Shown here: positions 1 through 62,495 of the stretch, piece by piece | How the letters are laid out: every line of letters begins with the position of its first letter | Position numbering within the stretch: the stretch's first letter is position 1 | IMG/VR virus record: IMGVR_UViG_3300042140_000143 | Location: 1 to 62,495 of that record | Source: a virus | Taxonomy: Duplodnaviria > Caudoviricetes | Direction: 5' to 3' (one strand) | Length of the DNA: 62,495 nt | The notes under the pieces: generated by a model | Databases searched by the model: none | Seen by the model: only the letters and a program-made list of their open reading frames with translations | Told to the model about the DNA's origin: nothing | Program-made: the position numbers and the translations under genes

Positions 1-83
1 CAACGGATGCAGCGGACAGCGTATCAACGTCCTTTGGCATGGCTCGTCTCCTCATCGCTGCCGCTGATCCTGTGCGTTCTCAG
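1..83 (+). repeat. attC-like site A (truncated copy; full copy at 61946-62036)
   Basis: caacgg-ATGCAGCGG-AC...G-CCGCTGAT-cctgtgc-GTTCTCAG; identical to 61954-62036. Confidence 0.85.
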
Positions 84-188
84 TCAGAAAATCATGTCTT
101 ATACGATACGTTTTTGCCTTACCACCTTTGCGACAGCCCATCCTCCATCAACGCTTCACCCCGTGCCGTGAACCAATCGACCATGAGA

Positions 189-638
189 CTAAGCCACCTC
201 ATGTCCGTCTCCAGCAAAGCGGCGATAAATCGACAGAAGCCCTTCGCGGGCGCGGTCGGCGGCGCTGTTTGTTGAGTGTTCCAGAAGTCGTATCGCCGCA
301 CGCACGCAATCACGCTCTTCGTCGGTAAGCGCTGGCCTCGCGTAGAGCGGAGCGACATCCCAGTTCCATTCGTCGGCGGCAGCGCGAGCCTGCTCGTAGA
401 GCGAGTAGACCGCCGACGATTCGCTGCCATCGGCGGCGAAGGCTACCCATGCGACAGGCTGCGGCCTATCAGTTTCGCGTTTCGCGAAAGGTCGCAACCT
501 CTCAAGCAGGCTGGAGATATGCGGCCCGTCGTGCATTGCAACGTGGCCGACAACGGCAACGTATTCCAGTGCGTCAAACTCGGCTTCGGTGATGTTCATT
601 CCATATTCCAGAACGCGATCCCGGCGGGTTCTCGTCAC
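189..638 (-). CDS. Cassette protein with PVAW...PLY and LTDEER modules (Ead/Eaa-like phage accessory protein)
   Basis: 149-aa ORF with QPVAW, PLY and LTDEERD motifs shared with neighbouring cassette genes; start uncertain. Confidence 0.7.
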   Translation of the reverse strand: MTRTRRDRVLEYGMNITEAEFDALEYVAVVGHVAMHDGPHISSLLERLRPFAKRETDRPQPVAWVAFAADGSESSAVYSLYEQARAAADEWNWDVAPLYARPALTDEERDCVRAAIRLLEHSTNSAADRAREGLLSIYRRFAGDGHEVA

Positions 639-825
639 CGCTTTATCAGTGCGGTCGATGCCCGCCGGGATCGCTGTGTCATGTTTCGTAGCAAAAAAAC
701 TGCACCCACCGCCGCCCCGCGCTGCCTAAGAGCATGAAGCCCGTGAGCCGCGTGGCACGCAGCCGTTCAGCAGACCGCAGGGCGACGATGGGCCATCGCA
801 GCCCACGCATGGTGGATGCGTCAAG

Positions 826-928
826 ACCGGGTGGCGGGAATCGAACCCGCGCCTTCGCAATCTGGTTGGTACTGCCGGGCGTGGCCCGGTGATCCCGTTT
901 CGATGCGCTACCATTACGCTACACCCGG
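826..928 (-). ncRNA. tRNA-like RNA with an expanded 49-nt anticodon domain
   Basis: Acceptor stem CCGGGTG/CACCCGG, TA, D-arm GCGT-AATGGTA-GCGC, T-arm GCGGG-TTCGATT-CCCGC; no canonical 17-nt anticodon arm. Confidence 0.7.
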
Positions 929-937
929 ATACGTTTT

Positions 938-1028
938 GTGAGAACCAGCCGATGCAACGGACGGCCCTGCGTCGTCATGTGTCATGGTGAGTCCTCGCGT
1001 GGCCGCCGTTGATCTTCCGCGTTCTCAC
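938..1028 (+). repeat. attC-like site B
   Basis: GTGAGAAC-N6-ATGCAACGG-AC...G-CCGTTGAT-N7-GTTCTCAC. Confidence 0.88.
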
Positions 1029-1342
1029 TCAGATCTGGCGAGCAGTGCCGCCATAACATCCGACCGCATCCGGTCTACCTTTTTACCAGAAAGCCGCACT
1101 ATTTTTGCAGCGTAGGCAATCGCCTCCCGCTCCTCGTCGGTGAGCGTGGCGTCCATGGTCACTGTCACGTTGCCGTCGCATACCGACAGCGTGGCGTCCT
1201 GCTCTGCTATGCGGCGAATGGCTTTTTTGAGCCGCTCATTTTCGGCCCGCAGGTCGTACACCTCTTGCGGCGTCCAATCGGCATCGCAGCCGCACTCGGA
1301 TTCCGAATGGGCCGCACACTTGCATCCTTTGCCGTCAGCCAT
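1025..1342 (-). CDS. Cassette protein, Cys-rich N-terminus and LTDEER C-terminal module
   Basis: AAGGAG RBS upstream of ATG 1342; stop TGA lies in R' of attC-B. Confidence 0.8.
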   Translation of the reverse strand: MADGKGCKCAAHSESECGCDADWTPQEVYDLRAENERLKKAIRRIAEQDATLSVCDGNVTVTMDATLTDEEREAIAYAAKIVRLSGKKVDRMRSDVMAALLARSE

Positions 1343-1353
1343 GCTTGCTCCTT

Positions 1354-1405
1354 GTGAGAACCACGCGATGCAGCGGACGGAGCCGCTGATCGCTGGCGTT
1401 ATCAC
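1354..1405 (+). repeat. attC-like site C (minimal, 3-nt terminal loop)
   Basis: GTGAGAAC-cacgcg-ATGCAGCGG-AC-gga-G-CCGCTGAT-cgctggc-GTTATCAC. Confidence 0.88.
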
Positions 1406-1752
1406 TTCAATCGCTCCAGAACGCTCCGCAGCGTATCGGCAGCGACACGGGATCGTGTCACCGGCATCGACTCGCACTCATCAATGGCGACTGCAACGGC
1501 CGCCCGCTCCTCGTCGGTGAGCCTGCCCCACGACCGCAATCGCTCAATCTCGGCCGCCGCCTCATGGCAGTCGAAATAGTGATCCTCGTCATCGGTGCCG
1601 ATCATGTTGGCCCGCGTCTGCCGCAGGCGGGTCACAATATCGCCGGTGCCCTCGCCGGGTCGGCTTGCCGCTTTATCGGTGCGGTGCCTGTCGGCGTCTG
1701 TACGGGCTATCGCCGCCGGCACGGCGTCATGATTTGTGTCAGAAAAACTCAT
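1402..1752 (-). CDS. Cassette protein with EAAAEIERLR and LTDEER...LERL modules
   Basis: ORF ends in R' of attC-C; shared C-terminal motif. Confidence 0.75.
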   Translation of the reverse strand: MSFSDTNHDAVPAAIARTDADRHRTDKAASRPGEGTGDIVTRLRQTRANMIGTDDEDHYFDCHEAAAEIERLRSWGRLTDEERAAVAVAIDECESMPVTRSRVAADTLRSVLERLK

Positions 1753-1768
1753 GCGGTTTTCTTTCGCT

Positions 1769-1860
1769 CTGAGAACCACGCGATGCAGCGGACCCGCGAT
1801 GCCGCCGTCTGGCTGTGGTTTCGTCAGCGGTCGCGGGCCGCTGATCGCTGGCGTTCACTG
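1769..1860 (+). repeat. attC-like site D
   Basis: CTGAGAAC-cacgcg-ATGCAGCGG-AC...G-CCGCTGAT-cgctggc-GTTCACTG. Confidence 0.88.
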
Positions 1861-2202
1861 GCTACTCTGATTCAAGATTTCCGCTGCCGCCAGCCTCCAT
1901 CGCAATCTCGCGTTCTCTGCGTGGAGAGCATTCAACTCCATCTCCATGACCTTGTATGCCTCTTGTCGAGACACGCGATCGCAAGCCGTGCGAATCTCAT
2001 ACCACTCGTTCCACGCATACAGCGGGACGACCTTTCTAACTCTGTCGGCAAATCGCCCCCGCAATCCGTCAACCTCAACCTTGTCGCGGCACAGCGGCAT
2101 AATGCTGCCGATGCCGTCAACCTCAACGATGTATGCCGCAGGAGCGACGCCCGCCAGTGAACCACGCGATGCAGCGGACATCTCATCTACCTCTTTCGTC
2201 AT
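1855..2202 (-). CDS. Cassette protein (PAAY...VVPLY module)
   Basis: RBS (AGGAG) and ATG inside attC-E; stop in R' of attC-D. Confidence 0.8.
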   Translation of the reverse strand: MTKEVDEMSAASRGSLAGVAPAAYIVEVDGIGSIMPLCRDKVEVDGLRGRFADRVRKVVPLYAWNEWYEIRTACDRVSRQEAYKVMEMELNALHAENARLRWRLAAAEILNQSSQ

Positions 2203-2245
2203 GGTTGCTCCTGTGTTCGATGCCGCTGATCGCTGGCGTTCTCAG
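2155..2245 (+). repeat. attC-like site E
   Basis: CAGTGAAC-cacgcg-ATGCAGCGG-AC...G-CCGCTGAT-cgctggc-GTTCTCAG. Confidence 0.88.
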
Positions 2246-2553
2246 CCTAATCGTTCCAGCATCCTGCGCAGCGTATCAGCAGCCTTCCTGCTTCGATCCT
2301 TGTCGTCCGGCTTCAGATCGTCCCAGCCGACGCATAGCGTGTCTGCTGCCCACTGAATCGCGCCCAACTCCGCATCAGCAGGAGGCTCTTGCCGGTACAG
2401 CGGCACAACATCGACGGGGCCGCCGCCCGCCCATTCCTGCGCGTCATACGCTCGGATAGCGACGTAGACAATGCTGCCGCCGTGTTCGACCGCCCACGCC
2501 GCAGCGTGAGAACCAACGGATGCAGCGGACAGCGTATCAACGTCTTTCGGCAT
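2242..2553 (-). CDS. Cassette protein, paralog of 61658-61993
   Basis: MPKDVDTLSAASVGS N-terminus encoded by attC-F; ends LERLG. Confidence 0.8.
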   Translation of the reverse strand: MPKDVDTLSAASVGSHAAAWAVEHGGSIVYVAIRAYDAQEWAGGGPVDVVPLYRQEPPADAELGAIQWAADTLCVGWDDLKPDDKDRSRKAADTLRRMLERLG

Positions 2554-2596
2554 GGTTCGTCTCCTTATCGCTGCCGCTGATCCTGCGTGTTCTGTG
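2506..2596 (+). repeat. attC-like site F (near-identical to A)
   Basis: GTGAGAAC-caacgg-ATGCAGCGG-AC...G-CCGCTGAT-cctgcgt-GTTCTGTG. Confidence 0.88.
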
Positions 2597-2597
2597 G

Positions 2598-2852
2598 CTA
2601 CCAATCAATCTCTGGAGGGGCAGGAAGCGGCATCCAGTGGGTTGGCCAGTTGGGAACCGTCCACCCGTAAAGCGTGTCGATCCATTCGCCGTCTCGGCAG
2701 TAGCCGAAAACCACTCGCCCGCCAAGCCACGCCAGAACCACTTTGCCTGCGTCGGGCAGCCGCTTCGTCACCGGAATCCAACCATCCGGTGTCGCCGGAT
2801 AGTTCGCCACAGAACCACGCATTGGAGCAGACCCGTCAGCGTCCTGTGTCAT
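2598..2852 (-). CDS. Cassette protein, DUF551-like
   Basis: WIPVTKRLP...THWMPLPAPP signature; RBS and ATG within attC-G. Confidence 0.8.
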   Translation of the reverse strand: MTQDADGSAPMRGSVANYPATPDGWIPVTKRLPDAGKVVLAWLGGRVVFGYCRDGEWIDTLYGWTVPNWPTHWMPLPAPPEIDW

Positions 2853-2894
2853 ATCAACGTCTCCTCTCGGGCTGCTCAATGCAGCCGTTCTCAC
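2808..2894 (+). repeat. attC-like site G (divergent L boxes)
   Basis: CACAGAAC-cacgca-TTGGAGCAG-AC...G-CTGCTCAA-tgcagcc-GTTCTCAC; compensatory changes keep pairing and the extra G. Confidence 0.85.
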
Positions 2895-3074
2895 ATTCTG
2901 GAATCTCTAAATGCCCCCGCCCACCCGGTGCGCTACCCATTGTCTGGACGCATTCGTCTAGGGGCTCGCCTCCACCCGCGTAGGCCGGTGACTGCCGCTC
3001 TGCATTCCGCTTTATCAGTGCGGCGCTGGAGCCGGGTGGTGACGTTGTTTCACTCATAATACGGTTTGTCATGG

Positions 3075-3302
3075 TCACTTGTGCTGCGGCACCCTCGTTG
3101 GCTTGCCGGGATGGTCGATCCCGTACATGGGATTTCCCATCACCCGGACCTCGCTGGAATCGACATGGACGACGGCACCCGTGTCGAACTGGTGGACGAG
3201 CCAGACCGTGTTGATGCTGGGGCCGTAGTCGATGAGGAACAGGGCGTGCCCCTCGCCCAGAGGCGTCGTGACCCAGAGCGGCGGGTTGCACTGGTGGATC
3301 AT
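3075..3302 (-). CDS. Hypothetical phage protein
   Basis: 75-aa ORF translationally coupled to the upstream gene. Confidence 0.65.
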   Translation of the reverse strand: MIHQCNPPLWVTTPLGEGHALFLIDYGPSINTVWLVHQFDTGAVVHVDSSEVRVMGNPMYGIDHPGKPTRVPQHK

Positions 3303-3592
3303 GGCCTCTCCGCCAGGAACTCCGCCCGGCCCTGCACCATCACGGCGTTGACGAGCCCGGCCACCACGCCGCCGGCCACCAAGCAGGCAAGCAGCAGGGA
3401 GATGAGCCGGTTGGTGCGGCGCACCTGAGCCATCTTGGCCTCGTGGTGCAGCCGCCAGACCCGCCGTTCCTCCATGTGCTTGGCGAGGAGGGCGTCAACG
3501 GCGTCCCACTCAAAGGCACCGCGAGCCGGAGTGGGCATCCTTTCCCACTCCGGCAGCGCAGCCACGAGGCGGTCGAGGTCTTCGACGGTCAT
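3299..3592 (-). CDS. Hypothetical membrane protein
   Basis: ATGA overlap with ssb; C-terminal hydrophobic helix. Confidence 0.65.
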   Translation of the reverse strand: MTVEDLDRLVAALPEWERMPTPARGAFEWDAVDALLAKHMEERRVWRLHHEAKMAQVRRTNRLISLLLACLVAGGVVAGLVNAVMVQGRAEFLAERP

Positions 3593-3939
3593 GCGAACGG
3601 AATCTCGTCGTCACCCACGCTCACAGCCTCCCGCTTGGGCCACCGGAGGCTGACGCCCACCTCATTTGCCATCAGACGCAAGGAGAAGCCCTGTGTGCCG
3701 TCCTTCTTCTGGTACGTCTCCAGACCCATCCGGCCGGAAACGACCACTCTCTGGCCCTTCTGGAGCGTCTCCGAGCATGTCTCGGCCTGCTCGTCAAAAC
3801 AGACCACCTCCACCCACGTCGTCGGCCCCTCCTTCTTCTCCGTCGAGGCCACCGAGAAGGTCAGCATGGCCTTCCCGCTCTTGGTGATCCGAATCTCGTT
3901 CACCTTGCCCACATTGCCAGTCACGGTCGCTTCGATCAT
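3589..3939 (-). CDS. ssb: Single-stranded DNA-binding protein
   Basis: TGNVG...FSVA...KGQRVVVSGR OB-fold motifs; acidic DDEIPF tail; GAGG RBS. Confidence 0.92.
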   Translation of the reverse strand: MIEATVTGNVGKVNEIRITKSGKAMLTFSVASTEKKEGPTTWVEVVCFDEQAETCSETLQKGQRVVVSGRMGLETYQKKDGTQGFSLRLMANEVGVSLRWPKREAVSVGDDEIPFA

Positions 3940-3977
3940 CGGTTCCTCTCTCTCATTGGGATGCTGGACAGGCGGAC

Positions 3978-4005
3978 AGCATACGCCTGGACGGGCGTAT
4001 AGCAA
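3978..4005 (-). promoter_or_regulatory. Candidate sigma70 promoter overlapping a palindromic operator
   Basis: TTGCTA-N16-TATGCT on the - strand; ATACGCC-N6-GGCGTAT palindrome at 3981-4000. Confidence 0.5.
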
Positions 4006-4024
4006 CCCCCCTACAGGCGTGGGG

Positions 4025-4570
4025 TCAGTATTTTGCGCCTTTTGCGAGGTTGTCTTTTGCCCACAAGGGCTGAAGGTTTGCGTAGTGGAAACACGCGGCC
4101 TGCTCGGACGGGCGAGATAGGTCGAACGATGCGCACGGGCGAATGTGGTCGATGTGCCACATTCGGCGGTTCTCCCATGTCATTCCAGGGAGGAACTTCG
4201 ATTCGATGTGTGACCGAAGCGCGTCGTGAGAACACCCGACAAGCCGAAGAGCGGAAGCGGCCTTCCGCTCTCCGCACAAAACACGGCGCAGTCGCTTTCT
4301 CAGCCGCAGCATCATGTCAAAGCCAGGATCGTGCGCGCGCCGCAACTTGTCCGCTTCCCTCCGGTCCTTTCGGAGTTTGGCGGCATATTCTGGGTCGTCT
4401 GCCCGCCTGCGGCGGCGACGTTCATTCGCAGCCATCCTCTTCTCAGCCTCTCGCATGGCGTAGGCAGAGTCATGCCAAAGCCTGTACAGCCTGCGCTCCT
4501 TGTTTCGCCGGCGGCGGTCGCTTGCAGTCCGCCCCCGACGCTCGCCCCGCGTCATCCATTTTGGATTCAC
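4025..4570 (-). CDS. HNH-like endonuclease
   Basis: WHIDHIRPCASFDL...CFHYANLQPLWAKDNLAKG motif; basic N-terminus. Confidence 0.8.
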   Translation of the reverse strand: MNPKWMTRGERRGRTASDRRRRNKERRLYRLWHDSAYAMREAEKRMAANERRRRRRADDPEYAAKLRKDRREADKLRRAHDPGFDMMLRLRKRLRRVLCGERKAASALRLVGCSHDALRSHIESKFLPGMTWENRRMWHIDHIRPCASFDLSRPSEQAACFHYANLQPLWAKDNLAKGAKY

Positions 4571-4894
4571 AGCACGCCTCCGTGCGGGCAGGCTCCCGCG
4601 CCGACGATCCTCTGGATAGGCTCACCTATTGGTGGGGGTCAATGATTTTGGGAAACTTTTGGCGGGGGGAACGTAACTAGGTGCGTGCGGGCGTTGGGGG
4701 GCTCAGGGGTGGGCCATCTATATGCAGGCCCCGCCGCTGAAAGCAAGGCACCAATCCTTCACGCTGTCCGTCGATACCGTGAACCGACCCGCCGCGACCC
4801 GTTTTGATCGCGGTCCATCCGCTGCGGCGTCTGTTCTGTGTCGGAGCGACGACGACGGGTGATCGTCGTGCTACCGACGAGGAGCATGTGAACC

Positions 4895-5167
4895 ATGAAA
4901 ACGCTCGACGGGCGGCCCCTCGATGTCGAGATTCAGTACGGCAAGTTTGCGGTGTCGATCAACTCGGAGGCCGCCGAAGTCTGCCTTCACCTCCCGCAGT
5001 ACCCGTACCTGCACCGACTGTTCAAGAGCGACGATCTTGACCTGCTGTGTGCTGCGTTCACAGAGGCTTGCGGGCTGGTGGACGCGGGCTTTGACCTGCA
5101 ATCGGATGTGCTGCATTGGACGGGCCGTTCGTTCGCAGTCTGCCCGCTGTCTGCGGTTCGCCGCTGA
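4895..5167 (+). CDS. Hypothetical early protein
   Basis: GAGGAG RBS; flanked by the 15-bp repeat. Confidence 0.7.
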   Translation: MKTLDGRPLDVEIQYGKFAVSINSEAAEVCLHLPQYPYLHRLFKSDDLDLLCAAFTEACGLVDAGFDLQSDVLHWTGRSFAVCPLSAVRR

Positions 5168-5248
5168 TTTCCCCGTTGCGGGGTCCGTCTCTTGTCGGCG
5201 GCACGTTGCCGCCAGCCGTGTCCAGTACCCCACGAGGAGGATCGTTCC

Positions 5249-5431
5249 ATGTACGAGGTCGAAACGGCTGCGGTCACGATGGATTGCAACGACGTGTGGC
5301 AGTTCCGCACGGAGCGTGAGGCTCGGGCGTTCATCAACGAGCGTGCCGACGGCTCCCGCGTGTTCACGCTCCTCGACCCGGATGGCGAGGTCGTCGTGCG
5401 GTCTGCCTTCCCGGTGCTGATGGTGGCGTGA
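5249..5431 (+). CDS. Hypothetical early protein
   Basis: GAGGAGG RBS; ATG 5249. Confidence 0.7.
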   Translation: MYEVETAAVTMDCNDVWQFRTEREARAFINERADGSRVFTLLDPDGEVVVRSAFPVLMVA

Positions 5432-5536
5432 TTTGCCGCTGCGGAGTCTGGATGGTAGCGGCATCGGCTCGTGTCGGTGCCGCCTCCACCCGCACTTCGC
5501 GGGATGTGTTCGATGGTTCCACTGAGGAGACTTGCC

Positions 5537-5977
5537 ATGATTGCCCAGTTCTTGAAGTTCCTGTCCGCGACCGATGCGAAGGCCCACGCTGCCGCTGTCG
5601 CGGAATTGCAGACGATGGCCGTTCCCGCCCCCGTGAAGAAGCGGAAGGGCAATCCCGAAGCCCTCCGCAAGTGGCGGGAGTCGCAGAAGGCCGGGAAGCC
5701 CGCGACGGTCGTGTTCCCGAAGGCCGCGAAGAAGGCCGCCAAGCCCGCGAAGAAGGCCCGCAAGACGAAGGCGGTCAAGGCTGCGGCCGATGGTGCCACG
5801 CGATTCGGCGGGCTGGAGTGCCTGCCCTACGACGGCGGCGTGGTTCTCCGTCCCGCCGGGCGGCGTCGTGGCATCGGGTTCCGCGACTACGCGGAGTTCT
5901 GTGCGTTCGTGAACGCCTGCCGCACGGATGACGCCCACAAGGCCGGTGCCTTCATCAAGGCCCACCTCGCCCGCTGA
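5537..5977 (+). CDS. Basic Lys/Ala-rich protein (histone-H1-like tract)
   Basis: GAGGAG RBS; KAAKKAAKPAKKARK tract. Confidence 0.75.
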   Translation: MIAQFLKFLSATDAKAHAAAVAELQTMAVPAPVKKRKGNPEALRKWRESQKAGKPATVVFPKAAKKAAKPAKKARKTKAVKAAADGATRFGGLECLPYDGGVVLRPAGRRRGIGFRDYAEFCAFVNACRTDDAHKAGAFIKAHLAR

Positions 5978-6108
5978 TCGACCGCTGCGGCGTCTGGTTT
6001 GTGAGGGCCGACGACGGTTCGGGCAGGTTCGTAGCCTGCCCCCTCACTTCGCCCATCGCAACTTCGCGGTGGGCGTTTTTGTTTCCACGTTCCCATGAGG
6101 AGTCTGCC

Positions 6109-6342
6109 ATGAGCAATCCCGAAATCACCGCCGTTCGCAACAGTGAAAACCGCGTCGAGGCGGTCGTGTTTCCCGGCACGGGAGGTTTCTACTTCCTCGA
6201 CATGCGGAGTGCGGCCGAGCCCGTCGGTCCCTTCTCGTCCCGCGAGCGTGCGGCCGAGTCCGCCGACATCACGGTGGAGATCGACCGCGAGATCGACCGG
6301 CTGCTGACCCCGATGGTCGGCCGGGACCGCTGCCTGCGGTAA
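6109..6342 (+). CDS. Hypothetical early protein
   Basis: GAGGAG RBS; ATG 6109. Confidence 0.7.
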   Translation: MSNPEITAVRNSENRVEAVVFPGTGGFYFLDMRSAAEPVGPFSSRERAAESADITVEIDREIDRLLTPMVGRDRCLR

Positions 6343-6432
6343 ATCACCGCTGCGGCGTCTGAGTTTCACACTGCGAACGGGGCCAGTCGTCACGGTGGCG
6401 GCTGGCCCCGTCGCGTTTCACGAGGAGTGCCA

Positions 6433-6783
6433 ATGTACGAGCCGCTCGACAATACCGCCCCGCTCTGGCCCGACGAGTGCGACCACAACTCGCTCGACCC
6501 CACGTCATTCGTCGGCACGTTCAAGATGCTTCACGGGGAAGGCCGCCGCGAGTTGGTGGTGGACGTGTACGTGTTCGATGCGTTGGGTAACACGATGGCA
6601 CAGGGAATCTGCCTGCGGTACGGAACCGAACACCACTACTCCACCGTGCGGGTGAACCAGATGTTCGACCACCCAATCGGCATGGAGTACGACGGCGGGC
6701 TGTTTCGCTGCGCCCGCACGTTCCTGCTGTCGCGTGGCACGTTTCGCTGGCAACCGGAGACAGCGGCCAGCGAAGCCACCTAG
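6433..6783 (+). CDS. Hypothetical early protein
   Basis: GAGGAG RBS; ATG 6433. Confidence 0.7.
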   Translation: MYEPLDNTAPLWPDECDHNSLDPTSFVGTFKMLHGEGRRELVVDVYVFDALGNTMAQGICLRYGTEHHYSTVRVNQMFDHPIGMEYDGGLFRCARTFLLSRGTFRWQPETAASEAT

Positions 6784-6875
6784 TTCGCCCGGCGATTGCC
6801 CGCTGCGGAGTCTGTTCGGTAGTGGCCGGTCGCACTGTGTGGCTGGCCCGCTTTTCACCACGAGAGGAGTGCGTC

Positions 6876-7241
6876 ATGCACAAAGAGATCGCAGACCAAT
6901 GGGTCGCTGCACTGCGAAGCGACGAGTACGGGCAGACCTACGGGTATCTCCGCGAGGAGTACGAGCCCGGCAAGTTTGCCTACTGTGCGTTGGGCGTGCT
7001 ATGCGACCTGCACCGCAAGCACACGGGCGGCAAGTGGATAAATGTCGTCGGCGAGTACAGGTATCTCGGCCGCAAGGCCGAGTTGCCGGAAGCCGTCGCC
7101 GCGTGGGCGGGAACGTCCATAAATCCCGACGCCTTTTGCCGTGAGTTGGGAGGCTACGAGCCAATCTCGGAGATCAACGACGGCGGCATGTCGTTTCCGC
7201 ACCTCGCGGACTTGATCGAGGAGCAGTGGCAGACCGTGTGA
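6876..7241 (+). CDS. Phage protein of the WVAALRS...CALGVLC family
   Basis: GAGGAG RBS; paralog at 10044-10433. Confidence 0.75.
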   Translation: MHKEIADQWVAALRSDEYGQTYGYLREEYEPGKFAYCALGVLCDLHRKHTGGKWINVVGEYRYLGRKAELPEAVAAWAGTSINPDAFCRELGGYEPISEINDGGMSFPHLADLIEEQWQTV

Positions 7242-7321
7242 TTTGCCGCTGCGGAGTCTGTTTCTCGGCCGGCGGCACGTTGCCGTCGGCGGTCCCTTGT
7301 CCCTTGTTCTGAGGAGTTCCC

Positions 7322-7492
7322 ATGCGCACGCATGTCACCACCACCAACCCCCGCCTCATGCACTTCATCTCGCTTGCCAGCGTGGCACGCGAGGTGGGTG
7401 CGAAGTCGCAGCGTCACCTTCTGGCCGACCTCCGCACGCTCACCCATCGTGAGCGTCGTGAGGTGGCCGACCTCGTGAAGAAGGAGGGCTGA
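7322..7492 (+). CDS. Small hypothetical protein
   Basis: GAGGAG RBS; 56 aa. Confidence 0.55.
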   Translation: MRTHVTTTNPRLMHFISLASVAREVGAKSQRHLLADLRTLTHRERREVADLVKKEG

Positions 7493-7495
7493 TAC

Positions 7496-7717
7496 ATGCC
7501 GCACTTCTTGGTCGCACGCGACCGTGCCTACTGGGTGCGAGAGGTGATGCACATAGACGCCGCCACAGAGGAGGAGGCGGAGAACCAGTTCTACGAAACC
7601 TTCGACCCGGAACTGGAAATCGTCGGGCCGTTTCGTTTCGGCAACGCAACCCACGAAACCCCGCTCGAAGTGACTGCGTGCGAACCGCCGTCCCCTCCCG
7701 CTGCGGAGTCTGCGTGA
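7496..7717 (+). CDS. Hypothetical protein
   Basis: GGAGG RBS; 73 aa. Confidence 0.6.
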   Translation: MPHFLVARDRAYWVREVMHIDAATEEEAENQFYETFDPELEIVGPFRFGNATHETPLEVTACEPPSPPAAESA

Positions 7718-7833
7718 TGGGCAACAAGTGGGCCGATCAGCGGTAGGTCACCGCTGCGGCGTCTGGTTTCCGGCATGGGCCGTCCCGTTGTGGGGCGGCC
7801 CTTTCTTTTTCCCCCTTCACTGAGGAGTGAGGC

Positions 7834-9081
7834 ATGAGCGAGGACAACGAGGTCGAGTACGACTACTATGGGTTCGATGGCAACGGCATCCACCGTGACA
7901 CCGGCACGGAGTACGACCCCAACGGGTTCGATGCTGGCGGCATCCACAGCGTCACGGGCACCGAGTTCAGCAACACGACCCGCCGCACACGCGACGGCGA
8001 GCAGCGGGACTCGGAGGGCTACGACTACGGCGGCTACGACGAGGACGGGTACGACCGTGACGGGTACGACTCCGACGGGTACGACCACTGCGGCCACGAC
8101 CCCAGCGGCAACTCACGCTGCGAGAACGGCGAGTGCTACGACGACTCGTGCGAGTGCCACGAGTCCGACTTCGACTCGCAACTGGACGAGTACAGCACCC
8201 GTGCCCATCGCAAGCACACGTGGTCGGCGGACCCTGCTCTTGGCCCTTCGTACATGTACGCCGGGCACGAGATCGAGATGTACTCGGACGACGAGGACAT
8301 CGCGGACGTTGAGTACACGCTCGCCCAAGTGGACGGCCTGTACGCCAAACTCAACCCGCTGACTGGCAACGGCAGGTGTGCCATCGCCAAGCACGACGGC
8401 TCGCTGGAGGACAACGGGCCCGGCGGGTTTGAGTTGGTGACCGTGCCGCTCACGACCGAGCAGGTGTACGGCATCTTCGGGTCGTTCAAGACGCTGGGCA
8501 ACGGGCGCTGCTCCGCGTGGGACAAGGGCGACGACGTTGGGCACCACATCCACCTGTCGAAAGCAGCCGTCGGGCCGCTCACGCTGGGCAAGTTGCTCGT
8601 GTTCCTCAACGCCGAGCCGAACCGGAAGTTCCTTGAGTACATCGCCGGTCGGCCGGCGGGGTTCAACAAGTTCAGCCGCAAGAAGGTGACTGACCAAGAG
8701 AACCGCGACCGCTACGAGGTTCTCAACATCACCGACGAGACGGTCGAGTTCCGCCTGTTCAAGAGCAACCTGTACGGCAAGGCCATCCTCAAGAACCACG
8801 AGTTCGCGGTGGCTTCCGTGCGGTTCTGCGAGCAGGCGGCACACGGGTTCGGCGTGGTCGAGAACTCCACCGACCCGCTGCACTTCATCAACTTCCGCAG
8901 GTTCGTCGCCGCCAATCGCAGGACGTACCGTTACCTGCACGAGTTCATGCTCACCCACCCGGAGATTCGCGGCGGCTACTGCAACAACAGCGGCCTGCCT
9001 GAGAGCGTTGCCAAGCCGAAGGAACGCTCGCCCGTGTTCAACCTCGTCCGCACGTCCATGTCCGCCGTCACCGGTGCCTGA
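7834..9081 (+). CDS. Putative amidoligase (COOH-NH2 ligase type) with N-terminal GYD/GFD repeats
   Basis: GHEIE, HDGSL, GFELVT, HIH, RY..LN and TVEFR motifs. Confidence 0.78.
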   Translation: MSEDNEVEYDYYGFDGNGIHRDTGTEYDPNGFDAGGIHSVTGTEFSNTTRRTRDGEQRDSEGYDYGGYDEDGYDRDGYDSDGYDHCGHDPSGNSRCENGECYDDSCECHESDFDSQLDEYSTRAHRKHTWSADPALGPSYMYAGHEIEMYSDDEDIADVEYTLAQVDGLYAKLNPLTGNGRCAIAKHDGSLEDNGPGGFELVTVPLTTEQVYGIFGSFKTLGNGRCSAWDKGDDVGHHIHLSKAAVGPLTLGKLLVFLNAEPNRKFLEYIAGRPAGFNKFSRKKVTDQENRDRYEVLNITDETVEFRLFKSNLYGKAILKNHEFAVASVRFCEQAAHGFGVVENSTDPLHFINFRRFVAANRRTYRYLHEFMLTHPEIRGGYCNNSGLPESVAKPKERSPVFNLVRTSMSAVTGA

Positions 9082-9106
9082 CCCACCCCACTAAGGAGAC
9101 TTCCGC

Positions 9107-9955
9107 ATGTGCCTTGCCATCTACAAGCCCGCCACCACCCAGCCCGATTGGTCCGCCTACCGCAACGGCTTCGCCGTGAACGACGATTCGTGGGGGTTCG
9201 CCGTCGTCGTTGACGGCACGCTCGTCACCCGCTGCGGTATCGGCAACTTTGAGGAGTTCCGCGAAGCCTTCAGCCCGTACGCCGACCGACAGGCCATCAT
9301 CCACTTCCGATGGGCCACGCACGGCAAGAAGGACACGGGCAACTGCCACCCGTTCATGGTGAGCGACTCGCTCGCCGTGATCCACAACGGCGTGATCTCC
9401 ATCAAGTGCGACGTGGACAAGGATCGCAGTGACACTTGGCACTTCAACGAGTTGGTTCTCAAGCCGCTGCACGCTCGGGACGAGGACTTCTACCGCCGCA
9501 GCGAGGTGGTGTACACGCAGCAACTCGCCCACTCCGGCAGCAAGTTCGTGTTCCTGCGGGCGGACGGAGACTACTGCATCTGGAACGAGGACGATGGCGA
9601 CTGGTCGCGTGATGGTCACTGGTACAGCAACGACTCGCACGAGGGGTCGTACTACCGCAGCATCGGCTACGGCCTGACCTCTCGCACCACGACGGCCCCC
9701 AAGACCGAGCGTTCGTGGGTCGAGGTCGAGGACGGCAAGTGGAAGTACGTGGACGAGGACAACTCCGCGTCCGCCTGCCGCACAGCGTACGACCGCATGG
9801 CCGACGAGCAGGAGGAGGAGGACCGCGAGGATTCGTTCTACACCAACATGCGTGTGGATGACTTGCTCGCCTACGGGTTCAGTCGCAAGTGCTTGGCGGA
9901 AGTTCAGGACATGCTCGGCCACGACGGCATCGAGTTGCTGCACGACGCCATCTGA
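9107..9955 (+). CDS. Class II (Ntn) glutamine amidotransferase
   Basis: N-terminal MC, HFRWATHG, NCHPF, HNG, SDT. Confidence 0.88.
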   Translation: MCLAIYKPATTQPDWSAYRNGFAVNDDSWGFAVVVDGTLVTRCGIGNFEEFREAFSPYADRQAIIHFRWATHGKKDTGNCHPFMVSDSLAVIHNGVISIKCDVDKDRSDTWHFNELVLKPLHARDEDFYRRSEVVYTQQLAHSGSKFVFLRADGDYCIWNEDDGDWSRDGHWYSNDSHEGSYYRSIGYGLTSRTTTAPKTERSWVEVEDGKWKYVDEDNSASACRTAYDRMADEQEEEDREDSFYTNMRVDDLLAYGFSRKCLAEVQDMLGHDGIELLHDAI

Positions 9956-10043
9956 TTTCGCCGCTGCGGAGTCTGGTTCCTGCGGGGCCGGTGGCACTGG
10001 GTCACCGGCCCCGCTTTCTTTCTGACCAAGAGGAGTGTCTGAG

Positions 10044-10433
10044 ATGAAGCGAGACGTTATGGAGAAGTGGGTTGCCGCCCTGAGAAGCGGCGATTACATG
10101 CAGGGGTATGGCCGCCTGAAGCAAGCAGGTGGAAGCGAGCCATTGTTTTGCGCGCTCGGCGTCCTGTGCCAAGTGCATCACGACGAGACGCACTCGGCAT
10201 CGTGGTCACACCAGCCAATCAACGATTGCTGGTCTTACGGACGCTCGGCAATTCGGTCGTGCGACCGCGACAGGTATTCCGAGTGCCTGCCAACCTGTGT
10301 GATGGACTGGGCAGGCATCTCCTCCCCGAACGCACGACTGGATGCGACTCGCAGCGTCTCGTCCATCAACGACGACGGCAAGGACTTCTCCACCATTGCC
10401 GACGCCATCGAGGCTCGCTGGAAAGCCCTGTAA
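10044..10433 (+). CDS. Phage protein of the WVAALRS...CALGVLC family
   Basis: Paralog of 6876-7241. Confidence 0.75.
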   Translation: MKRDVMEKWVAALRSGDYMQGYGRLKQAGGSEPLFCALGVLCQVHHDETHSASWSHQPINDCWSYGRSAIRSCDRDRYSECLPTCVMDWAGISSPNARLDATRSVSSINDDGKDFSTIADAIEARWKAL

Positions 10434-10595
10434 TTCCCCGCTGCGGAGTCTGTCTATACGGCAAGCAAGGAGGCAAGCCATGCACCACTGGACCCATGCT
10501 GAAATCGAAATCTTCCTCGCCATGTGCTTCGTCGCCATGAAGGCGCTGGCACGGTGGGCGAAGTTGGACTGACCCCTCACACAAGGAGAGTGACT

Positions 10596-10922
10596 ATGGC
10601 TACCAAGACTCGTCGTCGCCTGCGTTTCCCCGTGACCGAGTTCATCGTCCAGCACAGCGAGGCTGCGGCGATGGGCCTGAAACTGCACGAGTTCGCCAAG
10701 CGGGCGGGACTCACGTACTCGGCCGTGACCATGCGGCTGCACGCCCTGCGGCAGCGTGGCGTCGTGCTGCCACGCCTCAAGCACGGGCTGCTCGGCAAGC
10801 CCGGCAATCGCAGCGGCAAGGGCACGGGCAAGATCGCCCGCTCTGTGGTCGTGGCCGCCGGGCGCACGGCCCGCATCACGAACCGGTCCAGCAAGTCCAT
10901 CACCATCACCATCGGAGGCTAA
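10596..10922 (+). CDS. Putative helix-turn-helix protein
   Basis: AAGGAG RBS; LHEFAKRAGLTYSAVTMRL. Confidence 0.6.
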   Translation: MATKTRRRLRFPVTEFIVQHSEAAAMGLKLHEFAKRAGLTYSAVTMRLHALRQRGVVLPRLKHGLLGKPGNRSGKGTGKIARSVVVAAGRTARITNRSSKSITITIGG

Positions 10923-10927
10923 TCACC

Positions 10928-11224
10928 ATGACAAAGTTCTGGAACGTGACAGTGCAACTTCACGATGACCGGCCGCAGGACGCCATGACGTTTGTGTTCG
11001 CTGATGAACGCCGCGCAAAGGCCATCATGAACCAATACTCGCGCCTGTTTCCGATGTACTTCTCTCTCGAAGTCAAGCCGTGTGACGCATGGGGGCGGGT
11101 CTGGCCGCAGCAGTATGTGTTTTGCAGCGTGTGCGGACAGCCGGAGATGGAGCCGGAGTTGTGCAGCCACGCCCGCAAGACGGACCACTGGTTTGCCTCA
11201 ATGGACGGAGGATCAAGGACATGA
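10928..11224 (+). CDS. Hypothetical protein with CxxC
   Basis: GGAGG RBS. Confidence 0.6.
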   Translation: MTKFWNVTVQLHDDRPQDAMTFVFADERRAKAIMNQYSRLFPMYFSLEVKPCDAWGRVWPQQYVFCSVCGQPEMEPELCSHARKTDHWFASMDGGSRT

Positions 11225-11439
11225 GTGCGTTCTGGTTTCACTACAACAAGCCCGCCTCTCAGGCGGCCGGGCACCCGGTGATGACAGTGCATCACAAGGG
11301 CGCCTGTCTCTTGGTCCGCAACGTGGTGTGTTCCGTCCCGGTGCGTAGCCGGGAGCGGAACTCACAGCCCCATGTCGTGATCGCCGGGCGCGGCAACGTC
11401 CGCATCGCAGGCGACACGGCTTACATCGAAGGAGAATGA
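11221..11439 (+). CDS. Hypothetical phage protein
   Basis: ATGA-coupled; FWFHYNKPAS motif. Confidence 0.65.
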   Translation: MSAFWFHYNKPASQAAGHPVMTVHHKGACLLVRNVVCSVPVRSRERNSQPHVVIAGRGNVRIAGDTAYIEGE

Positions 11440-11705
11440 CCATGCCATTTGCAGACGCCAGGTATCCGCGTGCCGCCAGCCGGCAGGTATCCACCTATAC
11501 GGGCCTTACTGCCCATGTCGTGCAACTCACCAACGGCGAGCGATTGCTCGTCGAGGAGAGCGAAGACGGCCTGAGTCTTGCCGTGTGCGTCCGGAACTCT
11601 GACGCCCCCGACCTGTGGGTCTGCCGCATCGAGGATGCCGGCGTGATGGCGCTCACCTACAGCGACGACGCATGCTCGCGTCTCGCAAGGAGGTCGTGTG
11701 CCTGA
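11436..11705 (+). CDS. Hypothetical protein
   Basis: ATGA-coupled ORF. Confidence 0.6.
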   Translation: MTMPFADARYPRAASRQVSTYTGLTAHVVQLTNGERLLVEESEDGLSLAVCVRNSDAPDLWVCRIEDAGVMALTYSDDACSRLARRSCA

Positions 11706-11988
11706 CCTGACCCCACGCGAGCGAGAGATTCTCACCCTCATCGCACGCTCGATTGACGCCAATGGATACCAGCCGTCGTACCGGGAGATCGCCGCCCACT
11801 TCGGGTGGACCGGACTTGGCTGGTTGCAGTACCTCGCCCGCAGGATTGCGAGCAAGGGGCACGCACGGGTGATCGGAGCCCGAGCGTGGTCGTTCGACTG
11901 GAAGTCTTACCTCAAGGAGCAGAAGCATGACGCTGAAAGAACTGATGGATCGCGTACTCGCCGTGTTCCCCGACGCCATGTTCGATGA
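11698..11988 (+). CDS. LexA-like winged-HTH DNA-binding protein (no peptidase domain)
   Basis: LTPREREIL...GYQPSYREIAAHFG resembles the LexA N-terminal domain. Confidence 0.75.
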   Translation: MPDLTPREREILTLIARSIDANGYQPSYREIAAHFGWTGLGWLQYLARRIASKGHARVIGARAWSFDWKSYLKEQKHDAERTDGSRTRRVPRRHVR

Positions 11989-12091
11989 GGCGCACGACGG
12001 CGAGGTGATCGTGTTCACGGGCAAGCGCGCCCACCCGGAGGAGGACTGGAACGAGGGGTCGCTCCAACTCCAGCCCATCCTTGACGACTAG
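11927..12091 (+). CDS. Small hypothetical protein
   Basis: AAGGAG RBS; MTLKELMDRVL... Confidence 0.5.
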   Translation: MTLKELMDRVLAVFPDAMFDEAHDGEVIVFTGKRAHPEEDWNEGSLQLQPILDD

Positions 12092-12110
12092 ACCTGTTCA
12101 TAAGTACACT
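12081..12110 (+). promoter_or_regulatory. Candidate sigma70 promoter
   Basis: TTGACG-N18-TACACT upstream of ATG 12128. Confidence 0.5.
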
Positions 12111-12127
12111 CCCACAGGAGAACGGGT

Positions 12128-12304
12128 ATGCCATACCCCACTACTACCGTGACACTCACACCCAGCGAGATCGACCTCATCATCACGGCCCTTCACGAAT
12201 CGGCGGAGGACCGCGAGGAGTTTGACGAGAGCGAGCAGGCGGCGGCCTTCGCCATCCTGCAACGGCGGTTCGTCAAGGCACAGACACAACTCATCGCTCA
12301 CTGA
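12128..12304 (+). CDS. Small hypothetical protein
   Basis: AGGAG RBS; 58 aa. Confidence 0.55.
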   Translation: MPYPTTTVTLTPSEIDLIITALHESAEDREEFDESEQAAAFAILQRRFVKAQTQLIAH

Positions 12305-12315
12305 AAGGAGCAACC

Positions 12316-13194
12316 ATGACCCCGACAACTCTTACCATCGGCGCTGGCTTGGGCGGCATCTGCCTGCTCAACACCAAGTCCGTGCTGCGTGACAGGCTGT
12401 TCGCCGCTGCGGATGCGGTGGGCTGCGGCCGTTTCGTTCCTGCCCAGCCGGCCCGCACGACCGTGCTGCGGGACTGCATGAAGCAGGTGGCCGACAACCT
12501 GTATGGCCGGCAGCGAAAGCGGCACAACGTGGTGCGGCAACTGGACGACCCGGCCTGCTTTGAAGTGGTGCGTGTGGTGCCCGGCCAGACGCAGAACGAC
12601 TACCAGTTCCTTTACTCCGCGACCATCGACTCGCACTGGGGCGTTGCCATCTTGGAGTACAGCACGAGCGGGCCGCCCGGCATGGCCGTGCTGCATGCCC
12701 TCGATCCCATGATCGTGCAGATGCGTGACTACCTTCCGTCCAGCGTGGTCGGCCAAGTGGTGGTCAAGATGCTGCGCTCGTGGCATGCAACGCCACTCAA
12801 GGACGACGGCGGTGCGTGGTTCCTGTCGGGCCAGCACCTTGACGACTACCGCCAGTTCGCCACGATGGTGCGCGGCCCCCACGCGGACGGCCCCCGCTTC
12901 CATGTCACCCAGTTTGAGATCGGCTCCGATCCCGACACGGTGATGCACGTCCTCGACCAACTCGGGCGGGAAGTCCAGGCTGGCATGGACGAGATCATGC
13001 AGGACGTGATGGAGGCCAGCGGCGGCATGTCCGACCGCTCCATCAACGTCCGTCTCGGAAGGGCCGACAAGTTTCTCGACAAGGTGCGGACCTACGAGCA
13101 GGTTCTCGGCAAGCCCATGCCCGACCTGACTGCTGCCATCGAGCAGGTCAAGCAGGCAGTGGCCGTCAATCGGCTGCTCGCTGCCGCCGTGTAG
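12316..13194 (+). CDS. Hypothetical protein upstream of the MoxR/VWA pair
   Basis: AAGGAG RBS; 292 aa; helical C-terminus. Confidence 0.75.
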   Translation: MTPTTLTIGAGLGGICLLNTKSVLRDRLFAAADAVGCGRFVPAQPARTTVLRDCMKQVADNLYGRQRKRHNVVRQLDDPACFEVVRVVPGQTQNDYQFLYSATIDSHWGVAILEYSTSGPPGMAVLHALDPMIVQMRDYLPSSVVGQVVVKMLRSWHATPLKDDGGAWFLSGQHLDDYRQFATMVRGPHADGPRFHVTQFEIGSDPDTVMHVLDQLGREVQAGMDEIMQDVMEASGGMSDRSINVRLGRADKFLDKVRTYEQVLGKPMPDLTAAIEQVKQAVAVNRLLAAAV

Positions 13195-13301
13195 TTTCCC
13201 CGCAGATTCACCGCTGCGGCGTCTGTTCGTTAGGGGAACGGGGTAGCATCGTGCTGCCCCGTCCCCTGCCCTATTGGTTCCCCACGAGGAGAGTCCCTCT
13301 C

Positions 13302-14405
13302 ATGTCTCGCACTGTACTCGGCAATACCCCCGCGTTCCTCGCTTGTCAGGTCGCACCCACGCTCGTCAAGGGTGGCACTGGCGTCGGCAAGTCCTCGACG
13401 TGGGAGGCACTGGCTGGGGCACTGGAGCGGACGTTCGTTCCGCTGCTCGGTGCCACCCACCTGCCCGAAGATTTCTCTGGCTACCCCATCCCTGACCACA
13501 AGGCCGGCGTGGTTCGCATGCTGCCGACCTCGCTGTGGGAAAAGACCAAGAGCGGCAAGGCTCTCGTTCTCGTGGACGAGGTGACCAACGTGCCGTCCGC
13601 TACCCAAGCCGGCCTGCTCTCCGTCCTATCGGAGCGGCGGATCGGTGAGTACGTCATGCCGGCATCGACCATCATCGTCGGTGCCTGCAACCCGCCGGAA
13701 CTGTGCCCCAATGCGGTGCCACTCGCACCTGCCATGCGGGCACGGTTCGTTCACTTCGACTGGGAGGTGGACTACGAACACTGGTTCACCGGCCTGCGAG
13801 CAGGTTGCCAGTGGAAGGCACCCTCCTTCCCCGTCGTGCCTGACCATTGGACCGACTTCCTCCCGCAGTTCGGCTCGCTGGTCGAGGCGTTCCTCCGTGC
13901 GACTCCCGACGCCCGCGAGAAGTTGCCGCAGGACGACGAGACGATGGCGTTCCCCAACCTGCGGACGTGGACGTTCCTCGCCCGGTGCTTCTCGGCGGCG
14001 GGTGCCTGCGGGTATGAGCAGAAAGACCCCATCTACCGGCCGCTTGCGACGGGCTGCGTGGGTGCGGAGATCGGCGGCGAGTTCCTCCGGTACTGGCACC
14101 GGCTCGACCTCCTCAACCCGGAGGCGTACCTGTCCGGTGCGGAGAACTACAAGTACGAGCGGCGACCGGACGCCAACATCTGCTTCCTCACCGGGCTGGT
14201 GAAGTCGCTGCGTGACAACACCAGCAAGGAGCGGTGGACCCGTGCGGCGGAGGCGTTCATCACCATCGGGGAACAGGAGATCGAGTCGTTCTTGATGCAG
14301 TTCCGTTCGTTTTGGAATCCCGTCAGCAAGGGCGGCGTTCGCCCCGACGGCTGGTCGCCGCCGAAGGACGTGCTGGCGAAGTTGATGGCGTTGGTTCAGC
14401 AGTGA
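13302..14405 (+). CDS. MoxR-like AAA+ ATPase
   Basis: Walker A GGTGVGKS, Walker B VLVDE, GACNP, PAMRARF. Confidence 0.88.
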   Translation: MSRTVLGNTPAFLACQVAPTLVKGGTGVGKSSTWEALAGALERTFVPLLGATHLPEDFSGYPIPDHKAGVVRMLPTSLWEKTKSGKALVLVDEVTNVPSATQAGLLSVLSERRIGEYVMPASTIIVGACNPPELCPNAVPLAPAMRARFVHFDWEVDYEHWFTGLRAGCQWKAPSFPVVPDHWTDFLPQFGSLVEAFLRATPDAREKLPQDDETMAFPNLRTWTFLARCFSAAGACGYEQKDPIYRPLATGCVGAEIGGEFLRYWHRLDLLNPEAYLSGAENYKYERRPDANICFLTGLVKSLRDNTSKERWTRAAEAFITIGEQEIESFLMQFRSFWNPVSKGGVRPDGWSPPKDVLAKLMALVQQ

Positions 14406-14429
14406 CACCCACACACAGGAGAACGACAC

Positions 14430-15923
14430 ATGACGCCTCGTCAGTTACTGGGGCAGGCACGGGTACATACCTTTGAGTACGTCCCGTACCTCGCCTCATA
14501 CATCTACTCCCTGCGTGAGCAGGAGACGCCGGGCATCGGCACGGCGGCAGTGGATGAAGCGGGAAACCTGTACTGGGACCCCGCATTCATCACCGCGATT
14601 GGCAAGGAGCAGGGTGCGTACCTCGTGACCCACGAGGTGCTGCATCTGATCTTCGACCACCACTCGCGGGCGAAGGAAATCATCGGGGAGAACCCGAGCG
14701 AGTTTCAGCGGTTCGTCTGCAACGTGGCCGGCGATCTGGTCATCGAGCAGACGCTCTCCATGATGCGTGACCTGCGGCCGGAGGGGGCAGTCCATCTGGG
14801 CTGCGACGTTCCGGACTGGGGCATCCGGCTCGACTTCCCCGAGAACCGGTCGATGCAGGAGTATTACCGGCTCATCATGGAGAAGTTGCAGAAGAACAGT
14901 GACGACAACAAGAACCAGCAGCAACAGGGAGGCAGCGACAATGGCGGCCAGCAACAGCAGGGAGATAGCGGTGCTTCCAATGGGGGCGGGCAGGACGGCG
15001 ATGACGCGGACGGAGATGGCGGTGACGGTGCGGGCGACGATCAACAGCCAGATCATGGAGCAGGCGACTCTGGAGGCGAGGGGGCCGGCGAAGATCAAGC
15101 AACTGGCCCGCAGATGGCGTCTCCAGGCGGAGCGGGATCGCCTCCAACTGGGCAGGGCAAGGCACCGCAGAAGCCCGGTTCGCCGGGCACGGGTGGCTCG
15201 TGTGCGGACGGGTGCCCACGCCCCTACGAGGTAGACAGCGACGGGTCGTGGGAAGCCTACGGCGAGGACATGGCCGCAGCCCAAGCGGAAGATGCCATCG
15301 CCCAGTACGAGGAGAGCCATCCCGGCAAGGTGCCCGGCTCCCTCAAGCAGGCACTCCAGCAGAAGTTGCGGCCCGTGCCAGACCCGTTCGACCAGTTGCG
15401 GTCGGCGGTCTGCACCAGCGTGGCCTCGCCTGTCGGTGGGCGGGACTACTCCCACCGTCGTCGGTCACGCAAGCAGCCGCCGGGCGATGACGACCCGCTC
15501 CTGCACGGCCGCATCACCGTGCAGCCGCATGCCGTCGTGATCGTGGACACGTCGGCATCCATGATGACCAAGCACATCCAGGCGAAGGCGCTCTCCGTCA
15601 TCGCTCAGGGCTTGAGGAAACTGGGGCGGGTCAAGGTGTACTGCGCCGACACGCAGGTGCAGTCCGACGCGATGGTTGCAACGACGAAGGTGTTTGACTG
15701 GCACGGTGGCGGCGGCACGGATATGTCCACCGCCATCGAGCAGGTGGAGAAGGACGAGCGGCCCGACTCCATCGTCCTCGTCACCGACGCCGAGACGAAC
15801 TGGCACGGCAAGAAGCCCCGTGCCCGCGTCGTCGTGGCGTACACGGGCAAGAAGGGTTCTCTCTGGCACACGTCGATCCCCAAATGGGCTCGCGTCGTGC
15901 CGCTACCGCAGGAGGAAGCATGA
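14430..15923 (+). CDS. Metallopeptidase-like (HExxH) plus VWA domain protein (DUF2201-like)
   Basis: HEVLH, low-complexity G/D/Q linker, MIDAS DTSAS, GGGTD, VTD. Confidence 0.85.
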   Translation: MTPRQLLGQARVHTFEYVPYLASYIYSLREQETPGIGTAAVDEAGNLYWDPAFITAIGKEQGAYLVTHEVLHLIFDHHSRAKEIIGENPSEFQRFVCNVAGDLVIEQTLSMMRDLRPEGAVHLGCDVPDWGIRLDFPENRSMQEYYRLIMEKLQKNSDDNKNQQQQGGSDNGGQQQQGDSGASNGGGQDGDDADGDGGDGAGDDQQPDHGAGDSGGEGAGEDQATGPQMASPGGAGSPPTGQGKAPQKPGSPGTGGSCADGCPRPYEVDSDGSWEAYGEDMAAAQAEDAIAQYEESHPGKVPGSLKQALQQKLRPVPDPFDQLRSAVCTSVASPVGGRDYSHRRRSRKQPPGDDDPLLHGRITVQPHAVVIVDTSASMMTKHIQAKALSVIAQGLRKLGRVKVYCADTQVQSDAMVATTKVFDWHGGGGTDMSTAIEQVEKDERPDSIVLVTDAETNWHGKKPRARVVVAYTGKKGSLWHTSIPKWARVVPLPQEEA

Positions 15924-16810
15924 GCATGGCAAAGCGATTGGCAAAGCGGGTCCACACCTACGAGCAGTTGGAGGCGATTCTCGTCGCCCACAAGAAGGGG
16001 CGGCGCAAGACTGCCTACCTCTACGGCAGCGTGCTGGTTCGCGGAACGTACCCAGACCGGAACGCCATCGAGATCGCCTACGCGACCGACCGCACCAGCG
16101 TGCCGCTGGCCCGCGTGTACCGGGCGGCCGGCGGCGATTCCGTGTACTGGGTGCTGCCACCTCCGGACCTGCACCGAAAGCGCAAAGACCCGCTGGCTTA
16201 CAAGAAGACGACCGACATCTGGAAGCGGTACGTCCGGGTGTTCACGCCGTATGACGAGCCGCGCGTGTTCTCCAACTCGACCCTGCGCTACGTGGTGAGC
16301 GGCGGCGGGGCGACCCACGTTTACGACATGCCCGGCTGCTGGAAGTCGTTTCCGCGTGGCACGGTCGCGCTGGAGCCCAGCCAGTGGGCCACCGAGTTCT
16401 TGAAGTCCGCCCGCAAGTACCACACGGTCCCTCGCCGTGCCCGTGTGTTTGCCACGCGGCTGCGGAAGGCGCTGGAGGACGGGCCGCCAGCCGTCACGCA
16501 GGTGTTCGGTGCCCTGCATGGCGACCGGGCCCACATCCCGTTCGTCGGTGCCCAACTCCACGTCTGCACGGCCCCGACCAAGACGCAGCGGGGCAAGCGA
16601 CTGCTGGTCAAGGTCGGGCCCTACAACGACGAGGGCCGGCTGCACCACCACGTTGACGGCGACTACGCCCTCAAGCACTGCCAGTTCTTCGCCGTCGAGG
16701 AAGGCAAGTCGTGGCGGGAGGGCGGCATGCGGTGGAAGTGCAGCAAGGATGCCATCAGCGGCATCAAAGAGTGGGTTCTTGGTGACATCTACATTCCCGG
16801 TCCAGGCTAA
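15920..16810 (+). CDS. Hypothetical protein
   Basis: ATGA-coupled, 296 aa. Confidence 0.7.
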   Translation: MSMAKRLAKRVHTYEQLEAILVAHKKGRRKTAYLYGSVLVRGTYPDRNAIEIAYATDRTSVPLARVYRAAGGDSVYWVLPPPDLHRKRKDPLAYKKTTDIWKRYVRVFTPYDEPRVFSNSTLRYVVSGGGATHVYDMPGCWKSFPRGTVALEPSQWATEFLKSARKYHTVPRRARVFATRLRKALEDGPPAVTQVFGALHGDRAHIPFVGAQLHVCTAPTKTQRGKRLLVKVGPYNDEGRLHHHVDGDYALKHCQFFAVEEGKSWREGGMRWKCSKDAISGIKEWVLGDIYIPGPG

Positions 16811-16827
16811 CAATGAGGAGAACCACC

Positions 16828-17037
16828 ATGTCCTTTCTCGACACCACCTATTGCGGCCGTTCCGTCCGCACCCGTTTCCGCGAGATGCTCGGCCTCGACG
16901 CCGGGCCGGGCGAGTGGCTGATCCGACTCGCAGTCCTCGCCTTCATGGTCCGCACCTGCATGAACCCAGCCGAACACATCTACATCGGGCCGGGCATGTG
17001 GGCGCTGATGATCCTCACGTTCTTCTTCTACCTCTAG
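16828..17037 (+). CDS. Small membrane protein
   Basis: GAGGAG RBS; two hydrophobic segments. Confidence 0.55.
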   Translation: MSFLDTTYCGRSVRTRFREMLGLDAGPGEWLIRLAVLAFMVRTCMNPAEHIYIGPGMWALMILTFFFYL

Positions 17038-17047
17038 GAGACTCACC

Positions 17048-17788
17048 ATGCCCATCGTCTACGCCTACGGCCGGGCATCCACCGGCCGCCAGACCATCAC
17101 GGAGGACGCCCAGCGTTCCGTGTGCGAGGAGTACATCAAGCGGGCCCTCGTGCCGGAGGGCTACACCTACGGGGGCTGGCTCTACGACTCCGCCACCAGC
17201 GGCACCAAGCCCATGTTTGAGCGGGACGAAGGCCGCAAGGTGTGGGCCCTTGTCCAGCCGGGCGACAAGATCGTGTGGGCCAAACTCGACCGGGCCTTCC
17301 GCTCCGTCATCGACGCCGCCCAGACGATGCAGTTGCTCAACCGCAAGGAGGTGTCGTTCAACTCCCTCGATCTCGGGCTGGACACCGGCAGTCCCATCGG
17401 CCGCTGCGTGTTCACCATCCTCACGGCGTTCGCGGAACTGGAGGTGGAGTTCATCCGGCAGCGGACGAGGGACAGCCTGCGGGCCAAGCGCAAGGCCGGC
17501 AAGCCACACGGCCGGCATGCCCCCATCGGCTGGAAGAAGTGCGGCACGGGCAAGGACTCCTACTACCTCCCCGACGACGAGGAGCGACGGCAGGTGGACG
17601 CGATGGCGGCCATGCGTAAGGGCGGTGCCAGCCTGGAGCGCATCACGCTGGCCTTCTACAACGTCCGCCGGCCCAACGGAAGCCGCTGGAACATCAACTC
17701 CATCACCCGTGCCCTCAAGGCACAAGCGGCTCGCTTTGCAAAAGCGTTCCCAGACACTCCAAAGCGACGGCCAGCCGCCGCTGGATAG
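17048..17788 (+). CDS. Serine recombinase (resolvase/invertase family)
   Basis: YGRAST..Q catalytic motif, SGT, LDRAFRS, FAELE. Confidence 0.9.
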   Translation: MPIVYAYGRASTGRQTITEDAQRSVCEEYIKRALVPEGYTYGGWLYDSATSGTKPMFERDEGRKVWALVQPGDKIVWAKLDRAFRSVIDAAQTMQLLNRKEVSFNSLDLGLDTGSPIGRCVFTILTAFAELEVEFIRQRTRDSLRAKRKAGKPHGRHAPIGWKKCGTGKDSYYLPDDEERRQVDAMAAMRKGGASLERITLAFYNVRRPNGSRWNINSITRALKAQAARFAKAFPDTPKRRPAAAG

Positions 17789-18239
17789 TGCGCGGATCGC
17801 AGCCCGACTGCTCGCCCATCTCCCGCAGGCTCAGGCCACGAAAGAACCGCATGTGGATGAGTTTGCGGGACTTGGCGGGCAGTCGGGCGATGGCCGTCTG
17901 GATGCGGGTGGAGAAGCCGTGCTGCTTGCTCACCGCCAGAGCCTCTGCCAACTCCATTGGCACCCTCTCCGCCGAGTCGTAGCGCATGCGGCGGTTGCGG
18001 TCGATCTCCTTGAGCAGGGCGTTCCGAATCGCCATCGAGAAGTACGTCGTGATCTTCGACTGCTCGGGGTCGTAGGTCACTGCCGCCCGGCAGATGGCAA
18101 GATAGGCAACGCTCGTGGCGTCTATCGCGGCGACCTGCTTGCGTAGCGTGGGATACCGGCACCGAAAGGCGATGATTGCCTTCGGCACGATCTCCATCGC
18201 CTGCTCGGCCAGCCGCTGCTGTTCGGGCGTCAGTTGCAT
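17715..18239 (-). CDS. RNA polymerase sigma70-family factor (regions 2 and 4)
   Basis: AAVTYDP...TTYFSMAIRN (region 2); RLP...GLSLREMGEQSG...TIQRRL (region 4 HTH). Confidence 0.85.
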   Translation of the reverse strand: MQLTPEQQRLAEQAMEIVPKAIIAFRCRYPTLRKQVAAIDATSVAYLAICRAAVTYDPEQSKITTYFSMAIRNALLKEIDRNRRMRYDSAERVPMELAEALAVSKQHGFSTRIQTAIARLPAKSRKLIHMRFFRGLSLREMGEQSGCDPRTIQRRLAVALECLGTLLQSEPLVP

Positions 18240-18279
18240 TGCTGCACTCTGACGCACGAAACCTATGTCGATAGGCCGC

Positions 18280-18579
18280 CTACGGACGCACGAATAACGC
18301 CTCAAGCCCCGCCTTGATGTCAGGCCCGAGTTTCTCCAGCAGACGGGCCTCTGCCTGCGCCTGCGTGTAGTCGCCAGCCGCGTCGTACTCGTCGCCCTCC
18401 CAGAGCGTCAGCGGCTTGTCGGCCAGATGCAACCATGCCGATGCCTCCCTGCGGCGGTTGTCATCAACGATTACAAAGTCTATGCGATGGACCGTCTTGG
18501 ATGGTCGCTGCAACGTCGCGCCGTTTGGCAGTTCGACGGCAGGAAATGACACAGTGATGGCAGACGGCAGATTTATCAT
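18280..18579 (-). CDS. Hypothetical protein (fibre-associated)
   Basis: ATGA-coupled; LWEGDEYDAAGDYT motif. Confidence 0.65.
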   Translation of the reverse strand: MINLPSAITVSFPAVELPNGATLQRPSKTVHRIDFVIVDDNRRREASAWLHLADKPLTLWEGDEYDAAGDYTQAQAEARLLEKLGPDIKAGLEALFVRP

Positions 18580-19559
18580 ACAAACCCCAAAACGCTTGAG
18601 CCGTTGATCCCGCGACCATGCTTGGCAATGACCGACAGATGCCCGGTGATGTTGTACGAATTGTCGTAGAACGTCGAAATGGCCGTTTCGGCCGTGTACC
18701 AAGAGGAAGAATTGTCGTAGTAGTTTGCGTTAGAAAACGTCGGCTTGGGACTCCATGGCCCGCCGCCGCCAATGGCGCCAGACGAATTGTAGAAGTTGAT
18801 TGCGCCGGTACTCGGCCATCCGTACATGCCGGCATACCAATCGGCGCGCGACGTGTCCCGCATGGTGATTGTGCTGGTGCTGCTGGCTGATCCGTTGAAC
18901 ACGCTGCTGCCGTTGAATACGGCGTCTCCGGCCAGATAGCAGTCGGAAACTTCCGACCCTTCCAATGTCCCTGCCAGAGCCACCGCACTTCCGTTGAACG
19001 TGGCGAGTCCGTTGACTTGGCCGCAGCACTTGGACGATCCGTTGAACGTGGCGTTGGTGGAAATCTGCCCGCTGTTGAGGGGCCGGATGTATTTGCTGCT
19101 GCCGTTGAACGTAGCGTTGCCCGTGTCAACAACTCCGTTCAGCATGTACGAACTGCCGTTGTATGTGACGTTGCCGTGAATGGTCGATGTATCGGCGTAT
19201 GCGTTGTCGTTGAACGTCACATTTCCAGTGATCTCTGCCGACGATTGGCTCCACGCAGAATCTTGAAACACGCAATTCCCCGTCAGCGTTGCATTGAGTC
19301 GGGCGCTGCCTTGGAAAGTCGCTGTTCCAGTGACGATTGTCGTTATTTGCAGTAGTGTGTTGCCAGTTGGCGCGGTCAGATCCACAACCGTAGGCGTACT
19401 GCCGCCGTTGGCAGTCACGTTGCGCTGTAGCACAACTGAATCGCTGCTGGTTGGCTTCCCGCTGGCCTGATTGGTCGCACCGGAGTTTGTCCACCAGTTG
19501 GAAACATTGTTCCAATCGCCGTCGCCCGTGTTGTCATCATTGAAGTACAGCGTTGCCAT
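18576..19559 (-). CDS. Beta-helix repeat protein, probable receptor-binding fibre or spike
   Basis: Repeated (A/V)TFNGSS units; WNNVSNW N-terminus; lower GC than flanks. Confidence 0.65.
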   Translation of the reverse strand: MATLYFNDDNTGDGDWNNVSNWWTNSGATNQASGKPTSSDSVVLQRNVTANGGSTPTVVDLTAPTGNTLLQITTIVTGTATFQGSARLNATLTGNCVFQDSAWSQSSAEITGNVTFNDNAYADTSTIHGNVTYNGSSYMLNGVVDTGNATFNGSSKYIRPLNSGQISTNATFNGSSKCCGQVNGLATFNGSAVALAGTLEGSEVSDCYLAGDAVFNGSSVFNGSASSTSTITMRDTSRADWYAGMYGWPSTGAINFYNSSGAIGGGGPWSPKPTFSNANYYDNSSSWYTAETAISTFYDNSYNITGHLSVIAKHGRGINGSSVLGFV

Positions 19560-19572
19560 GATGGTTTACCTC

Positions 19573-20076
19573 TCAGTATCCGGTGACCAACGCGACCACA
19601 TCCCACCGATCCCGGCCCGCGTGATAGGTCGCTGCGAGGATGTCCATCGCGTTCGCGGCCGTACTCCACGCCAACGGCGTTGTCGCTGACGACGGAATCT
19701 GGAACTTGTTGCCCAGCGTGACCGTCCGGTTTCCGGTGGCGTCCTGTCGGATGCGCCAGCGGATGGTCTGGCCGTTCACGCCGTTCGTTGGATTGCCGAG
19801 CGTGACGTTGCCGGTCAGCGTCAGGTCGAAGATGCTGGCCGCACTGGCGTCGGTGGTGACGGTGGCGGCGTAGGTCAGAGTCGTTACCGTTGGGCCGCTG
19901 GGGGCGGGGACGGAGACGTATGGCGTATCCGCCCACTTACTTCCGACGCCGATCTTCTGCTTGCCGGTATCCGTCTCGATGCCGAGATCGTTGCGGGCCA
20001 GATACGGGTTCTCGGCCGTCCACTCGGAGGCCGTCTTGGCGAAAATGTCGGCCTTGAAATCCTTGTCGTTCATCAC
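19573..20076 (-). CDS. Tail-fibre-type protein with an Mtd/hyaluronidase-like N-terminal motif
   Basis: WTAENPYLA...LGIETDTGKQKIG; C-terminal QDATGNRTVT. Confidence 0.7.
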   Translation of the reverse strand: MMNDKDFKADIFAKTASEWTAENPYLARNDLGIETDTGKQKIGVGSKWADTPYVSVPAPSGPTVTTLTYAATVTTDASAASIFDLTLTGNVTLGNPTNGVNGQTIRWRIRQDATGNRTVTLGNKFQIPSSATTPLAWSTAANAMDILAATYHAGRDRWDVVALVTGY

Positions 20077-20104
20077 GCCCTCTCTGGGTTACGCCGGCCT
20101 ACGT

Positions 20105-20113
20105 ATTTATGTC
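20105..20113 (-). promoter_or_regulatory. Candidate late promoter motif GACATAAAT (also 23221, 42695, variant 61199)
   Basis: AT-rich motif in a GC-rich genome, 17-41 nt upstream of four - strand start codons. Confidence 0.55.
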
Positions 20114-20160
20114 TCACTGCGGCGGCATCTGCGGCATGGCCGCTTTGTATTCGGCATGCG

Positions 20161-20463
20161 TCAGTTCCTCCCGGCGTCAGGAACGAGGGTGCTGGTCGTG
20201 AGCGGACGCTCTTGGCTGTCCCGCAGGGCATACAGCAGGCGAGTCTGCTCGTGGACGGCGTTGGCTATGTCGCGCTGCGTCACGGCCATCTCCTTGAGGA
20301 ACTGGGAGTGCGCCTCGACCATCGGGATCACAATGTCCACGCGCACGAACCACAGCACGAGGCTCGCCAGCACGAGCCCGAACCCGTACCGCTCCAGCAT
20401 CCGAAGTGCTGTCTCGTATACCTCGACGCTGCTCACTGCTTCCCCCGCATCTCGTATTGCCAT
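20161..20463 (-). CDS. Single-TM protein, holin-like candidate
   Basis: Hydrophobic helix followed by a coiled coil; at the end of the peptidase cluster. Confidence 0.5.
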   Translation of the reverse strand: MAIRDAGEAVSSVEVYETALRMLERYGFGLVLASLVLWFVRVDIVIPMVEAHSQFLKEMAVTQRDIANAVHEQTRLLYALRDSQERPLTTSTLVPDAGRN

Positions 20464-20798
20464 GCCGCCATCTTGACCCGGTTAGCGGAACGATTCAGCC
20501 ACCACTCCAGCACGTACTGCACGACGGCCGACACGACCGCCGACAACACAAACGCCCAGAAGAATCCGTAACGCTTCTCGCCACCACGCACCGCCTCGTA
20601 GGTGCGGCCGACCCTCTCCGTCGTAGCCGCCAGTACCTTCTCCTCCTCAGCCGACCCGCGAGCGCACTGCATAAGCCAGTCGGAGGGCCATTCGGTGACC
20701 GCCATCAGCACGAGGTCGTCCAGCCGCTCCTTGCCCACGAGACGCGCCCGCACGGGGAGTCGGCGGCGAACGTACTCACACAGTTCTTCGACTGGCAT
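20433..20798 (-). CDS. Hypothetical membrane protein
   Basis: YGFFWAFVLSAVVSAVV helix. Confidence 0.65.
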   Translation of the reverse strand: MPVEELCEYVRRRLPVRARLVGKERLDDLVLMAVTEWPSDWLMQCARGSAEEEKVLAATTERVGRTYEAVRGGEKRYGFFWAFVLSAVVSAVVQYVLEWWLNRSANRVKMAAWQYEMRGKQ

Positions 20799-20801
20799 GC
20801 T

Positions 20802-21080
20802 TCACCACTTCACTTTGTGCGACCAGTACCGGGCCGAGAAGATGTCGGGGTCTGCGTCTTGGGCGTTGTGGCGGGCGTAGTAGGACTTGCGCCGCGCCTT
20901 CTCGCTCTCCGTCTGCGGATCGGCTCCGGCCCCCTCGACGCCCTGCTGGCCGAAGCGGATCAGTTTCTCCTCGCCGTCGCTGCATGCCTTGACGACGTGC
21001 GACTTTGTGTCGTGGCCCGGCGTCTTGCGCGGACTGTTGCACTCCAGTTCCGCCTTGAGCGAGCGAATCCTATCGGACAT
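20802..21080 (-). CDS. Conserved small phage protein
   Basis: KLIRFGQQG...RRKSYYARH...SARYWS motif. Confidence 0.7.
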   Translation of the reverse strand: MSDRIRSLKAELECNSPRKTPGHDTKSHVVKACSDGEEKLIRFGQQGVEGAGADPQTESEKARRKSYYARHNAQDADPDIFSARYWSHKVKW

Positions 21081-21306
21081 GACAGGCTCCGTTCTTACAT
21101 TCGGACTGCGGTTTTGGCCGGTTCTTGGCGCACGGGCAGGTGGCCGGGCACTCACACCACACGCGAGTGATCCCGTCTCCGGTCGGCACCATCCCCGTGC
21201 CGTTGCACTTGGCGCAGCACTTCGGCGGCGGCGGACTGGGCTGCGGTGGCAATGCGGCGGGGGCAAACGCGAGCCATACGGCGACAGTAGCGGCGGAAAT
21301 CTTCAT
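21070..21306 (-). CDS. Small secreted Cys-rich protein
   Basis: Signal-like N-terminus; CxxCNGTG...GDG...CEC. Confidence 0.6.
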   Translation of the reverse strand: MKISAATVAVWLAFAPAALPPQPSPPPPKCCAKCNGTGMVPTGDGITRVWCECPATCPCAKNRPKPQSECKNGACHVR

Positions 21307-22250
21307 CCGAGAATCTCCCTGCCGCCCCAGTCTTTGAGCGTCCGCTTCGGAAACCCCACCACGTTCGATACAGCATAGGTGCCGCCCTGCGAGATCATGC
21401 GCTGCGCCGTGCGCTGGTCGATCCAGAAGGAGCCCTCCGGCTGGCCGTGCGCCTTCGGCCCAGTGTGTGCGTTCCAGCCCCACGAGTTCTGGATGCAGAA
21501 GCGGCACCCGTCCGAGTTCGTGTCGTCCGCCGCATGCCATTGCATCGCGTGGTTCCACGTCCCAGACGGGGAAATCATGCCGTTGGAGTCGCGCCGCATG
21601 CCGGAGAAGCCGATATTGGAGCAGCACACCACGCCGAAGCCGTTGGCAATAGCATCGCGGGCCTGCTCCCACGAGGTGACGAGGCTGATCGTGCCGATCT
21701 GGTGCTTCTTCGCCTCGCCGGTGACGTTCGACGGCACGCCCTTAGAGCCCCAGCGGATGCCGATGCCAGCGCTGTACTGCGAGAGGTCGAGATCGAGGTC
21801 GTCGTACCGCTTGCGGAGCATCAGTCCGCCCGTCTTGTGCGCCCACTCAACGATCCGCGAGCAACTCGCGCCCTGCCCGCTGTGCCCGCGAGCGCCGTAC
21901 AGCGGCTCGGTGGCGGTGCGGTCGATCCAGTCCTCAGTGGACTTGATGTCCGGGTCGTTGGCTCTGGCTACGTCCGCCGCGCCACGCACGGCATGGGACA
22001 CACAGTCGCCTGTGGTTTGCGTCTCGTCGTATGGCTTCCGGCCAGCCGCCTGCTCAAAGTGGATGACGGCCTGGAACGCCAGCGACACCTTTCCTGCGCC
22101 CGACCCGTGCAGCGTGTCGCCAAACAGCGGCATCGGCAGCGACTGGAGAAGGCGAGCCGTCGCCTCCGGATCGCAATACGAACCCACCAGCCCATGCTGG
22201 TAGGCATCTATCACGTCGAACGGTGTGGCGAACTCGCCGTCCATCGCCAC
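21303..22250 (-). CDS. Papain-like (C1) cysteine peptidase
   Basis: Q..GDCVSHA catalytic Cys, NHAM His, IQNSWG Asn. Confidence 0.85.
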   Translation of the reverse strand: MAMDGEFATPFDVIDAYQHGLVGSYCDPEATARLLQSLPMPLFGDTLHGSGAGKVSLAFQAVIHFEQAAGRKPYDETQTTGDCVSHAVRGAADVARANDPDIKSTEDWIDRTATEPLYGARGHSGQGASCSRIVEWAHKTGGLMLRKRYDDLDLDLSQYSAGIGIRWGSKGVPSNVTGEAKKHQIGTISLVTSWEQARDAIANGFGVVCCSNIGFSGMRRDSNGMISPSGTWNHAMQWHAADDTNSDGCRFCIQNSWGWNAHTGPKAHGQPEGSFWIDQRTAQRMISQGGTYAVSNVVGFPKRTLKDWGGREILG

Positions 22251-22252
22251 AC

Positions 22253-22669
22253 CTACCTAATTGCCGAGAAGGCCCGTGATGCGGACTGCCGGAGTTCGGG
22301 CGTCAGCGGCAAGTCCTTGTCCCCAATCGCAGCGATAAGGTACTCATCGAGCCGCTGACCCAGCCCGACGTACCGTCCCACCATCCCCGTGTTCTCAAAC
22401 GCCATCGACAGGGCGAACTTGTGGCGGTTGCGGAGGTCGAACACCGTCTTGCACGACGGCTCCTTCGCCTTCCCGTCCCGCACCACGATGTCGGCCATCG
22501 CCTCGTAGAACGACCGCAGGATGGCGGCGTCGGAGGCGCTGACCCCAGCCAGGACGCCTTCCGGCTTGGGCACCACAGGCCCAACAAGTGGCTTGACGGG
22601 CAGGACGCTGGCCGCCATCGCAGCCACGCCCACAAGCAGGCCCGCCCACAGGGCGATAGTCCGGGCCAT
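22253..22669 (-). CDS. Hypothetical protein with N-terminal TM/signal
   Basis: 138-aa ORF in a tight operon. Confidence 0.65.
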   Translation of the reverse strand: MARTIALWAGLLVGVAAMAASVLPVKPLVGPVVPKPEGVLAGVSASDAAILRSFYEAMADIVVRDGKAKEPSCKTVFDLRNRHKFALSMAFENTGMVGRYVGLGQRLDEYLIAAIGDKDLPLTPELRQSASRAFSAIR

Positions 22670-22671
22670 GA

Positions 22672-22911
22672 CTACCTGCCTTTCTTCGGGAGTTCCTTCT
22701 CCGCCACGAGGGCAGAGATCAGAGCCCTTGCCGCAGCGGCGACGGCAGGCTCACCCGACTCGTCGGCCTGACAGGCCAGGACGAACAGCCTGTTGACCCA
22801 GCCGGCCCGCCCGGAAGGCGACACGCCGGCAGGGGCAGACGCCCGGAGGTACGGGAGCGCCGTCGCCGCTGCGGCCACCAAGAAGCCAATGGCGGCGATT
22901 CCGTACAGCAT
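22672..22911 (-). CDS. Small membrane protein
   Basis: Hydrophobic N-terminus; coupled ORF. Confidence 0.6.
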   Translation of the reverse strand: MLYGIAAIGFLVAAAATALPYLRASAPAGVSPSGRAGWVNRLFVLACQADESGEPAVAAAARALISALVAEKELPKKGR

Positions 22912-23180
22912 CAGTCAATCTCCTGCTGCGATACGGCCGCTGCCAAAGCCACCAGATACCGGAACAGTTCTGCCCCCTGCGGGCTCAGGAGGCACGCCTC
23001 CAGCCGCTCACAGAGGTCGTCGTCGATGGGCGTGGCCGTCTTGGTAGCGACAAACCGCATGAGTTTGAGCGCCCCTGCGGCCCGTTCGGTCGCCGTATCG
23101 GCGGCGGAAATCTCGGACAGCAGCGACAAGGCCGGAGCCCAGTCCACCAGCAACTTGATCTTGGCGGCGACGGTTGCCAT
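22911..23180 (-). CDS. Hypothetical protein
   Basis: AAGGAG RBS; TATPIDD motif. Confidence 0.65.
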   Translation of the reverse strand: MATVAAKIKLLVDWAPALSLLSEISAADTATERAAGALKLMRFVATKTATPIDDDLCERLEACLLSPQGAELFRYLVALAAAVSQQEID

Positions 23181-23556
23181 GTGGCTTCTCCTTCTGGCGC
23201 GATACCCACTTCACCAGAAGATTTATGTCCCGCTCAGGCCGGCACAGAGACAGGAGTTTCCGCCGCACCAAAGCCGGGTCGAGGCACAAATCCCGGCACG
23301 TCTGGTCGAACGTGAACTCCCCGCCGGTGCCATCAAAGACCCAGCGATAGGCGGCTACCTGCCGACGCAGGCCCTCCCATTCCTTGCGGCAGGTCGGCTT
23401 CATCTGGGCGAACCCGAGCCGGCGATGCCGCCGGCACAGTTCGCGGATGTGATAGTGGGTCCGAACGAGAACTTCCGCACAAAACCGCCTCCAGCCGGCC
23501 TCGCACTCCTCGATGATGTTCTCGTCGTCGTAGTCCGTTACGGCGACGGCAATCAT
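23008..23556 (-). CDS. Hypothetical protein
   Basis: TAATG-coupled; FTFDQTCRDLCLDP motif; 3' end overlaps the next gene. Confidence 0.6.
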   Translation of the reverse strand: MIAVAVTDYDDENIIEECEAGWRRFCAEVLVRTHYHIRELCRRHRRLGFAQMKPTCRKEWEGLRRQVAAYRWVFDGTGGEFTFDQTCRDLCLDPALVRRKLLSLCRPERDINLLVKWVSRQKEKPHGNRRRQDQVAGGLGSGLVAAVRDFRRRYGDRTGRRGAQTHAVCRYQDGHAHRRRPL

Positions 23557-23915
23557 TATTTGACAGGTGCCTCACAATAGCCGCTGCGAAGCGTTCCTTC
23601 GTTGAGGTGCGGCCATACCTCAAGCGAATGGATTGCCGCCATGACGTTCCATGCGGCGTGTCCCAAGTGGTCTTCCGAGCGGTCGCCGCCCAGAAACAGA
23701 TAGAGATGTCGCAGGGCGTGGTTGAGCATGTCGTTGGCCGGCATGCCCTTCTCCCAGTTGAAGTCGCCGTACTTGGCGGCCCCCTCTGCGCACGCTGCCG
23801 CAACGGCGGCGAGGCCGATGGGCGATATGAGGTCGTACCTCGTCGCCTCCGCATCGCTCGACCGCACAGCCCCGCTCGTGTACTTGACCGACCTGTCCTC
23901 AGTTACCTTCATCAT
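23556..23915 (-). CDS. dATP/dGTP diphosphohydrolase-like protein (DUF5664)
   Basis: RYDLI...GAAKYG..NWEKG...ALRHL...DHLGHAAWN. Confidence 0.85.
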   Translation of the reverse strand: MMKVTEDRSVKYTSGAVRSSDAEATRYDLISPIGLAAVAAACAEGAAKYGDFNWEKGMPANDMLNHALRHLYLFLGGDRSEDHLGHAAWNVMAAIHSLEVWPHLNEGTLRSGYCEAPVK

Positions 23916-24427
23916 TTCGTCAACTCCATGTAACGGTTCTCAAACAACTGCTTGGCTTGCTGCCAGCAATACGGGTTGATGGGCCTGCTCGCCGGCTGCA
24001 CGTCGATGCCCCAGTCGTGGTCGCACGATATGAGGTCGCGCTTCTCGGTCACGAGCGCCCGCAGGTCAGCCTGCTTCACGTCCGCAGGCATGGGCCACCG
24101 CAGCCGAAACACCTTCGCGATGGTGCGCTGCACATGCTCCTCCAGTTCACGGTATCCTGGCAGCATGGACTTGAGCGGCGTAGCCATGTCGCCCAGATAC
24201 GCCTCGCTCGCGTCGTGCAGCAGGCCCCACAGCGCGTTCTCCGGGCTGGTGAGCAGGCTCACGGCCACGCTGTGCTGCGCGACCGAGTACGGCACCTTGC
24301 TGTGCCCTGTGAACCGGTTGATGATCGACAGGGCATGGGCAATGTCGGGGAGCCGCACGTCCTCCTCGCTGAACTGGGCGAGGTCGATCAACTTGCCGGT
24401 AAATGTCTGCATCGTCGTGACGTTCAT
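23912..24427 (-). CDS. HD-domain phosphohydrolase (YfbR/DatZ-like)
   Basis: DIAHAL..INRF.GH...YSVAQH...LLHDASEAYLGD..TPLK. Confidence 0.88.
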   Translation of the reverse strand: MNVTTMQTFTGKLIDLAQFSEEDVRLPDIAHALSIINRFTGHSKVPYSVAQHSVAVSLLTSPENALWGLLHDASEAYLGDMATPLKSMLPGYRELEEHVQRTIAKVFRLRWPMPADVKQADLRALVTEKRDLISCDHDWGIDVQPASRPINPYCWQQAKQLFENRYMELTK

Positions 24428-24898
24428 TCAGCACTCCTTGCACACCAGTGGGTCGATGGGTCGCAGTGCCGACTGCGGCACGAAGTACGCCTCGCCGTAG
24501 TTGCCGTAGTTCGCCCGGAACTTCTGCTGCTTGGCCTCGCTCGCCGGCATCCAGCCGTGAATCGTGAAGTCGTGAGGCCCGCCCGTGACGAGAACGAACA
24601 CGTCGCTGTCCCTGTCGTTGTCGCGGACGATGAGGTCATAGGAATGGCGGGAGCGTGTGCGTATCTGGATGCTGTCGCCCACGTCGCCGCCCGCCTTGAA
24701 GGTGTTGACGCTGCCGTTCCAGTAGCGGTTGGTTGCTTTGGCGAACGCACACTCCCCGAGAGCGCCGAGAATGTGGATCGACCACTCGTCATTGACCTGC
24801 ATGCGGTTGACGCACCCCTTGCGCAGGGCCTCGACGTTCCGAGACACGCCCACTAAGGCCGCCCGGCTCACCTCAAACCACTCCAAGCGGACGTTCAC
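24428..24898 (-). CDS. Hypothetical protein, possible PD-(D/E)XK-like fold
   Basis: GALGECAFAK...DVG..IQIRT; GTG coupled to the upstream stop. Confidence 0.6.
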   Translation of the reverse strand: MNVRLEWFEVSRAALVGVSRNVEALRKGCVNRMQVNDEWSIHILGALGECAFAKATNRYWNGSVNTFKAGGDVGDSIQIRTRSRHSYDLIVRDNDRDSDVFVLVTGGPHDFTIHGWMPASEAKQQKFRANYGNYGEAYFVPQSALRPIDPLVCKEC

Positions 24899-25224
24899 AG
24901 CACTTCCTTGCGCCATCTCGTCACCACCTCTCCGTACAGTGCCCAAAAGGCCGCATCGTGCGCCTCTCCTTCGTAGTCCACCTTCACGGGCGTTGCCTGC
25001 CGCATGGCGTGGACGTGTTCCTCGATGAGCGTTTCCGCCATCTGCTCCTCGTTGCCGCTGTTGCGAATCCAGATGACGGCCCTGTCGCCGTGCCAATAGA
25101 AGATGCCGTGCGCCTTGTGCTTCTTCATCACGTCCACAGGACGCAGCAGCACTCGGCACGGGAACGGCAGCGGATAGGTTTTCCGCAGCCATCGCTTGGT
25201 GCGGTCGTAGTAGCGAACTGGCAT
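24895..25224 (-). CDS. Small putative metallopeptidase-like protein
   Basis: TLIEEHVHA...HDAAFW. Confidence 0.55.
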   Translation of the reverse strand: MPVRYYDRTKRWLRKTYPLPFPCRVLLRPVDVMKKHKAHGIFYWHGDRAVIWIRNSGNEEQMAETLIEEHVHAMRQATPVKVDYEGEAHDAAFWALYGEVVTRWRKEVL

Positions 25225-25928
25225 CACATCGCCCCCTGTACCTGCTGCACGAACCGCTTGAGGTCTTCCAGCGGGAACGTGACCAGCCACTCGGAGTCGT
25301 TCTTGCGGTGCAGGACCACCGGGCACAGTTCGCCGCACTGCTCCCGCGACTTCTCCATGACGGCGTGAAGGTTGAGCCCTCGCTCCACACGCTTCACCTC
25401 CAGCCACAGGTGCGGAGTGCCTGGACTGATGAGGTCGCTGGCCGACTCCGTGCCGCTGTGCTGCTGGCTCCTGCGGCTGTGGGCGTTGGGGACGAGCCGA
25501 TTCCATTCGGCCGCCGCCTCCAATTCGCCACGCTTGCCCTTCTGTCTGCTGTTGATTGCCATGTGCCTCACCTCCGGCGGGACTCCGTTCTTCCTCCGAA
25601 ACACGAACACGCGAACCGGATAGCGCTCCGGGCCATAGCCAAGATGCCGCTTGTGGCGTAACGAAGCCAGGAACTCCGGGTCGTAGTTGGCGTCGTCAAC
25701 CTCCCGCTTGGCCGTGAGGCACATGCCCTTCGTGATGTCGTGCTTGCCGCCGAAGTGCAGCCCCTCGTGGCACCATTGGCACAGCCGCAAGAGGTTCCGG
25801 CGGTCGTGGACTCGGCCGGCACCCTGCTGCAAGTGGTGGATGTGGAGCGCGTCGGTTCGACTCCAGCACACAGCGCAAAACGGGTAAGTTTCCGCGAATA
25901 GCGATAGTTCTTCGCGCCCATCACTCAC
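25224..25928 (-). CDS. HNH-like domain in frame with a PD-(D/E)XK Holliday-junction resolvase
   Basis: CAVC...HH...NLLRLCQWCH, then SRQKGKRGE...DL...EVKR. Confidence 0.7.
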   Translation of the reverse strand: MSDGREELSLFAETYPFCAVCWSRTDALHIHHLQQGAGRVHDRRNLLRLCQWCHEGLHFGGKHDITKGMCLTAKREVDDANYDPEFLASLRHKRHLGYGPERYPVRVFVFRRKNGVPPEVRHMAINSRQKGKRGELEAAAEWNRLVPNAHSRRSQQHSGTESASDLISPGTPHLWLEVKRVERGLNLHAVMEKSREQCGELCPVVLHRKNDSEWLVTFPLEDLKRFVQQVQGAM

Positions 25929-26200
25929 CTCCCCTCTCCCGTCACGGCGTCGATGAGGTGGCGGACGGACGAGTCGAACATCTCGGCGTCCTCCTGCGTC
26001 TTGAACTCGATCTCCCAGCGGAACACCCGCTCTCCGGTGGCGAGATTCGTCGCCGCCTCGCGTCGGTGAATCCGGCAGGCGGCCACGCCGGCCAGCACCT
26101 TCGCGTGCGTCACAATCTCCTCGTTCTCCTTGAACAGCGCACTCAGCGCCTGTGCCATCAGACCGCCCATGACAACGACTCCCTTCGTGAAGTTGGTCAC
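25925..26200 (-). CDS. Hypothetical protein
   Basis: Coupled ORF, 91 aa. Confidence 0.6.
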   Translation of the reverse strand: MTNFTKGVVVMGGLMAQALSALFKENEEIVTHAKVLAGVAACRIHRREAATNLATGERVFRWEIEFKTQEDAEMFDSSVRHLIDAVTGEGR

Positions 26201-26201
26201 A

Positions 26202-26471
26202 TCACCCTCCGTGCTGCTTGAGCCACGTAGCCGCCACCGCGAACCACCACGACAGCAGCGTCAGGTCTTCCGAAGACGTGACGATCACTGCCCCGCTGGT
26301 GTCGATCACGACGGCCGACGCATGCTCCTGCTCGTACCACTTGCTGTCGGCCTCGCTCTCCTCGCCCATGACCTCCCGCAGCGTCTCGATGCCCTCTTTG
26401 GGGCGGCACATCGCCGCCAGCCGCTCACCGCTTCCGTCCGTGTACCGCAGGAGAACAAGGTCTTTTGGCAT
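26202..26471 (-). CDS. Hypothetical protein
   Basis: ATG 26471; 89 aa. Confidence 0.55.
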   Translation of the reverse strand: MPKDLVLLRYTDGSGERLAAMCRPKEGIETLREVMGEESEADSKWYEQEHASAVVIDTSGAVIVTSSEDLTLLSWWFAVAATWLKQHGG

Positions 26472-26731
26472 TTCCGCACCGTTAGTCCGCACCGCTTCCG
26501 TGCTGAGAAGGGCCCCGTGCCCTACGTCAGCAACCCCATGAGGGGTAGCGGTGACAGCCTTATCTGGCCCTCTCTCAGCAACCCACCGGGACGTAGCGTT
26601 CCATGCAGGATCGAGTACCTGCCCGTTGCCCGGATTTCGCGCTGACACCACTGGACCGCCCGATCAAGTTCAAGGCGGCTTGTTTAGGCTCGACCGTTTT
26701 CATTTCTTGAGCGCTGACCGATACGAGAAAC

Positions 26732-27136
26732 TCAACAGCGCTGTTGCTTGATTCGCCGCAGGACGCCCATGTCCGTCCACTTGTCGGCCTGACTCCAGTT
26801 GATCCACGCCCGGCCGGCAGCGTCACGCACCGGCACGCACATGACGGCTCCCGTGCGGGTGTTGACCGCAATGAAAGCGTCGATGTCCTTCGGGCTGTAC
26901 TGGTAGCGCCGACGGCCGCGTCGGATGCGGACTCGGCTGCTGTTTGCCCCGCCGACACGCGAGGCAGACGATTTGACTTGGATGCGCCAATAGCGGTGGC
27001 CGCTGAACGCCAGCAGGTCGAAGCCCTCGTCAACGATGGGGATGGCGACACGGAAGCCGGCCCGCAGGAGCCGCTCCACAGCCATCGACACGCCGATCTC
27101 GCTAATGACCTTTCCATCCAGCGCTCCATCGCTCAT
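26732..27136 (-). CDS. PD-(D/E)XK endonuclease
   Basis: GGAGG RBS; G..VAIP...FDLL...RIQVKS. Confidence 0.8.
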   Translation of the reverse strand: MSDGALDGKVISEIGVSMAVERLLRAGFRVAIPIVDEGFDLLAFSGHRYWRIQVKSSASRVGGANSSRVRIRRGRRRYQYSPKDIDAFIAVNTRTGAVMCVPVRDAAGRAWINWSQADKWTDMGVLRRIKQQRC

Positions 27137-27144
27137 GCGGCCTC

Positions 27145-28713
27145 CTACCGGGACGCAGGCTTCTCCTTGCGGCGGTCCAGTTCCCTCCGAACCGCAGTCT
27201 TGAACGGCGTCTCCTTGCGCTGGCTCTCCAGCACCCACGAGAGGTAGCCCTCCGGGATGGAGTCCAGCCGCACGCCCTTGTACTTGCCGTACATCATCCG
27301 CCAGCCGCGCTTCTTCTTGCCCTCCGGCTCGGAGAACAAGTCGCGGGTGTCGTGATCGAATGTGACGCCGACCACGAGACGCTTCCGCTTCTCGATCAAC
27401 TCCTGCGCCTGTGCCTCCAGTTCGGCAAGGTCGATGGCGTCGGCCTCCTTGATGGCGGCCACAGCGTCCACGCCGTCCATCGAGAGCATCGAGGTGATGC
27501 GGGCGGTGCGGGCGGCCTTCTTCCGGCACTTGGCGTCCAGCACTTGCAGGGCGTTGAGCAGTTGGTGCGACCGGCTAGAGTCCGTGATGTCGTAGATGTT
27601 GAAGTGCGGCTTACCGCTGGCAGCGATGGCCGCCAGCCGCTCGTCGCGGGTCATCTCCGAGTGCAGGATGCCGGGCAGGACGCGGGTGCCTCGCCCGAGA
27701 CGCTGCTCGTAGCGGGACAGGGAGCGAGTCGGGGCCGCCATGTAGACGTTGCGGAGTTCCGGGTGATCCCACCCGTACCCCAAGATGCCGACGTTCACGA
27801 TGATCTTCGTGTCGCCGGCCAGGAAGGCGTCCATGTTCGCCTTCCGCACCTCCGGGTTCTGGCGGCAGTGGACGAGGCTGACCCGTGCCCCGTAACGCTC
27901 AAACACCTGCACGAACAACTCTGCCTGCCGGCGATTGCAGGCGTAGACCACAGACGGCTGCTGATCGTAGGTGGACAGGACGAGGCTCGTGACCTCTTGG
28001 GCGAAATGCTCGGCCGTCAGCACGGCGTGCAGTTGCGCCTTGTTCCACTCGCCGGCCTCCTCCTCCACGAGCGTCAGGTCGAACGACTTGGATTCCGACA
28101 GGAAGCACTTGGGGGAGACGAGCCATCCGTCGTTGATGGCGTCCATCAGCGAGTACACGACCTGCGGGCGAGGCCAGTACCGCAGGGCCTTGCCCTTGCC
28201 CTTGTAGGGCGTGGCCGAGAAGCCAACGATGGTGGCCCCCCGATCCTCAAACCACTTGAGCATTTCCTCCATGCGTGGCGTCATGCCGACGTGGCACTCG
28301 TCCACCAGCACGAGCGTCACCCGCTCATACGCCTTCGCCTTGTAGCGCCCGCACGAGAGCAGGCTGTCACGCGACCCGACGATCACCCGCCGGCGGATGC
28401 CCTCGATGGACTCGGCGTAGTTGCCGCCCTGCTCGATGTCGCACCGCTCGCCCAGCCGCATCTCCAGCCGGTCACGGCCCTGCCGCATGAGGTCCACGAG
28501 CGGCACCACCATGAGCGGGAAGCGGGCGATCCGGCACAATTCCGCCATCACCTCCGTCTTCCCGCTGCCAACGGGCTGGCACACCACGACCCGCCGCTCG
28601 CCACGCTTGGCGGCAAGGCAGACCTGCTCGACAGACCGCCGCTGGTAGTCACGCAGGGCGGCCCGCTCATTCGCCCGCCTCAACTGGCGAGTCACTTCCA
28701 CCTCGTCGCTCAT
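27145..28713 (-). CDS. Superfamily 2 (DExH) helicase
   Basis: PVGSGKT, DECH, SATP, QRLGRGTR; C-terminal YGKYKG...YLSW. Confidence 0.92.
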   Translation of the reverse strand: MSDEVEVTRQLRRANERAALRDYQRRSVEQVCLAAKRGERRVVVCQPVGSGKTEVMAELCRIARFPLMVVPLVDLMRQGRDRLEMRLGERCDIEQGGNYAESIEGIRRRVIVGSRDSLLSCGRYKAKAYERVTLVLVDECHVGMTPRMEEMLKWFEDRGATIVGFSATPYKGKGKALRYWPRPQVVYSLMDAINDGWLVSPKCFLSESKSFDLTLVEEEAGEWNKAQLHAVLTAEHFAQEVTSLVLSTYDQQPSVVYACNRRQAELFVQVFERYGARVSLVHCRQNPEVRKANMDAFLAGDTKIIVNVGILGYGWDHPELRNVYMAAPTRSLSRYEQRLGRGTRVLPGILHSEMTRDERLAAIAASGKPHFNIYDITDSSRSHQLLNALQVLDAKCRKKAARTARITSMLSMDGVDAVAAIKEADAIDLAELEAQAQELIEKRKRLVVGVTFDHDTRDLFSEPEGKKKRGWRMMYGKYKGVRLDSIPEGYLSWVLESQRKETPFKTAVRRELDRRKEKPASR

Positions 28714-29021
28714 TTGCCCCTCCCCTTCTTTGCACGGCCGGAAGCCTTCGCGGCCTTCCTCTTCTTGGCCGGCTCCGGGCGGACGGGGGCAGGCTGCGGA
28801 TGGGCCTCAGGCTCGGGGGGCTGAGGCTCCGGCGGCTGCGGGGCCGGAAACATCTGTGCCAGCCGTGCGTCCACGCGGCGGGCCAAATCCAGTTCCACCA
28901 GCAGGGATGGCAGGATCACGCGGCAGAACCGGATCGCCGTGTCTTCGTTCAGCGTCCCGTCCTGCGCATGGGCCGCCACGCCCTGAGCCAGCGAGATGTA
29001 GCGTTCGATGTCTTGTGTCAT
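28710..29021 (-). CDS. Hypothetical protein
   Basis: Pro/Lys-rich tail; coupled to the helicase. Confidence 0.55.
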   Translation of the reverse strand: MTQDIERYISLAQGVAAHAQDGTLNEDTAIRFCRVILPSLLVELDLARRVDARLAQMFPAPQPPEPQPPEPEAHPQPAPVRPEPAKKRKAAKASGRAKKGRGK

Positions 29022-29092
29022 AGGTAAAAGTGCCGGATGGTGGAGACGGCATCCGGCGTGCCGCTGAGGAGGTGCCTCCACCTGCATTTCGA

Positions 29093-29749
29093 TCACGAAG
29101 CCGCCACCGGCTCCCGCTGTTCCTTCTTCTGGGCCGGCTTGGCGACCTTCGCCATGCAGTCCTTCGCCACGACGGCGATGCGTGCGGCCGACTCCTTCGA
29201 CAACTGCCCGCCCTCGACGCCCCTGTCGGTCTGGTCGAGAACGGCCTGCACGCCAGCCGCGTCCTTCGCAGCCCGCACCTTCGCCACCAGCGCCCGCTCG
29301 ATCTTCAACTCGTCGTTGACTGCGGACTCGACGGCGGCCTTCTGGGCGGTGTCGCCATCGTCCTCGTCCTCTGCCGCCACGCCGACGATGGCCGCCAACT
29401 CGACCCGCTTGAGGTAGGTCGCAGTGGCCGCCAACTGCTGCGGCTGGAGGGATGCCTTGATGGGCAGGAAGGAGCGGATGAACTGCCCGCTGGTGTGGCC
29501 CAGCGTCGTCACCAGCATGACGTAGTTCTCGTCATACGGAACGAAGCACTGGATCACGTCCAGGCCGTTCTCCGAGAGCGGCTTGCGGATCGTGTCGATC
29601 ACGGTCGCGAGGTCGGCGTACATGCCGAAGTGCGACTTGCTGGTGCGAGGGGCGTTCTTCATGGCCCCCAGCGCCTTGCTCTTGGCCTCAAACAGTTTGT
29701 CGAGTTGCGGGCTGCTAGCCGGCCACTCTGCAATCACGGATGTCATCAC
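29093..29749 (-). CDS. ERF-family single-strand annealing protein
   Basis: YADLATVID..RKPL..NGL...HTSGQ...TYLKR...EDEDDG. Confidence 0.85.
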   Translation of the reverse strand: MMTSVIAEWPASSPQLDKLFEAKSKALGAMKNAPRTSKSHFGMYADLATVIDTIRKPLSENGLDVIQCFVPYDENYVMLVTTLGHTSGQFIRSFLPIKASLQPQQLAATATYLKRVELAAIVGVAAEDEDDGDTAQKAAVESAVNDELKIERALVAKVRAAKDAAGVQAVLDQTDRGVEGGQLSKESAARIAVVAKDCMAKVAKPAQKKEQREPVAAS

Positions 29750-30567
29750 AGTCTCCCCAGAACATGAGCCGGAAACGAAAGTTCAACGACCTCGCCGTGC
29801 GCTTCCGGCAACCACCAGTCGAGGTCTTCACGAAGACGGAGTTCAGCCAGCGCCTCATTCATGCGCTGGCGGCCAGCCGCAGTGACGTGCGGCGGCAGGG
29901 TCACGACCTGACAGTCGTGAGGGATGGCGGTGGAGATGACGATGAAGTGCAGGGGCTTGGACTCCAGCCCCATCGCCTCCATGCCGCACCGATACCATGC
30001 GTCCTGCAAGTGGTAGCGGAACCGAGCCACCGCACTCGGGAAGTCGGCGAGGATGTCGCCCTCGCGGGTGGTCTTGAGATCAACGACGATGCCGTCGCTG
30101 GTCAGCATGTCGAAGCGGCACTTGAGCCGGTGCCCGTCCTGCTCCCAGTACACGCTGAGTTCGTGTTCACTGGGCCTGGACAGCAGTTCAGCGGCAGACG
30201 GGTTGCTGAGGATGGCGTCCACCTCAGCCAGAATCTGGGCCCGCTCCTTCGGGTTGACCAAAATGGCCCCCTGCGGAGCCTCGTTTTTGGCCCACTTCTC
30301 CGCTTCTTTGCCCACGAGCCCGGTGGCCGTTAGGGTGGAAGCAGGAGGCACGACCAGCAATTCAAGGAAGTCTTCGCCCTCTTCCATCCACCGGTGCAGC
30401 AGGGTGCCGTGATCCATCGCGGCGCTGCTGAACGGCGGCAGGGACTTGGCGATGTACCGCTGGTGGTACAGGACGGGAGAGTCAAGGAGCGTTTTGACTC
30501 GACTGCATGACCTGTGCGTTTCATTGGCGTGATAGTCGGCGTTCGCTTCTCCTCGCCGAATCACGGT
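29746..30567 (-). CDS. RecE/ExoVIII-like PD-(D/E)XK exonuclease (DUF3799-like)
   Basis: DYHA, GTLLH, LKCRFD...DLKTT, YHLQDAWY; start uncertain. Confidence 0.85.
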   Translation of the reverse strand, partial: TVIRRGEANADYHANETHRSCSRVKTLLDSPVLYHQRYIAKSLPPFSSAAMDHGTLLHRWMEEGEDFLELLVVPPASTLTATGLVGKEAEKWAKNEAPQGAILVNPKERAQILAEVDAILSNPSAAELLSRPSEHELSVYWEQDGHRLKCRFDMLTSDGIVVDLKTTREGDILADFPSAVARFRYHLQDAWYRCGMEAMGLESKPLHFIVISTAIPHDCQVVTLPPHVTAAGRQRMNEALAELRLREDLDWWLPEAHGEVVELSFPAHVLGRL

Positions 30568-30688
30568 GCGCACATGGTGCGTGTGCGCACCGAACGTGAC
30601 AGGCGTAGCGGAAAGAGCGGTCGTGCTGGCCTGCCCAACGGTGCCGGCATCACCGCAACCTTCCTCTACTCTTGTAGGGGATATAACC

Positions 30689-31504
30689 ATGACCAGCCTC
30701 CGTGCCTTGATTGAGCGTTACCTGCAATCCCGATGCGTCAGCGCGGGCTACCGCGCCAACCTGAGAACCCTAGCCCGCTCCTGCAAAACGATGACTGTCC
30801 CAGCCGTCAACAGGCACCTGACTCGCCGCATGTCTGAGGTCAAGCCGATCTCGGTTGATTCTGACAGGCGCATGATCGTGAGCGTGTGGAGGTGGGCCTA
30901 CGAAACCGGCTTAGTGGATTCGCTGCCGCGTGGACTCGTCAAGATCAAAGTGCCTCGACTGCCCACGAAGGCATGGACTGTAGAACAGTGCTGTACGGCT
31001 GTCAAGGGGACTTACGAGCGGACTGCCATCATTCGCCAGAAGGGCGTCACGGAGGGCGAGTTGCTCCGCTGCTGGATACTGCTAGGCTACGAAACTGGGG
31101 CAAGGCAGGGCGACTTGTGGGAGATGCGCGACTCCGACTTTATCGACGGGGCTGTTCGGTGGGGACAGCACAAGACCGGCGAGCCGCACGTCAAGATTCT
31201 CAGCCCTGCCTGCATGAAGGCCGTCAACGACATGCTGGCGCGCTCGCCAGATGGGCGCGTGCTGGGGTGGGTGATGTCGAGTGGTGGCGGACGCAGGAAG
31301 ATGAAAAAATACCTCGCCTCCCTGCGGCTATCGGGGTCATCAAAGTGGCTGCGGCGTAGCGGGGCCACCCACATCGAGATGGAACATCCCGGCAAGGGGC
31401 GTCTGCATCTTGGTCACAAGACGCACGGGCTGGCCGAGCGTTGCTACATCGACTGGTCGCAGGTCAGGAGGGACATCCCAAGCACGCCCGTGCTACTCAA
31501 ATAG
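30689..31504 (+). CDS. Tyrosine recombinase (phage integrase family)
   Basis: YETGAR..DL, HKTG, WLRRSGAT, LGH, ERCY; lone + strand gene between replication and virion modules. Confidence 0.88.
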   Translation: MTSLRALIERYLQSRCVSAGYRANLRTLARSCKTMTVPAVNRHLTRRMSEVKPISVDSDRRMIVSVWRWAYETGLVDSLPRGLVKIKVPRLPTKAWTVEQCCTAVKGTYERTAIIRQKGVTEGELLRCWILLGYETGARQGDLWEMRDSDFIDGAVRWGQHKTGEPHVKILSPACMKAVNDMLARSPDGRVLGWVMSSGGGRRKMKKYLASLRLSGSSKWLRRSGATHIEMEHPGKGRLHLGHKTHGLAERCYIDWSQVRRDIPSTPVLLK

Positions 31505-34500
31505 CGTCAGCGAGCCAGTGTCGGACTTCCGCTTCTTGGGCTTCCGCTTGCCCTTCTCGGCCTTCGGCTTGCGGGCCTCGCGGCGAGTGCGGCCCAGCGA
31601 CCGCTGCACGGCCAGCCGCTGGAGCGCCCACTGCGGCACGTCTGGCTGCATGGCCTCCGGGATGTAGACCTGCTTGAACTCGCGCGTGTACGGGTCAATG
31701 GACTCCTCGATCTGACGCATGGCGTCGGACAGGGCGTCCTGCTGGTCAACGTCTCTGACCTTTAGGCCCGACACGGCGTTGAGGGCCGTCTTGGCCGTCC
31801 GGTGTCCGAGAGACTGGCCCCCGCGATCATCCAGCAGGGACCGAACTGCGTACAGCGGGCGGCCGGCGAACGGCACGATCTCGGCCGTCTTGTCGATAAG
31901 GAATGGCACGTCGGCGTTCTGGTTACCGGTCACGCGGCGGGCGATGACATCGAGCGGCGACGTGGCCTCCCCAAGCGGGCGGTTCGTGAACAGGTCTTTG
32001 CCGAACGCCATCTCCACGATCATCCTCGCGGCGGGATGCAACTGCATGCCAATCTGCCGAGCCGTTCCGGTGCCGGTGCCCGCAAGCGTTCCTGGCGTCT
32101 CGATCATGTTGATCTGGTCGAAGCCCGGAAAGTCGAGGTCGGTGACATACGTTTGCGTGCCCGGTGCCGGGACGCCACCAAACTCCTCCGGCAGCGGAAA
32201 CGCAAACTGCGAACGCACGCCGCTGGGGATGTACGTGCCGTCGTCGCCCTCGTCCTGCAACGACTCGGTGGCGTGAATCAACTGGCCGTAGCGACCGCCC
32301 GGCCGCTCCGACAGTTGACGCAGCACCTCGCGGAAAATGCGGGACTGGTATGAATACCAGGGAAACACGCGGCGCATCACGTTCTTCTCAAACGACGACA
32401 GCGACGAATAGTCCACATGGGCGCGCTTGATGCGGGCCGCAGCAGCCATCGGGTCCACGCCCTGACTCACGAGCGACATCCACCCCGACAGCCGGTTGAT
32501 GCCGTCGGTCAGGCTGTTGATGCGCTCGCTGGCCCGCATGATCGGGTTGGCCGTCTCCTGCAACGGCTTGAGGCTGGACCGCCACTGCCAGAAATCCTTG
32601 CGATTCCACCCCTTGCCCAACTCCCGCCCAATGCTCGACAGGCTGATCGGGTCCATGCCGACCATCTGCCCGCCTGCGGTGGCGTTGAGGACGCTGGCCC
32701 CGATGTCGGTGGACTGACCGGACGGCACGATTCCAGACCGGGCGAGGTCGGAATAGAACTGCACGATGCCGTCGTCGCCCTGCCATCGAGGCGTCGAGGC
32801 CAGCAGGTCGCGGAAGGCAGCGGACTCAGGGCCAGCCGTCACCAGCCCCGCTGCCGCAAAGACCGACTTGCGGTCCAGCGCGCCCTCCAGCCAGTTGCTG
32901 ACCGAGCCGGAGTACAGGTCGCGGGTTGCCCGAGCAGGCCACGCGAGGATGGCTCCCTTCCACGCCGACGTGACGTGATCGAGCCGTTGCAGGAAGTCGG
33001 ACGGAGCCTTGCCGGTGCTGTACAGGTCGCGGGCCCGAGTCAGGCGCTCGATGTGCGATTCGGGAACGCTGAATTGGTTGAGGTTGATTTCGTCGGCATC
33101 CACGCCGAGCAACTTGCCAAGCCGCTCCCGCATCTGCTGCGCCGCACCGGACTCCTGCGGCAGCGTGCGCGACGTGCCATCCGGAAGCACCTCAAAGATG
33201 TCGTCGCCCAGCCCCTCGTCGTAGGTCTTGAGGCCGAGCCGCTGGAGGGCCGTTTGCAGCGGGATGTGCTTGCCGCCTTCGACGCTGATGGCGGGCGTAT
33301 CGACGGCGAACGTCGCCAGCGAGTCGTACAGCGTCCTGGCCGTGCCGACGTTCTGTCCCTTGCCGACCATGTACGAGCCGATCATGTCGGTCGGGTGCTG
33401 GCCGAACAGCGGCGACTTGGCGACCACATCGTCGGGCATGCGGGCCATCAGTCTTGCCAGCCGCTCGGCCTGCTTCTGCGATACTTCCGGCTGGCCGGCG
33501 GTCAGCATGGCATTGAGTTTGCCGCGAATGTATGTGGCGGCCTCATCTTCCCGCTGGAGCGCACGATTGCTTCCAGACACCTGCGTGTCGCGTGACAAGT
33601 CGATGATGGTGTCGCGACCGCCGGGCACCTGCATGTAGGCTTCACGCTGAAGGCCGTCGCTAGAAAACGCGGACAGGGCTTGCCCGAGTTTGCGGTTGCT
33701 GCGGGCCTGCATCTCCAGCGCAGGGTCCGCCTTGCGCGGCAGATACTCGATGCCGTACTTGTCTGTCAGCGGCACCCCGTTGAGGCCAAACTTGCGAGAC
33801 TCGGCAAGGGCGCTCTGGCGGTTGTTGATCCAGTAGTCGGCGTATGCCTTGAGCGACGGCCTGCTCTCGACGTATGCCACGTCCGCTGCGGTGCGAACAG
33901 CCGGCCCCTCCAAGTACCGACCAAGCGCCCGATTGCCCTGCTCGTCGGCAAACACCTCCGGATGCTCAAGGCGCAGTCGGGCGAGGTGCCGCATGTGTTC
34001 GCCGGCAGCGGCGTCACCGCCTACCTTGCGGGCCTGCCAGTTGGCGATGTTGGTGATCTGCTCCTCCGCGTCGATGGCCTCGCCCACGCGACCGTCGAAC
34101 GCCGATGCCACGCGCCGGCCGACGGGCGACCAGCGGTATGCCTGACCAACGGTGTCCATGATGTCGGCGTAGGTGTCGCCAAAGCCCTTGCCGAGAGCGT
34201 CCCCGACGATGATCGGGTCGCCCAATGGCAGGCCGATGCCGAACGACTTGGCGAGCGGCTGGTTCCGAATCTTGTCGAGATCGGCCCCCAGCAGGTTCCT
34301 GGCGGCCTGCTCGGCGGCCTCCGGGTCATCGGCGTACTTGATGAGGTCGTCCAGCGTCCCCGCCCTGCGGGCCGTTCTCGTGCCGTATAAGGGGCGACCG
34401 ACCGTAGCCGGGTCTAGGGTACTGATCGTGCGTCCAGTGGCCTCTAATTGGCTCTTGGTGCGTCTGGCGACCATCGGGAGGGCGTCGTCGGCCATCCCTG

Positions 34501-34966
34501 TGGAAATAGCCTTCCGGGTCAGGGCCGTCGGGGCCGTGTCCAGCAGGTTCCCGACCGGCCCGGCCAGTTTCTCAGCCGCCTTTCCAGCCGCCGTCAGGGA
34601 CCGTGCGGGACCGGACAGCAGGGAAAGGGGGTCGGTGACAATCTCGGTGGCGAGGCCGCCGATGAAGTTGCCCCAGTTGTCCTCCGGGCCAGCCAGACCG
34701 GCCATCCGGTTGAGTTCCCGGCCCGTCACGCGCTCGCCGGTCTTGCCGGCCAGCATCCCGCGCAGGTAGTCGCCGGGCATGGCGAAGGCATCGCCCACGC
34801 GCGACAGGGTGCCGCCAGTGAGGGCACCGATCTCGCCCAGCACGGACGCCTGCTCCTCCGGCGTCACCGCCTCCCGCTTGACGGGCTCGTCGGCAAGCAG
34901 TTCGCTGTCGAACAGCGACATGCCCGCCATCGGCTTGCGGCCACGCGGCTGCTCAAAGAGGAGCAT
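31493..34966 (-). CDS. Large internal virion/ejection-type protein
   Basis: 1157 aa; position at the end of the virion operon; FPWYSY motif. Confidence 0.6.
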   Translation of the reverse strand: MLLFEQPRGRKPMAGMSLFDSELLADEPVKREAVTPEEQASVLGEIGALTGGTLSRVGDAFAMPGDYLRGMLAGKTGERVTGRELNRMAGLAGPEDNWGNFIGGLATEIVTDPLSLLSGPARSLTAAGKAAEKLAGPVGNLLDTAPTALTRKAISTGMADDALPMVARRTKSQLEATGRTISTLDPATVGRPLYGTRTARRAGTLDDLIKYADDPEAAEQAARNLLGADLDKIRNQPLAKSFGIGLPLGDPIIVGDALGKGFGDTYADIMDTVGQAYRWSPVGRRVASAFDGRVGEAIDAEEQITNIANWQARKVGGDAAAGEHMRHLARLRLEHPEVFADEQGNRALGRYLEGPAVRTAADVAYVESRPSLKAYADYWINNRQSALAESRKFGLNGVPLTDKYGIEYLPRKADPALEMQARSNRKLGQALSAFSSDGLQREAYMQVPGGRDTIIDLSRDTQVSGSNRALQREDEAATYIRGKLNAMLTAGQPEVSQKQAERLARLMARMPDDVVAKSPLFGQHPTDMIGSYMVGKGQNVGTARTLYDSLATFAVDTPAISVEGGKHIPLQTALQRLGLKTYDEGLGDDIFEVLPDGTSRTLPQESGAAQQMRERLGKLLGVDADEINLNQFSVPESHIERLTRARDLYSTGKAPSDFLQRLDHVTSAWKGAILAWPARATRDLYSGSVSNWLEGALDRKSVFAAAGLVTAGPESAAFRDLLASTPRWQGDDGIVQFYSDLARSGIVPSGQSTDIGASVLNATAGGQMVGMDPISLSSIGRELGKGWNRKDFWQWRSSLKPLQETANPIMRASERINSLTDGINRLSGWMSLVSQGVDPMAAAARIKRAHVDYSSLSSFEKNVMRRVFPWYSYQSRIFREVLRQLSERPGGRYGQLIHATESLQDEGDDGTYIPSGVRSQFAFPLPEEFGGVPAPGTQTYVTDLDFPGFDQINMIETPGTLAGTGTGTARQIGMQLHPAARMIVEMAFGKDLFTNRPLGEATSPLDVIARRVTGNQNADVPFLIDKTAEIVPFAGRPLYAVRSLLDDRGGQSLGHRTAKTALNAVSGLKVRDVDQQDALSDAMRQIEESIDPYTREFKQVYIPEAMQPDVPQWALQRLAVQRSLGRTRREARKPKAEKGKRKPKKRKSDTGSLTLFE

Positions 34967-34967
34967 G

Positions 34968-36761
34968 TCACCCCCCGCCCCAAGCCTGTGGCGACGTGCC
35001 GCTCAGGCCGGTAAAACCACCCCACCAGTTGACTTGGTTCTGCACGCCCCTGCCAATGCCGGCTGCGGCGTCGGCACCACGCTGCGCTGCGGCCTGCGGC
35101 GTGCGGCCAGTGGCCTGCAACCACATCTGCTCCGCCTGCTCCTTCGGAAGGTTCATCTGCTGCGTCACAAAGGCGATGAACGCCGGCTTGTTGTTGGCAA
35201 GCGACTTGAGATGCGACTGCACAAACTCTCCCTGCGGGTTTGCCGACGCCTCGTGGGCCATGACGGCACTTTGCACGGCCGCCGGAATCTGCTCCTCTGG
35301 CACTCCCGACTTGCGGAAGAGGACGCCCAGCGCCGTCTCGCGCAGGCCAGGAGACATGCGGACGGCCGCCATGTACTCCGGGCTCATCTGGTCGGCCAGC
35401 GTCCGCGAGGGCTGGGCCTGACCCGGCCGATTGGCGATCTGGGCCTGTGCCACGTTCCCGGCCACCGCACGCTCCTGCATCGCCATGTCCATCGCCCGCT
35501 GGGCACCACGCTGATTGCCGGCGATGTCCTGAGCCACCGACAGGGCCATCGGATCGCCAGCCTTCACTGCGTCCATCAGCGACCGGACGTACATGCCCGG
35601 AGCGTAGTTGGGGTTTCGCAAGTCGCGAGTCAGGCTGAAATTGGCCTGCCGGTCACGCCACGTCTGGTGTTGCAGGTCGCCCAGCCGGAACCGCATCTGC
35701 TCGTTGATTTCGCGGAGTTTGGTGAAGCCGTCTGGCGTATGCACCAGCGAGAGCATGGCTTCCTTCTCTTCCGGAGACATCATGCGGCCGTAGCGATTGG
35801 CGATGGTGCGAGCAAACTCCATCTTCCGCTGCGGCGACATCTGCGCCTCGTTGTCGAGGACGGCGGCCTGCAACTTCTGCGGGTTGGCCTTGTAGCGCGT
35901 GCCGCCCATCGGCGTCTTCACGACATCGTACTTCTTGCCCAGACGGTCGTGCCGCTCCTGCTCTCGGGCCACGTCCGCCCGCAGCAGGTTCACGTCCTCC
36001 GGCCGGTACTGCGACGTGTCGATGCCGTAGGCCCGGCCCATCGCGACCATGTGTTCAAAACTGCCATCGCCGTAGTATTCGGCCGCCTTCTGGGCATCGG
36101 TCAAAGCGGAGGCGTTGGGGGCGCGGGAACTCCGGCTCCCGTCCGCATTGAGCGTGAACGTGCCCCCGAACGGCGTCATCGGCACTTCCGGCGAGTGGAC
36201 GTTCCGCGACATGGTGCGGCGCTGCTCGGGCGTGTACTGCCCCAGTTTGTAGCCCTCCGGCAGAGGCTTGCCGGAGGCGACACGAGCGCGAGCCGCAGGA
36301 CTCAACTCATTGGGCGAGCCGTACTCGGCACGCAGTGCCATCTCGCGAATGTCAGGCGGCATGTCGCCGTACTTGCCGGAGATGTAGTCCTCAAAACTCT
36401 CCGTGTGGACTCGGGAGCCGCTCTCGTAGTTCCGCCTGACGGCCGCCTGCTCGTCCGGAGACAGCCGCTTGAACACGTCCATCGTCGTGACCTGCTCCTC
36501 GCCTGGAAGCGTGCCAGACTCTGGCGCGGGAGCCGACGGAGCGGCTCGAAGGCCCGCAGGCGTCCGCATGCCGGGTGGGCCACTCACGATGCCGTGAACC
36601 GGACGTGGCGGCAGCGCGTCCATCGGCCCCTGCGGTGCGGGCCTCTCCGGGACCGGCATGTTGAGTTCCTCCTCCGACGGGAGGCCAAGCGGGTTCATCG
36701 GGTCGTCTTGCGCCCCGACCTGCTGCCGGTGAGTGCGGATGCGGTCTTCGATGGATGCCAT
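34968..36761 (-). CDS. Putative internal virion protein
   Basis: 597 aa; helical, Ala/Gln-rich. Confidence 0.55.
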   Translation of the reverse strand: MASIEDRIRTHRQQVGAQDDPMNPLGLPSEEELNMPVPERPAPQGPMDALPPRPVHGIVSGPPGMRTPAGLRAAPSAPAPESGTLPGEEQVTTMDVFKRLSPDEQAAVRRNYESGSRVHTESFEDYISGKYGDMPPDIREMALRAEYGSPNELSPAARARVASGKPLPEGYKLGQYTPEQRRTMSRNVHSPEVPMTPFGGTFTLNADGSRSSRAPNASALTDAQKAAEYYGDGSFEHMVAMGRAYGIDTSQYRPEDVNLLRADVAREQERHDRLGKKYDVVKTPMGGTRYKANPQKLQAAVLDNEAQMSPQRKMEFARTIANRYGRMMSPEEKEAMLSLVHTPDGFTKLREINEQMRFRLGDLQHQTWRDRQANFSLTRDLRNPNYAPGMYVRSLMDAVKAGDPMALSVAQDIAGNQRGAQRAMDMAMQERAVAGNVAQAQIANRPGQAQPSRTLADQMSPEYMAAVRMSPGLRETALGVLFRKSGVPEEQIPAAVQSAVMAHEASANPQGEFVQSHLKSLANNKPAFIAFVTQQMNLPKEQAEQMWLQATGRTPQAAAQRGADAAAGIGRGVQNQVNWWGGFTGLSGTSPQAWGGG

Positions 36762-36764
36762 GAT

Positions 36765-39700
36765 TTACCTCGCGAACAAGTAGTTCTGTAGGGTCTGGTA
36801 AGACTGCTGCGCAGGGGCAGAGCGAGCGCCACGAATACGATCCAAAGCCCGCTCGATAGCCTGCTCCTCCGTCATTGCGTCATTTGCCACAGAGCCGCTT
36901 GCGCCCACATCGACCGGAATCGGGTAGTAGTCGCCTCCACCACCACCGCCGCCGCCGGGACCGCCCGGAGGCAGCGGGATGTCAATGGTCCCACCACCGC
37001 CGGCACTGTTGATGCGCGCCAAGCCGCCGATGCCGACCCCTACCGCCGTCGCGCCACCGGCGAGCCAGGGGAACCACCTACGCTTTTTCTTGTCCGCTGA
37101 GGGGGCGTCAGCAGGCTTCGGCTTCGTATCCACTTCGGGCAACTCGGAGATGTCGGCTCCGTCGTCGCCCGGTTTTGGCCCGGCCGGCTCCGCCACATCG
37201 TCCACAATGTCAACCCCGTCGGCGTCGGGCCGGGCACCCACGTCCGCAGAGTCGCCAGCCACTGGCTTGACGCCATCGGCAGTGGCCGGAGCATCAGCAG
37301 CCGGCGGGGCGTCCTTCTTGCCCCTACGTCCGCGAGACGGCTTGGCAGCGCCGTCGGTCGCGCCGACGGGACTAACATCTCCTCCGGTCGCCTTGATCCT
37401 GGCCGCACGCTCCTTTGCGATGTATTCGTCCCGCTCTTTCGCGGCCTGCTTCTTCCGCTGCGACCTCGACAGTCCGCTGTCCGGGTCGCGGTCGAGCGAG
37501 TCTTGGTAGACCTGCTCCGCTTCGCTCAGGATGTCCTGCTCGATCTCTGCGGCCGTCTTGCCGCCAACAGGAGCGGCGTCCCCGCTGACATCGCTGAGGT
37601 CTGTGGCCGACGCCTCCAGTTTGTCGTCCACGCCAGCCTGCGCCTTCTTGCTGCGGCGTGGCTTCTTGGCGGGCGATTCGGGAGTCTCCGGCAGCGGGTC
37701 CACTGTCGCCGCTTCTTGGACACGCGACGACACAGGCTCCATCGGCACGGGCCTGACGACGCCATCCTCGCCGATGGACACGGGCTTGCTGGCGGCGGTC
37801 GCCTGCTTGCCGTAGGTGCGGTCAAGAATGTCGGCGATCTTGTCGCGGGCCAAGTCGTAAGCCGCCGTGCCGGGCTTGAAAAGGGTCTGCTTCGACAGCA
37901 GGTCTTCGGCCGCCTCGCGAGGGCTGTCAAAAAACCGATAGGCTACTTCGCCCTGCTCGATATGCCGGAGCGGGTTGATGTCGCCGTAGAGGGTTTGGAG
38001 CGCACCTTGCACGCGACTGCCCTGCTGCTGCCCGCCGAGCCGGCCCTTCTTGCCAGCCCCAGTCGTCCCACCCACGTCATCGTCTGGCATCATCTCCAAC
38101 AGGTCGCGCTCGCCAAGTTGGGTCGCAGCATCGCCGGCCAGCACGGCCCGCTCGGCCGGCGACAGATCGGGGTTGGAGCGGTCCAGTCTCGGCTGCACCT
38201 TCGGCCTGCCGCCTACCAGCGTCACGACAAGGGAGTCATACGTCTCCTGCTGGCCCGGACGGTTGATCCAGCGCTCGGACTTTGCGGAGCGGCCTCCCGG
38301 AAAGGCGTCGTCACGCGCCTTGAGTGCAGCCCGGTAGTTCTGCTGCGCGCGGGCCAACTCTGCGGCACCCTGAGCGTTCTGCAACTCAGCGTCGGCCTGA
38401 CGCACGGCCTCCTCAAGTTTCATCGCCTTTGCGATGGCCTCGTCGTCATTGGCGTCCGTGAGCCGCGAGCCTGGAGGGCGAGACTCAAACGGATCGGAGC
38501 GGTCGCGCCCACGAAACGCCAGCGGGGCGTCCTCGCCAAGCCACGCCTTGCGCATGCTCTCGGGCAGACCGCCGCCAGGAGCCTGCTTGTCGAGGCGCTC
38601 CTCGCGCTCTCTGGCGACCGCCATCGCGTCCGCCTCAGCGCCCGGCATGTCCACCTGCTCAAGGTCGCGTGTTGCCACGACAGGCGTGCGGGCGTCTGGG
38701 GCAATGGCCGGGCGAGGCGCGGGCATCTGCGATGCGGCGATCATCCGCGCCTGCTCCTCCGCGTACAGCGGATCGGTGCCGATGATGGCGCTACGGAGGT
38801 CCGCTGCGGCCTGCTGGCGGCGCATGAACGACTGCGAGGCTTCCTGCGCCATCGCCTGGAACGCTTCTTCCGAGATGTCTGGGCGAGTGCGGATGTCCTC
38901 GACAACCTCGCGAGCGGCCTCGACAGCGGCTGGATCGCCAGACCGCTTGGCGGCGTCCAGTTGAATGAGCGCGTCCTCCAGAGGATTGACGCCACGCGAA
39001 ACGCCGGCCAGTGCGTTGGGCGTGAACGCCGGGCCCTCCGGGCCGTCGGCAAGCATGGACTGCACAAACGGACGCGAAGCCTCTGGGTCGGACGTGGACC
39101 AACGCACCTTCATCGCATGCGGCCGCGCCACGCTCGCCGTTGCCGGCGCCAGTTCCTGACCAGAGGACAGACGAGCAAGGACTTCCGCCCGTCGCTCGGC
39201 CGGCAGGGCGTTGAACACCGATGCTAGTGCGTTCCAGTCGCCCTCCGGCATCGACTCCTCAAGCAACTGCCGTGCGGCCTGCACGTCATCCGGCGACTTA
39301 GCACGAGCAGCATCTGGCGTTCGCGGCGCGGCGGCGATGTCTCGCGCGTCTGCGGCACGGGCCAACTGCTCGACAGCCCGCTCCTGCGTGCCGATCCCTG
39401 CGATCCGCTCAAACTCATCCAGGCGGGCCTGCGCGCGGGCGATGGCCTCTGCCCGGACGGCAGGGTCACGCTTGGCGGCAACGGACTCGATGCCCTCCGC
39501 CAGCGCCGGATGCGTCAGGAGTTGATCCCGGCTGGCGCTGCGAAACATCCGGCGGATCGCCGGAGTCAGGGCCAGCGGCTCGTCACTGGGCGTGGTGTAG
39601 GAACGGATGGCCTCCGCCAGCGTGTCCAACTGCTCCGGCCGCTGCGCGTTGGCCGTCAGGTTGAATCGCGGGCCGGTGGCGTCGGTGTCGATGGGCGTGG

Positions 39701-40448
39701 CAGACGCCTCAAGTGGATCAAGGGATGCGCTGGCATCGGTCGTGGTCAGGTCGCCGGGCATGCGGCGCTCGATGACGTTGCCGAGCGTGTCCACGACGGT
39801 GCCGTCCTCAAACAGATAGCGGTCGTCGCCAATTTGCGTCACCGGCGTGCCGTCCTCGCCCACCAACTGCTTGGTGTTGCCGATCTGGGCAAACGGACGC
39901 ACCTCGCCGCCGGCGGCGGGAGTTACGGTCTGGGGCGGCGGAGGCATATCGGGCTGCACCTGACTGCGGCGCAGGCCAGCCAGTTCCTCCGGAGTCAGCG
40001 GGGCACCAGACTGCACCTTGCGCAGGATGGCCCGCACCTGCGCCTGCGGGAGCGGGCCGGCGTACACGAGTTCCGGGTCCGCCCCAGCCCGCACGAGTTC
40101 CAGCGCGTCCTCGATGGACAGCGCGTCGGGCCCGGAGTTGCCAAGCGCCCGGACCATGTTGATGAGTTCCGGCGCACTGGCGTTCGGCGTCTCCGTGACA
40201 GACTCCGCAACGACGCGAGGCTCCGCGAACTCGGCGGGGCTCATGCCCTCGCCGGGCATGGTCGCCGGCACCTCGCCGGGCGTCGGGTCCATGTACAGCG
40301 GCGCATCGTCCAGCGGCACAGCGCGAGGATTGGGCATGCTGCGCTGCCGTGCGGCAACCTGCATGGCCTCGCGCTGCGCAGCCTCTACGGCGGCACGGCG
40401 AGCCTCTTGCTGCAACCGGAGAATGCGAAGCGCTGCTGGGGAGGCCAT
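36765..40448 (-). CDS. Large putative internal virion protein
   Basis: 1227 aa; Ala/Pro-rich with a C-terminal hydrophobic segment. Confidence 0.55.
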   Translation of the reverse strand: MASPAALRILRLQQEARRAAVEAAQREAMQVAARQRSMPNPRAVPLDDAPLYMDPTPGEVPATMPGEGMSPAEFAEPRVVAESVTETPNASAPELINMVRALGNSGPDALSIEDALELVRAGADPELVYAGPLPQAQVRAILRKVQSGAPLTPEELAGLRRSQVQPDMPPPPQTVTPAAGGEVRPFAQIGNTKQLVGEDGTPVTQIGDDRYLFEDGTVVDTLGNVIERRMPGDLTTTDASASLDPLEASATPIDTDATGPRFNLTANAQRPEQLDTLAEAIRSYTTPSDEPLALTPAIRRMFRSASRDQLLTHPALAEGIESVAAKRDPAVRAEAIARAQARLDEFERIAGIGTQERAVEQLARAADARDIAAAPRTPDAARAKSPDDVQAARQLLEESMPEGDWNALASVFNALPAERRAEVLARLSSGQELAPATASVARPHAMKVRWSTSDPEASRPFVQSMLADGPEGPAFTPNALAGVSRGVNPLEDALIQLDAAKRSGDPAAVEAAREVVEDIRTRPDISEEAFQAMAQEASQSFMRRQQAAADLRSAIIGTDPLYAEEQARMIAASQMPAPRPAIAPDARTPVVATRDLEQVDMPGAEADAMAVAREREERLDKQAPGGGLPESMRKAWLGEDAPLAFRGRDRSDPFESRPPGSRLTDANDDEAIAKAMKLEEAVRQADAELQNAQGAAELARAQQNYRAALKARDDAFPGGRSAKSERWINRPGQQETYDSLVVTLVGGRPKVQPRLDRSNPDLSPAERAVLAGDAATQLGERDLLEMMPDDDVGGTTGAGKKGRLGGQQQGSRVQGALQTLYGDINPLRHIEQGEVAYRFFDSPREAAEDLLSKQTLFKPGTAAYDLARDKIADILDRTYGKQATAASKPVSIGEDGVVRPVPMEPVSSRVQEAATVDPLPETPESPAKKPRRSKKAQAGVDDKLEASATDLSDVSGDAAPVGGKTAAEIEQDILSEAEQVYQDSLDRDPDSGLSRSQRKKQAAKERDEYIAKERAARIKATGGDVSPVGATDGAAKPSRGRRGKKDAPPAADAPATADGVKPVAGDSADVGARPDADGVDIVDDVAEPAGPKPGDDGADISELPEVDTKPKPADAPSADKKKRRWFPWLAGGATAVGVGIGGLARINSAGGGGTIDIPLPPGGPGGGGGGGGDYYPIPVDVGASGSVANDAMTEEQAIERALDRIRGARSAPAQQSYQTLQNYLFAR

Positions 40449-40744
40449 TACTTGCCCTTCTTCTTGGAGGGCTTGATCTCGGCCTCGATCTCCTCGTCCT
40501 CGTCGTCCGACTCCTCCTCATCGTCCTGCGAGAGTTCCGGAGGCAGGTCGTCCTTCGTCACGGGGATCGGAGCGGGCTTGCCGTTCGTCTCCTCGTGCAG
40601 GTCGGACAGGGCCTCACGCTCCTCGTCCGCCGTCTCGGCGTCCTTGCCCTCCGGCTTCTTGCCGGCCTTCGCCAGCATGCTCTTGATGAGTTTGCGAAGG
40701 GCCTTCGGCGGAAGGTCTTCAAGATCGAGTTCTGCGGCATCCAT
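40448..40744 (-). CDS. Small acidic protein
   Basis: AAGGAG RBS; TAATG-coupled. Confidence 0.65.
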   Translation of the reverse strand: MDAAELDLEDLPPKALRKLIKSMLAKAGKKPEGKDAETADEEREALSDLHEETNGKPAPIPVTKDDLPPELSQDDEEESDDEDEEIEAEIKPSKKKGK

Positions 40745-40755
40745 GCCTATCTCCT

Positions 40756-41286
40756 TCAATCCAAGAGTTTCGACAGCAACGGCGTCCAATCGAGTTGCTG
40801 CTGGTCAAGTCCGAACTGGCCCCTGCGGTACGCCTCGTACATGTCCTGCTGCACGTTGCGACCGGCGAGGCGCTCCATCGCGTCGTTGTTGCGCAGGCCC
40901 TCAAGCAGCCCGGCGTTGGCGATCTGCTCGTTGCGCAGCGTCGAGTCGTATGCCTGACGGGCCTGAGCGTTTGCTGCCGCTGCGGCCATCTCCGTCTGGG
41001 CGGCACCGACCGACCCCTTCACGTCCGCAGCGTCTTGGGCCATCTGCGCCGCATAGCGCTGGCCCTTGCCGCGAGACATGCCACGACGGTCAGCGTCGGA
41101 CAGGGCCATCTCGCGAGCCCCGAAGCCTGCGGCCATCTGGTTGTTGACGGCCCCCTGCACGGCGGCATCAGAAATGGCCGGCGGCCTGCCAAGTCCGGGA
41201 CTCGCGGCCTGCATCGGCGCAGAGCGGCGCGGCTGCAAGGGCGATGCCCCACGCGCCGGCAGCGAACGGTCGAGCCCAACGGCCAT
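40756..41286 (-). CDS. Gln/Ala-rich putative pilot/ejection protein
   Basis: Composition and position. Confidence 0.55.
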   Translation of the reverse strand: MAVGLDRSLPARGASPLQPRRSAPMQAASPGLGRPPAISDAAVQGAVNNQMAAGFGAREMALSDADRRGMSRGKGQRYAAQMAQDAADVKGSVGAAQTEMAAAAANAQARQAYDSTLRNEQIANAGLLEGLRNNDAMERLAGRNVQQDMYEAYRRGQFGLDQQQLDWTPLLSKLLD

Positions 41287-41651
41287 CAGAAGTCCCTCGC
41301 GAGGCCGTTGAGGAGCATCTGCTGGAGGCCCAACTGCCGCCGCTTCTGGAGGCTGGCGTAGTCAAAGCCCATGTTGACATCGAACAGGCTGCTGCGGCTG
41401 TCGGCGCTCCGACGAGCAGTGCGCTCCTGAGACGCATTGGCCGCCTGCTGCGCGGAGTTGCGGGCCATCGCCTGCCGCTGCTGGCTGTCGTCTTGCATCT
41501 GCTTGAGAGCGAAGTCTTGGTTCTTCTGCTCGCGGTCCATGTTCAAGCCGGAAGCAGCCTGCATCGCCTGCCCCTTCGCAAAGGGACTGGACTTCGGGGA
41601 CAGGCCAGACAGGAGCGAGTCGGGCTTGAAGCCAATGGCTTGCTGGTACAC
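41286..41651 (-). CDS. Gln-rich putative pilot/ejection protein
   Basis: GGAGG RBS, GTG start. Confidence 0.55.
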   Translation of the reverse strand: MYQQAIGFKPDSLLSGLSPKSSPFAKGQAMQAASGLNMDREQKNQDFALKQMQDDSQQRQAMARNSAQQAANASQERTARRSADSRSSLFDVNMGFDYASLQKRRQLGLQQMLLNGLARDF

Positions 41652-41666
41652 GGCGTTCCTCCCGGA

Positions 41667-42047
41667 CTAGCGGCTTCCGCCCATGCCAGACGGCTTGCCG
41701 CCGAAGCCCTGCTTCTTCTGCGCCGAGCCCAGCGGAGTCAGACGCATGGACGACATGCCGTCGTACATGCCTCCGGTCATGTCGCCGCCACCCCACTGCT
41801 TGACGAGCCCGTCGAGGACGCCGTACTTGCGCTCCTGCGACTGCCGCGCCGTCTCGGAGTCGTACATGCGCCGCTGCTGCTCGCCCTGCTGGAGCGAACG
41901 CTCGTATGCCTCGCGCTGCCCCTCCACGCTCTGGCCGTAGGCCCGAAACTGCGATTGGCGATCCGCCTCAGCCTGCGCGGCTCCGTAGGTGTACTGCGGC
42001 CCGCCGTAGAACTGATTCGCGCCGTACTGCATCCCTGCGTATGACAC
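41667..42047 (-). CDS. Gly/Gln-rich virion-associated protein
   Basis: AAGGAG RBS. Confidence 0.55.
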   Translation of the reverse strand: MSYAGMQYGANQFYGGPQYTYGAAQAEADRQSQFRAYGQSVEGQREAYERSLQQGEQQRRMYDSETARQSQERKYGVLDGLVKQWGGGDMTGGMYDGMSSMRLTPLGSAQKKQGFGGKPSGMGGSR

Positions 42048-42065
42048 CGCATGACTCCTTGAGAA

Positions 42066-42677
42066 CTAGGCCGTGTACCGAAAGCGCCTGCCGTCACCGT
42101 CCACAACCGGCGCACCCCTGACGGCCTCCTCGTCGTACTCCGACAGCCGATCCGGGATTTGCACCATCGGGGCGCTGCCGTACCGCTTCGGAGGCGGCGG
42201 TGCCACTGGCGCGCCAGCCGGCAGCGGTGGCGGGAGCGGCGGAGGCGGCGGGCCGTCTTTCTCCTGCTTGCGCTGCGGCGGCGGATTGTTCGGCTGCGGC
42301 GGCACGCCAGCGCCGTCTTGCTCGGCCTGCTTGAAGCCGCCTCCGCCTCCGCTGTTGCTGCTGCTAGTGCTGCGCGATGCCACCCGCACAAGCGGGGCAG
42401 CGATCTGATTGGGATTGCGCTCCGTAGCGCCTGGAGCGTTCTGGCGGACGGCCGACAGCAGTTCGCGAATCTTGTTGCCAGCCGACACGGAGCCAGCCAC
42501 GTCGCCGCTATACAGGGCCGCGAACTTGGCGTCCCGCATGGCGCCTACCGCGTCCTGCCTCTTGAGGTGATCCTCAAGGCCGCCGTAGTCGTATGTCTCG
42601 CTGAGACTCGACTGCGACTCAGAGCGAGGCGCGGAATACTCAAATGCCTGTGCGCCGGGAGCCCGAAAAACAGCCAT
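42066..42677 (-). CDS. Pro-rich hypothetical protein
   Basis: GAGG RBS; preceded by GACATAAAT. Confidence 0.6.
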   Translation of the reverse strand: MAVFRAPGAQAFEYSAPRSESQSSLSETYDYGGLEDHLKRQDAVGAMRDAKFAALYSGDVAGSVSAGNKIRELLSAVRQNAPGATERNPNQIAAPLVRVASRSTSSSNSGGGGGFKQAEQDGAGVPPQPNNPPPQRKQEKDGPPPPPLPPPLPAGAPVAPPPPKRYGSAPMVQIPDRLSEYDEEAVRGAPVVDGDGRRFRYTA

Positions 42678-42713
42678 AAGCAACCTCTCTCTGGATTTAT
42701 GTCCGGAGGCGGG

Positions 42714-43169
42714 CTACTTAGCGGCGGCGTTTCTGGCCCTCCTGACGGCGACTAGGACCATCTGTCTGGCTGCGGCCCGGACAAACGGCAGGCCCCGCCG
42801 CTTGGCCTCCTCCTCCAGCCAGCCGACGATCTCGTCTAGCCGGCGTTCGCACTCGTCTGGGCCCCAGAGGTCCATCTGGACGGCGTGGGCGTTGCACGGG
42901 CAGGTGGGGGTAGCCTGGATGCCAAGCCAGCGGCGCAGCATGTCCTTGAGTTCCGTGCCAGGACCGCCGGCCGGTGGGGCGCGAACGGATGCGGGCAGGC
43001 TCGTCACCACATCCCCGACAGCCAGCGTCTTCTTGGGGTAGGCGGGATGCGACGGGTCCACGACTATCCAGTCGCTGTCCTCGCTCGCGATGCACGCCCG
43101 CACCTGCTCAAGCGTGTAGCCCCGCTCTCGGCAGCGCTGCTCTAGGTGATGGAGTTTGCAGCGGATCAC
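42714..43169 (-). CDS. Conserved Cys-containing phage protein (GPGTELK family)
   Basis: GPGTELK..L...GI...CPC...MDLWGPD.C; GTG coupled to the upstream stop. Confidence 0.7.
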   Translation of the reverse strand: MIRCKLHHLEQRCRERGYTLEQVRACIASEDSDWIVVDPSHPAYPKKTLAVGDVVTSLPASVRAPPAGGPGTELKDMLRRWLGIQATPTCPCNAHAVQMDLWGPDECERRLDEIVGWLEEEAKRRGLPFVRAAARQMVLVAVRRARNAAAK

Positions 43170-43825
43170 GGCAGCGGGTTCTCCGGGCACGGCTGGTTCT
43201 GCACGTTCTGTTCTGTCCCATAGCAGACATCCAACTGCATGCTTTGGGAGCAATTCCAATAGGCGAGCCCGCTCACCGACTGGGCGTCCGCACCGCCGCA
43301 CGTCTCGCTATAGATTCCAGTCCAGCATCCGGGCACTACTTCCTCTAATGTGGTGCAGCAATCCTCGCAACTCTCTACGAGACGAGCGCGCCAGTACCAC
43401 TGCGAGAACAGTCGCGGCGCATCCTCCCAGCCCTCCTCCTGCATTTCCTCCTGCGTCGGAAACGGGCACGGCTCTCCTCCCTGCTGCCATGCCTGTCGCG
43501 GCGGAGGAGGCGGCGCGGTGAAGGCCCATGTCAGGTCGTTCGCGCAATACCAAGACAGTCCGCCGCACGGCAACACATCCGCGTAGACGGCAAGTATCCC
43601 TGCTGGCTGCGGCGGAACCTGTTGCCGCAGCGTCGTTGCGCAAAAGTCACCGACCTTCTCATTGGTCCATGTGGAGGTGTAGGTACTCAACACCTTCTCG
43701 TAGCACACCAGATAGCACTGGCAGTCGTTGCAGCAATCCGAATTGCCCGCGAGCGCTGGCGGATAAAAAGTCGGGGCCGGGTTGGCCCACAGGACGAGTT
43801 GCGTGCCGTTCCGCCAGAGCCCCAT
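43166..43825 (-). CDS. Cys-rich virion-associated protein
   Basis: Multiple CC/CxC motifs. Confidence 0.6.
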   Translation of the reverse strand: MGLWRNGTQLVLWANPAPTFYPPALAGNSDCCNDCQCYLVCYEKVLSTYTSTWTNEKVGDFCATTLRQQVPPQPAGILAVYADVLPCGGLSWYCANDLTWAFTAPPPPPRQAWQQGGEPCPFPTQEEMQEEGWEDAPRLFSQWYWRARLVESCEDCCTTLEEVVPGCWTGIYSETCGGADAQSVSGLAYWNCSQSMQLDVCYGTEQNVQNQPCPENPLP

Positions 43826-43828
43826 GCG

Positions 43829-45274
43829 TCATTCGCCTAGCGTGCTTGGCGGGCAGTCTTGGACCGGTATCAAGCCGTCGTCCGCCTCTTCTTCCGCCAG
43901 CACATAGAGTTTCTTCTTGTGAATCACGAGCCCGGATGTGGTCAGCGTCACGTCCGTCACTACTGTGACCAGATGAGATCGCCACATGAGGCACGGCTCC
44001 TGCGCCGGGTCGGTCGCGCCCGGCAGCGCATACGACAGCGCCGATGGCTTGGTGGCGTCGTAGCCAGACAGGCCCGTGACCAGCAGGCCGTTCAGCGAGG
44101 CGAACGCCGTACACTCCTCAGCGTTCTGGATTTCGATGGCGTAATACTCGGCAAGCGGGTTGCCTGCCACCTGCACATACTCGCCCACCACGTCGTACTG
44201 CTGCTCTGCGGTGTAGGTCGTGGACGGCCGATCCGCCTCCTTGTCGATCTGTTCGGACTCGTTGAGCGTGGTCGCCGGCGCTACTGGCAGGTCGGGCACC
44301 TTGTCCCGCGTGCGCACTCCGTACAGCACATACTTGGTGCTTGGAGTGTTGGGGACCGTCTGCGTGCGGTTGATGACATCCACCTGCGTCCCGGACGTAG
44401 GCCACACGGCAGTGACCTGCTTGGTGGCGTTGCGCGCCCAACCGCCCGTGAACGTGCCGATGCGGTAGGTGTTGAAGTACGAGGGGGACTGTCCTACAGA
44501 CCCGAAGGCCGGAATAGTGCGCCGGCGTCCGTACAGGCCATGCTTGTCGTCCACGACCTCCGATACCACTGTCTGCTCAACCGTCGGGATCGTGTCCAGC
44601 CGCTGCCGGTTCTCGTCCCACGCCTTGATTCGCTTGTAGGTGACCTCCAGCCCCTTGCCTTCCACGAACTCCACCTTCGTCACCACGTCGTAGTCGGCGC
44701 GGTTGAGCATCTGGAGATTCCAGAGAACTTCCCGGTTGTTCTCTTGGATGTCCAGCCGAGCCGTCCCGTCGTTGGGGCCGACCTGCGCTCTGGGTGCCTT
44801 GCCGACCAACTGATTGGCCTGACTGTCGAGCATCGTCAGCGGCAGGCCCGCCGGAGGGCGAGCCGCCACGACATTGTTGACATCCACCCGCGCCGCCCGC
44901 CCGTTGCCGACCACGCTGGTGAGCGTGCCGTTGGCGACCCGGAAGTTCGCCTCGATCTGCTGTGGTGCCACAACGGAAATGACGTTCGGCTCTGGCTGGC
45001 TGACGACCTTCTCCTCCGAGTCCGCGACACGCTGCGGGCGGTAATCCGGGTCGGCGGCCCGGTCGTCCATGTTGACGAACCGAGTCTTCCGCTGCTCCGG
45101 GCCGACCATGCGGAAGTCGGCGGGCGTGCTGTCGTGCGTGACAGAGCCCGAGTGCCGCATCTCTTGGGCGCTGTTGCCCAAGATGTTGGCAATCTGCGTG
45201 GCAGCGTCAGGCGACAGCCCGGCCTGCACCAGTGCCCCGCGAATCTGCCGGCGCTGCTCGCCAAACGCGGACAT
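43829..45274 (-). CDS. Putative tail protein
   Basis: 481 aa downstream of the large tail gene; GTFTGGW motif. Confidence 0.55.
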   Translation of the reverse strand: MSAFGEQRRQIRGALVQAGLSPDAATQIANILGNSAQEMRHSGSVTHDSTPADFRMVGPEQRKTRFVNMDDRAADPDYRPQRVADSEEKVVSQPEPNVISVVAPQQIEANFRVANGTLTSVVGNGRAARVDVNNVVAARPPAGLPLTMLDSQANQLVGKAPRAQVGPNDGTARLDIQENNREVLWNLQMLNRADYDVVTKVEFVEGKGLEVTYKRIKAWDENRQRLDTIPTVEQTVVSEVVDDKHGLYGRRRTIPAFGSVGQSPSYFNTYRIGTFTGGWARNATKQVTAVWPTSGTQVDVINRTQTVPNTPSTKYVLYGVRTRDKVPDLPVAPATTLNESEQIDKEADRPSTTYTAEQQYDVVGEYVQVAGNPLAEYYAIEIQNAEECTAFASLNGLLVTGLSGYDATKPSALSYALPGATDPAQEPCLMWRSHLVTVVTDVTLTTSGLVIHKKKLYVLAEEEADDGLIPVQDCPPSTLGE

Positions 45275-45277
45275 GCG

Positions 45278-48226
45278 CTACTCTCCGGATGCGTTCGATG
45301 TCCCGTACACATCCAGCGCGTAGATCACGACCGGATCGGCATTCTTCCTGGCCCCGAGCAGTTCGACGGCCACATGGCGATCCGCCGACTTGATGTCGTC
45401 GATGCTGCGGTTGGCGAACGAGCCCTTCGCCACCCCGCTGTCGTACCCGGTCCTGGAGGTAAGCGCTCCCATGTCGAGCCGCGTGGCGCTGTCGTTGACG
45501 CCGCTGGAGAAGCCCGTGCCGCGATTTCTGGCGGCCACGTTTGGGCGTGGATACTGCGAGTTGTTGTAGTAGAGCCGCACCGCCACGTCGCACGAACTGG
45601 GCTGCGGCTTGTAGGTCAGGCTGATGTCTCGCGGCTGCCCAGTGCCGCCGCCCTTCGCGGTCATGTCTGTCGGGAACGACCGGTTGCCTGTCTTGTAGCG
45701 GTACACTGGGGCGATTGCAGTATCGACGGAGGTGGACGTGGCCGTGAACGTCGCCGTCGCTTGCACTGGGGCGGCGCAGTCGGGGTCGTCGGGCGGAGAA
45801 ATGTACAGCGAGCCACCCGCAAACCCGTAGCCGGGATGGATGATCCAGACGCCGCTCAGGCGCCCCTGCGCGTCGAGGCTGGCCTGCAACTCGCCTCCCA
45901 CGCCGCCGGGCGCGGAAACGACCGGAGGGGAACGGTATCCGGCGCCCTTGTTGGTGATCGTCACAGTTGCGATTGCCCCGCGAGCCGCGTCCGAGCGGCC
46001 CTCGTCCAGCAAGTACAGCCCGCCCTCGCCGGCGTAGACGCTGCGGTGCGCGCCGCTGTTCATCGGCACATTCGTTCCGGACGAGATGCGGTGCGGATAC
46101 CGCTCGATCCACCAAGTGTTCGTCTCAATGGAGTAGCACAGCACGCGGGACGGGTAGTCGCCGGGATTGTCGGCAACGAACGGCACAAACGCCCGCACCA
46201 CCTTCTTGGCGGCATCCACGAGCAGGAAGGTCCATGCCGGCGTGTCCCACTTGAGCCTGCTGCGAAACACGTCCGCTATCGGGGCCGACAAGTCCTTGAC
46301 TTCTCCCTGCGGCGTAATCGAGTACAGGCCGTGCTGGTCGAGGACGTAACACAGCCCCTCGTGGATGTCCCAACAGCGCTGATTGAGGCATCCGCGATTA
46401 GCGAGCGGCGTCACGTCTCCGTCGCGCAGGGGCTGCTTTGAGAACGACATGGAGTACGCATGTCGCGACTGCATGATGAGCATGACGGACCCAAACGGAA
46501 TGAGGGCCGTGATGGCGTCTGCATCGCGGGCATTCTGCTGCAACACGAACTCGTTGATGTCGGGAACACTTTCGGGCTCGTCTACCTCAGAGAAGTAGAT
46601 GGAATTGGATTCCGTGCCGCTGGTATCGACGCCGTACCAGAAGCGGTCTTGGAAGCGCACCACCACAGCCTTGTTGTTGGGCGGCGGCGTGAATCGCATG
46701 GCATTGAGGTCGCCGTTCGGCAGGACAATCGGCATCGCCGCATATCCGGCCCGGTCTGGGTTCCGCACCTCCTCGTCCGTCAGGTCGTCCACGAACGAGG
46801 TGGCCGTGCCGACCCTGTACAGCATGAGCGCTTGGTTGCCGGTGGTCCGCCACAACTCGACCGTCAGCGTGCGGCCGTCAGTGTTGGTGGCCGCCGGAAC
46901 GGTCCACGTCATGGACCGCGCCCCCTCGCCGGCATCGACCTCTAGCACGGGCGACAGGTTGCTGGGTATCGGCCCGCCATTCGCAGCAAGGGTGTTGTCC
47001 ACGTAGCGGTAGTAGCACTGGTACTTCCCGCGCAAGTGCGGCCGGGCCACAGCGAACGCCTCCGCGCCGCCAGCCACAGCCTGCACGACCGGGACCGTCT
47101 TGAATCCGCCGCCGCCGTTTTCTACCGTGACCGACGTGATTTCGCCCTTGCTCACCGCGCATGTTGCATACGCCCCAAAGCCGGAGGACGAGACGATCTT
47201 GATCTCGGGGGCGACGACGTATCCGGTGCCGCGTGCGGTCGGCGACACCGTGATCGCCTTGAGGGAGTACCGCTGTGCGGCCGTGTTCTTGGAGTGGCCC
47301 GTCGGATAGCCCTCGATGATGAGGTTTTTGGTGGGGCCTCCAGCGAGCGGCGCGATGGTGATGGTGACCGCCGTGTTTGGGTCATAGCCCGACCCTTGTG
47401 CCTTCACGCTCACGGAACGCACGAACATCGAGGAGGCGTAGTACACAAACGACACGCTGCCGACGCAGGCAGTCCGGTACACCTTCTGGCCGTAGAAGTT
47501 GACGCGCGCCACCGCGCCGCTGCCTGAGCCCGCCCCCGTGACGGTGTAGTTCAGAGTGAGTGTGACGGGGTAGTAACTGCCGAGATTCGTGGGCCCGAGC
47601 CCGCAGGCGTTGTGGTACAGCGACGGCGTTACGGTGATGGTTCCTGACCCATTGCTGATCGGGATGTCTACGGGGCCCCACGTTCCCCACTGCGTGCGGT
47701 ACGCCAGAGGGTAGTCCGTCTCGTCATCGAACGGCGGGCCTTGAATGACCTCAAACTGCGTGATCGCGTCTGCGGGAGCCGGCGTGCCGTCCAGCACGGC
47801 CGTCAGCACGGCGTTCTTTCCGTGCGTATCGGAGAGCGTGATCGACGGAGGCTCGGTGTAGTTCTTGCCGCCATTGGTAATCCGCACCTCACTCACCACC
47901 GACTGATTGAGGTAGGCGGTCGCCTTTGCGGCCACATGACCTGTAGGCTGGGCCGCGAGAGTCGTGAACGTCACGGCCGGCGGCGCGTTGTAGACGGCTC
48001 CAGGCTTATGCACGTCAGCACGGGCGACGTAGTAGCGGGCCGGCGTCTGGAGCGTGATGGCGGGGGCGGCCGCCGGCGCAGCGATGCCGGCGTTGGTGGC
48101 CGTACCGGACCCGCTCCACCGCTTGGGCTGCACGCCGTTGCCCTGCGCAACAATGAGTTCACCGTAACGCCCCTGAGCGCACGAGATAGGCCGCGAACCG
48201 CTGAACCCGCTGGCGATGACGGTCAC
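45278..48226 (-). CDS. Large tail (nozzle/tubular-B-like) protein
   Basis: Beta-rich; IYFSE..EPE, GCL motif, repeated ITN.G.GY...P.V units; GTG start coupled to the upstream stop. Confidence 0.65.
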   Translation of the reverse strand: MTVIASGFSGSRPISCAQGRYGELIVAQGNGVQPKRWSGSGTATNAGIAAPAAAPAITLQTPARYYVARADVHKPGAVYNAPPAVTFTTLAAQPTGHVAAKATAYLNQSVVSEVRITNGGKNYTEPPSITLSDTHGKNAVLTAVLDGTPAPADAITQFEVIQGPPFDDETDYPLAYRTQWGTWGPVDIPISNGSGTITVTPSLYHNACGLGPTNLGSYYPVTLTLNYTVTGAGSGSGAVARVNFYGQKVYRTACVGSVSFVYYASSMFVRSVSVKAQGSGYDPNTAVTITIAPLAGGPTKNLIIEGYPTGHSKNTAAQRYSLKAITVSPTARGTGYVVAPEIKIVSSSGFGAYATCAVSKGEITSVTVENGGGGFKTVPVVQAVAGGAEAFAVARPHLRGKYQCYYRYVDNTLAANGGPIPSNLSPVLEVDAGEGARSMTWTVPAATNTDGRTLTVELWRTTGNQALMLYRVGTATSFVDDLTDEEVRNPDRAGYAAMPIVLPNGDLNAMRFTPPPNNKAVVVRFQDRFWYGVDTSGTESNSIYFSEVDEPESVPDINEFVLQQNARDADAITALIPFGSVMLIMQSRHAYSMSFSKQPLRDGDVTPLANRGCLNQRCWDIHEGLCYVLDQHGLYSITPQGEVKDLSAPIADVFRSRLKWDTPAWTFLLVDAAKKVVRAFVPFVADNPGDYPSRVLCYSIETNTWWIERYPHRISSGTNVPMNSGAHRSVYAGEGGLYLLDEGRSDAARGAIATVTITNKGAGYRSPPVVSAPGGVGGELQASLDAQGRLSGVWIIHPGYGFAGGSLYISPPDDPDCAAPVQATATFTATSTSVDTAIAPVYRYKTGNRSFPTDMTAKGGGTGQPRDISLTYKPQPSSCDVAVRLYYNNSQYPRPNVAARNRGTGFSSGVNDSATRLDMGALTSRTGYDSGVAKGSFANRSIDDIKSADRHVAVELLGARKNADPVVIYALDVYGTSNASGE

Positions 48227-48588
48227 GGGGGCTCTCCGGCGTGGTCGTAGAAGTCGCCCAAGTAATTGCTCTGCACCTGACCGGCGGACGGCGCAAGCGT
48301 CGGGCTCAACGGCGCGGCAGGCGCCGTTCCGTAGGAGATGCTGGACAGCAGCACCAGTTCGCCGCTGGCGTTCAAGGCCACCATCTGTGTCGCCGTGCTG
48401 GTGACGCGCGGATACACATCGCGCACGCCTGCGGCGGATGGCGTGGAGGCAGCAGGCCACATGCCGCCGCGAGTCGTCAACTGTCCAGGCACCGTCGTGA
48501 CCAGATTGGTCTGCTCGACGGCCGCACCGGGAGGAATCGCATACGGGCTGGCGTTGGTGACCAACCCAGCCCACAGTCCTTCGGCCAT
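48223..48588 (-). CDS. Tail-associated protein
   Basis: WAGLVTNASP...N...G.L..RGG resembles the N-terminal part of nozzle proteins. Confidence 0.55.
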   Translation of the reverse strand: MAEGLWAGLVTNASPYAIPPGAAVEQTNLVTTVPGQLTTRGGMWPAASTPSAAGVRDVYPRVTSTATQMVALNASGELVLLSSISYGTAPAAPLSPTLAPSAGQVQSNYLGDFYDHAGEPP

Positions 48589-48590
48589 GA

Positions 48591-49475
48591 CTACACCCCC
48601 GTGTCTGGGCCGCTGGGCGAGTAGTACCCAAGAGCGCGGGGTCCGCCCACGACAATGCCGTCCGTCCGGTGGCCGCTTAGTGGCGCGACGACATCCGCCT
48701 CAAATGCCATGCGCAGGTCGCGGGCGTATACCGTCATGGCGCCCTCGACGTTCTTGCCGAGCATCTTGGCGGCCCACACTTCGGCGCACGACAGGATGGC
48801 CGTAAACATCGTGTCGCTGGCATCCACATAGTCGGACACGACCGTCTTGGCATTGACCGGCGGCGTGCCGACGAGGCTCCCGGCCACGCCGACGATCTCC
48901 TCCGCCGTGAAGGGGTTGATGCCGGCCGGGCCCTCTGGGAACGCAGTGGCCGTGCCGTACCGCTTGACCAGACCGGTGGTCGTCAGCGATCCGTTGCGGC
49001 TGGCTTCCTCGTAGCCCATGTACCGGAGCGGAGGCGGCTTGCGGCGATAGGTGTAGGTGAAGGTCACGGTCGTGTCGGGGGCGCCGGCAATCTTGAGAAC
49101 CCAGCGGTCGTACAGCGACGGATGCTTCATCACCGTCCAGAACAGTGGCGAGTTCAGCGTCGGCAGAACGACGTTCAGCCGCGTCCAGTCTGCGGGAGAG
49201 ACGTACTCCACTCCGTGCAGGCTGGTCACCGGCGGAATGATGGAGTCCACGTTCCGCACATTGGCCGGCAGCGTGTAACTCTTGCCCGGTCCCGGCCCCG
49301 CATCCGGCGTCGTGAGCGTCCCGGTCGTGATGTGCCACTGCCAGTCCCTCGCACTGGTCACGTCCCGGTAGGCGTGGTGCGCAGCGGCACGAAGCAGGCG
49401 ATGCTCGCTGTCCTGCGCCCCGCCACCGACGGAGTTCATCAGATACTCCATGATGTCCTGAGCGCAGTAGTACAT
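48591..49475 (-). CDS. Head-tail adaptor (tubular-A-like) protein
   Basis: DWQW...SYTLPAN motif; position after the portal block. Confidence 0.6.
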   Translation of the reverse strand: MYYCAQDIMEYLMNSVGGGAQDSEHRLLRAAAHHAYRDVTSARDWQWHITTGTLTTPDAGPGPGKSYTLPANVRNVDSIIPPVTSLHGVEYVSPADWTRLNVVLPTLNSPLFWTVMKHPSLYDRWVLKIAGAPDTTVTFTYTYRRKPPPLRYMGYEEASRNGSLTTTGLVKRYGTATAFPEGPAGINPFTAEEIVGVAGSLVGTPPVNAKTVVSDYVDASDTMFTAILSCAEVWAAKMLGKNVEGAMTVYARDLRMAFEADVVAPLSGHRTDGIVVGGPRALGYYSPSGPDTGV

Positions 49476-49501
49476 CGCGAACCCCCGTTACGCCTGCGGC
49501 A

Positions 49502-49831
49502 TCAACCCTTGACGCTGATGCGGAACGTGGCGGTGCCGACATCGGCAACGGCGGCGATGAACGGAGCCCCGAACAGTGCCTCCGGAAGCGGGTAGGCGTT
49601 TCCGGCCGAGATCGTCGTGGTCACCGCTCCGCTGCTTTGGATGGGCACTGCCGTGCCTTCCGGCCCGAAGGCGACATACCACGTCAGCGTGGCCGCCCCG
49701 CCAGTAACGCCGTCCACGATGAGAGTCCCGCCCGATGCGGCACCAAACGGAATCTTCGGCGTCGTGCTGGCGCTCGCAGTGGCGACAATCGAGCCGGTCA
49801 CGGAACACAGTCGCTCAATCTTGTTGGGCAT
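49502..49831 (-). CDS. Hypothetical virion protein
   Basis: Beta-rich, 109 aa. Confidence 0.6.
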   Translation of the reverse strand: MPNKIERLCSVTGSIVATASASTTPKIPFGAASGGTLIVDGVTGGAATLTWYVAFGPEGTAVPIQSSGAVTTTISAGNAYPLPEALFGAPFIAAVADVGTATFRISVKG

Positions 49832-50385
49832 TACTTCTTCTTCCTTTTCCAGTGCGGAACGATTCGATCCTTGACCTTCTCGATGGCCTCGCCACGCTTG
49901 AGTTTCGGGTTGTTCTTCATCTCCTCGCGGACATGCTCGCGAAGGATGCGGGGGTTGATGTCCACCTCCTTCGGCGGACCCTTCTGCGGCGGCACGTAGT
50001 CCACGATGCCATGCACCTCAAGATCGCGCTTCTTGGCGACCCGAACGATGTCGGCGGTGGAGTCCACCCACGCCTCTGGGTCGAGGTGCCCACGCTTGTC
50101 GGCAATCCCGCCCATGTAGAACTTGCCGGTCGTGTCGATGCCGGCGGCTCGGGCTTGGCCGATCAGCCAGTCGGCCTGCTTGCGGGGCAGGTTGTTGAGC
50201 CACTCGCCAGCCAGCCGTCCCTGCATGAACGCCCGGTCGGTGCCCCGCGTTCCCGGCGGCTGCTGGAGGGCACACATGGCGGCAAACTGGGGCGTCTGGC
50301 CGTCCTCCAGCATGCGCAGGTAATGATCCTGCACGTCCCATGACGCAGCGGCGATTTCCGGAGGCAGTTCAGTTTCAGTGCGCAT
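49831..50385 (-). CDS. Hypothetical protein
   Basis: 184 aa, TAATG-coupled. Confidence 0.65.
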   Translation of the reverse strand: MRTETELPPEIAAASWDVQDHYLRMLEDGQTPQFAAMCALQQPPGTRGTDRAFMQGRLAGEWLNNLPRKQADWLIGQARAAGIDTTGKFYMGGIADKRGHLDPEAWVDSTADIVRVAKKRDLEVHGIVDYVPPQKGPPKEVDINPRILREHVREEMKNNPKLKRGEAIEKVKDRIVPHWKRKKK

Positions 50386-50405
50386 GGCGGCTATAGGTTC
50401 TTGTC

Positions 50406-52433
50406 CTACTGCGGCATCATCTCGGGCGGAACCTGCGGGGGCGGCTGGTCAGGCGGAGGAGGCTCGCCAGGAGGAACTGGGCCTCCCTCGCCTTCCGGGC
50501 CTGCCGGCGGCATGGGGCCGCCAGGAGGGGCCGGTGGGGGCGGCGGTGGCGGCTGGGGAATGAGGTATGGCTTGGCGTCGATGTCCAGGCTGTCCGCCCA
50601 GTCGGAAACGAGGGCATTGAGCGGGTCCACCATCCCCATAGGCACGAGCCCTTGCAGGATCGGGCCCAGCGTCTGGAGGGCCGCCTGCATCTGCTCGACG
50701 CGGGTTGCCTTGTTCGGCTTGCGAGCCGAGCCGGCCTCGACCCGGTACTCAAACTCCCTCGCCACCGTCGCAGGGTCCATGCTTGAGACGTGCTGCGACC
50801 ACGCCGCCGCACCCAGCGGGCCGACGATGGACTCCACGTCCTGCGGACGCAGCAGCCAGCGTGCGGCGAGCGCCTCGCGACGGGCCAGAAGGCTCATGGC
50901 GTCCTCCAACCGGTTCGCCATGTCGTCCGGGCGCACGCTCAGTTGCTCCGCCTTCACGTTGGCCTCTGTGGCGCTCCGTATCTGGCTGGAGGTCATGGCG
51001 TAGGCCAGTTCCGTCAGGCCGACGCGCTTGTCGAACTGCTGCGCCACCGCTTCCACGATGCGCCACAGTTCCGGAGACACCTCCGGCAACTGGAACACGG
51101 AGATCAAGTCGTTCACGCTGCGACCCAGCGTCTCGCTGATCTCCACCACCTTGAAGCCCTTTTCCGACTGGGCCAGTATCTGGTCCTTGATGTCTTGGTC
51201 GGCCGCCTTGCTCACGCCCAGCAGCGTCTCGCAACTCGTGGCGACACGCTGGGCGATGAACGACATCGCGAAGTTCAAGAACCGCAGTTCCCCGATGCCC
51301 GGCTTGATGTGGCTGATCGGCCAGACGTAGCCCGGCTTGCGGTGGAAGTCGAGATGCACGAACGGCCAGCCGTTGGCCTCCGCCCAGAACGGGATCGGCC
51401 ACTGCACGGCACGGAACAGGCCCGGCGGCACGCCCGTCGCATCGTCCACCGGCTCCTCCAGAGCCGACGGGGGCATGTTCAGCGGGTACGGGATGCCCTC
51501 GCACACGACGATGTAGCAGTTGTCGCCGACGGCATCGAACGCCCCGACGAGTTCTTTGGGCGTGTCCTTGAGCCTGTCGCCCAGACCGGTCTTGCTCCAA
51601 ATCTTCCAGTACGTCACCAGTTCGTTGGACTTGCCGACGCGGCGACCCTTGTACTGCGAGTCGTCCTCGTTGAATATCTGGTCGGTATCGCCGTCCAGAG
51701 GCTTTGCGCCGTCGATGTGCCCCTTGAGTTGCTCGCGGTCCAGGCCGTACTGGCGGGCAACAACGTCAATGGGGTGGACGCACCGGCGGGCGCACCAAGT
51801 GATGTCCTCGATCTCGGTGGCGTCCGGGTCCATCGTGAAGTTGTCCACGCTGTCGGCAAACGAGCCGACCACGCCGATGTCCGAGCCCGGCAGCGTGACC
51901 ATCTCCGTCCACCACACGCCCATGCCCTTGATGATGGCCTCGTCCACGACGCGACGGCTGTGCGTCTTGAGGTCGAGTTCGTTGGGCGTGTAGTTGAGAT
52001 ACCGCTCCATGAGCAGGGCGGCGATCTTGCGGATTTCCGTCCGCTGCATCGTCTCCTGAGCGGCCTGCTGGTACGCCATCATGGACTGCGGGTCCATGAC
52101 GCCCACCACCTCCGGCGATACGAACGGGTACTTGGCGTGCGTCACCGTCCGCACCGGGTTGCGGTGGTAGATGACGCTGCCAAACAACTTCACCGCCTCA
52201 AACACCCGGTTGACCTGCATGCGGAACGCAGGCGGGGCGATGGTGCGGTTGTAGCCGTACTCGTGGCGGGCGTAGGTGTCCTTCCAGAACCAGTTGTGTG
52301 GTCCGTCAAAGAACGACATCGCCTCACGCCCATCCTCCGTGAAGGGGCGCTTGTGCTTGAGTGACAGTTCGATCTTCTTGAGCCAGCCCGTTGCGATTGA
52401 CCGCAGGGCATCCTCACCCGTTCTTGGTTCCAC
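50406..52433 (-). CDS. Portal protein
   Basis: About 675 aa after terminase; SATEA motif, VEAGS, Pro-rich tail typical of podovirus-like portals. Confidence 0.75.
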   Translation of the reverse strand: MEPRTGEDALRSIATGWLKKIELSLKHKRPFTEDGREAMSFFDGPHNWFWKDTYARHEYGYNRTIAPPAFRMQVNRVFEAVKLFGSVIYHRNPVRTVTHAKYPFVSPEVVGVMDPQSMMAYQQAAQETMQRTEIRKIAALLMERYLNYTPNELDLKTHSRRVVDEAIIKGMGVWWTEMVTLPGSDIGVVGSFADSVDNFTMDPDATEIEDITWCARRCVHPIDVVARQYGLDREQLKGHIDGAKPLDGDTDQIFNEDDSQYKGRRVGKSNELVTYWKIWSKTGLGDRLKDTPKELVGAFDAVGDNCYIVVCEGIPYPLNMPPSALEEPVDDATGVPPGLFRAVQWPIPFWAEANGWPFVHLDFHRKPGYVWPISHIKPGIGELRFLNFAMSFIAQRVATSCETLLGVSKAADQDIKDQILAQSEKGFKVVEISETLGRSVNDLISVFQLPEVSPELWRIVEAVAQQFDKRVGLTELAYAMTSSQIRSATEANVKAEQLSVRPDDMANRLEDAMSLLARREALAARWLLRPQDVESIVGPLGAAAWSQHVSSMDPATVAREFEYRVEAGSARKPNKATRVEQMQAALQTLGPILQGLVPMGMVDPLNALVSDWADSLDIDAKPYLIPQPPPPPPPAPPGGPMPPAGPEGEGGPVPPGEPPPPDQPPPQVPPEMMPQ

Positions 52434-52773
52434 CGTTTTGCTTCCTTGCAATGGCAACCTGTTCCGTCAGGTTGGCGATCTGAGACATGAGCCCGTCCAG
52501 TTTCCGCAACTGGGCCGACTGCGGCGTGTACTCCCAGCAACCCCACTGCCGCCAATCCGAGTTCTCCTGCAAGCCGGGATCGTCCTTGTGCCGCACGGAC
52601 GGCCGCTCCAGAAATCCGGTCGTGGGCGAGAAGGTCAGCACGCTGACGGTCAACACGCCCGGCCGCTCAACGATCCAGCCCAGCGTGGGGTCGTTGCAGT
52701 TGAGGGGGTCGTGATACCAGTACACGCTGTCGCCAATGCGGACAGACGGCGGGCTAAACGATTCGGCTTCCAT
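52414..52773 (-). CDS. Hypothetical protein
   Basis: AGGAG RBS; 119 aa. Confidence 0.65.
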   Translation of the reverse strand: MEAESFSPPSVRIGDSVYWYHDPLNCNDPTLGWIVERPGVLTVSVLTFSPTTGFLERPSVRHKDDPGLQENSDWRQWGCWEYTPQSAQLRKLDGLMSQIANLTEQVAIARKQNGGTKNG

Positions 52774-54460
52774 ACTTCGCTCCTGACTGTGGGCCTAAGA
52801 AGATGTAGTCGTCGGCTTCGGCGGACATGCGCTTCTTGCGCTTCCGCACCCACTCGACGTACCAGGGGTCGGGACCGACATCGACTTTAGGCTTGTGCCA
52901 TCGAGGTCGATAGGCACAGAGGTACTCAAGACACTGGCAGGCGTGGACTTCCCCCCGCGTGTTGGGCTGGTCGGTCACGATGTAGGCACCCCCGACCAAC
53001 TGGGTTTTGTGCTTGTACCGCTTGAGTTCCCGCTCCAAGTCGGGGACGGCCGACCTCAGCACCCGCAGCGTCGGGGTGCCGTTGGGGCGGATGTGGAGGT
53101 AGTTGCGGACGGCCGACATGCGGGCCTGCACGTCGTCGCAGCCGGCCAGGAAACTGTGCCCCGTCGTCTCGGAGGCCACCCCCTGAGCCTTGAGTTGCTC
53201 GGTGTACAGTTCCACCGGCAGACGCCCTGAGCCGATCTCGCGCAGCCGGCCGCCGTGCATGTCGATGATGAAGGCGTAGAAGTTCTGCCCCTTGCACTTC
53301 TCCTTCATCTTCTCGCCAAAGATGATGGCGTTGCAGTTGCGGATGTAGAGTTGGTCGTAGATCAGCAGCATGGACTCGTCGGGCGGTACGGCCGCGAACA
53401 GGACCGACGTGACGGCGTGTCCAGGGTCGATGGCGGCGTACCGGCACCAGTCGTCCGGGACGGTCAGGTTCGCCAGTTCCGTCCTGTCGTGGCCGTGAAT
53501 GTGCATGGAGAACGTGGGGTAGCACAGGATCGAGTCGCTGATGAACTCGCCCTCGCTGCGCATCCGCAGCACGTCGTCGCCCAGCGCCGCCCAGCCCTCG
53601 ATACGCTTCCGCTTCTCGTCGTCCGGGATGTGGGGATTGTCCAGAAAGCGCAGTTGGAACTTGACGATGGTGGGGTTCTCGACGCCCTCCTCCGCCAACT
53701 TGTCCGCCCGCTCCGCAAGCGACTGGAGCGAGTCGTTCTTGCTGTGCGGCATGGCGGACCACGCAAACACACCGCGACGGTCAGAGAGGCGGGCCTGCAT
53801 TTCGGGCACCCACGCATCCCCGTTGTTTACGTCCTCGTCGATGTGGACCCTGTTCGCCTGCCAGCCCTGCGGCGGCTCTCCTTCCGACGAGAAGAAGTAG
53901 ATTTGCCAGCCGTTCGTCAGGGTGCAGGACTGGATGTAGCGGGCGGACTTGAGAATCCACGACTTCTTCGCCACCATGCGCGGCGGGATCAGCGGCGGGG
54001 CGGGCTTTGCCTCCTTCTCGCGAGCAGAGTCAGCGGCCGGGTTGTAGGCCCGCCATTCGCCGGTCTGCTCGTCCTTGATGATCTTGAACGCCCCAGCCAT
54101 GAACAGCATGGGGTAGACCACGAGGCCGATGTGCTTCCAATCCTTGCCGACGATGGCGAGGATGCCGTCCTTCTCGGGGTACTTCCCGTGCGGGTCTTTG
54201 CCGCAGACGGCTCGGGCGTCTTCCACGAACGTGCAGAGCGACTTGCCGGAGCGGTTGCCGCCCAGCACCAGCATCTCACTCGCCCGGCACTGGTGGACTT
54301 CCTCCTGCTTGGGCGTCGGCTGGTACAGCCGCAGGGCCTCGATCCGCCGGCTCGCCAACTCCGCCTGCATCTCCTTGAGTTCGTTCTGCTGGAACGAACC
54401 CAATCGCTTGACGGACGGCAGCGGCGAAATCGCTGGGGGTTTGCGGCGTGACTTCGACAT
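52754..54460 (-). CDS. terL: Terminase large subunit
   Basis: Walker A GGNRSGKS, HIDED, FLDNPHI, AIDPG nuclease motif; start uncertain. Confidence 0.9.
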   Translation of the reverse strand: MSKSRRKPPAISPLPSVKRLGSFQQNELKEMQAELASRRIEALRLYQPTPKQEEVHQCRASEMLVLGGNRSGKSLCTFVEDARAVCGKDPHGKYPEKDGILAIVGKDWKHIGLVVYPMLFMAGAFKIIKDEQTGEWRAYNPAADSAREKEAKPAPPLIPPRMVAKKSWILKSARYIQSCTLTNGWQIYFFSSEGEPPQGWQANRVHIDEDVNNGDAWVPEMQARLSDRRGVFAWSAMPHSKNDSLQSLAERADKLAEEGVENPTIVKFQLRFLDNPHIPDDEKRKRIEGWAALGDDVLRMRSEGEFISDSILCYPTFSMHIHGHDRTELANLTVPDDWCRYAAIDPGHAVTSVLFAAVPPDESMLLIYDQLYIRNCNAIIFGEKMKEKCKGQNFYAFIIDMHGGRLREIGSGRLPVELYTEQLKAQGVASETTGHSFLAGCDDVQARMSAVRNYLHIRPNGTPTLRVLRSAVPDLERELKRYKHKTQLVGGAYIVTDQPNTRGEVHACQCLEYLCAYRPRWHKPKVDVGPDPWYVEWVRKRKKRMSAEADDYIFLGPQSGAKYGSRIV

Positions 54461-54953
54461 TGAGGAACCCTCCACCAATACTCATGGCAATGCGGCTAAG
54501 GCGCTGATCCAACTCGGACTCCAACTCCTCGTCAGACCACTGAGTCAGGGGCTTCTTGGCCCCGCCCAGTTCGGTGTTCTTCGTGACAAGGCGGACGATG
54601 CCCTCCAGCAACTTGGTGCGGTGCGAGCCGCCAGGAGGGGCGTCGAAATACTGCTTGACCATCATGGCGGCGAACCCGTTGGACCCGCCGAAATACTCCA
54701 TCAGCCGCTCCAGCAGTTCGCTGGAGTGCGGGATGTTCTCCCCTCCCCTGCCGGCGGCCTGCGTGAAGGCGTTGAGGGCACCGTCCTCGATGGCCTTCAT
54801 GTCCCGCTTCTTCTGCTTCAACTTCTTGCCACGATTCACGCGGGCCCGGCAGGTGACGCAGCGGGCGTCCCACGACCCGTCCTTCTTGACGCGGAAGTGG
54901 TTCTTGGACAGGGGGAAAGACTGGCCGCAGTCGGTGCAGGTCTTGTCGGCCAT
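54276..54953 (-). CDS. Probable terminase small subunit (Zn-ribbon N-terminus)
   Basis: CxxC...CxxC; WSDEEL motif; directly upstream of terL. Confidence 0.55.
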   Translation of the reverse strand: MADKTCTDCGQSFPLSKNHFRVKKDGSWDARCVTCRARVNRGKKLKQKKRDMKAIEDGALNAFTQAAGRGGENIPHSSELLERLMEYFGGSNGFAAMMVKQYFDAPPGGSHRTKLLEGIVRLVTKNTELGGAKKPLTQWSDEELESELDQRLSRIAMSIGGGFLNVEVTPQTPSDFAAAVRQAIGFVPAERTQGDAGGVGEPADRGPAAVPADAQAGGSPPVPGE

Positions 54954-54956
54954 GCG

Positions 54957-55166
54957 TCACCTGTCAGCCTGTGGCACCGACGAGATCATGGGTGCCATCC
55001 CGTCCTTCGGGGCCGGCACGCTGCCTGCGCCCACCTCTCGCTTCACCTTGAAGTCCTCCAACTCCGGGAAGTCCAGCAGCCCGGCCTTCTGCAACTGGGC
55101 CATGATCGCCTGCCGGTCAGGCTGGTCGAACTGGCCCATCGGATTAGGGTCGTTGGCGAGCGGCAT
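54957..55166 (-). CDS. Hypothetical protein
   Basis: AGGAG RBS. Confidence 0.6.
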   Translation of the reverse strand: MPLANDPNPMGQFDQPDRQAIMAQLQKAGLLDFPELEDFKVKREVGAGSVPAPKDGMAPMISSVPQADR

Positions 55167-55255
55167 TGAAGAAACTCCTGCCCATCAAAAAAGAAGGCCG
55201 CAGGGGGGCGTCCCTTCCCTCCTGCGGCCAAACGTCGCGACGTTGATAGCGAGAC

Positions 55256-55792
55256 TCAGGAACCAGCGTCCGTCTTGACGAGGATGCGGCCGGAGGTCGT
55301 AGCGCTCGTCTCGATGGCGTAGCCCAGCAGCGGGTTCGTGGACTTGGCCGCCGCCGAGCCAGCCGTAGCGGACAGGCCATAGGCCGCGCCCGCCGACACG
55401 CTGGTCGAGGTCTTCGTCACCGTCGAGGGGCCGCCCACCACGAGCCAGAACACCTCGTTGTTGGCAACGCCAGCAGCGGGGAGGTACTCGTCCACGATGC
55501 CCATGAGCAGGGTCGAGGTCGTGGCCGCACCGTCCACCTCCGTGAGGATGGCCGCGTCCTTGAACTTGGCGACCGCACCCGGAAGCAGAGCGCTGCCGCT
55601 CGTGTTCTTCACGGCGATGCACTCGACCGTGTGGTTGCTCTTGAGAGCGCCGGTCTTCGGGTCTTCGTCGCGGAACACCTTGCGGGTGCCCACAACCGTC
55701 GAGCCGTCGCCGTTCTCGGCCTCGTACATCGTCACGGTGACGCCAAGCGTCTGGCCGCGAGCGAATCCGGGATCAGCAGTCAGCGTACTCAT
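55256..55792 (-). CDS. Capsid decoration/cement-like protein
   Basis: Follows the capsid gene; Ala/Thr/Gly-rich, GIVDEYL. Confidence 0.6.
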   Translation of the reverse strand: MSTLTADPGFARGQTLGVTVTMYEAENGDGSTVVGTRKVFRDEDPKTGALKSNHTVECIAVKNTSGSALLPGAVAKFKDAAILTEVDGAATTSTLLMGIVDEYLPAAGVANNEVFWLVVGGPSTVTKTSTSVSAGAAYGLSATAGSAAAKSTNPLLGYAIETSATTSGRILVKTDAGS

Positions 55793-55826
55793 CTGCGAGA
55801 ACTCTCCTTCTGGTGGCTGTTGAGGA

Positions 55827-56945
55827 CTAGGCGAGGGCCGCGAACTTCACAAAGTTGCGGGGCGACTTCATCTTGATGTTGGCAAGGACCGACACGGCGT
55901 AGCGGTACGCGGAAAGTTCCTCGTTGTAGAACGGTCCCTCCGCTTCCAGCAGGTTGCCGGTCATCACCTTCATCTCCATGTTGCCGATGGAGAGGGCGTA
56001 ACCGACGCCCGGCGGAACGGCATAGTCGCTCGCCGTCTCGATGCCGTCGATCTCGACCACATCGCCGAAGCCGTAGGACCGCAGCCCGTTGGTCTTCGAC
56101 ACGATGGCCCGCTCGCGGCTGTCTAGCCGGTTGAGGAACTGGATGTAGAGCGTGCGGTCGAGAAGGATCATGTCGATCTGGTTCTCGCGAGTGTCGTTCC
56201 GCTTCGCATGGTTGACCGACTCGCGGATCGCCTCGATGCACTGATCCTTCCACGTCGCCGTCGCACCGCCGAAGGCCGTGCTGGTGTAGTTGCAGACGAT
56301 GGGCGACCAGAAGTCATACTCCGGATCGGCCGGAACTCGCGGCCACGAGCCGGTCGCCAACTGCGAGCCGGCGTACTGGCCCAGACCGGTCTTGAGGCCG
56401 GCGTACTCGTCGTTCGGGAACCCGAAGGGGTCGGCGGCATTCGCCGCCCGCTGGGCACCGGTGGCGACGTTGATCGTCCCGTTCACGGCGAACATGGACT
56501 CCAGGCCATGCCACCGGTTCTCGTTACCGCTGGCATAACCGTCGATGAACACCTCCCTGGCGAGATGCTCCTGCATCGACTCCGTGAGCCGGTTCGTCAT
56601 CTTCCCGGCCACGTCGATCAGTTGGGCCTGACCGCGATTCTCCAGCATCTCCCGCTTGCTGATCTGATCGGTGACCGAGTAGCCCCGATACGGGAGGTTG
56701 GCTCGCTGCCAGAGCGCGTGACGTGCGAAGACTCGCGGCGACTCGCCCGTGTACGTGGACACGGGGATGTTGCGGTAGCGAACCTGCCAGTCGAACCCGC
56801 GACCGCCTTGATTCATGGCGACGTTGCCGTTCGCCTGGAGGGCGGCGAAGACCTTGAACTTGCGGAAGGTCGTCTGCTCCTCTTCCTTCAAATGAAGGGT
56901 CAGAGTCGTGCCAATAGAACGGGCCCAGTCAACGCTCGACGCCAT
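55827..56945 (-). CDS. Major capsid protein
   Basis: 372 aa; HGLES motif, C-terminal SPR; downstream of a scaffold-like gene. Confidence 0.78.
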   Translation of the reverse strand: MASSVDWARSIGTTLTLHLKEEEQTTFRKFKVFAALQANGNVAMNQGGRGFDWQVRYRNIPVSTYTGESPRVFARHALWQRANLPYRGYSVTDQISKREMLENRGQAQLIDVAGKMTNRLTESMQEHLAREVFIDGYASGNENRWHGLESMFAVNGTINVATGAQRAANAADPFGFPNDEYAGLKTGLGQYAGSQLATGSWPRVPADPEYDFWSPIVCNYTSTAFGGATATWKDQCIEAIRESVNHAKRNDTRENQIDMILLDRTLYIQFLNRLDSRERAIVSKTNGLRSYGFGDVVEIDGIETASDYAVPPGVGYALSIGNMEMKVMTGNLLEAEGPFYNEELSAYRYAVSVLANIKMKSPRNFVKFAALA

Positions 56946-56959
56946 GTCGCGTTACCCTT

Positions 56960-58060
56960 TCAGTTGATGCCGTCTCGTGCCAGTTGGCGAGCGAGACGCT
57001 GTTCAAAGGTCAGAGGTGCTTGCGGTGTTCTCGGGTCGCTTGACCCCGCAGCCCTACTCGGATTGCGAGACGCTTCCCTTCTAAGAAACTCTATGTCCTT
57101 TTGGGCCTGAGTTGCGGCATCGGCAGCAGGCGCAGGGGCCGCAGGAGCCACAGCGGCAGGTGCAGTTTGCTGCGGTAAACCAGCCTCAAACGCACTTCGC
57201 TGTGCGTTCTGCGACTGCATGCCACGCAGCGAATCAAGCAAATCACGCTCGATCATTTTCGTGGCGTATTCCCACCGCGCTTCGGGGCTTTGGATGCCCA
57301 ACTGAGCCGCCTGCTCGATGTACTGCTGGGCCGCCAAGCCCTCCTTCGTCGGCGTCTTGCCGTCCGCCTCGTACAGCCAGTCCGCGTTCTCCTTCTCAAG
57401 CCCGGAGACGTACTGGTGCTGCTGCATTTCCGCAAACTGGGACTGCACGATCTGGGCCGCCTGCTGCTGGGCGATCTCTTGGATCATCGGACCCAGCGCC
57501 TCCTCCGGGTTGGTGAGGAACTTCTGAGCGAAGTCGGCCTTGTACTTCTGGTACTCGTACAGGGAGTGCTTCGCGTCCAGCGGCGCGTCGGCGGAGATCA
57601 CCTCCCGGCCGTTCTCGTCGCGGACGAGGTACTGCTTGTAGGACTCACGGACCTCCGGCGGGTTCCACCACCGCCTCACCGCCTCTGCGGCCGTCGTCTT
57701 CTGGACAGGCTGCTGGGGGGCGGGCTGCTCTCGCTGGGAGGCGAGCCATCGCTCAAATGGCTCTCGGTTCTGGAGGTACTGCTGGGCGTATGGGATGTAC
57801 TGCTGGTACTGCTGGAGGGCTTGAGTTGCGGCTTTCTCCCGCTCCATTGAGGCATATAGGCGACGAGCAATCGCCAAGTCGTCCTGCCCCTGGAACTCAT
57901 CGAGATTCTTGAAGGCGTCCCAGACCGACTGCTGCGGAGCCGGTGCAGCAGCAGCCGCAGGCGCAGTTTCCGGCGTCGAGGGAACACTGGCGGCGCTTTC
58001 GGTCGAGGTGTCGGGCGTGGAATCTACGGTTTCTTCAACGACTGCGGCTTCGTCGCTCAT
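56960..58060 (-). CDS. Scaffolding-like protein
   Basis: Acidic, Gln/Ala-rich and helical; immediately upstream of the capsid gene. Confidence 0.6.
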   Translation of the reverse strand: MSDEAAVVEETVDSTPDTSTESAASVPSTPETAPAAAAAPAPQQSVWDAFKNLDEFQGQDDLAIARRLYASMEREKAATQALQQYQQYIPYAQQYLQNREPFERWLASQREQPAPQQPVQKTTAAEAVRRWWNPPEVRESYKQYLVRDENGREVISADAPLDAKHSLYEYQKYKADFAQKFLTNPEEALGPMIQEIAQQQAAQIVQSQFAEMQQHQYVSGLEKENADWLYEADGKTPTKEGLAAQQYIEQAAQLGIQSPEARWEYATKMIERDLLDSLRGMQSQNAQRSAFEAGLPQQTAPAAVAPAAPAPAADAATQAQKDIEFLRREASRNPSRAAGSSDPRTPQAPLTFEQRLARQLARDGIN

Positions 58061-58067
58061 GGCATGC

Positions 58068-59447
58068 CTACTGCTTGTTGGACGAGTTCATCCTCCACTG
58101 CGGACGCGGGTGGAGGTCGCTGCCGGGCGGCGGGAGAGCGCCCGTAGCGACGAGCCGGTTGTATGCCTCGTTGTCCGCTCTCGATACTCCGTCGTCGTCC
58201 TTCAATCGCCCATACAGGTCGCCGGCGGCTTGGTTCGCCTGCGTCACCTGACTGGCCGACTTGTAAACCGCCGGCTCGTGCCCGCCCACGAGGAAGCCCT
58301 TCCAGTCCCGGCCCGGCATGCCGCCGAACCCCGTCAGCGCTGCGCCGACACCGGCCTCCGACGCGAACTCCATGCCGGCATCCTTGCCGGCCTGCTTGGC
58401 AACTCCGCTGACAATCGGGCGCTGCCATCCCGACCCGGCGATCCTGCCAGCCTGCGACAGTGCCCGAGAAATCATCGGCATCTTGGCGGCCGCCCCTGCC
58501 GCCGGGATCAGCACGGTGGGGTCCACCATCGTTATCGCGAGGTCACCAGCGTCCGAAATCCAGCCGGCAGGCACAAAGCCCGCAGTCCGCTTCCAACGCT
58601 CGTCCGCCATCGGCACCGACGCATCAACCACCTCCTGCTGGAGTTCCGCAATCCTGCGGGCGATGTCCTTTTCGGTCGCGCCGGCCGGCAGGTCCGCTAT
58701 GGGGTGCGGCGAGTTGATCCGGTAGCGATTGTTCGCCAGACGGTTGGCCTGCGCTCGCTGCCACGACTGCCCGGAGGTGTCCGTCTCGCCGCTGCCCTCC
58801 AGCCGGATGTGATTGGGCACAGTCTCGGAGGCCACCATGTAGTTTCCGAGCGGCACGTCTGGGTTGGACGTGTTGTCCAGCGCCGCGTTCGCCACAGTGT
58901 CGAATCGCTGGTAGCCATTGACGACGGAGGCCGGGTTGAGCCCGCCAGCGCCAGAAAGCCGCTCGCCCCTGTTGCTGTCGTAAGCGCGAATGGAGTTGGC
59001 GTCGAGCATTCGGCGAGGCGTTCGCAGAGTCTCCGACGCTTGCTGCGACCCCAGTTCGCTTTGCAGGAAGTCGATGTCACGCCCGAAGTTCTGCATGTAC
59101 TGGTAGGTGCGGGGGTCGAGCAGGTGCGTGGACTCATTCCACCGCTTGCTCACCTCCGCAGGCGTCTTGCCCTGCCGGGCGTACTCCTCGCGGGCACTGG
59201 CCCGCTCCTCCGGGTTGGCCCACGCCGAAGGGCGGCCACCGTCCACGCCCAGCGCCGTCCGCATCTGGGCCCGCTGCTCGATCTGCTGGATGGCCTCGTC
59301 CAGCGGCGTGCCGGGCTTGATCTTGTGGCGGCGGTAGACCTCCGCGCGGATGGCGTCTGCCCGCTTCATGCCGAGCGCGCCCTTGCGGGCCTCCGGGTCG
59401 GGCCTGGAGGACAGGAAGTCGCTGATCTCGTCTTCGGTCATCGCCAT
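58068..59447 (-). CDS. Hypothetical virion-associated protein
   Basis: 459 aa. Confidence 0.6.
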   Translation of the reverse strand: MAMTEDEISDFLSSRPDPEARKGALGMKRADAIRAEVYRRHKIKPGTPLDEAIQQIEQRAQMRTALGVDGGRPSAWANPEERASAREEYARQGKTPAEVSKRWNESTHLLDPRTYQYMQNFGRDIDFLQSELGSQQASETLRTPRRMLDANSIRAYDSNRGERLSGAGGLNPASVVNGYQRFDTVANAALDNTSNPDVPLGNYMVASETVPNHIRLEGSGETDTSGQSWQRAQANRLANNRYRINSPHPIADLPAGATEKDIARRIAELQQEVVDASVPMADERWKRTAGFVPAGWISDAGDLAITMVDPTVLIPAAGAAAKMPMISRALSQAGRIAGSGWQRPIVSGVAKQAGKDAGMEFASEAGVGAALTGFGGMPGRDWKGFLVGGHEPAVYKSASQVTQANQAAGDLYGRLKDDDGVSRADNEAYNRLVATGALPPPGSDLHPRPQWRMNSSNKQ

Positions 59448-59448
59448 A

Positions 59449-61182
59449 TCACCGCTGCTCCGTGAGGCCAGAAAGAACGCCGGGCTGCTGGGCTGCGGCG
59501 GCACCTCCGGCAATGGCTGTCGGCAGCATCAAGGACTGGAGGATGTTGCGGGCACTGCGGAATCGCACGTCCAGAGGAGCGAGGTCGGCTCGCCGCAGCA
59601 CCCTTGCGCCGGCAGGAGTGAATGCGGTCGAAAGCCCAGCCTCGTCGCTCACGAGCGTGCCTTTCGCGCCGGCGGCCATCAGCGGCTCCGTGTAGCCCTT
59701 GCGATGCTCGGCCACGTCGAAACTCGGATACGTCCCGCCGCCAAGTGACGTCGTTTCGGATTCTGGCGACACCCTCTCCAGCCGCTTCAGCGCATGCTCT
59801 CGCCAGTCGTGCCAGTCTTCCAAGTCGCCGGCCGGGTTGAGGTTCTCGGCCAAGTGAGATGTCCGCAGCCAGATGCGCTGCCGCTCTGGGGACTCCGGAT
59901 ACTTGGCTTTCAGCGAAGCCGCCTGCCGCTGCTTGAAGGCGTCGTATGCCTCCGGCGGCATCCGGTCGATCCCCGCGATCCCGGAATTGGGGCCGAGCAA
60001 CGGGTATAGCGTGATTTCGTCGCGCGGCACCTGCACGCCGAGCCGCGCGTAGTCAGGGTTGTGGCTCGTGTAGACAAGCCCTTCGCTCTTGGGCTGCAAG
60101 TTGACGAACTTCATTCCGCCCTTGTCTAGCCGTCTCTTGTTCGCCTGCGACAGCGCGGCGCCAGTAAAGCCCTTCATCTCCTTTTTGAGCGGCGAGTCCC
60201 AGCGATACCAGACGGCATTGGGGTCCAAGTCCATTGCCGCAGCGCGGTCTGCGCGCGAAGCAGCGTCCATCCGCAAGTCTCCGGACGCGATGGCGTCCAG
60301 CGTTCGCTGATCCACGCCGTGAGCGGACAGGTAGTCGAGGTAGTCGCGGTTTCTGGCATTGTGAAGTGCGGCTGCGGGACCGGAATCTTCTGGCAAGAAG
60401 CCAGTGATGTGGCCTTTCTTGATGGCGTCGGCAAACCCCTCCTCCATCGCATTCACGGCTCGCGCCACGCCCTTGCGATGCTCTGGCGACTGCGCCAGTT
60501 CGCGCAGTTTAGCGACGTATTCGCGGATGCCCATTTCGGGCGGTCGCTCGTAGTATTCCTGCGGCGGGCGAAATTGCGGCGTCGGCTTGGGGCCCGAAGA
60601 CGACCACAACGCGCCATCCGGCAAATCCCAGCCGCCACCGCCACCGCCTGCGGCGAGCAGTTCGGACTGCAACGACACATCCGGAGACGGAAGCCCTTTT
60701 TCTGTGTGGAAGAAATCCGGAGGAAGGTGCTGTGCCGCCAGTTGCTCGATCTCCTTGCCGGCGGACGGCGCGGCCGCATTGTCGATGAGGCCCATTCCGG
60801 CAAGCGCCTTCTGGGCTTCCGATTGCTTTTTTGACCAGAAGTGCGGGTCGATCTTGAACCAGTGATCCCACACCTTCTGGGAGAACGCAGGCGTCCACTC
60901 GGACTCGTAGCCTTGTGCTACGGCCGTCTTTTTCAGCGGCTCATCGGTGTCGCTAGACAGCCACGAGTCGAGGTCTTCGGCCGTCGCGCCGGAAAGCAGG
61001 TCGTCTGCCGGCTTGGCGTAGCCAGAGGCGGCGTCCTTCTGCTTGTAGTAGTCGGCCAGTTCGCTGATGTGGATGAGGTCGGAGCCCTTGTCCGCCGCCT
61101 TCGCCGCCTGCGCGGCCTTCTTCGCGGCCTGCAAGGCAGCGATCTTCTTGGCGTGCAGGGCGAGTTGAGACGGTGATGCCAT
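59449..61182 (-). CDS. Hypothetical virion-associated protein
   Basis: 577 aa; preceded by GCCATAAAT. Confidence 0.65.
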   Translation of the reverse strand: MASPSQLALHAKKIAALQAAKKAAQAAKAADKGSDLIHISELADYYKQKDAASGYAKPADDLLSGATAEDLDSWLSSDTDEPLKKTAVAQGYESEWTPAFSQKVWDHWFKIDPHFWSKKQSEAQKALAGMGLIDNAAAPSAGKEIEQLAAQHLPPDFFHTEKGLPSPDVSLQSELLAAGGGGGGWDLPDGALWSSSGPKPTPQFRPPQEYYERPPEMGIREYVAKLRELAQSPEHRKGVARAVNAMEEGFADAIKKGHITGFLPEDSGPAAALHNARNRDYLDYLSAHGVDQRTLDAIASGDLRMDAASRADRAAAMDLDPNAVWYRWDSPLKKEMKGFTGAALSQANKRRLDKGGMKFVNLQPKSEGLVYTSHNPDYARLGVQVPRDEITLYPLLGPNSGIAGIDRMPPEAYDAFKQRQAASLKAKYPESPERQRIWLRTSHLAENLNPAGDLEDWHDWREHALKRLERVSPESETTSLGGGTYPSFDVAEHRKGYTEPLMAAGAKGTLVSDEAGLSTAFTPAGARVLRRADLAPLDVRFRSARNILQSLMLPTAIAGGAAAAQQPGVLSGLTEQR

Positions 61183-61210
61183 AGAAATCCCTCACGGGAT
61201 TTATGGCCCC

Positions 61211-61354
61211 CTACTTCGCCAGCAGGTACAGCCCCACGTTGGAAAAGGCGTACCCCAGATAGGCGACCCCCATGCCGGGATTGCCACGCCAGAACTGCTC
61301 TACGGAGACGTAGGCGTAGATCACGCCGGTCAGTGCGATCAGCCAGCCGCTCAT
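61211..61354 (-). CDS. Small membrane protein
   Basis: MSGWLIALTG...GYAFSNVGL; ATGA-coupled. Confidence 0.6.
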   Translation of the reverse strand: MSGWLIALTGVIYAYVSVEQFWRGNPGMGVAYLGYAFSNVGLYLLAK

Positions 61355-61560
61355 TTTGTGCGCTCCAGCAGGGCCCGCAGCGTGTTGGCTTCCGCAGACG
61401 GCGAGACGAATCCGATCAGTCTGTCAATCGCCGCCCGCTCGTCAGCCGTCAGCAGGCCCGAAGCCTCCTCCTGCAACTCCTGCATCTCGCGCCACATCCG
61501 TCGCTCTCTGGGCGTGCAGTCGCAGTTCATCGGCTTCTGGTCGCAGATCGGGCAGGGCAT
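61351..61560 (-). CDS. Small protein with the cassette-type LT.DER...LLER module (outside the array)
   Basis: GAGGA RBS; CPIC...CDC. Confidence 0.7.
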   Translation of the reverse strand: MPCPICDQKPMNCDCTPRERRMWREMQELQEEASGLLTADERAAIDRLIGFVSPSAEANTLRALLERTK

Positions 61561-61623
61561 TGGCTTGTCCTCATAACGCGGGCTTGTGGCTGTTTCTCGG
61601 CCTATAACCGCACTCGCCGCCGG

Positions 61624-61663
61624 ATTAGGCTGCGAACTGGCAGCCTAATTCTTGTTCTCAGCC
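61624..61663 (+). other. attI-like head site of the cassette array
   Basis: ATTAGGCTGC-N6-GCAGCCTAAT hairpin, then TCTT-GTTCTCAGCC; a GTT core with no attC arms. Confidence 0.55.
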
Positions 61664-61993
61664 TAGCCGTTCCAGCAATCCCCGAAGCGCCACAGCGTCA
61701 GCCGCCGCAGCCTTGTCACCAAATAGTCTCGCGTCCTGCTCTGCCCCCTCCAGCGCCTCCCGAATCGCCGCTCGCTCCGCTGCCGTAAGGGTTGGAGGCG
61801 GCGTCAGGTACAGAGGCAGAATGTCCTGCTCGCTCCTGCCGTTGTGCCGTGCGCTTGCCTCTGCCCACTTTCGCTGTGGATGTACCGACACCGCCCGCGT
61901 GCGGCTGCTGACGAGTGCCGGATTGCCGACCGACCAAGCAACCGGCTGAGAACCAACGGATGCAGCGGACAGCGTATCAACGTCCTTTGGCAT
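61658..61993 (-). CDS. First cassette protein (PVAW...PLY and LT..ER...LERLG)
   Basis: RBS and ATG inside attC-A; stop in the GTTCTCA core at 61654. Confidence 0.8.
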   Translation of the reverse strand: MPKDVDTLSAASVGSQPVAWSVGNPALVSSRTRAVSVHPQRKWAEASARHNGRSEQDILPLYLTPPPTLTAAERAAIREALEGAEQDARLFGDKAAAADAVALRGLLERLG

Positions 61994-62036
61994 GGCTCGT
62001 CTCCTCATCGCTGCCGCTGATCCTGTGCGTTCTCAG
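61946..62036 (+). repeat. attC-like site A (full copy)
   Basis: CTGAGAAC-caacgg-ATGCAGCGG-AC...G-CCGCTGAT-cctgtgc-GTTCTCAG. Confidence 0.88.
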
Positions 62037-62044
62037 TCAGAAAA

Positions 62045-62290
62045 TCATGTCTTATACGATACGTTTTTTGTCGGCCCCGCCCCGCCTACATCAGTGACCG
62101 ACGCGGTGCGTGGGCCTTCGACGGGAGCAGGGCCGACGTTCGGGATGGCAAGCCGCATGGCGGCCTCAATCATTTGAGTGGCGCGGCCGTGCTCTGGCTG
62201 GTCGCAAACATCCATCAGAGTGTCGCGGTAGTCCTGCGCACAACTGACGCAGAACAGGATGGCCTCGCATTCTTCGGCGGTGAGTGTCAT
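62045..62290 (-). CDS. Alternative cassette protein
   Basis: MTLTAEECEAI...; ATGA-coupled to a 22-aa leader starting at 62355 inside attC-B'. Confidence 0.65.
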   Translation of the reverse strand: MTLTAEECEAILFCVSCAQDYRDTLMDVCDQPEHGRATQMIEAAMRLAIPNVGPAPVEGPRTASVTDVGGAGPTKNVSYKT

Positions 62291-62307
62291 GTTTTTTCGC
62301 AGAAAAA

Positions 62308-62398
62308 CTGAGAACCAGCCGATGCAACGGACGGCCATGCGTCGTCATGTGTCATGGTGAGTCCTCCGGTGGCCGCCGTTGATCTTCCGCGTTCTCAC
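62308..62398 (+). repeat. attC-like site B' (allele of B)
   Basis: Same as 939-1028 with 3 internal substitutions. Confidence 0.88.
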
Positions 62399-62495
62399 TC
62401 AGATCTGGCGAGCAGTGCCGCCATAACATCCGACCGCATCCGGTCTACCTTTTTACCAGAAAGCCGCACTATTTTTGCAGCGTAGGCAATCGCCT

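Follow-up and report, generated by a model that had tools for sequence, protein, structure and literature searches.

Two cassette alleles at one slot of an attC-type array in a freshwater phage genome

Integrons are known as bacterial devices. A cluster of attC sites lacking an integrase is reportedly what Cury et al. (2016; PMC4889954) termed a CALIN. In T4-type phages, the promoter-early stem-loop (PeSL) repeats of Arbiol et al. (2010) reportedly bear promoters and are proposed to work by way of homology. Clusters of attC sites on phages have until now been rare finds; in the figures given by Qi et al. (2023; PMC9892861), integron parts occur in 21 of 10,705 isolate phage genomes, mostly with two to three sites each, and the same source proposes that phages gain access to cassettes via host integrases. 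No prior description of phage arrays such as the one presented here was found in the literature searched, which is that outside subscription journals.

The window analysed here, which is the whole 62,495-nt stretch of IMG/VR record IMGVR_UViG_3300042140_000143, is a near-complete freshwater phage genome, held as a single contig that is 98% complete by CheckV and is classed as linear in IMG/VR. It encodes a portal, a major head protein, an SSB, a DUF551 protein and a helicase, and it probably infects a Planctomycetota bacterium. When its structural genes and array were compared by BLAST with 50,697 phage records, no relative emerged, the one match being 175 nt in an unrelated 197-kb virus. Between the late and early gene blocks of the phage lies an array of seven structured attC-type sites with strong covariation, all within 3.7 kb on the circular map and with no IntI, which is the composition of a CALIN; the window carries no TIGR02249-like gene and, therefore, no complete integron. 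It is likely that the locus is a phage CALIN in which one slot has two cassette alleles, and that the contig is an assembly walk through a strain bubble at this slot. A bubble caused by alternative cassettes is also how the initial annotation had read the contig ends, and its interpretation is now supported by the bubble signature, by attC architecture and kinship, and by cassette dynamics at GTT.

Model R1 recognises eight full sites and one truncated site in the window, all on the plus strand and scoring 54-82 bits, with the next best match at 16 bits. The AAC of R'' and the GTT of R' are present in all nine matches and are invariant in 80 of 80 aligned sites. Among these aligned sites, paired cells make up 89.8% compared with 75.7% after shuffling, and changes on both sides of a pair number 242 compared with 95, a count reached by none of 500 shuffles; compensatory pairs are found across 458 distinct elements. 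The sites fold as single-stranded DNA into a 6-bp R box, an internal loop and two single-base bulges lying 7 nt apart on the same arm. The stems are paired in 349-457 of the 458 elements and the central spacer column in only 132, the G at position 12 of the element has no partner, and the terminal loop varies in length between 2-3 and about 45 nt while the arms stay the same. The attC label, first given from the letters of the window, is borne out by this architecture, by the covariation, and by the presence of the same family beside integron-integrase genes in bacteria. The full attC consensus, RYYYAAC / GTTRRRY as printed in PMC9892861, is not what these sites carry, since they read GAGAAC...GTTCTC, GTTCTG, GTTATC or GTTCAC. 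The R' box after GTT, being CTC, CTG or ATG instead of the canonical RRRY, counts against the preferred explanation, and host copies flanked by an integrase deviate likewise (GTTCGG, GTTCTG and some GTTAGG). No Rfam family matched the repeats at the gathering score, nor, within positions 1-5000, at E ≤ 1. A reading in which the repeats are the conserved starts of tandemly arranged paralogous genes was rejected because the arms covary as a hairpin, short-loop copies have no start, and the family flanks host integrases.

Cassette 1 (375 bp; 61655-62029, plus strand) includes attC-A (61948-62035; 82.4 bits with R1) and an ORF on the minus strand (61658-62008) of 116 aa, or of 111 aa if started at the loop ATG at 61993. 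Cassettes 3-7 (1022-2887, plus strand) each possess a terminal attC, located at 1356-1404, 1771-1859, 2157-2244, 2508-2595 and 2810-2893 (plus strand, 54.7-82.5 bits with R1), and one minus-strand ORF, located at 1025-1342, 1402-1779, 1855-2202, 2242-2553 and 2598-2852. The last of these ORFs encodes DUF551 (E 8e-11), the sole match of the cassette ORFs in Pfam, PHROGs and NCBIfam. The cassette ORFs are thus carried on the strand opposite the attC top strand, and a relaxed pattern finds a ribosome-binding site and ATG inside the attC loop of five of the seven complete window sites, by which a cassette would carry its whole translation unit along. The proximal boundary of the array (61622-61660, plus strand) is a perfect 12-bp hairpin followed by GTTCTCA; it is not an R1-type attC, bears no likeness to the flanks of host intI, and is the one exception among promoter and terminator scans that otherwise found nothing above shuffles. 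The same hairpin is present with other flanks in locus L114. The 577-aa protein adjoining the array has neither a family match nor a PDB match.

The second slot has two alternative occupants. The left allele (945 bp; 77-1021, plus strand) begins at the TT that follows the G of attC-A and ends at the G of its own copy of attC-B (940-1027, plus strand; 81.6 bits with R1, with a single-stranded DNA fold), while the right allele (362 bp; 62030-62391, plus strand) ends in an attC-B (62310-62397, plus strand; 82.4 bits with R1) that differs from the left copy at 62337, 62367 and 62368. As first delimited, each of the two units begins at the TT of one G|TT and closes with the G of the following one, GTTCTCA starting at 76, 1021, 62029 and 62391; the genes then assigned to them, a 149-aa ORF and a tRNA-like RNA on the left and an 81-aa ORF on the right, were found again as well. 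The left ORF (189-638, minus strand) has 149 aa from a GTG, or 136 aa if started at the ATG at 599. Its product belongs to a small hypothetical-protein family with no Pfam domain, for which 115 relatives were found, none with a useful name, and it is a partial paralogue of the cassette 1 ORF (30% identity over 80 aa). Five relatives of the ORF are located on contigs of 1.2-3 kb, where they form separate half-length modules. The loop of the left attC-B contains an antisense ribosome site and an ATG at 985 from which a leader of 23 codons is read (914-985, minus strand). The tRNA-like gene (826-928, minus strand; Rfam tRNA, 52.3 bits) has an insert in the anticodon arm, with 43 nt in place of 11; ARAGORN with introns allowed reads it as tRNA-Cys GCA with a 30-nt intron, and default ARAGORN returned zero tRNAs for the window.

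In the right allele, the ATG of the 81-aa ORF (62045-62290, minus strand) overlaps the TGA of a 22-codon leader (62287-62355) started in the attC-B loop, and the ORF is conserved in locus L013 (76% over 74 aa). Its 3' third overlaps a DUF3800-VIII RNA motif (62071-62136, minus strand; 61.5 bits). This RNA, which the initial annotation had overlooked, is present in both units, the left copy lying at 711-786 (minus strand; 43.4 bits, gathering score 40.2), and the peptide over the right copy appears in none of the three frames of the left one. The motif also occurs in the arrays of L013, L065 and L089 (3 of 11 loci) and in L270, and the window has no DUF3800 protein gene. The shared 25-nt stretch had no match in the viral or metagenome contigs searched, a set from which near-identical records may be missing, so that this negative carries little weight.

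The overlaps between the two contig ends are far beyond chance. Positions 1-115 are letter-identical to 61954-62068, a common prefix in line with the identical flanks seen in the initial annotation; it comprises the remainder of attC-A (1-76, matched by R1 over 1-75 as a truncated site at 54.3 bits) and the first 39 nt of both cassettes (77-115), the latter likewise as described before. On the other side, 939-1125 equals 62309-62495 but for three mismatches, at 967 (C/A), 997 (G/C) and 998 (C/G), which are the three internal differences between the attC-B copies already on record. Reading inward from the matched ends, the two sequences diverge at 938/62308, and unrelated inserts of 823 nt (left) and 240 nt (right) lie between the shared flanks. 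The last exact overlap is exactly 127 nt long, with 999-1125 (plus strand) copied at 62369-62495 as the point of re-entry of the assembly walk, and the JGI metaSPAdes workflow, as outlined in its description, uses k-mers of 33, 55, 77, 99 and 127. Elsewhere in the 62 kb, exact repeats of 31-mers are confined to a 38-nt stretch common to attC-A and attC-F. Because the exact overlap equals the largest k of the workflow, the contig can be read as a closed circle of 61,370 bp (999-62368, right allele) preceded by a tail (1-998, left allele); with the left allele, the closed form would measure 61,953 bp.

According to this reading, the second slot in the sampled population would have held at least two cassettes, of 945 and 362 bp. 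The assembler would have started in the minor left allele, entered the shared sequence, gone once round the circular or permuted genome via the right allele, and stopped on meeting the already used 127-mer. Strain bubbles in de Bruijn assemblies leave the same trace, a walk over one allele, round the genome and over the other allele that ends on a repeated k-mer; the only difference, which counts against the explanation, is that the contig starts 115 nt and not 127 nt ahead of the divergence. The context of the left allele upstream of position 1 is absent from the contig, and a search for the left allele together with such context did not recover it. None of the four other array-bearing contigs has an end overlap of this kind.

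The left 998 nt might also come from a distant phage that shares attC-A, the 39 nt, attC-B and the next cassette, which would make the contig a chimera. The link between the left unit and the backbone is indeed only 115 nt, below the k of 127, and the runs contain many related phages that have attC classes in common, as several different loose ends at 62309-62311 and 62394-62397, among the ends listed, show. Such a chimera is improbable all the same, as the 115 nt and 127 nt at the junction are letter-identical whereas the backbones of related phages are 2-16% divergent, attC-F as the nearest other A-type copy has 6 differences in 79 positions, and the shared 33 nt (83-115) are found in no other locus examined.

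The strain-bubble explanation gains from public metagenomes, in which the alleles were surveyed in Logan contigs of the runs rather than in raw reads. Both alleles are present in one freshwater metagenome, run X1, whose contigs stop at 62068 and begin at 62039; a loose contig end before 62309 corresponds to window positions 909-938, the last 30 nt of the left unit. The terminal exact repeat of length k and both branches among the contigs of a single sample agree with the initial proposal that cassette polymorphism caused a bubble at which the assembly broke. Runs X3 and X14 bridge attC-A through the right unit unbroken and with 0 differences, the former in a single 361-nt contig (62007-62367) and the latter in a single 413-nt contig (61955-62367). 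The depth of the right unit compared with the backbone is 43.2 against 54.3-60.4 in X1, 28.2 against 23.2-32.3 in X3 and 10.1 against 11.8 in X14; since Logan contigs drop rare variants, the right allele found alone in X3 and X14 is to be taken as the sole or the major one. These contigs also weigh on the suggestion that both units lie in one molecule, whether because the slot is duplicated in tandem or because the genome is linear with terminal repeats that are not identical. The contig itself holds both units and IMG/VR classes it as linear, yet X3 and X14 bridge the right unit without a branch to the left one, the right unit stays below backbone depth in X1, and an exact 127-nt end is what a graph walk is expected to leave. 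Terminal repeats, moreover, are copied from each other and should be identical. An arrangement of both units in one molecule is hardly credible.

A further form of the array is without exactly two cassettes. Its joint, 61653->62391, skips 737 nt (cassette 1 and the right cassette) with the 7 letters GTTCTCA in common, and it is found in X3 (depth 6.2) and X17 (depth 8.75). Cassettes accordingly join at the GTT of the boundary hairpin, where locus L001, with a backbone 95-98% identical to the window, also diverges after GTTCT (61654-61658), and six relatives have other arrays at the same place in the genome. Homologous cassette bodies in different loci form 14 pairs, three of which are fully syntenic. 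In at least seven of the 11 non-syntenic pairs, the body keeps its own attC (90-100% identity) and the neighbour on one or both sides changes; one further pair is neutral, and one is contrary, as L094/L073 and L057 keep the upstream attC better than their own (92% vs 75%). Homology breaks at GTT, or within 5 nt after it, in six aligned examples, and the hairpin site of L114 and an ordinary attC of L099 precede the same cassette start. From these comparisons, cassettes are delimited at G|TT, and each attC moves together with the cassette upstream of it on the top strand.

The same observations bear on whether the repeats could be homology patches only, with phage or host homologous recombination between conserved 50-90-nt repeats shuffling the genes. 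In favour, the sequences on either side of the slot match fully or at 98%, genes for an SSB and a PD-(D/E)XK exonuclease are present in the phage, and a few attC classes recur on many cassettes and supply homology, B-type attCs being carried by 10 other cassette bodies. This is unlikely as a general explanation, for the joint that skips two cassettes has only 7 nt in common, the same cassette start follows the L114 hairpin and the L099 attC, bodies travel with their downstream and not their upstream attC while breaks cluster at GTT, and compensatory changes maintain a specific bulged hairpin that homology alone would not need. The slot itself is another matter. A double crossover, with one exchange in each shared flank (115 nt and 187 nt), fits this event equally well, because 39 nt are shared at one end and attC-B is 96% identical at the other. 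The caveat in the initial annotation, which took the shared 39 nt to mean that homologous exchange could also explain the slot, stands, as 115 identical nt on one side and a near-identical attC-B on the other would allow it. This particular replacement may still have been site-specific, via a host integrase, rather than a homologous exchange.

The attC family has close kin in bacterial chromosomes. The repeat pattern is found in at least 120 genome stretches and the attC family in at least 117 viral contigs, and 22 of 26 titled loci with the full two-arm element bear names of the Planctomycetota lineage. TIGR02249 scores over its cut-off in 15 of 28 genomes with the element compared with 0 of 14 controls, and R1 matches lie within about 2 kb of intI at 7 of 12 intI loci outside the training set. 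Cassette ORFs are in sense to attC in 77 of 97 cases in bacterial genomes. The family adjoins integron-integrase genes in bacterial (Planctomycetota) genomes only; TIGR02249 at E ≤ 0.001 was found in 0 of 48 array-bearing viral records. Because the phage records hold no integron integrase, we infer the identity of the catalyst, and cassette turnover may be driven by the host integron integrase acting on folded single strands during infection.

A possible alternative catalyst is encoded in the window itself, a divergent tyrosine recombinase of ~300 aa (30566-31504, plus strand; PF00589, at best 17.7 bits) located ~30 kb from the array, which matches lambda Int with E 0.004 and a homologue in L260 with 29% identity over 246 aa (E 5e-20). 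If the phages recombined their arrays by this small enzyme and not by the host integron integrase, its frequency would fit, as PF00589 matches occur in 8 of 9 near-complete array-bearing viral records (7 over the cut-off) and the proteins form one ~300-aa family that includes the window ORF. The gene, on the other hand, is always separated from the array by 6-30 kb or more and is absent from one of the nine records, and the family resembles IntI no more than tyrosine recombinases generally do (22% identity, E 9e-5), with no member reaching E ≤ 0.001 with TIGR02249. An integrase is expected in temperate phages anyway, and a role for the phages' own enzyme in the arrays is rather improbable.

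One attC family links the chromosomal integrons of Planctomycetota to more than 100 uncultured freshwater viral contigs, and the gain, loss and replacement of cassettes are directly visible within natural populations. In design, the phage cassettes stand apart, with inverted ORFs and starts inside attC, and it can now be tested whether phages draw on host integrases to reshuffle a pool of accessory genes. There is also a practical warning for metagenomics, since such arrays break or tangle assemblies and circular genomes can be filed as 'linear'; the distance from the array to a contig end is no more than 5.6 kb in 8 of 9 near-complete relatives. A broader and tentative reading, which we put somewhat below even chances, is that freshwater Planctomycetota phages run their own cassette economy, in which host integron sites are used but the cassettes are built backwards, with the ORF antisense to attC and its start in the loop. 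If so, the hairpin would be at once a recombination site in DNA and a translation-start element in mRNA, and cassettes would circulate among otherwise unrelated phages via the host integrase or their own ~300-aa recombinase. The cargo would be counter-defence functions, including non-coding RNAs such as the DUF3800-VIII RNA and the tRNA-like RNA, and would mirror host integrons, which a 2024 preprint (10.1101/2024.07.02.601686) reportedly describes as stores of defence systems.

Compared with integron cassettes and CALINs, the array has the same imperfect hairpins with AAC...GTT outer boxes, unpaired spacer, bulges and variable loop, about one ORF between sites, cassette limits at G|TT, and a site family that adjoins TIGR02249 integrases in bacteria. 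It differs in its residence in a phage without an integron integrase, in ORFs antisense to the attC top strand with the ribosome-binding site and ATG often in the loop, and in an R' box that is pyrimidine-rich after GTT. With PeSL cassettes, the locus has in common a hyperplastic phage region, small ORFs split by a repeated stem-loop and modular shuffling between phages, whereas the repeats here are relatives of integron attC and the breaks lie at GTT. The chromosomal attC of Planctomycetes, in the account of Ghaly et al. (2021; PMC8352920), are likewise a conserved type specific to a taxon, and the window sites, which share both arms with sites in Planctomycetota MAGs, may belong to the same class. 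Compared with the chromosomal sites, phage copies more often have short loops (105 of 284 vs 8 of 182) and an antisense start in the loop (95 of 284 vs 9 of 182). The phage CALINs outlined by Qi et al. (PMC9892861) are also integrase-free attC clusters in phage genomes, and one of them also adjoins a terminator-like hairpin with GTT motifs. Relative to that outline, a single attC family here spans at least 117 uncultured viral contigs, the arrays reach seven or more sites, the ORF polarity is inverted, and cassette alleles are seen directly in natural populations.

Positions 1-115 and 61954-62068 of the window were found to be identical in an end-to-end comparison, and 939-1125 and 62309-62495, compared from the ends, differ by only three mismatches (967/62337, 997/62367 and 998/62368). 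Between these shared flanks, the left end carries 823 nt (116-938) while the right end carries 240 unrelated nt (62069-62308), confirming the initial annotation in that two units with identical flanks, and with three differences in attC-B, occupy one slot of the attC array. The longest exact terminal repeat, 999-1125 and 62369-62495, is exactly 127 nt, and the JGI workflow uses metaSPAdes assembly with k = 33, 55, 77, 99 and 127. Therefore, the window, which is the complete single-contig record, classed by IMG/VR as 'linear' with a CheckV completeness of 98%, reads as a left-allele tail (1-998) entering a closed right-allele circle (999-62368; 61,370 bp) and ending one k-mer past closure; the tail begins 115 nt, rather than 127 nt, ahead of the branch. 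The circle would measure 61,953 bp with the left allele instead, and the two genome sizes proposed initially were thus obtained again from the overlaps. The earlier reading of an assembly bubble arising from cassette polymorphism is supported, both alleles having been caught in one population.

Logan contigs, which omit rare variants, were compared with 61000-62495; among the public metagenome runs with matching contigs, X1 and X3 are possibly the source of the window and are then not independent of it. In X1, contigs end at 62068 and resume at 62039, the pattern of a branch at k = 31, and one contig terminates in the 30 nt of window 909-938, directly before attC-B. The suggested comparison of unit and backbone coverage, made on contigs, also favored the bubble, the right unit in X1 having a depth of 43.2, compared with a backbone depth of 54.3-60.4 and 53.3 past the slot. 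Single contigs in X3 (62007-62367) and X14 (61955-62367) bridge the right unit from attC-A with no differences, and its depth there is near that of the backbone (28.2 vs 23.2-32.3 and 10.1 vs 11.8, respectively). In addition, a contig joint from 61653 to 62391, with only GTTCTCA shared, is present in X3 (6.2x) and X17 (8.75x); it skips 737 nt, the precise extent of cassette 1 and the right cassette together. Among the contig ends listed, several other sequences from the same runs abut the same attC ends.

On the minus strand, the left cassette begins with a start in the attC-B loop and a 23-codon leader (914-985), followed by a tRNA-like RNA (826-928), a DUF3800-VIII RNA (711-786), an ORF (189-638, or 189-599 from ATG) and, last, 39 nt common to both cassettes. 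The right cassette, also on the minus strand, has an attC-B loop start and a 22-codon leader, the TGA of which overlaps the ATG of the 81-aa ORF (62045-62290); the final third of this ORF overlaps a DUF3800-VIII RNA (62071-62136), and the cassette ends in the same 39 nt. Relatives of the two halves of the left-allele ORF were found elsewhere as separate short cassettes; therefore, the 945-bp left unit may be a fusion. That the attC-B copies differ at three positions is consistent with each cassette owning its attC; in other contigs, ten further bodies also bear B-type attCs. Among the loci retrieved, 33 nt of the common stretch (83-115) are confined to these two cassettes, a hint that the two might be related, and with them homologous exchange may account for this one event.

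In the tRNA-like gene, the anticodon arm is interrupted by an insert of 30-43 nt that has a small hairpin of its own. ARAGORN calls the gene as tRNA-Cys(GCA), with the split falling within the anticodon; a pseudo-tRNA, a tRNA with an intron and a decoy are candidate readings. The function of the DUF3800-VIII RNA motif is unknown (PMC5737381). It recurs as phage-array cargo, both in the two alleles and in four other loci (L013:10700-10765, L065:2561-2626, L089:711-776 and L270:425-508), and no DUF3800 protein gene was found in the window. At several loci, an ORF translates through the motif with a conserved ...VGPAPVE..VTDVGGAGPT end, which reading through the motif in the left allele does not give.

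The repeats are imperfect palindromes of about 50-90 nt. A covariance model of attC-type repeats (R1), trained on 80 sites (7 from the window, 40 viral and 33 bacterial), matched attC-A (61948-62035), attC-B of the left (940-1027) and right (62310-62397) alleles, five further sites (1356-1404, 1771-1859, 2157-2244, 2508-2595 and 2810-2893) and a truncated attC-A copy (1-75), all on the plus strand at 54-82 bits; seven of these were training sites, while 2810-2893 and 1-75 lay outside the training set. No other R1 match in the 62 kb exceeded 16 bits. Folded as ssDNA, each site has an outer box of 6 bp (AAC/GTT), then an internal loop and a stem in which one arm carries two single-base bulges, and is capped by a terminal loop of 2-3 nt to ~45 nt. 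Compensatory changes keep the stem paired: among 458 distinct elements, stem columns read, for example, GC 356/AT 55, CG 391/GC 37/TA 11 and CG 251/GC 92. In the 80-site alignment, 89.8% of cells are paired vs 75.7% in shuffles and only 24-51% in slid controls, with 242 both-side changes vs 95 shuffled (0/500 shuffles as high). A third repeat of ~28 nt (family D8), which includes CCGCTTTATCAGTGCGG, closely precedes three ORF starts when the minus strand is read (630-657, 1660-1687 and 2999-3026); it also occurs in loci L013 and L096 and may be a promoter or operator.

A left-arm pattern of 17 specified bases, scanned over IMG/VR contigs and a genome collection, was present in at least 117 of the former and in at least 120 stretches of the latter. 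An estimated 70 or so matches in the genome collection could be chance, and many single matches there, in unrelated taxa, are without the second arm. Planctomycetota-lineage names were found on 22 of 26 titled loci with the full two-arm element, and the integron integrase TIGR02249 exceeded its curated cut-off in 15/28 such genomes vs 0/14 control genomes. Of 12 intI loci retrieved, all of them outside the training set, 7 had R1 sites within ~2 kb of intI. Planctomycetes are among the 11 taxa covered by published taxon-specific attC models (PMC8352920). None of the 48 array-bearing viral records had a TIGR02249 match at E <= 0.001; therefore, the phage arrays are what the integron literature calls CALINs, attC clusters without an integron integrase. 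Phage-type sites, with short loops or antisense-start loops, were also seen on short MAG contigs (L132, L147, L160, L164, L186 and L193) labeled Cyanobium, Methylocystis and others, which are probably mis-binned phage contigs or prophages.

Comparison of different viral loci gave 14 pairs of homologous cassette bodies, of which three are fully syntenic. Among the other 11, at least 7 have a body that kept its own attC (90-100% identity) while one or both neighbors changed; one pair was contrary (92% vs 75%) and one neutral. Identity begins or ends at GTT or up to 5 nt after it in six aligned examples, and L001, a 95-98% identical relative, departs from the window just after GTTCT (61654-61658). 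The hairpin-plus-GTT boundary site also occurs in L114 with different flanks, and the cassette start after it equals that after an ordinary attC in L099. At the corresponding genome position, different arrays are present in six related phages. In 8/9 near-complete relatives (G002, G012, G013, G015, G025, G028, G037 and G039), every attC match is at most 5.6 kb from a contig end, with matches at both ends in G002; either arrays break assemblies or they are positioned near genome termini.

The window is a phage genome, with genes for an SU10/P22-like portal, major head protein (phrog_9953), SSB, DUF551, helicase and PD-(D/E)XK nuclease, and no close cultured relative was found. At 13251-15923 (plus strand), an AAA_5 (MoxR-like) ATPase gene precedes one of DUF2201 metallopeptidase/VWA-like type, a pairing unusual for a phage replication or early block. 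A 577-aa protein (59449-61182, minus strand) directly adjoins the array; it is 84% identical to its L001 homologue and had no match in Pfam, PHROG, NCBIfam or PDB sequences.

Judged from site kinship and the breakpoints at GTT, the most likely catalyst would be a host integron integrase that acts, in the infected cell, on phage attC strands in their folded form; provided that the sites are indeed related to attC, this is somewhat more probable than not. Alternatively, the phages' own ~300-aa tyrosine recombinase might act. Besides one serine recombinase (17048-17788, plus strand; Resolvase domain, 100 bits), which is small and lies inside a plus-strand gene block, the window has one weak tyrosine recombinase match (30566-31504, plus strand), which belongs to this ~300-aa family (L253-L260); 8/9 near-complete array-bearing viral records (32-96 kb) also encode one member. 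The gene is always far from the array, never adjacent, and may simply serve lysogeny.

Phage attC clusters are an already known kind of element, reported from 17 isolate phages among 10,705 genomes screened (PMC9892861); no description of this variant was met in the papers reached by literature searches. The variant combines a Planctomycetota-type site family, present across many uncultured phages, with cassettes of inverted orientation, translation starting within attC, RNAs as cargo and alleles captured in a single population. By a simple GC3-weighted ORF score on cassettes bounded by two detected sites, the best ORF followed the attC top strand in 77/97 bacterial cassettes and ran antisense to it in 157/175 viral cassettes and in 5/5 of the window, where a DUF551 match and flanking genes confirm the minus strand as coding. 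An antisense ribosome site and ATG in the loop were found in 95/284 viral, 9/182 bacterial and 5/7 window sites, and short loops in 105/284 viral vs 8/182 bacterial sites. Since each cassette has its own attC at its end, any antisense ORF running from the loop start to the TGA of TGAGAA is wholly within one cassette.
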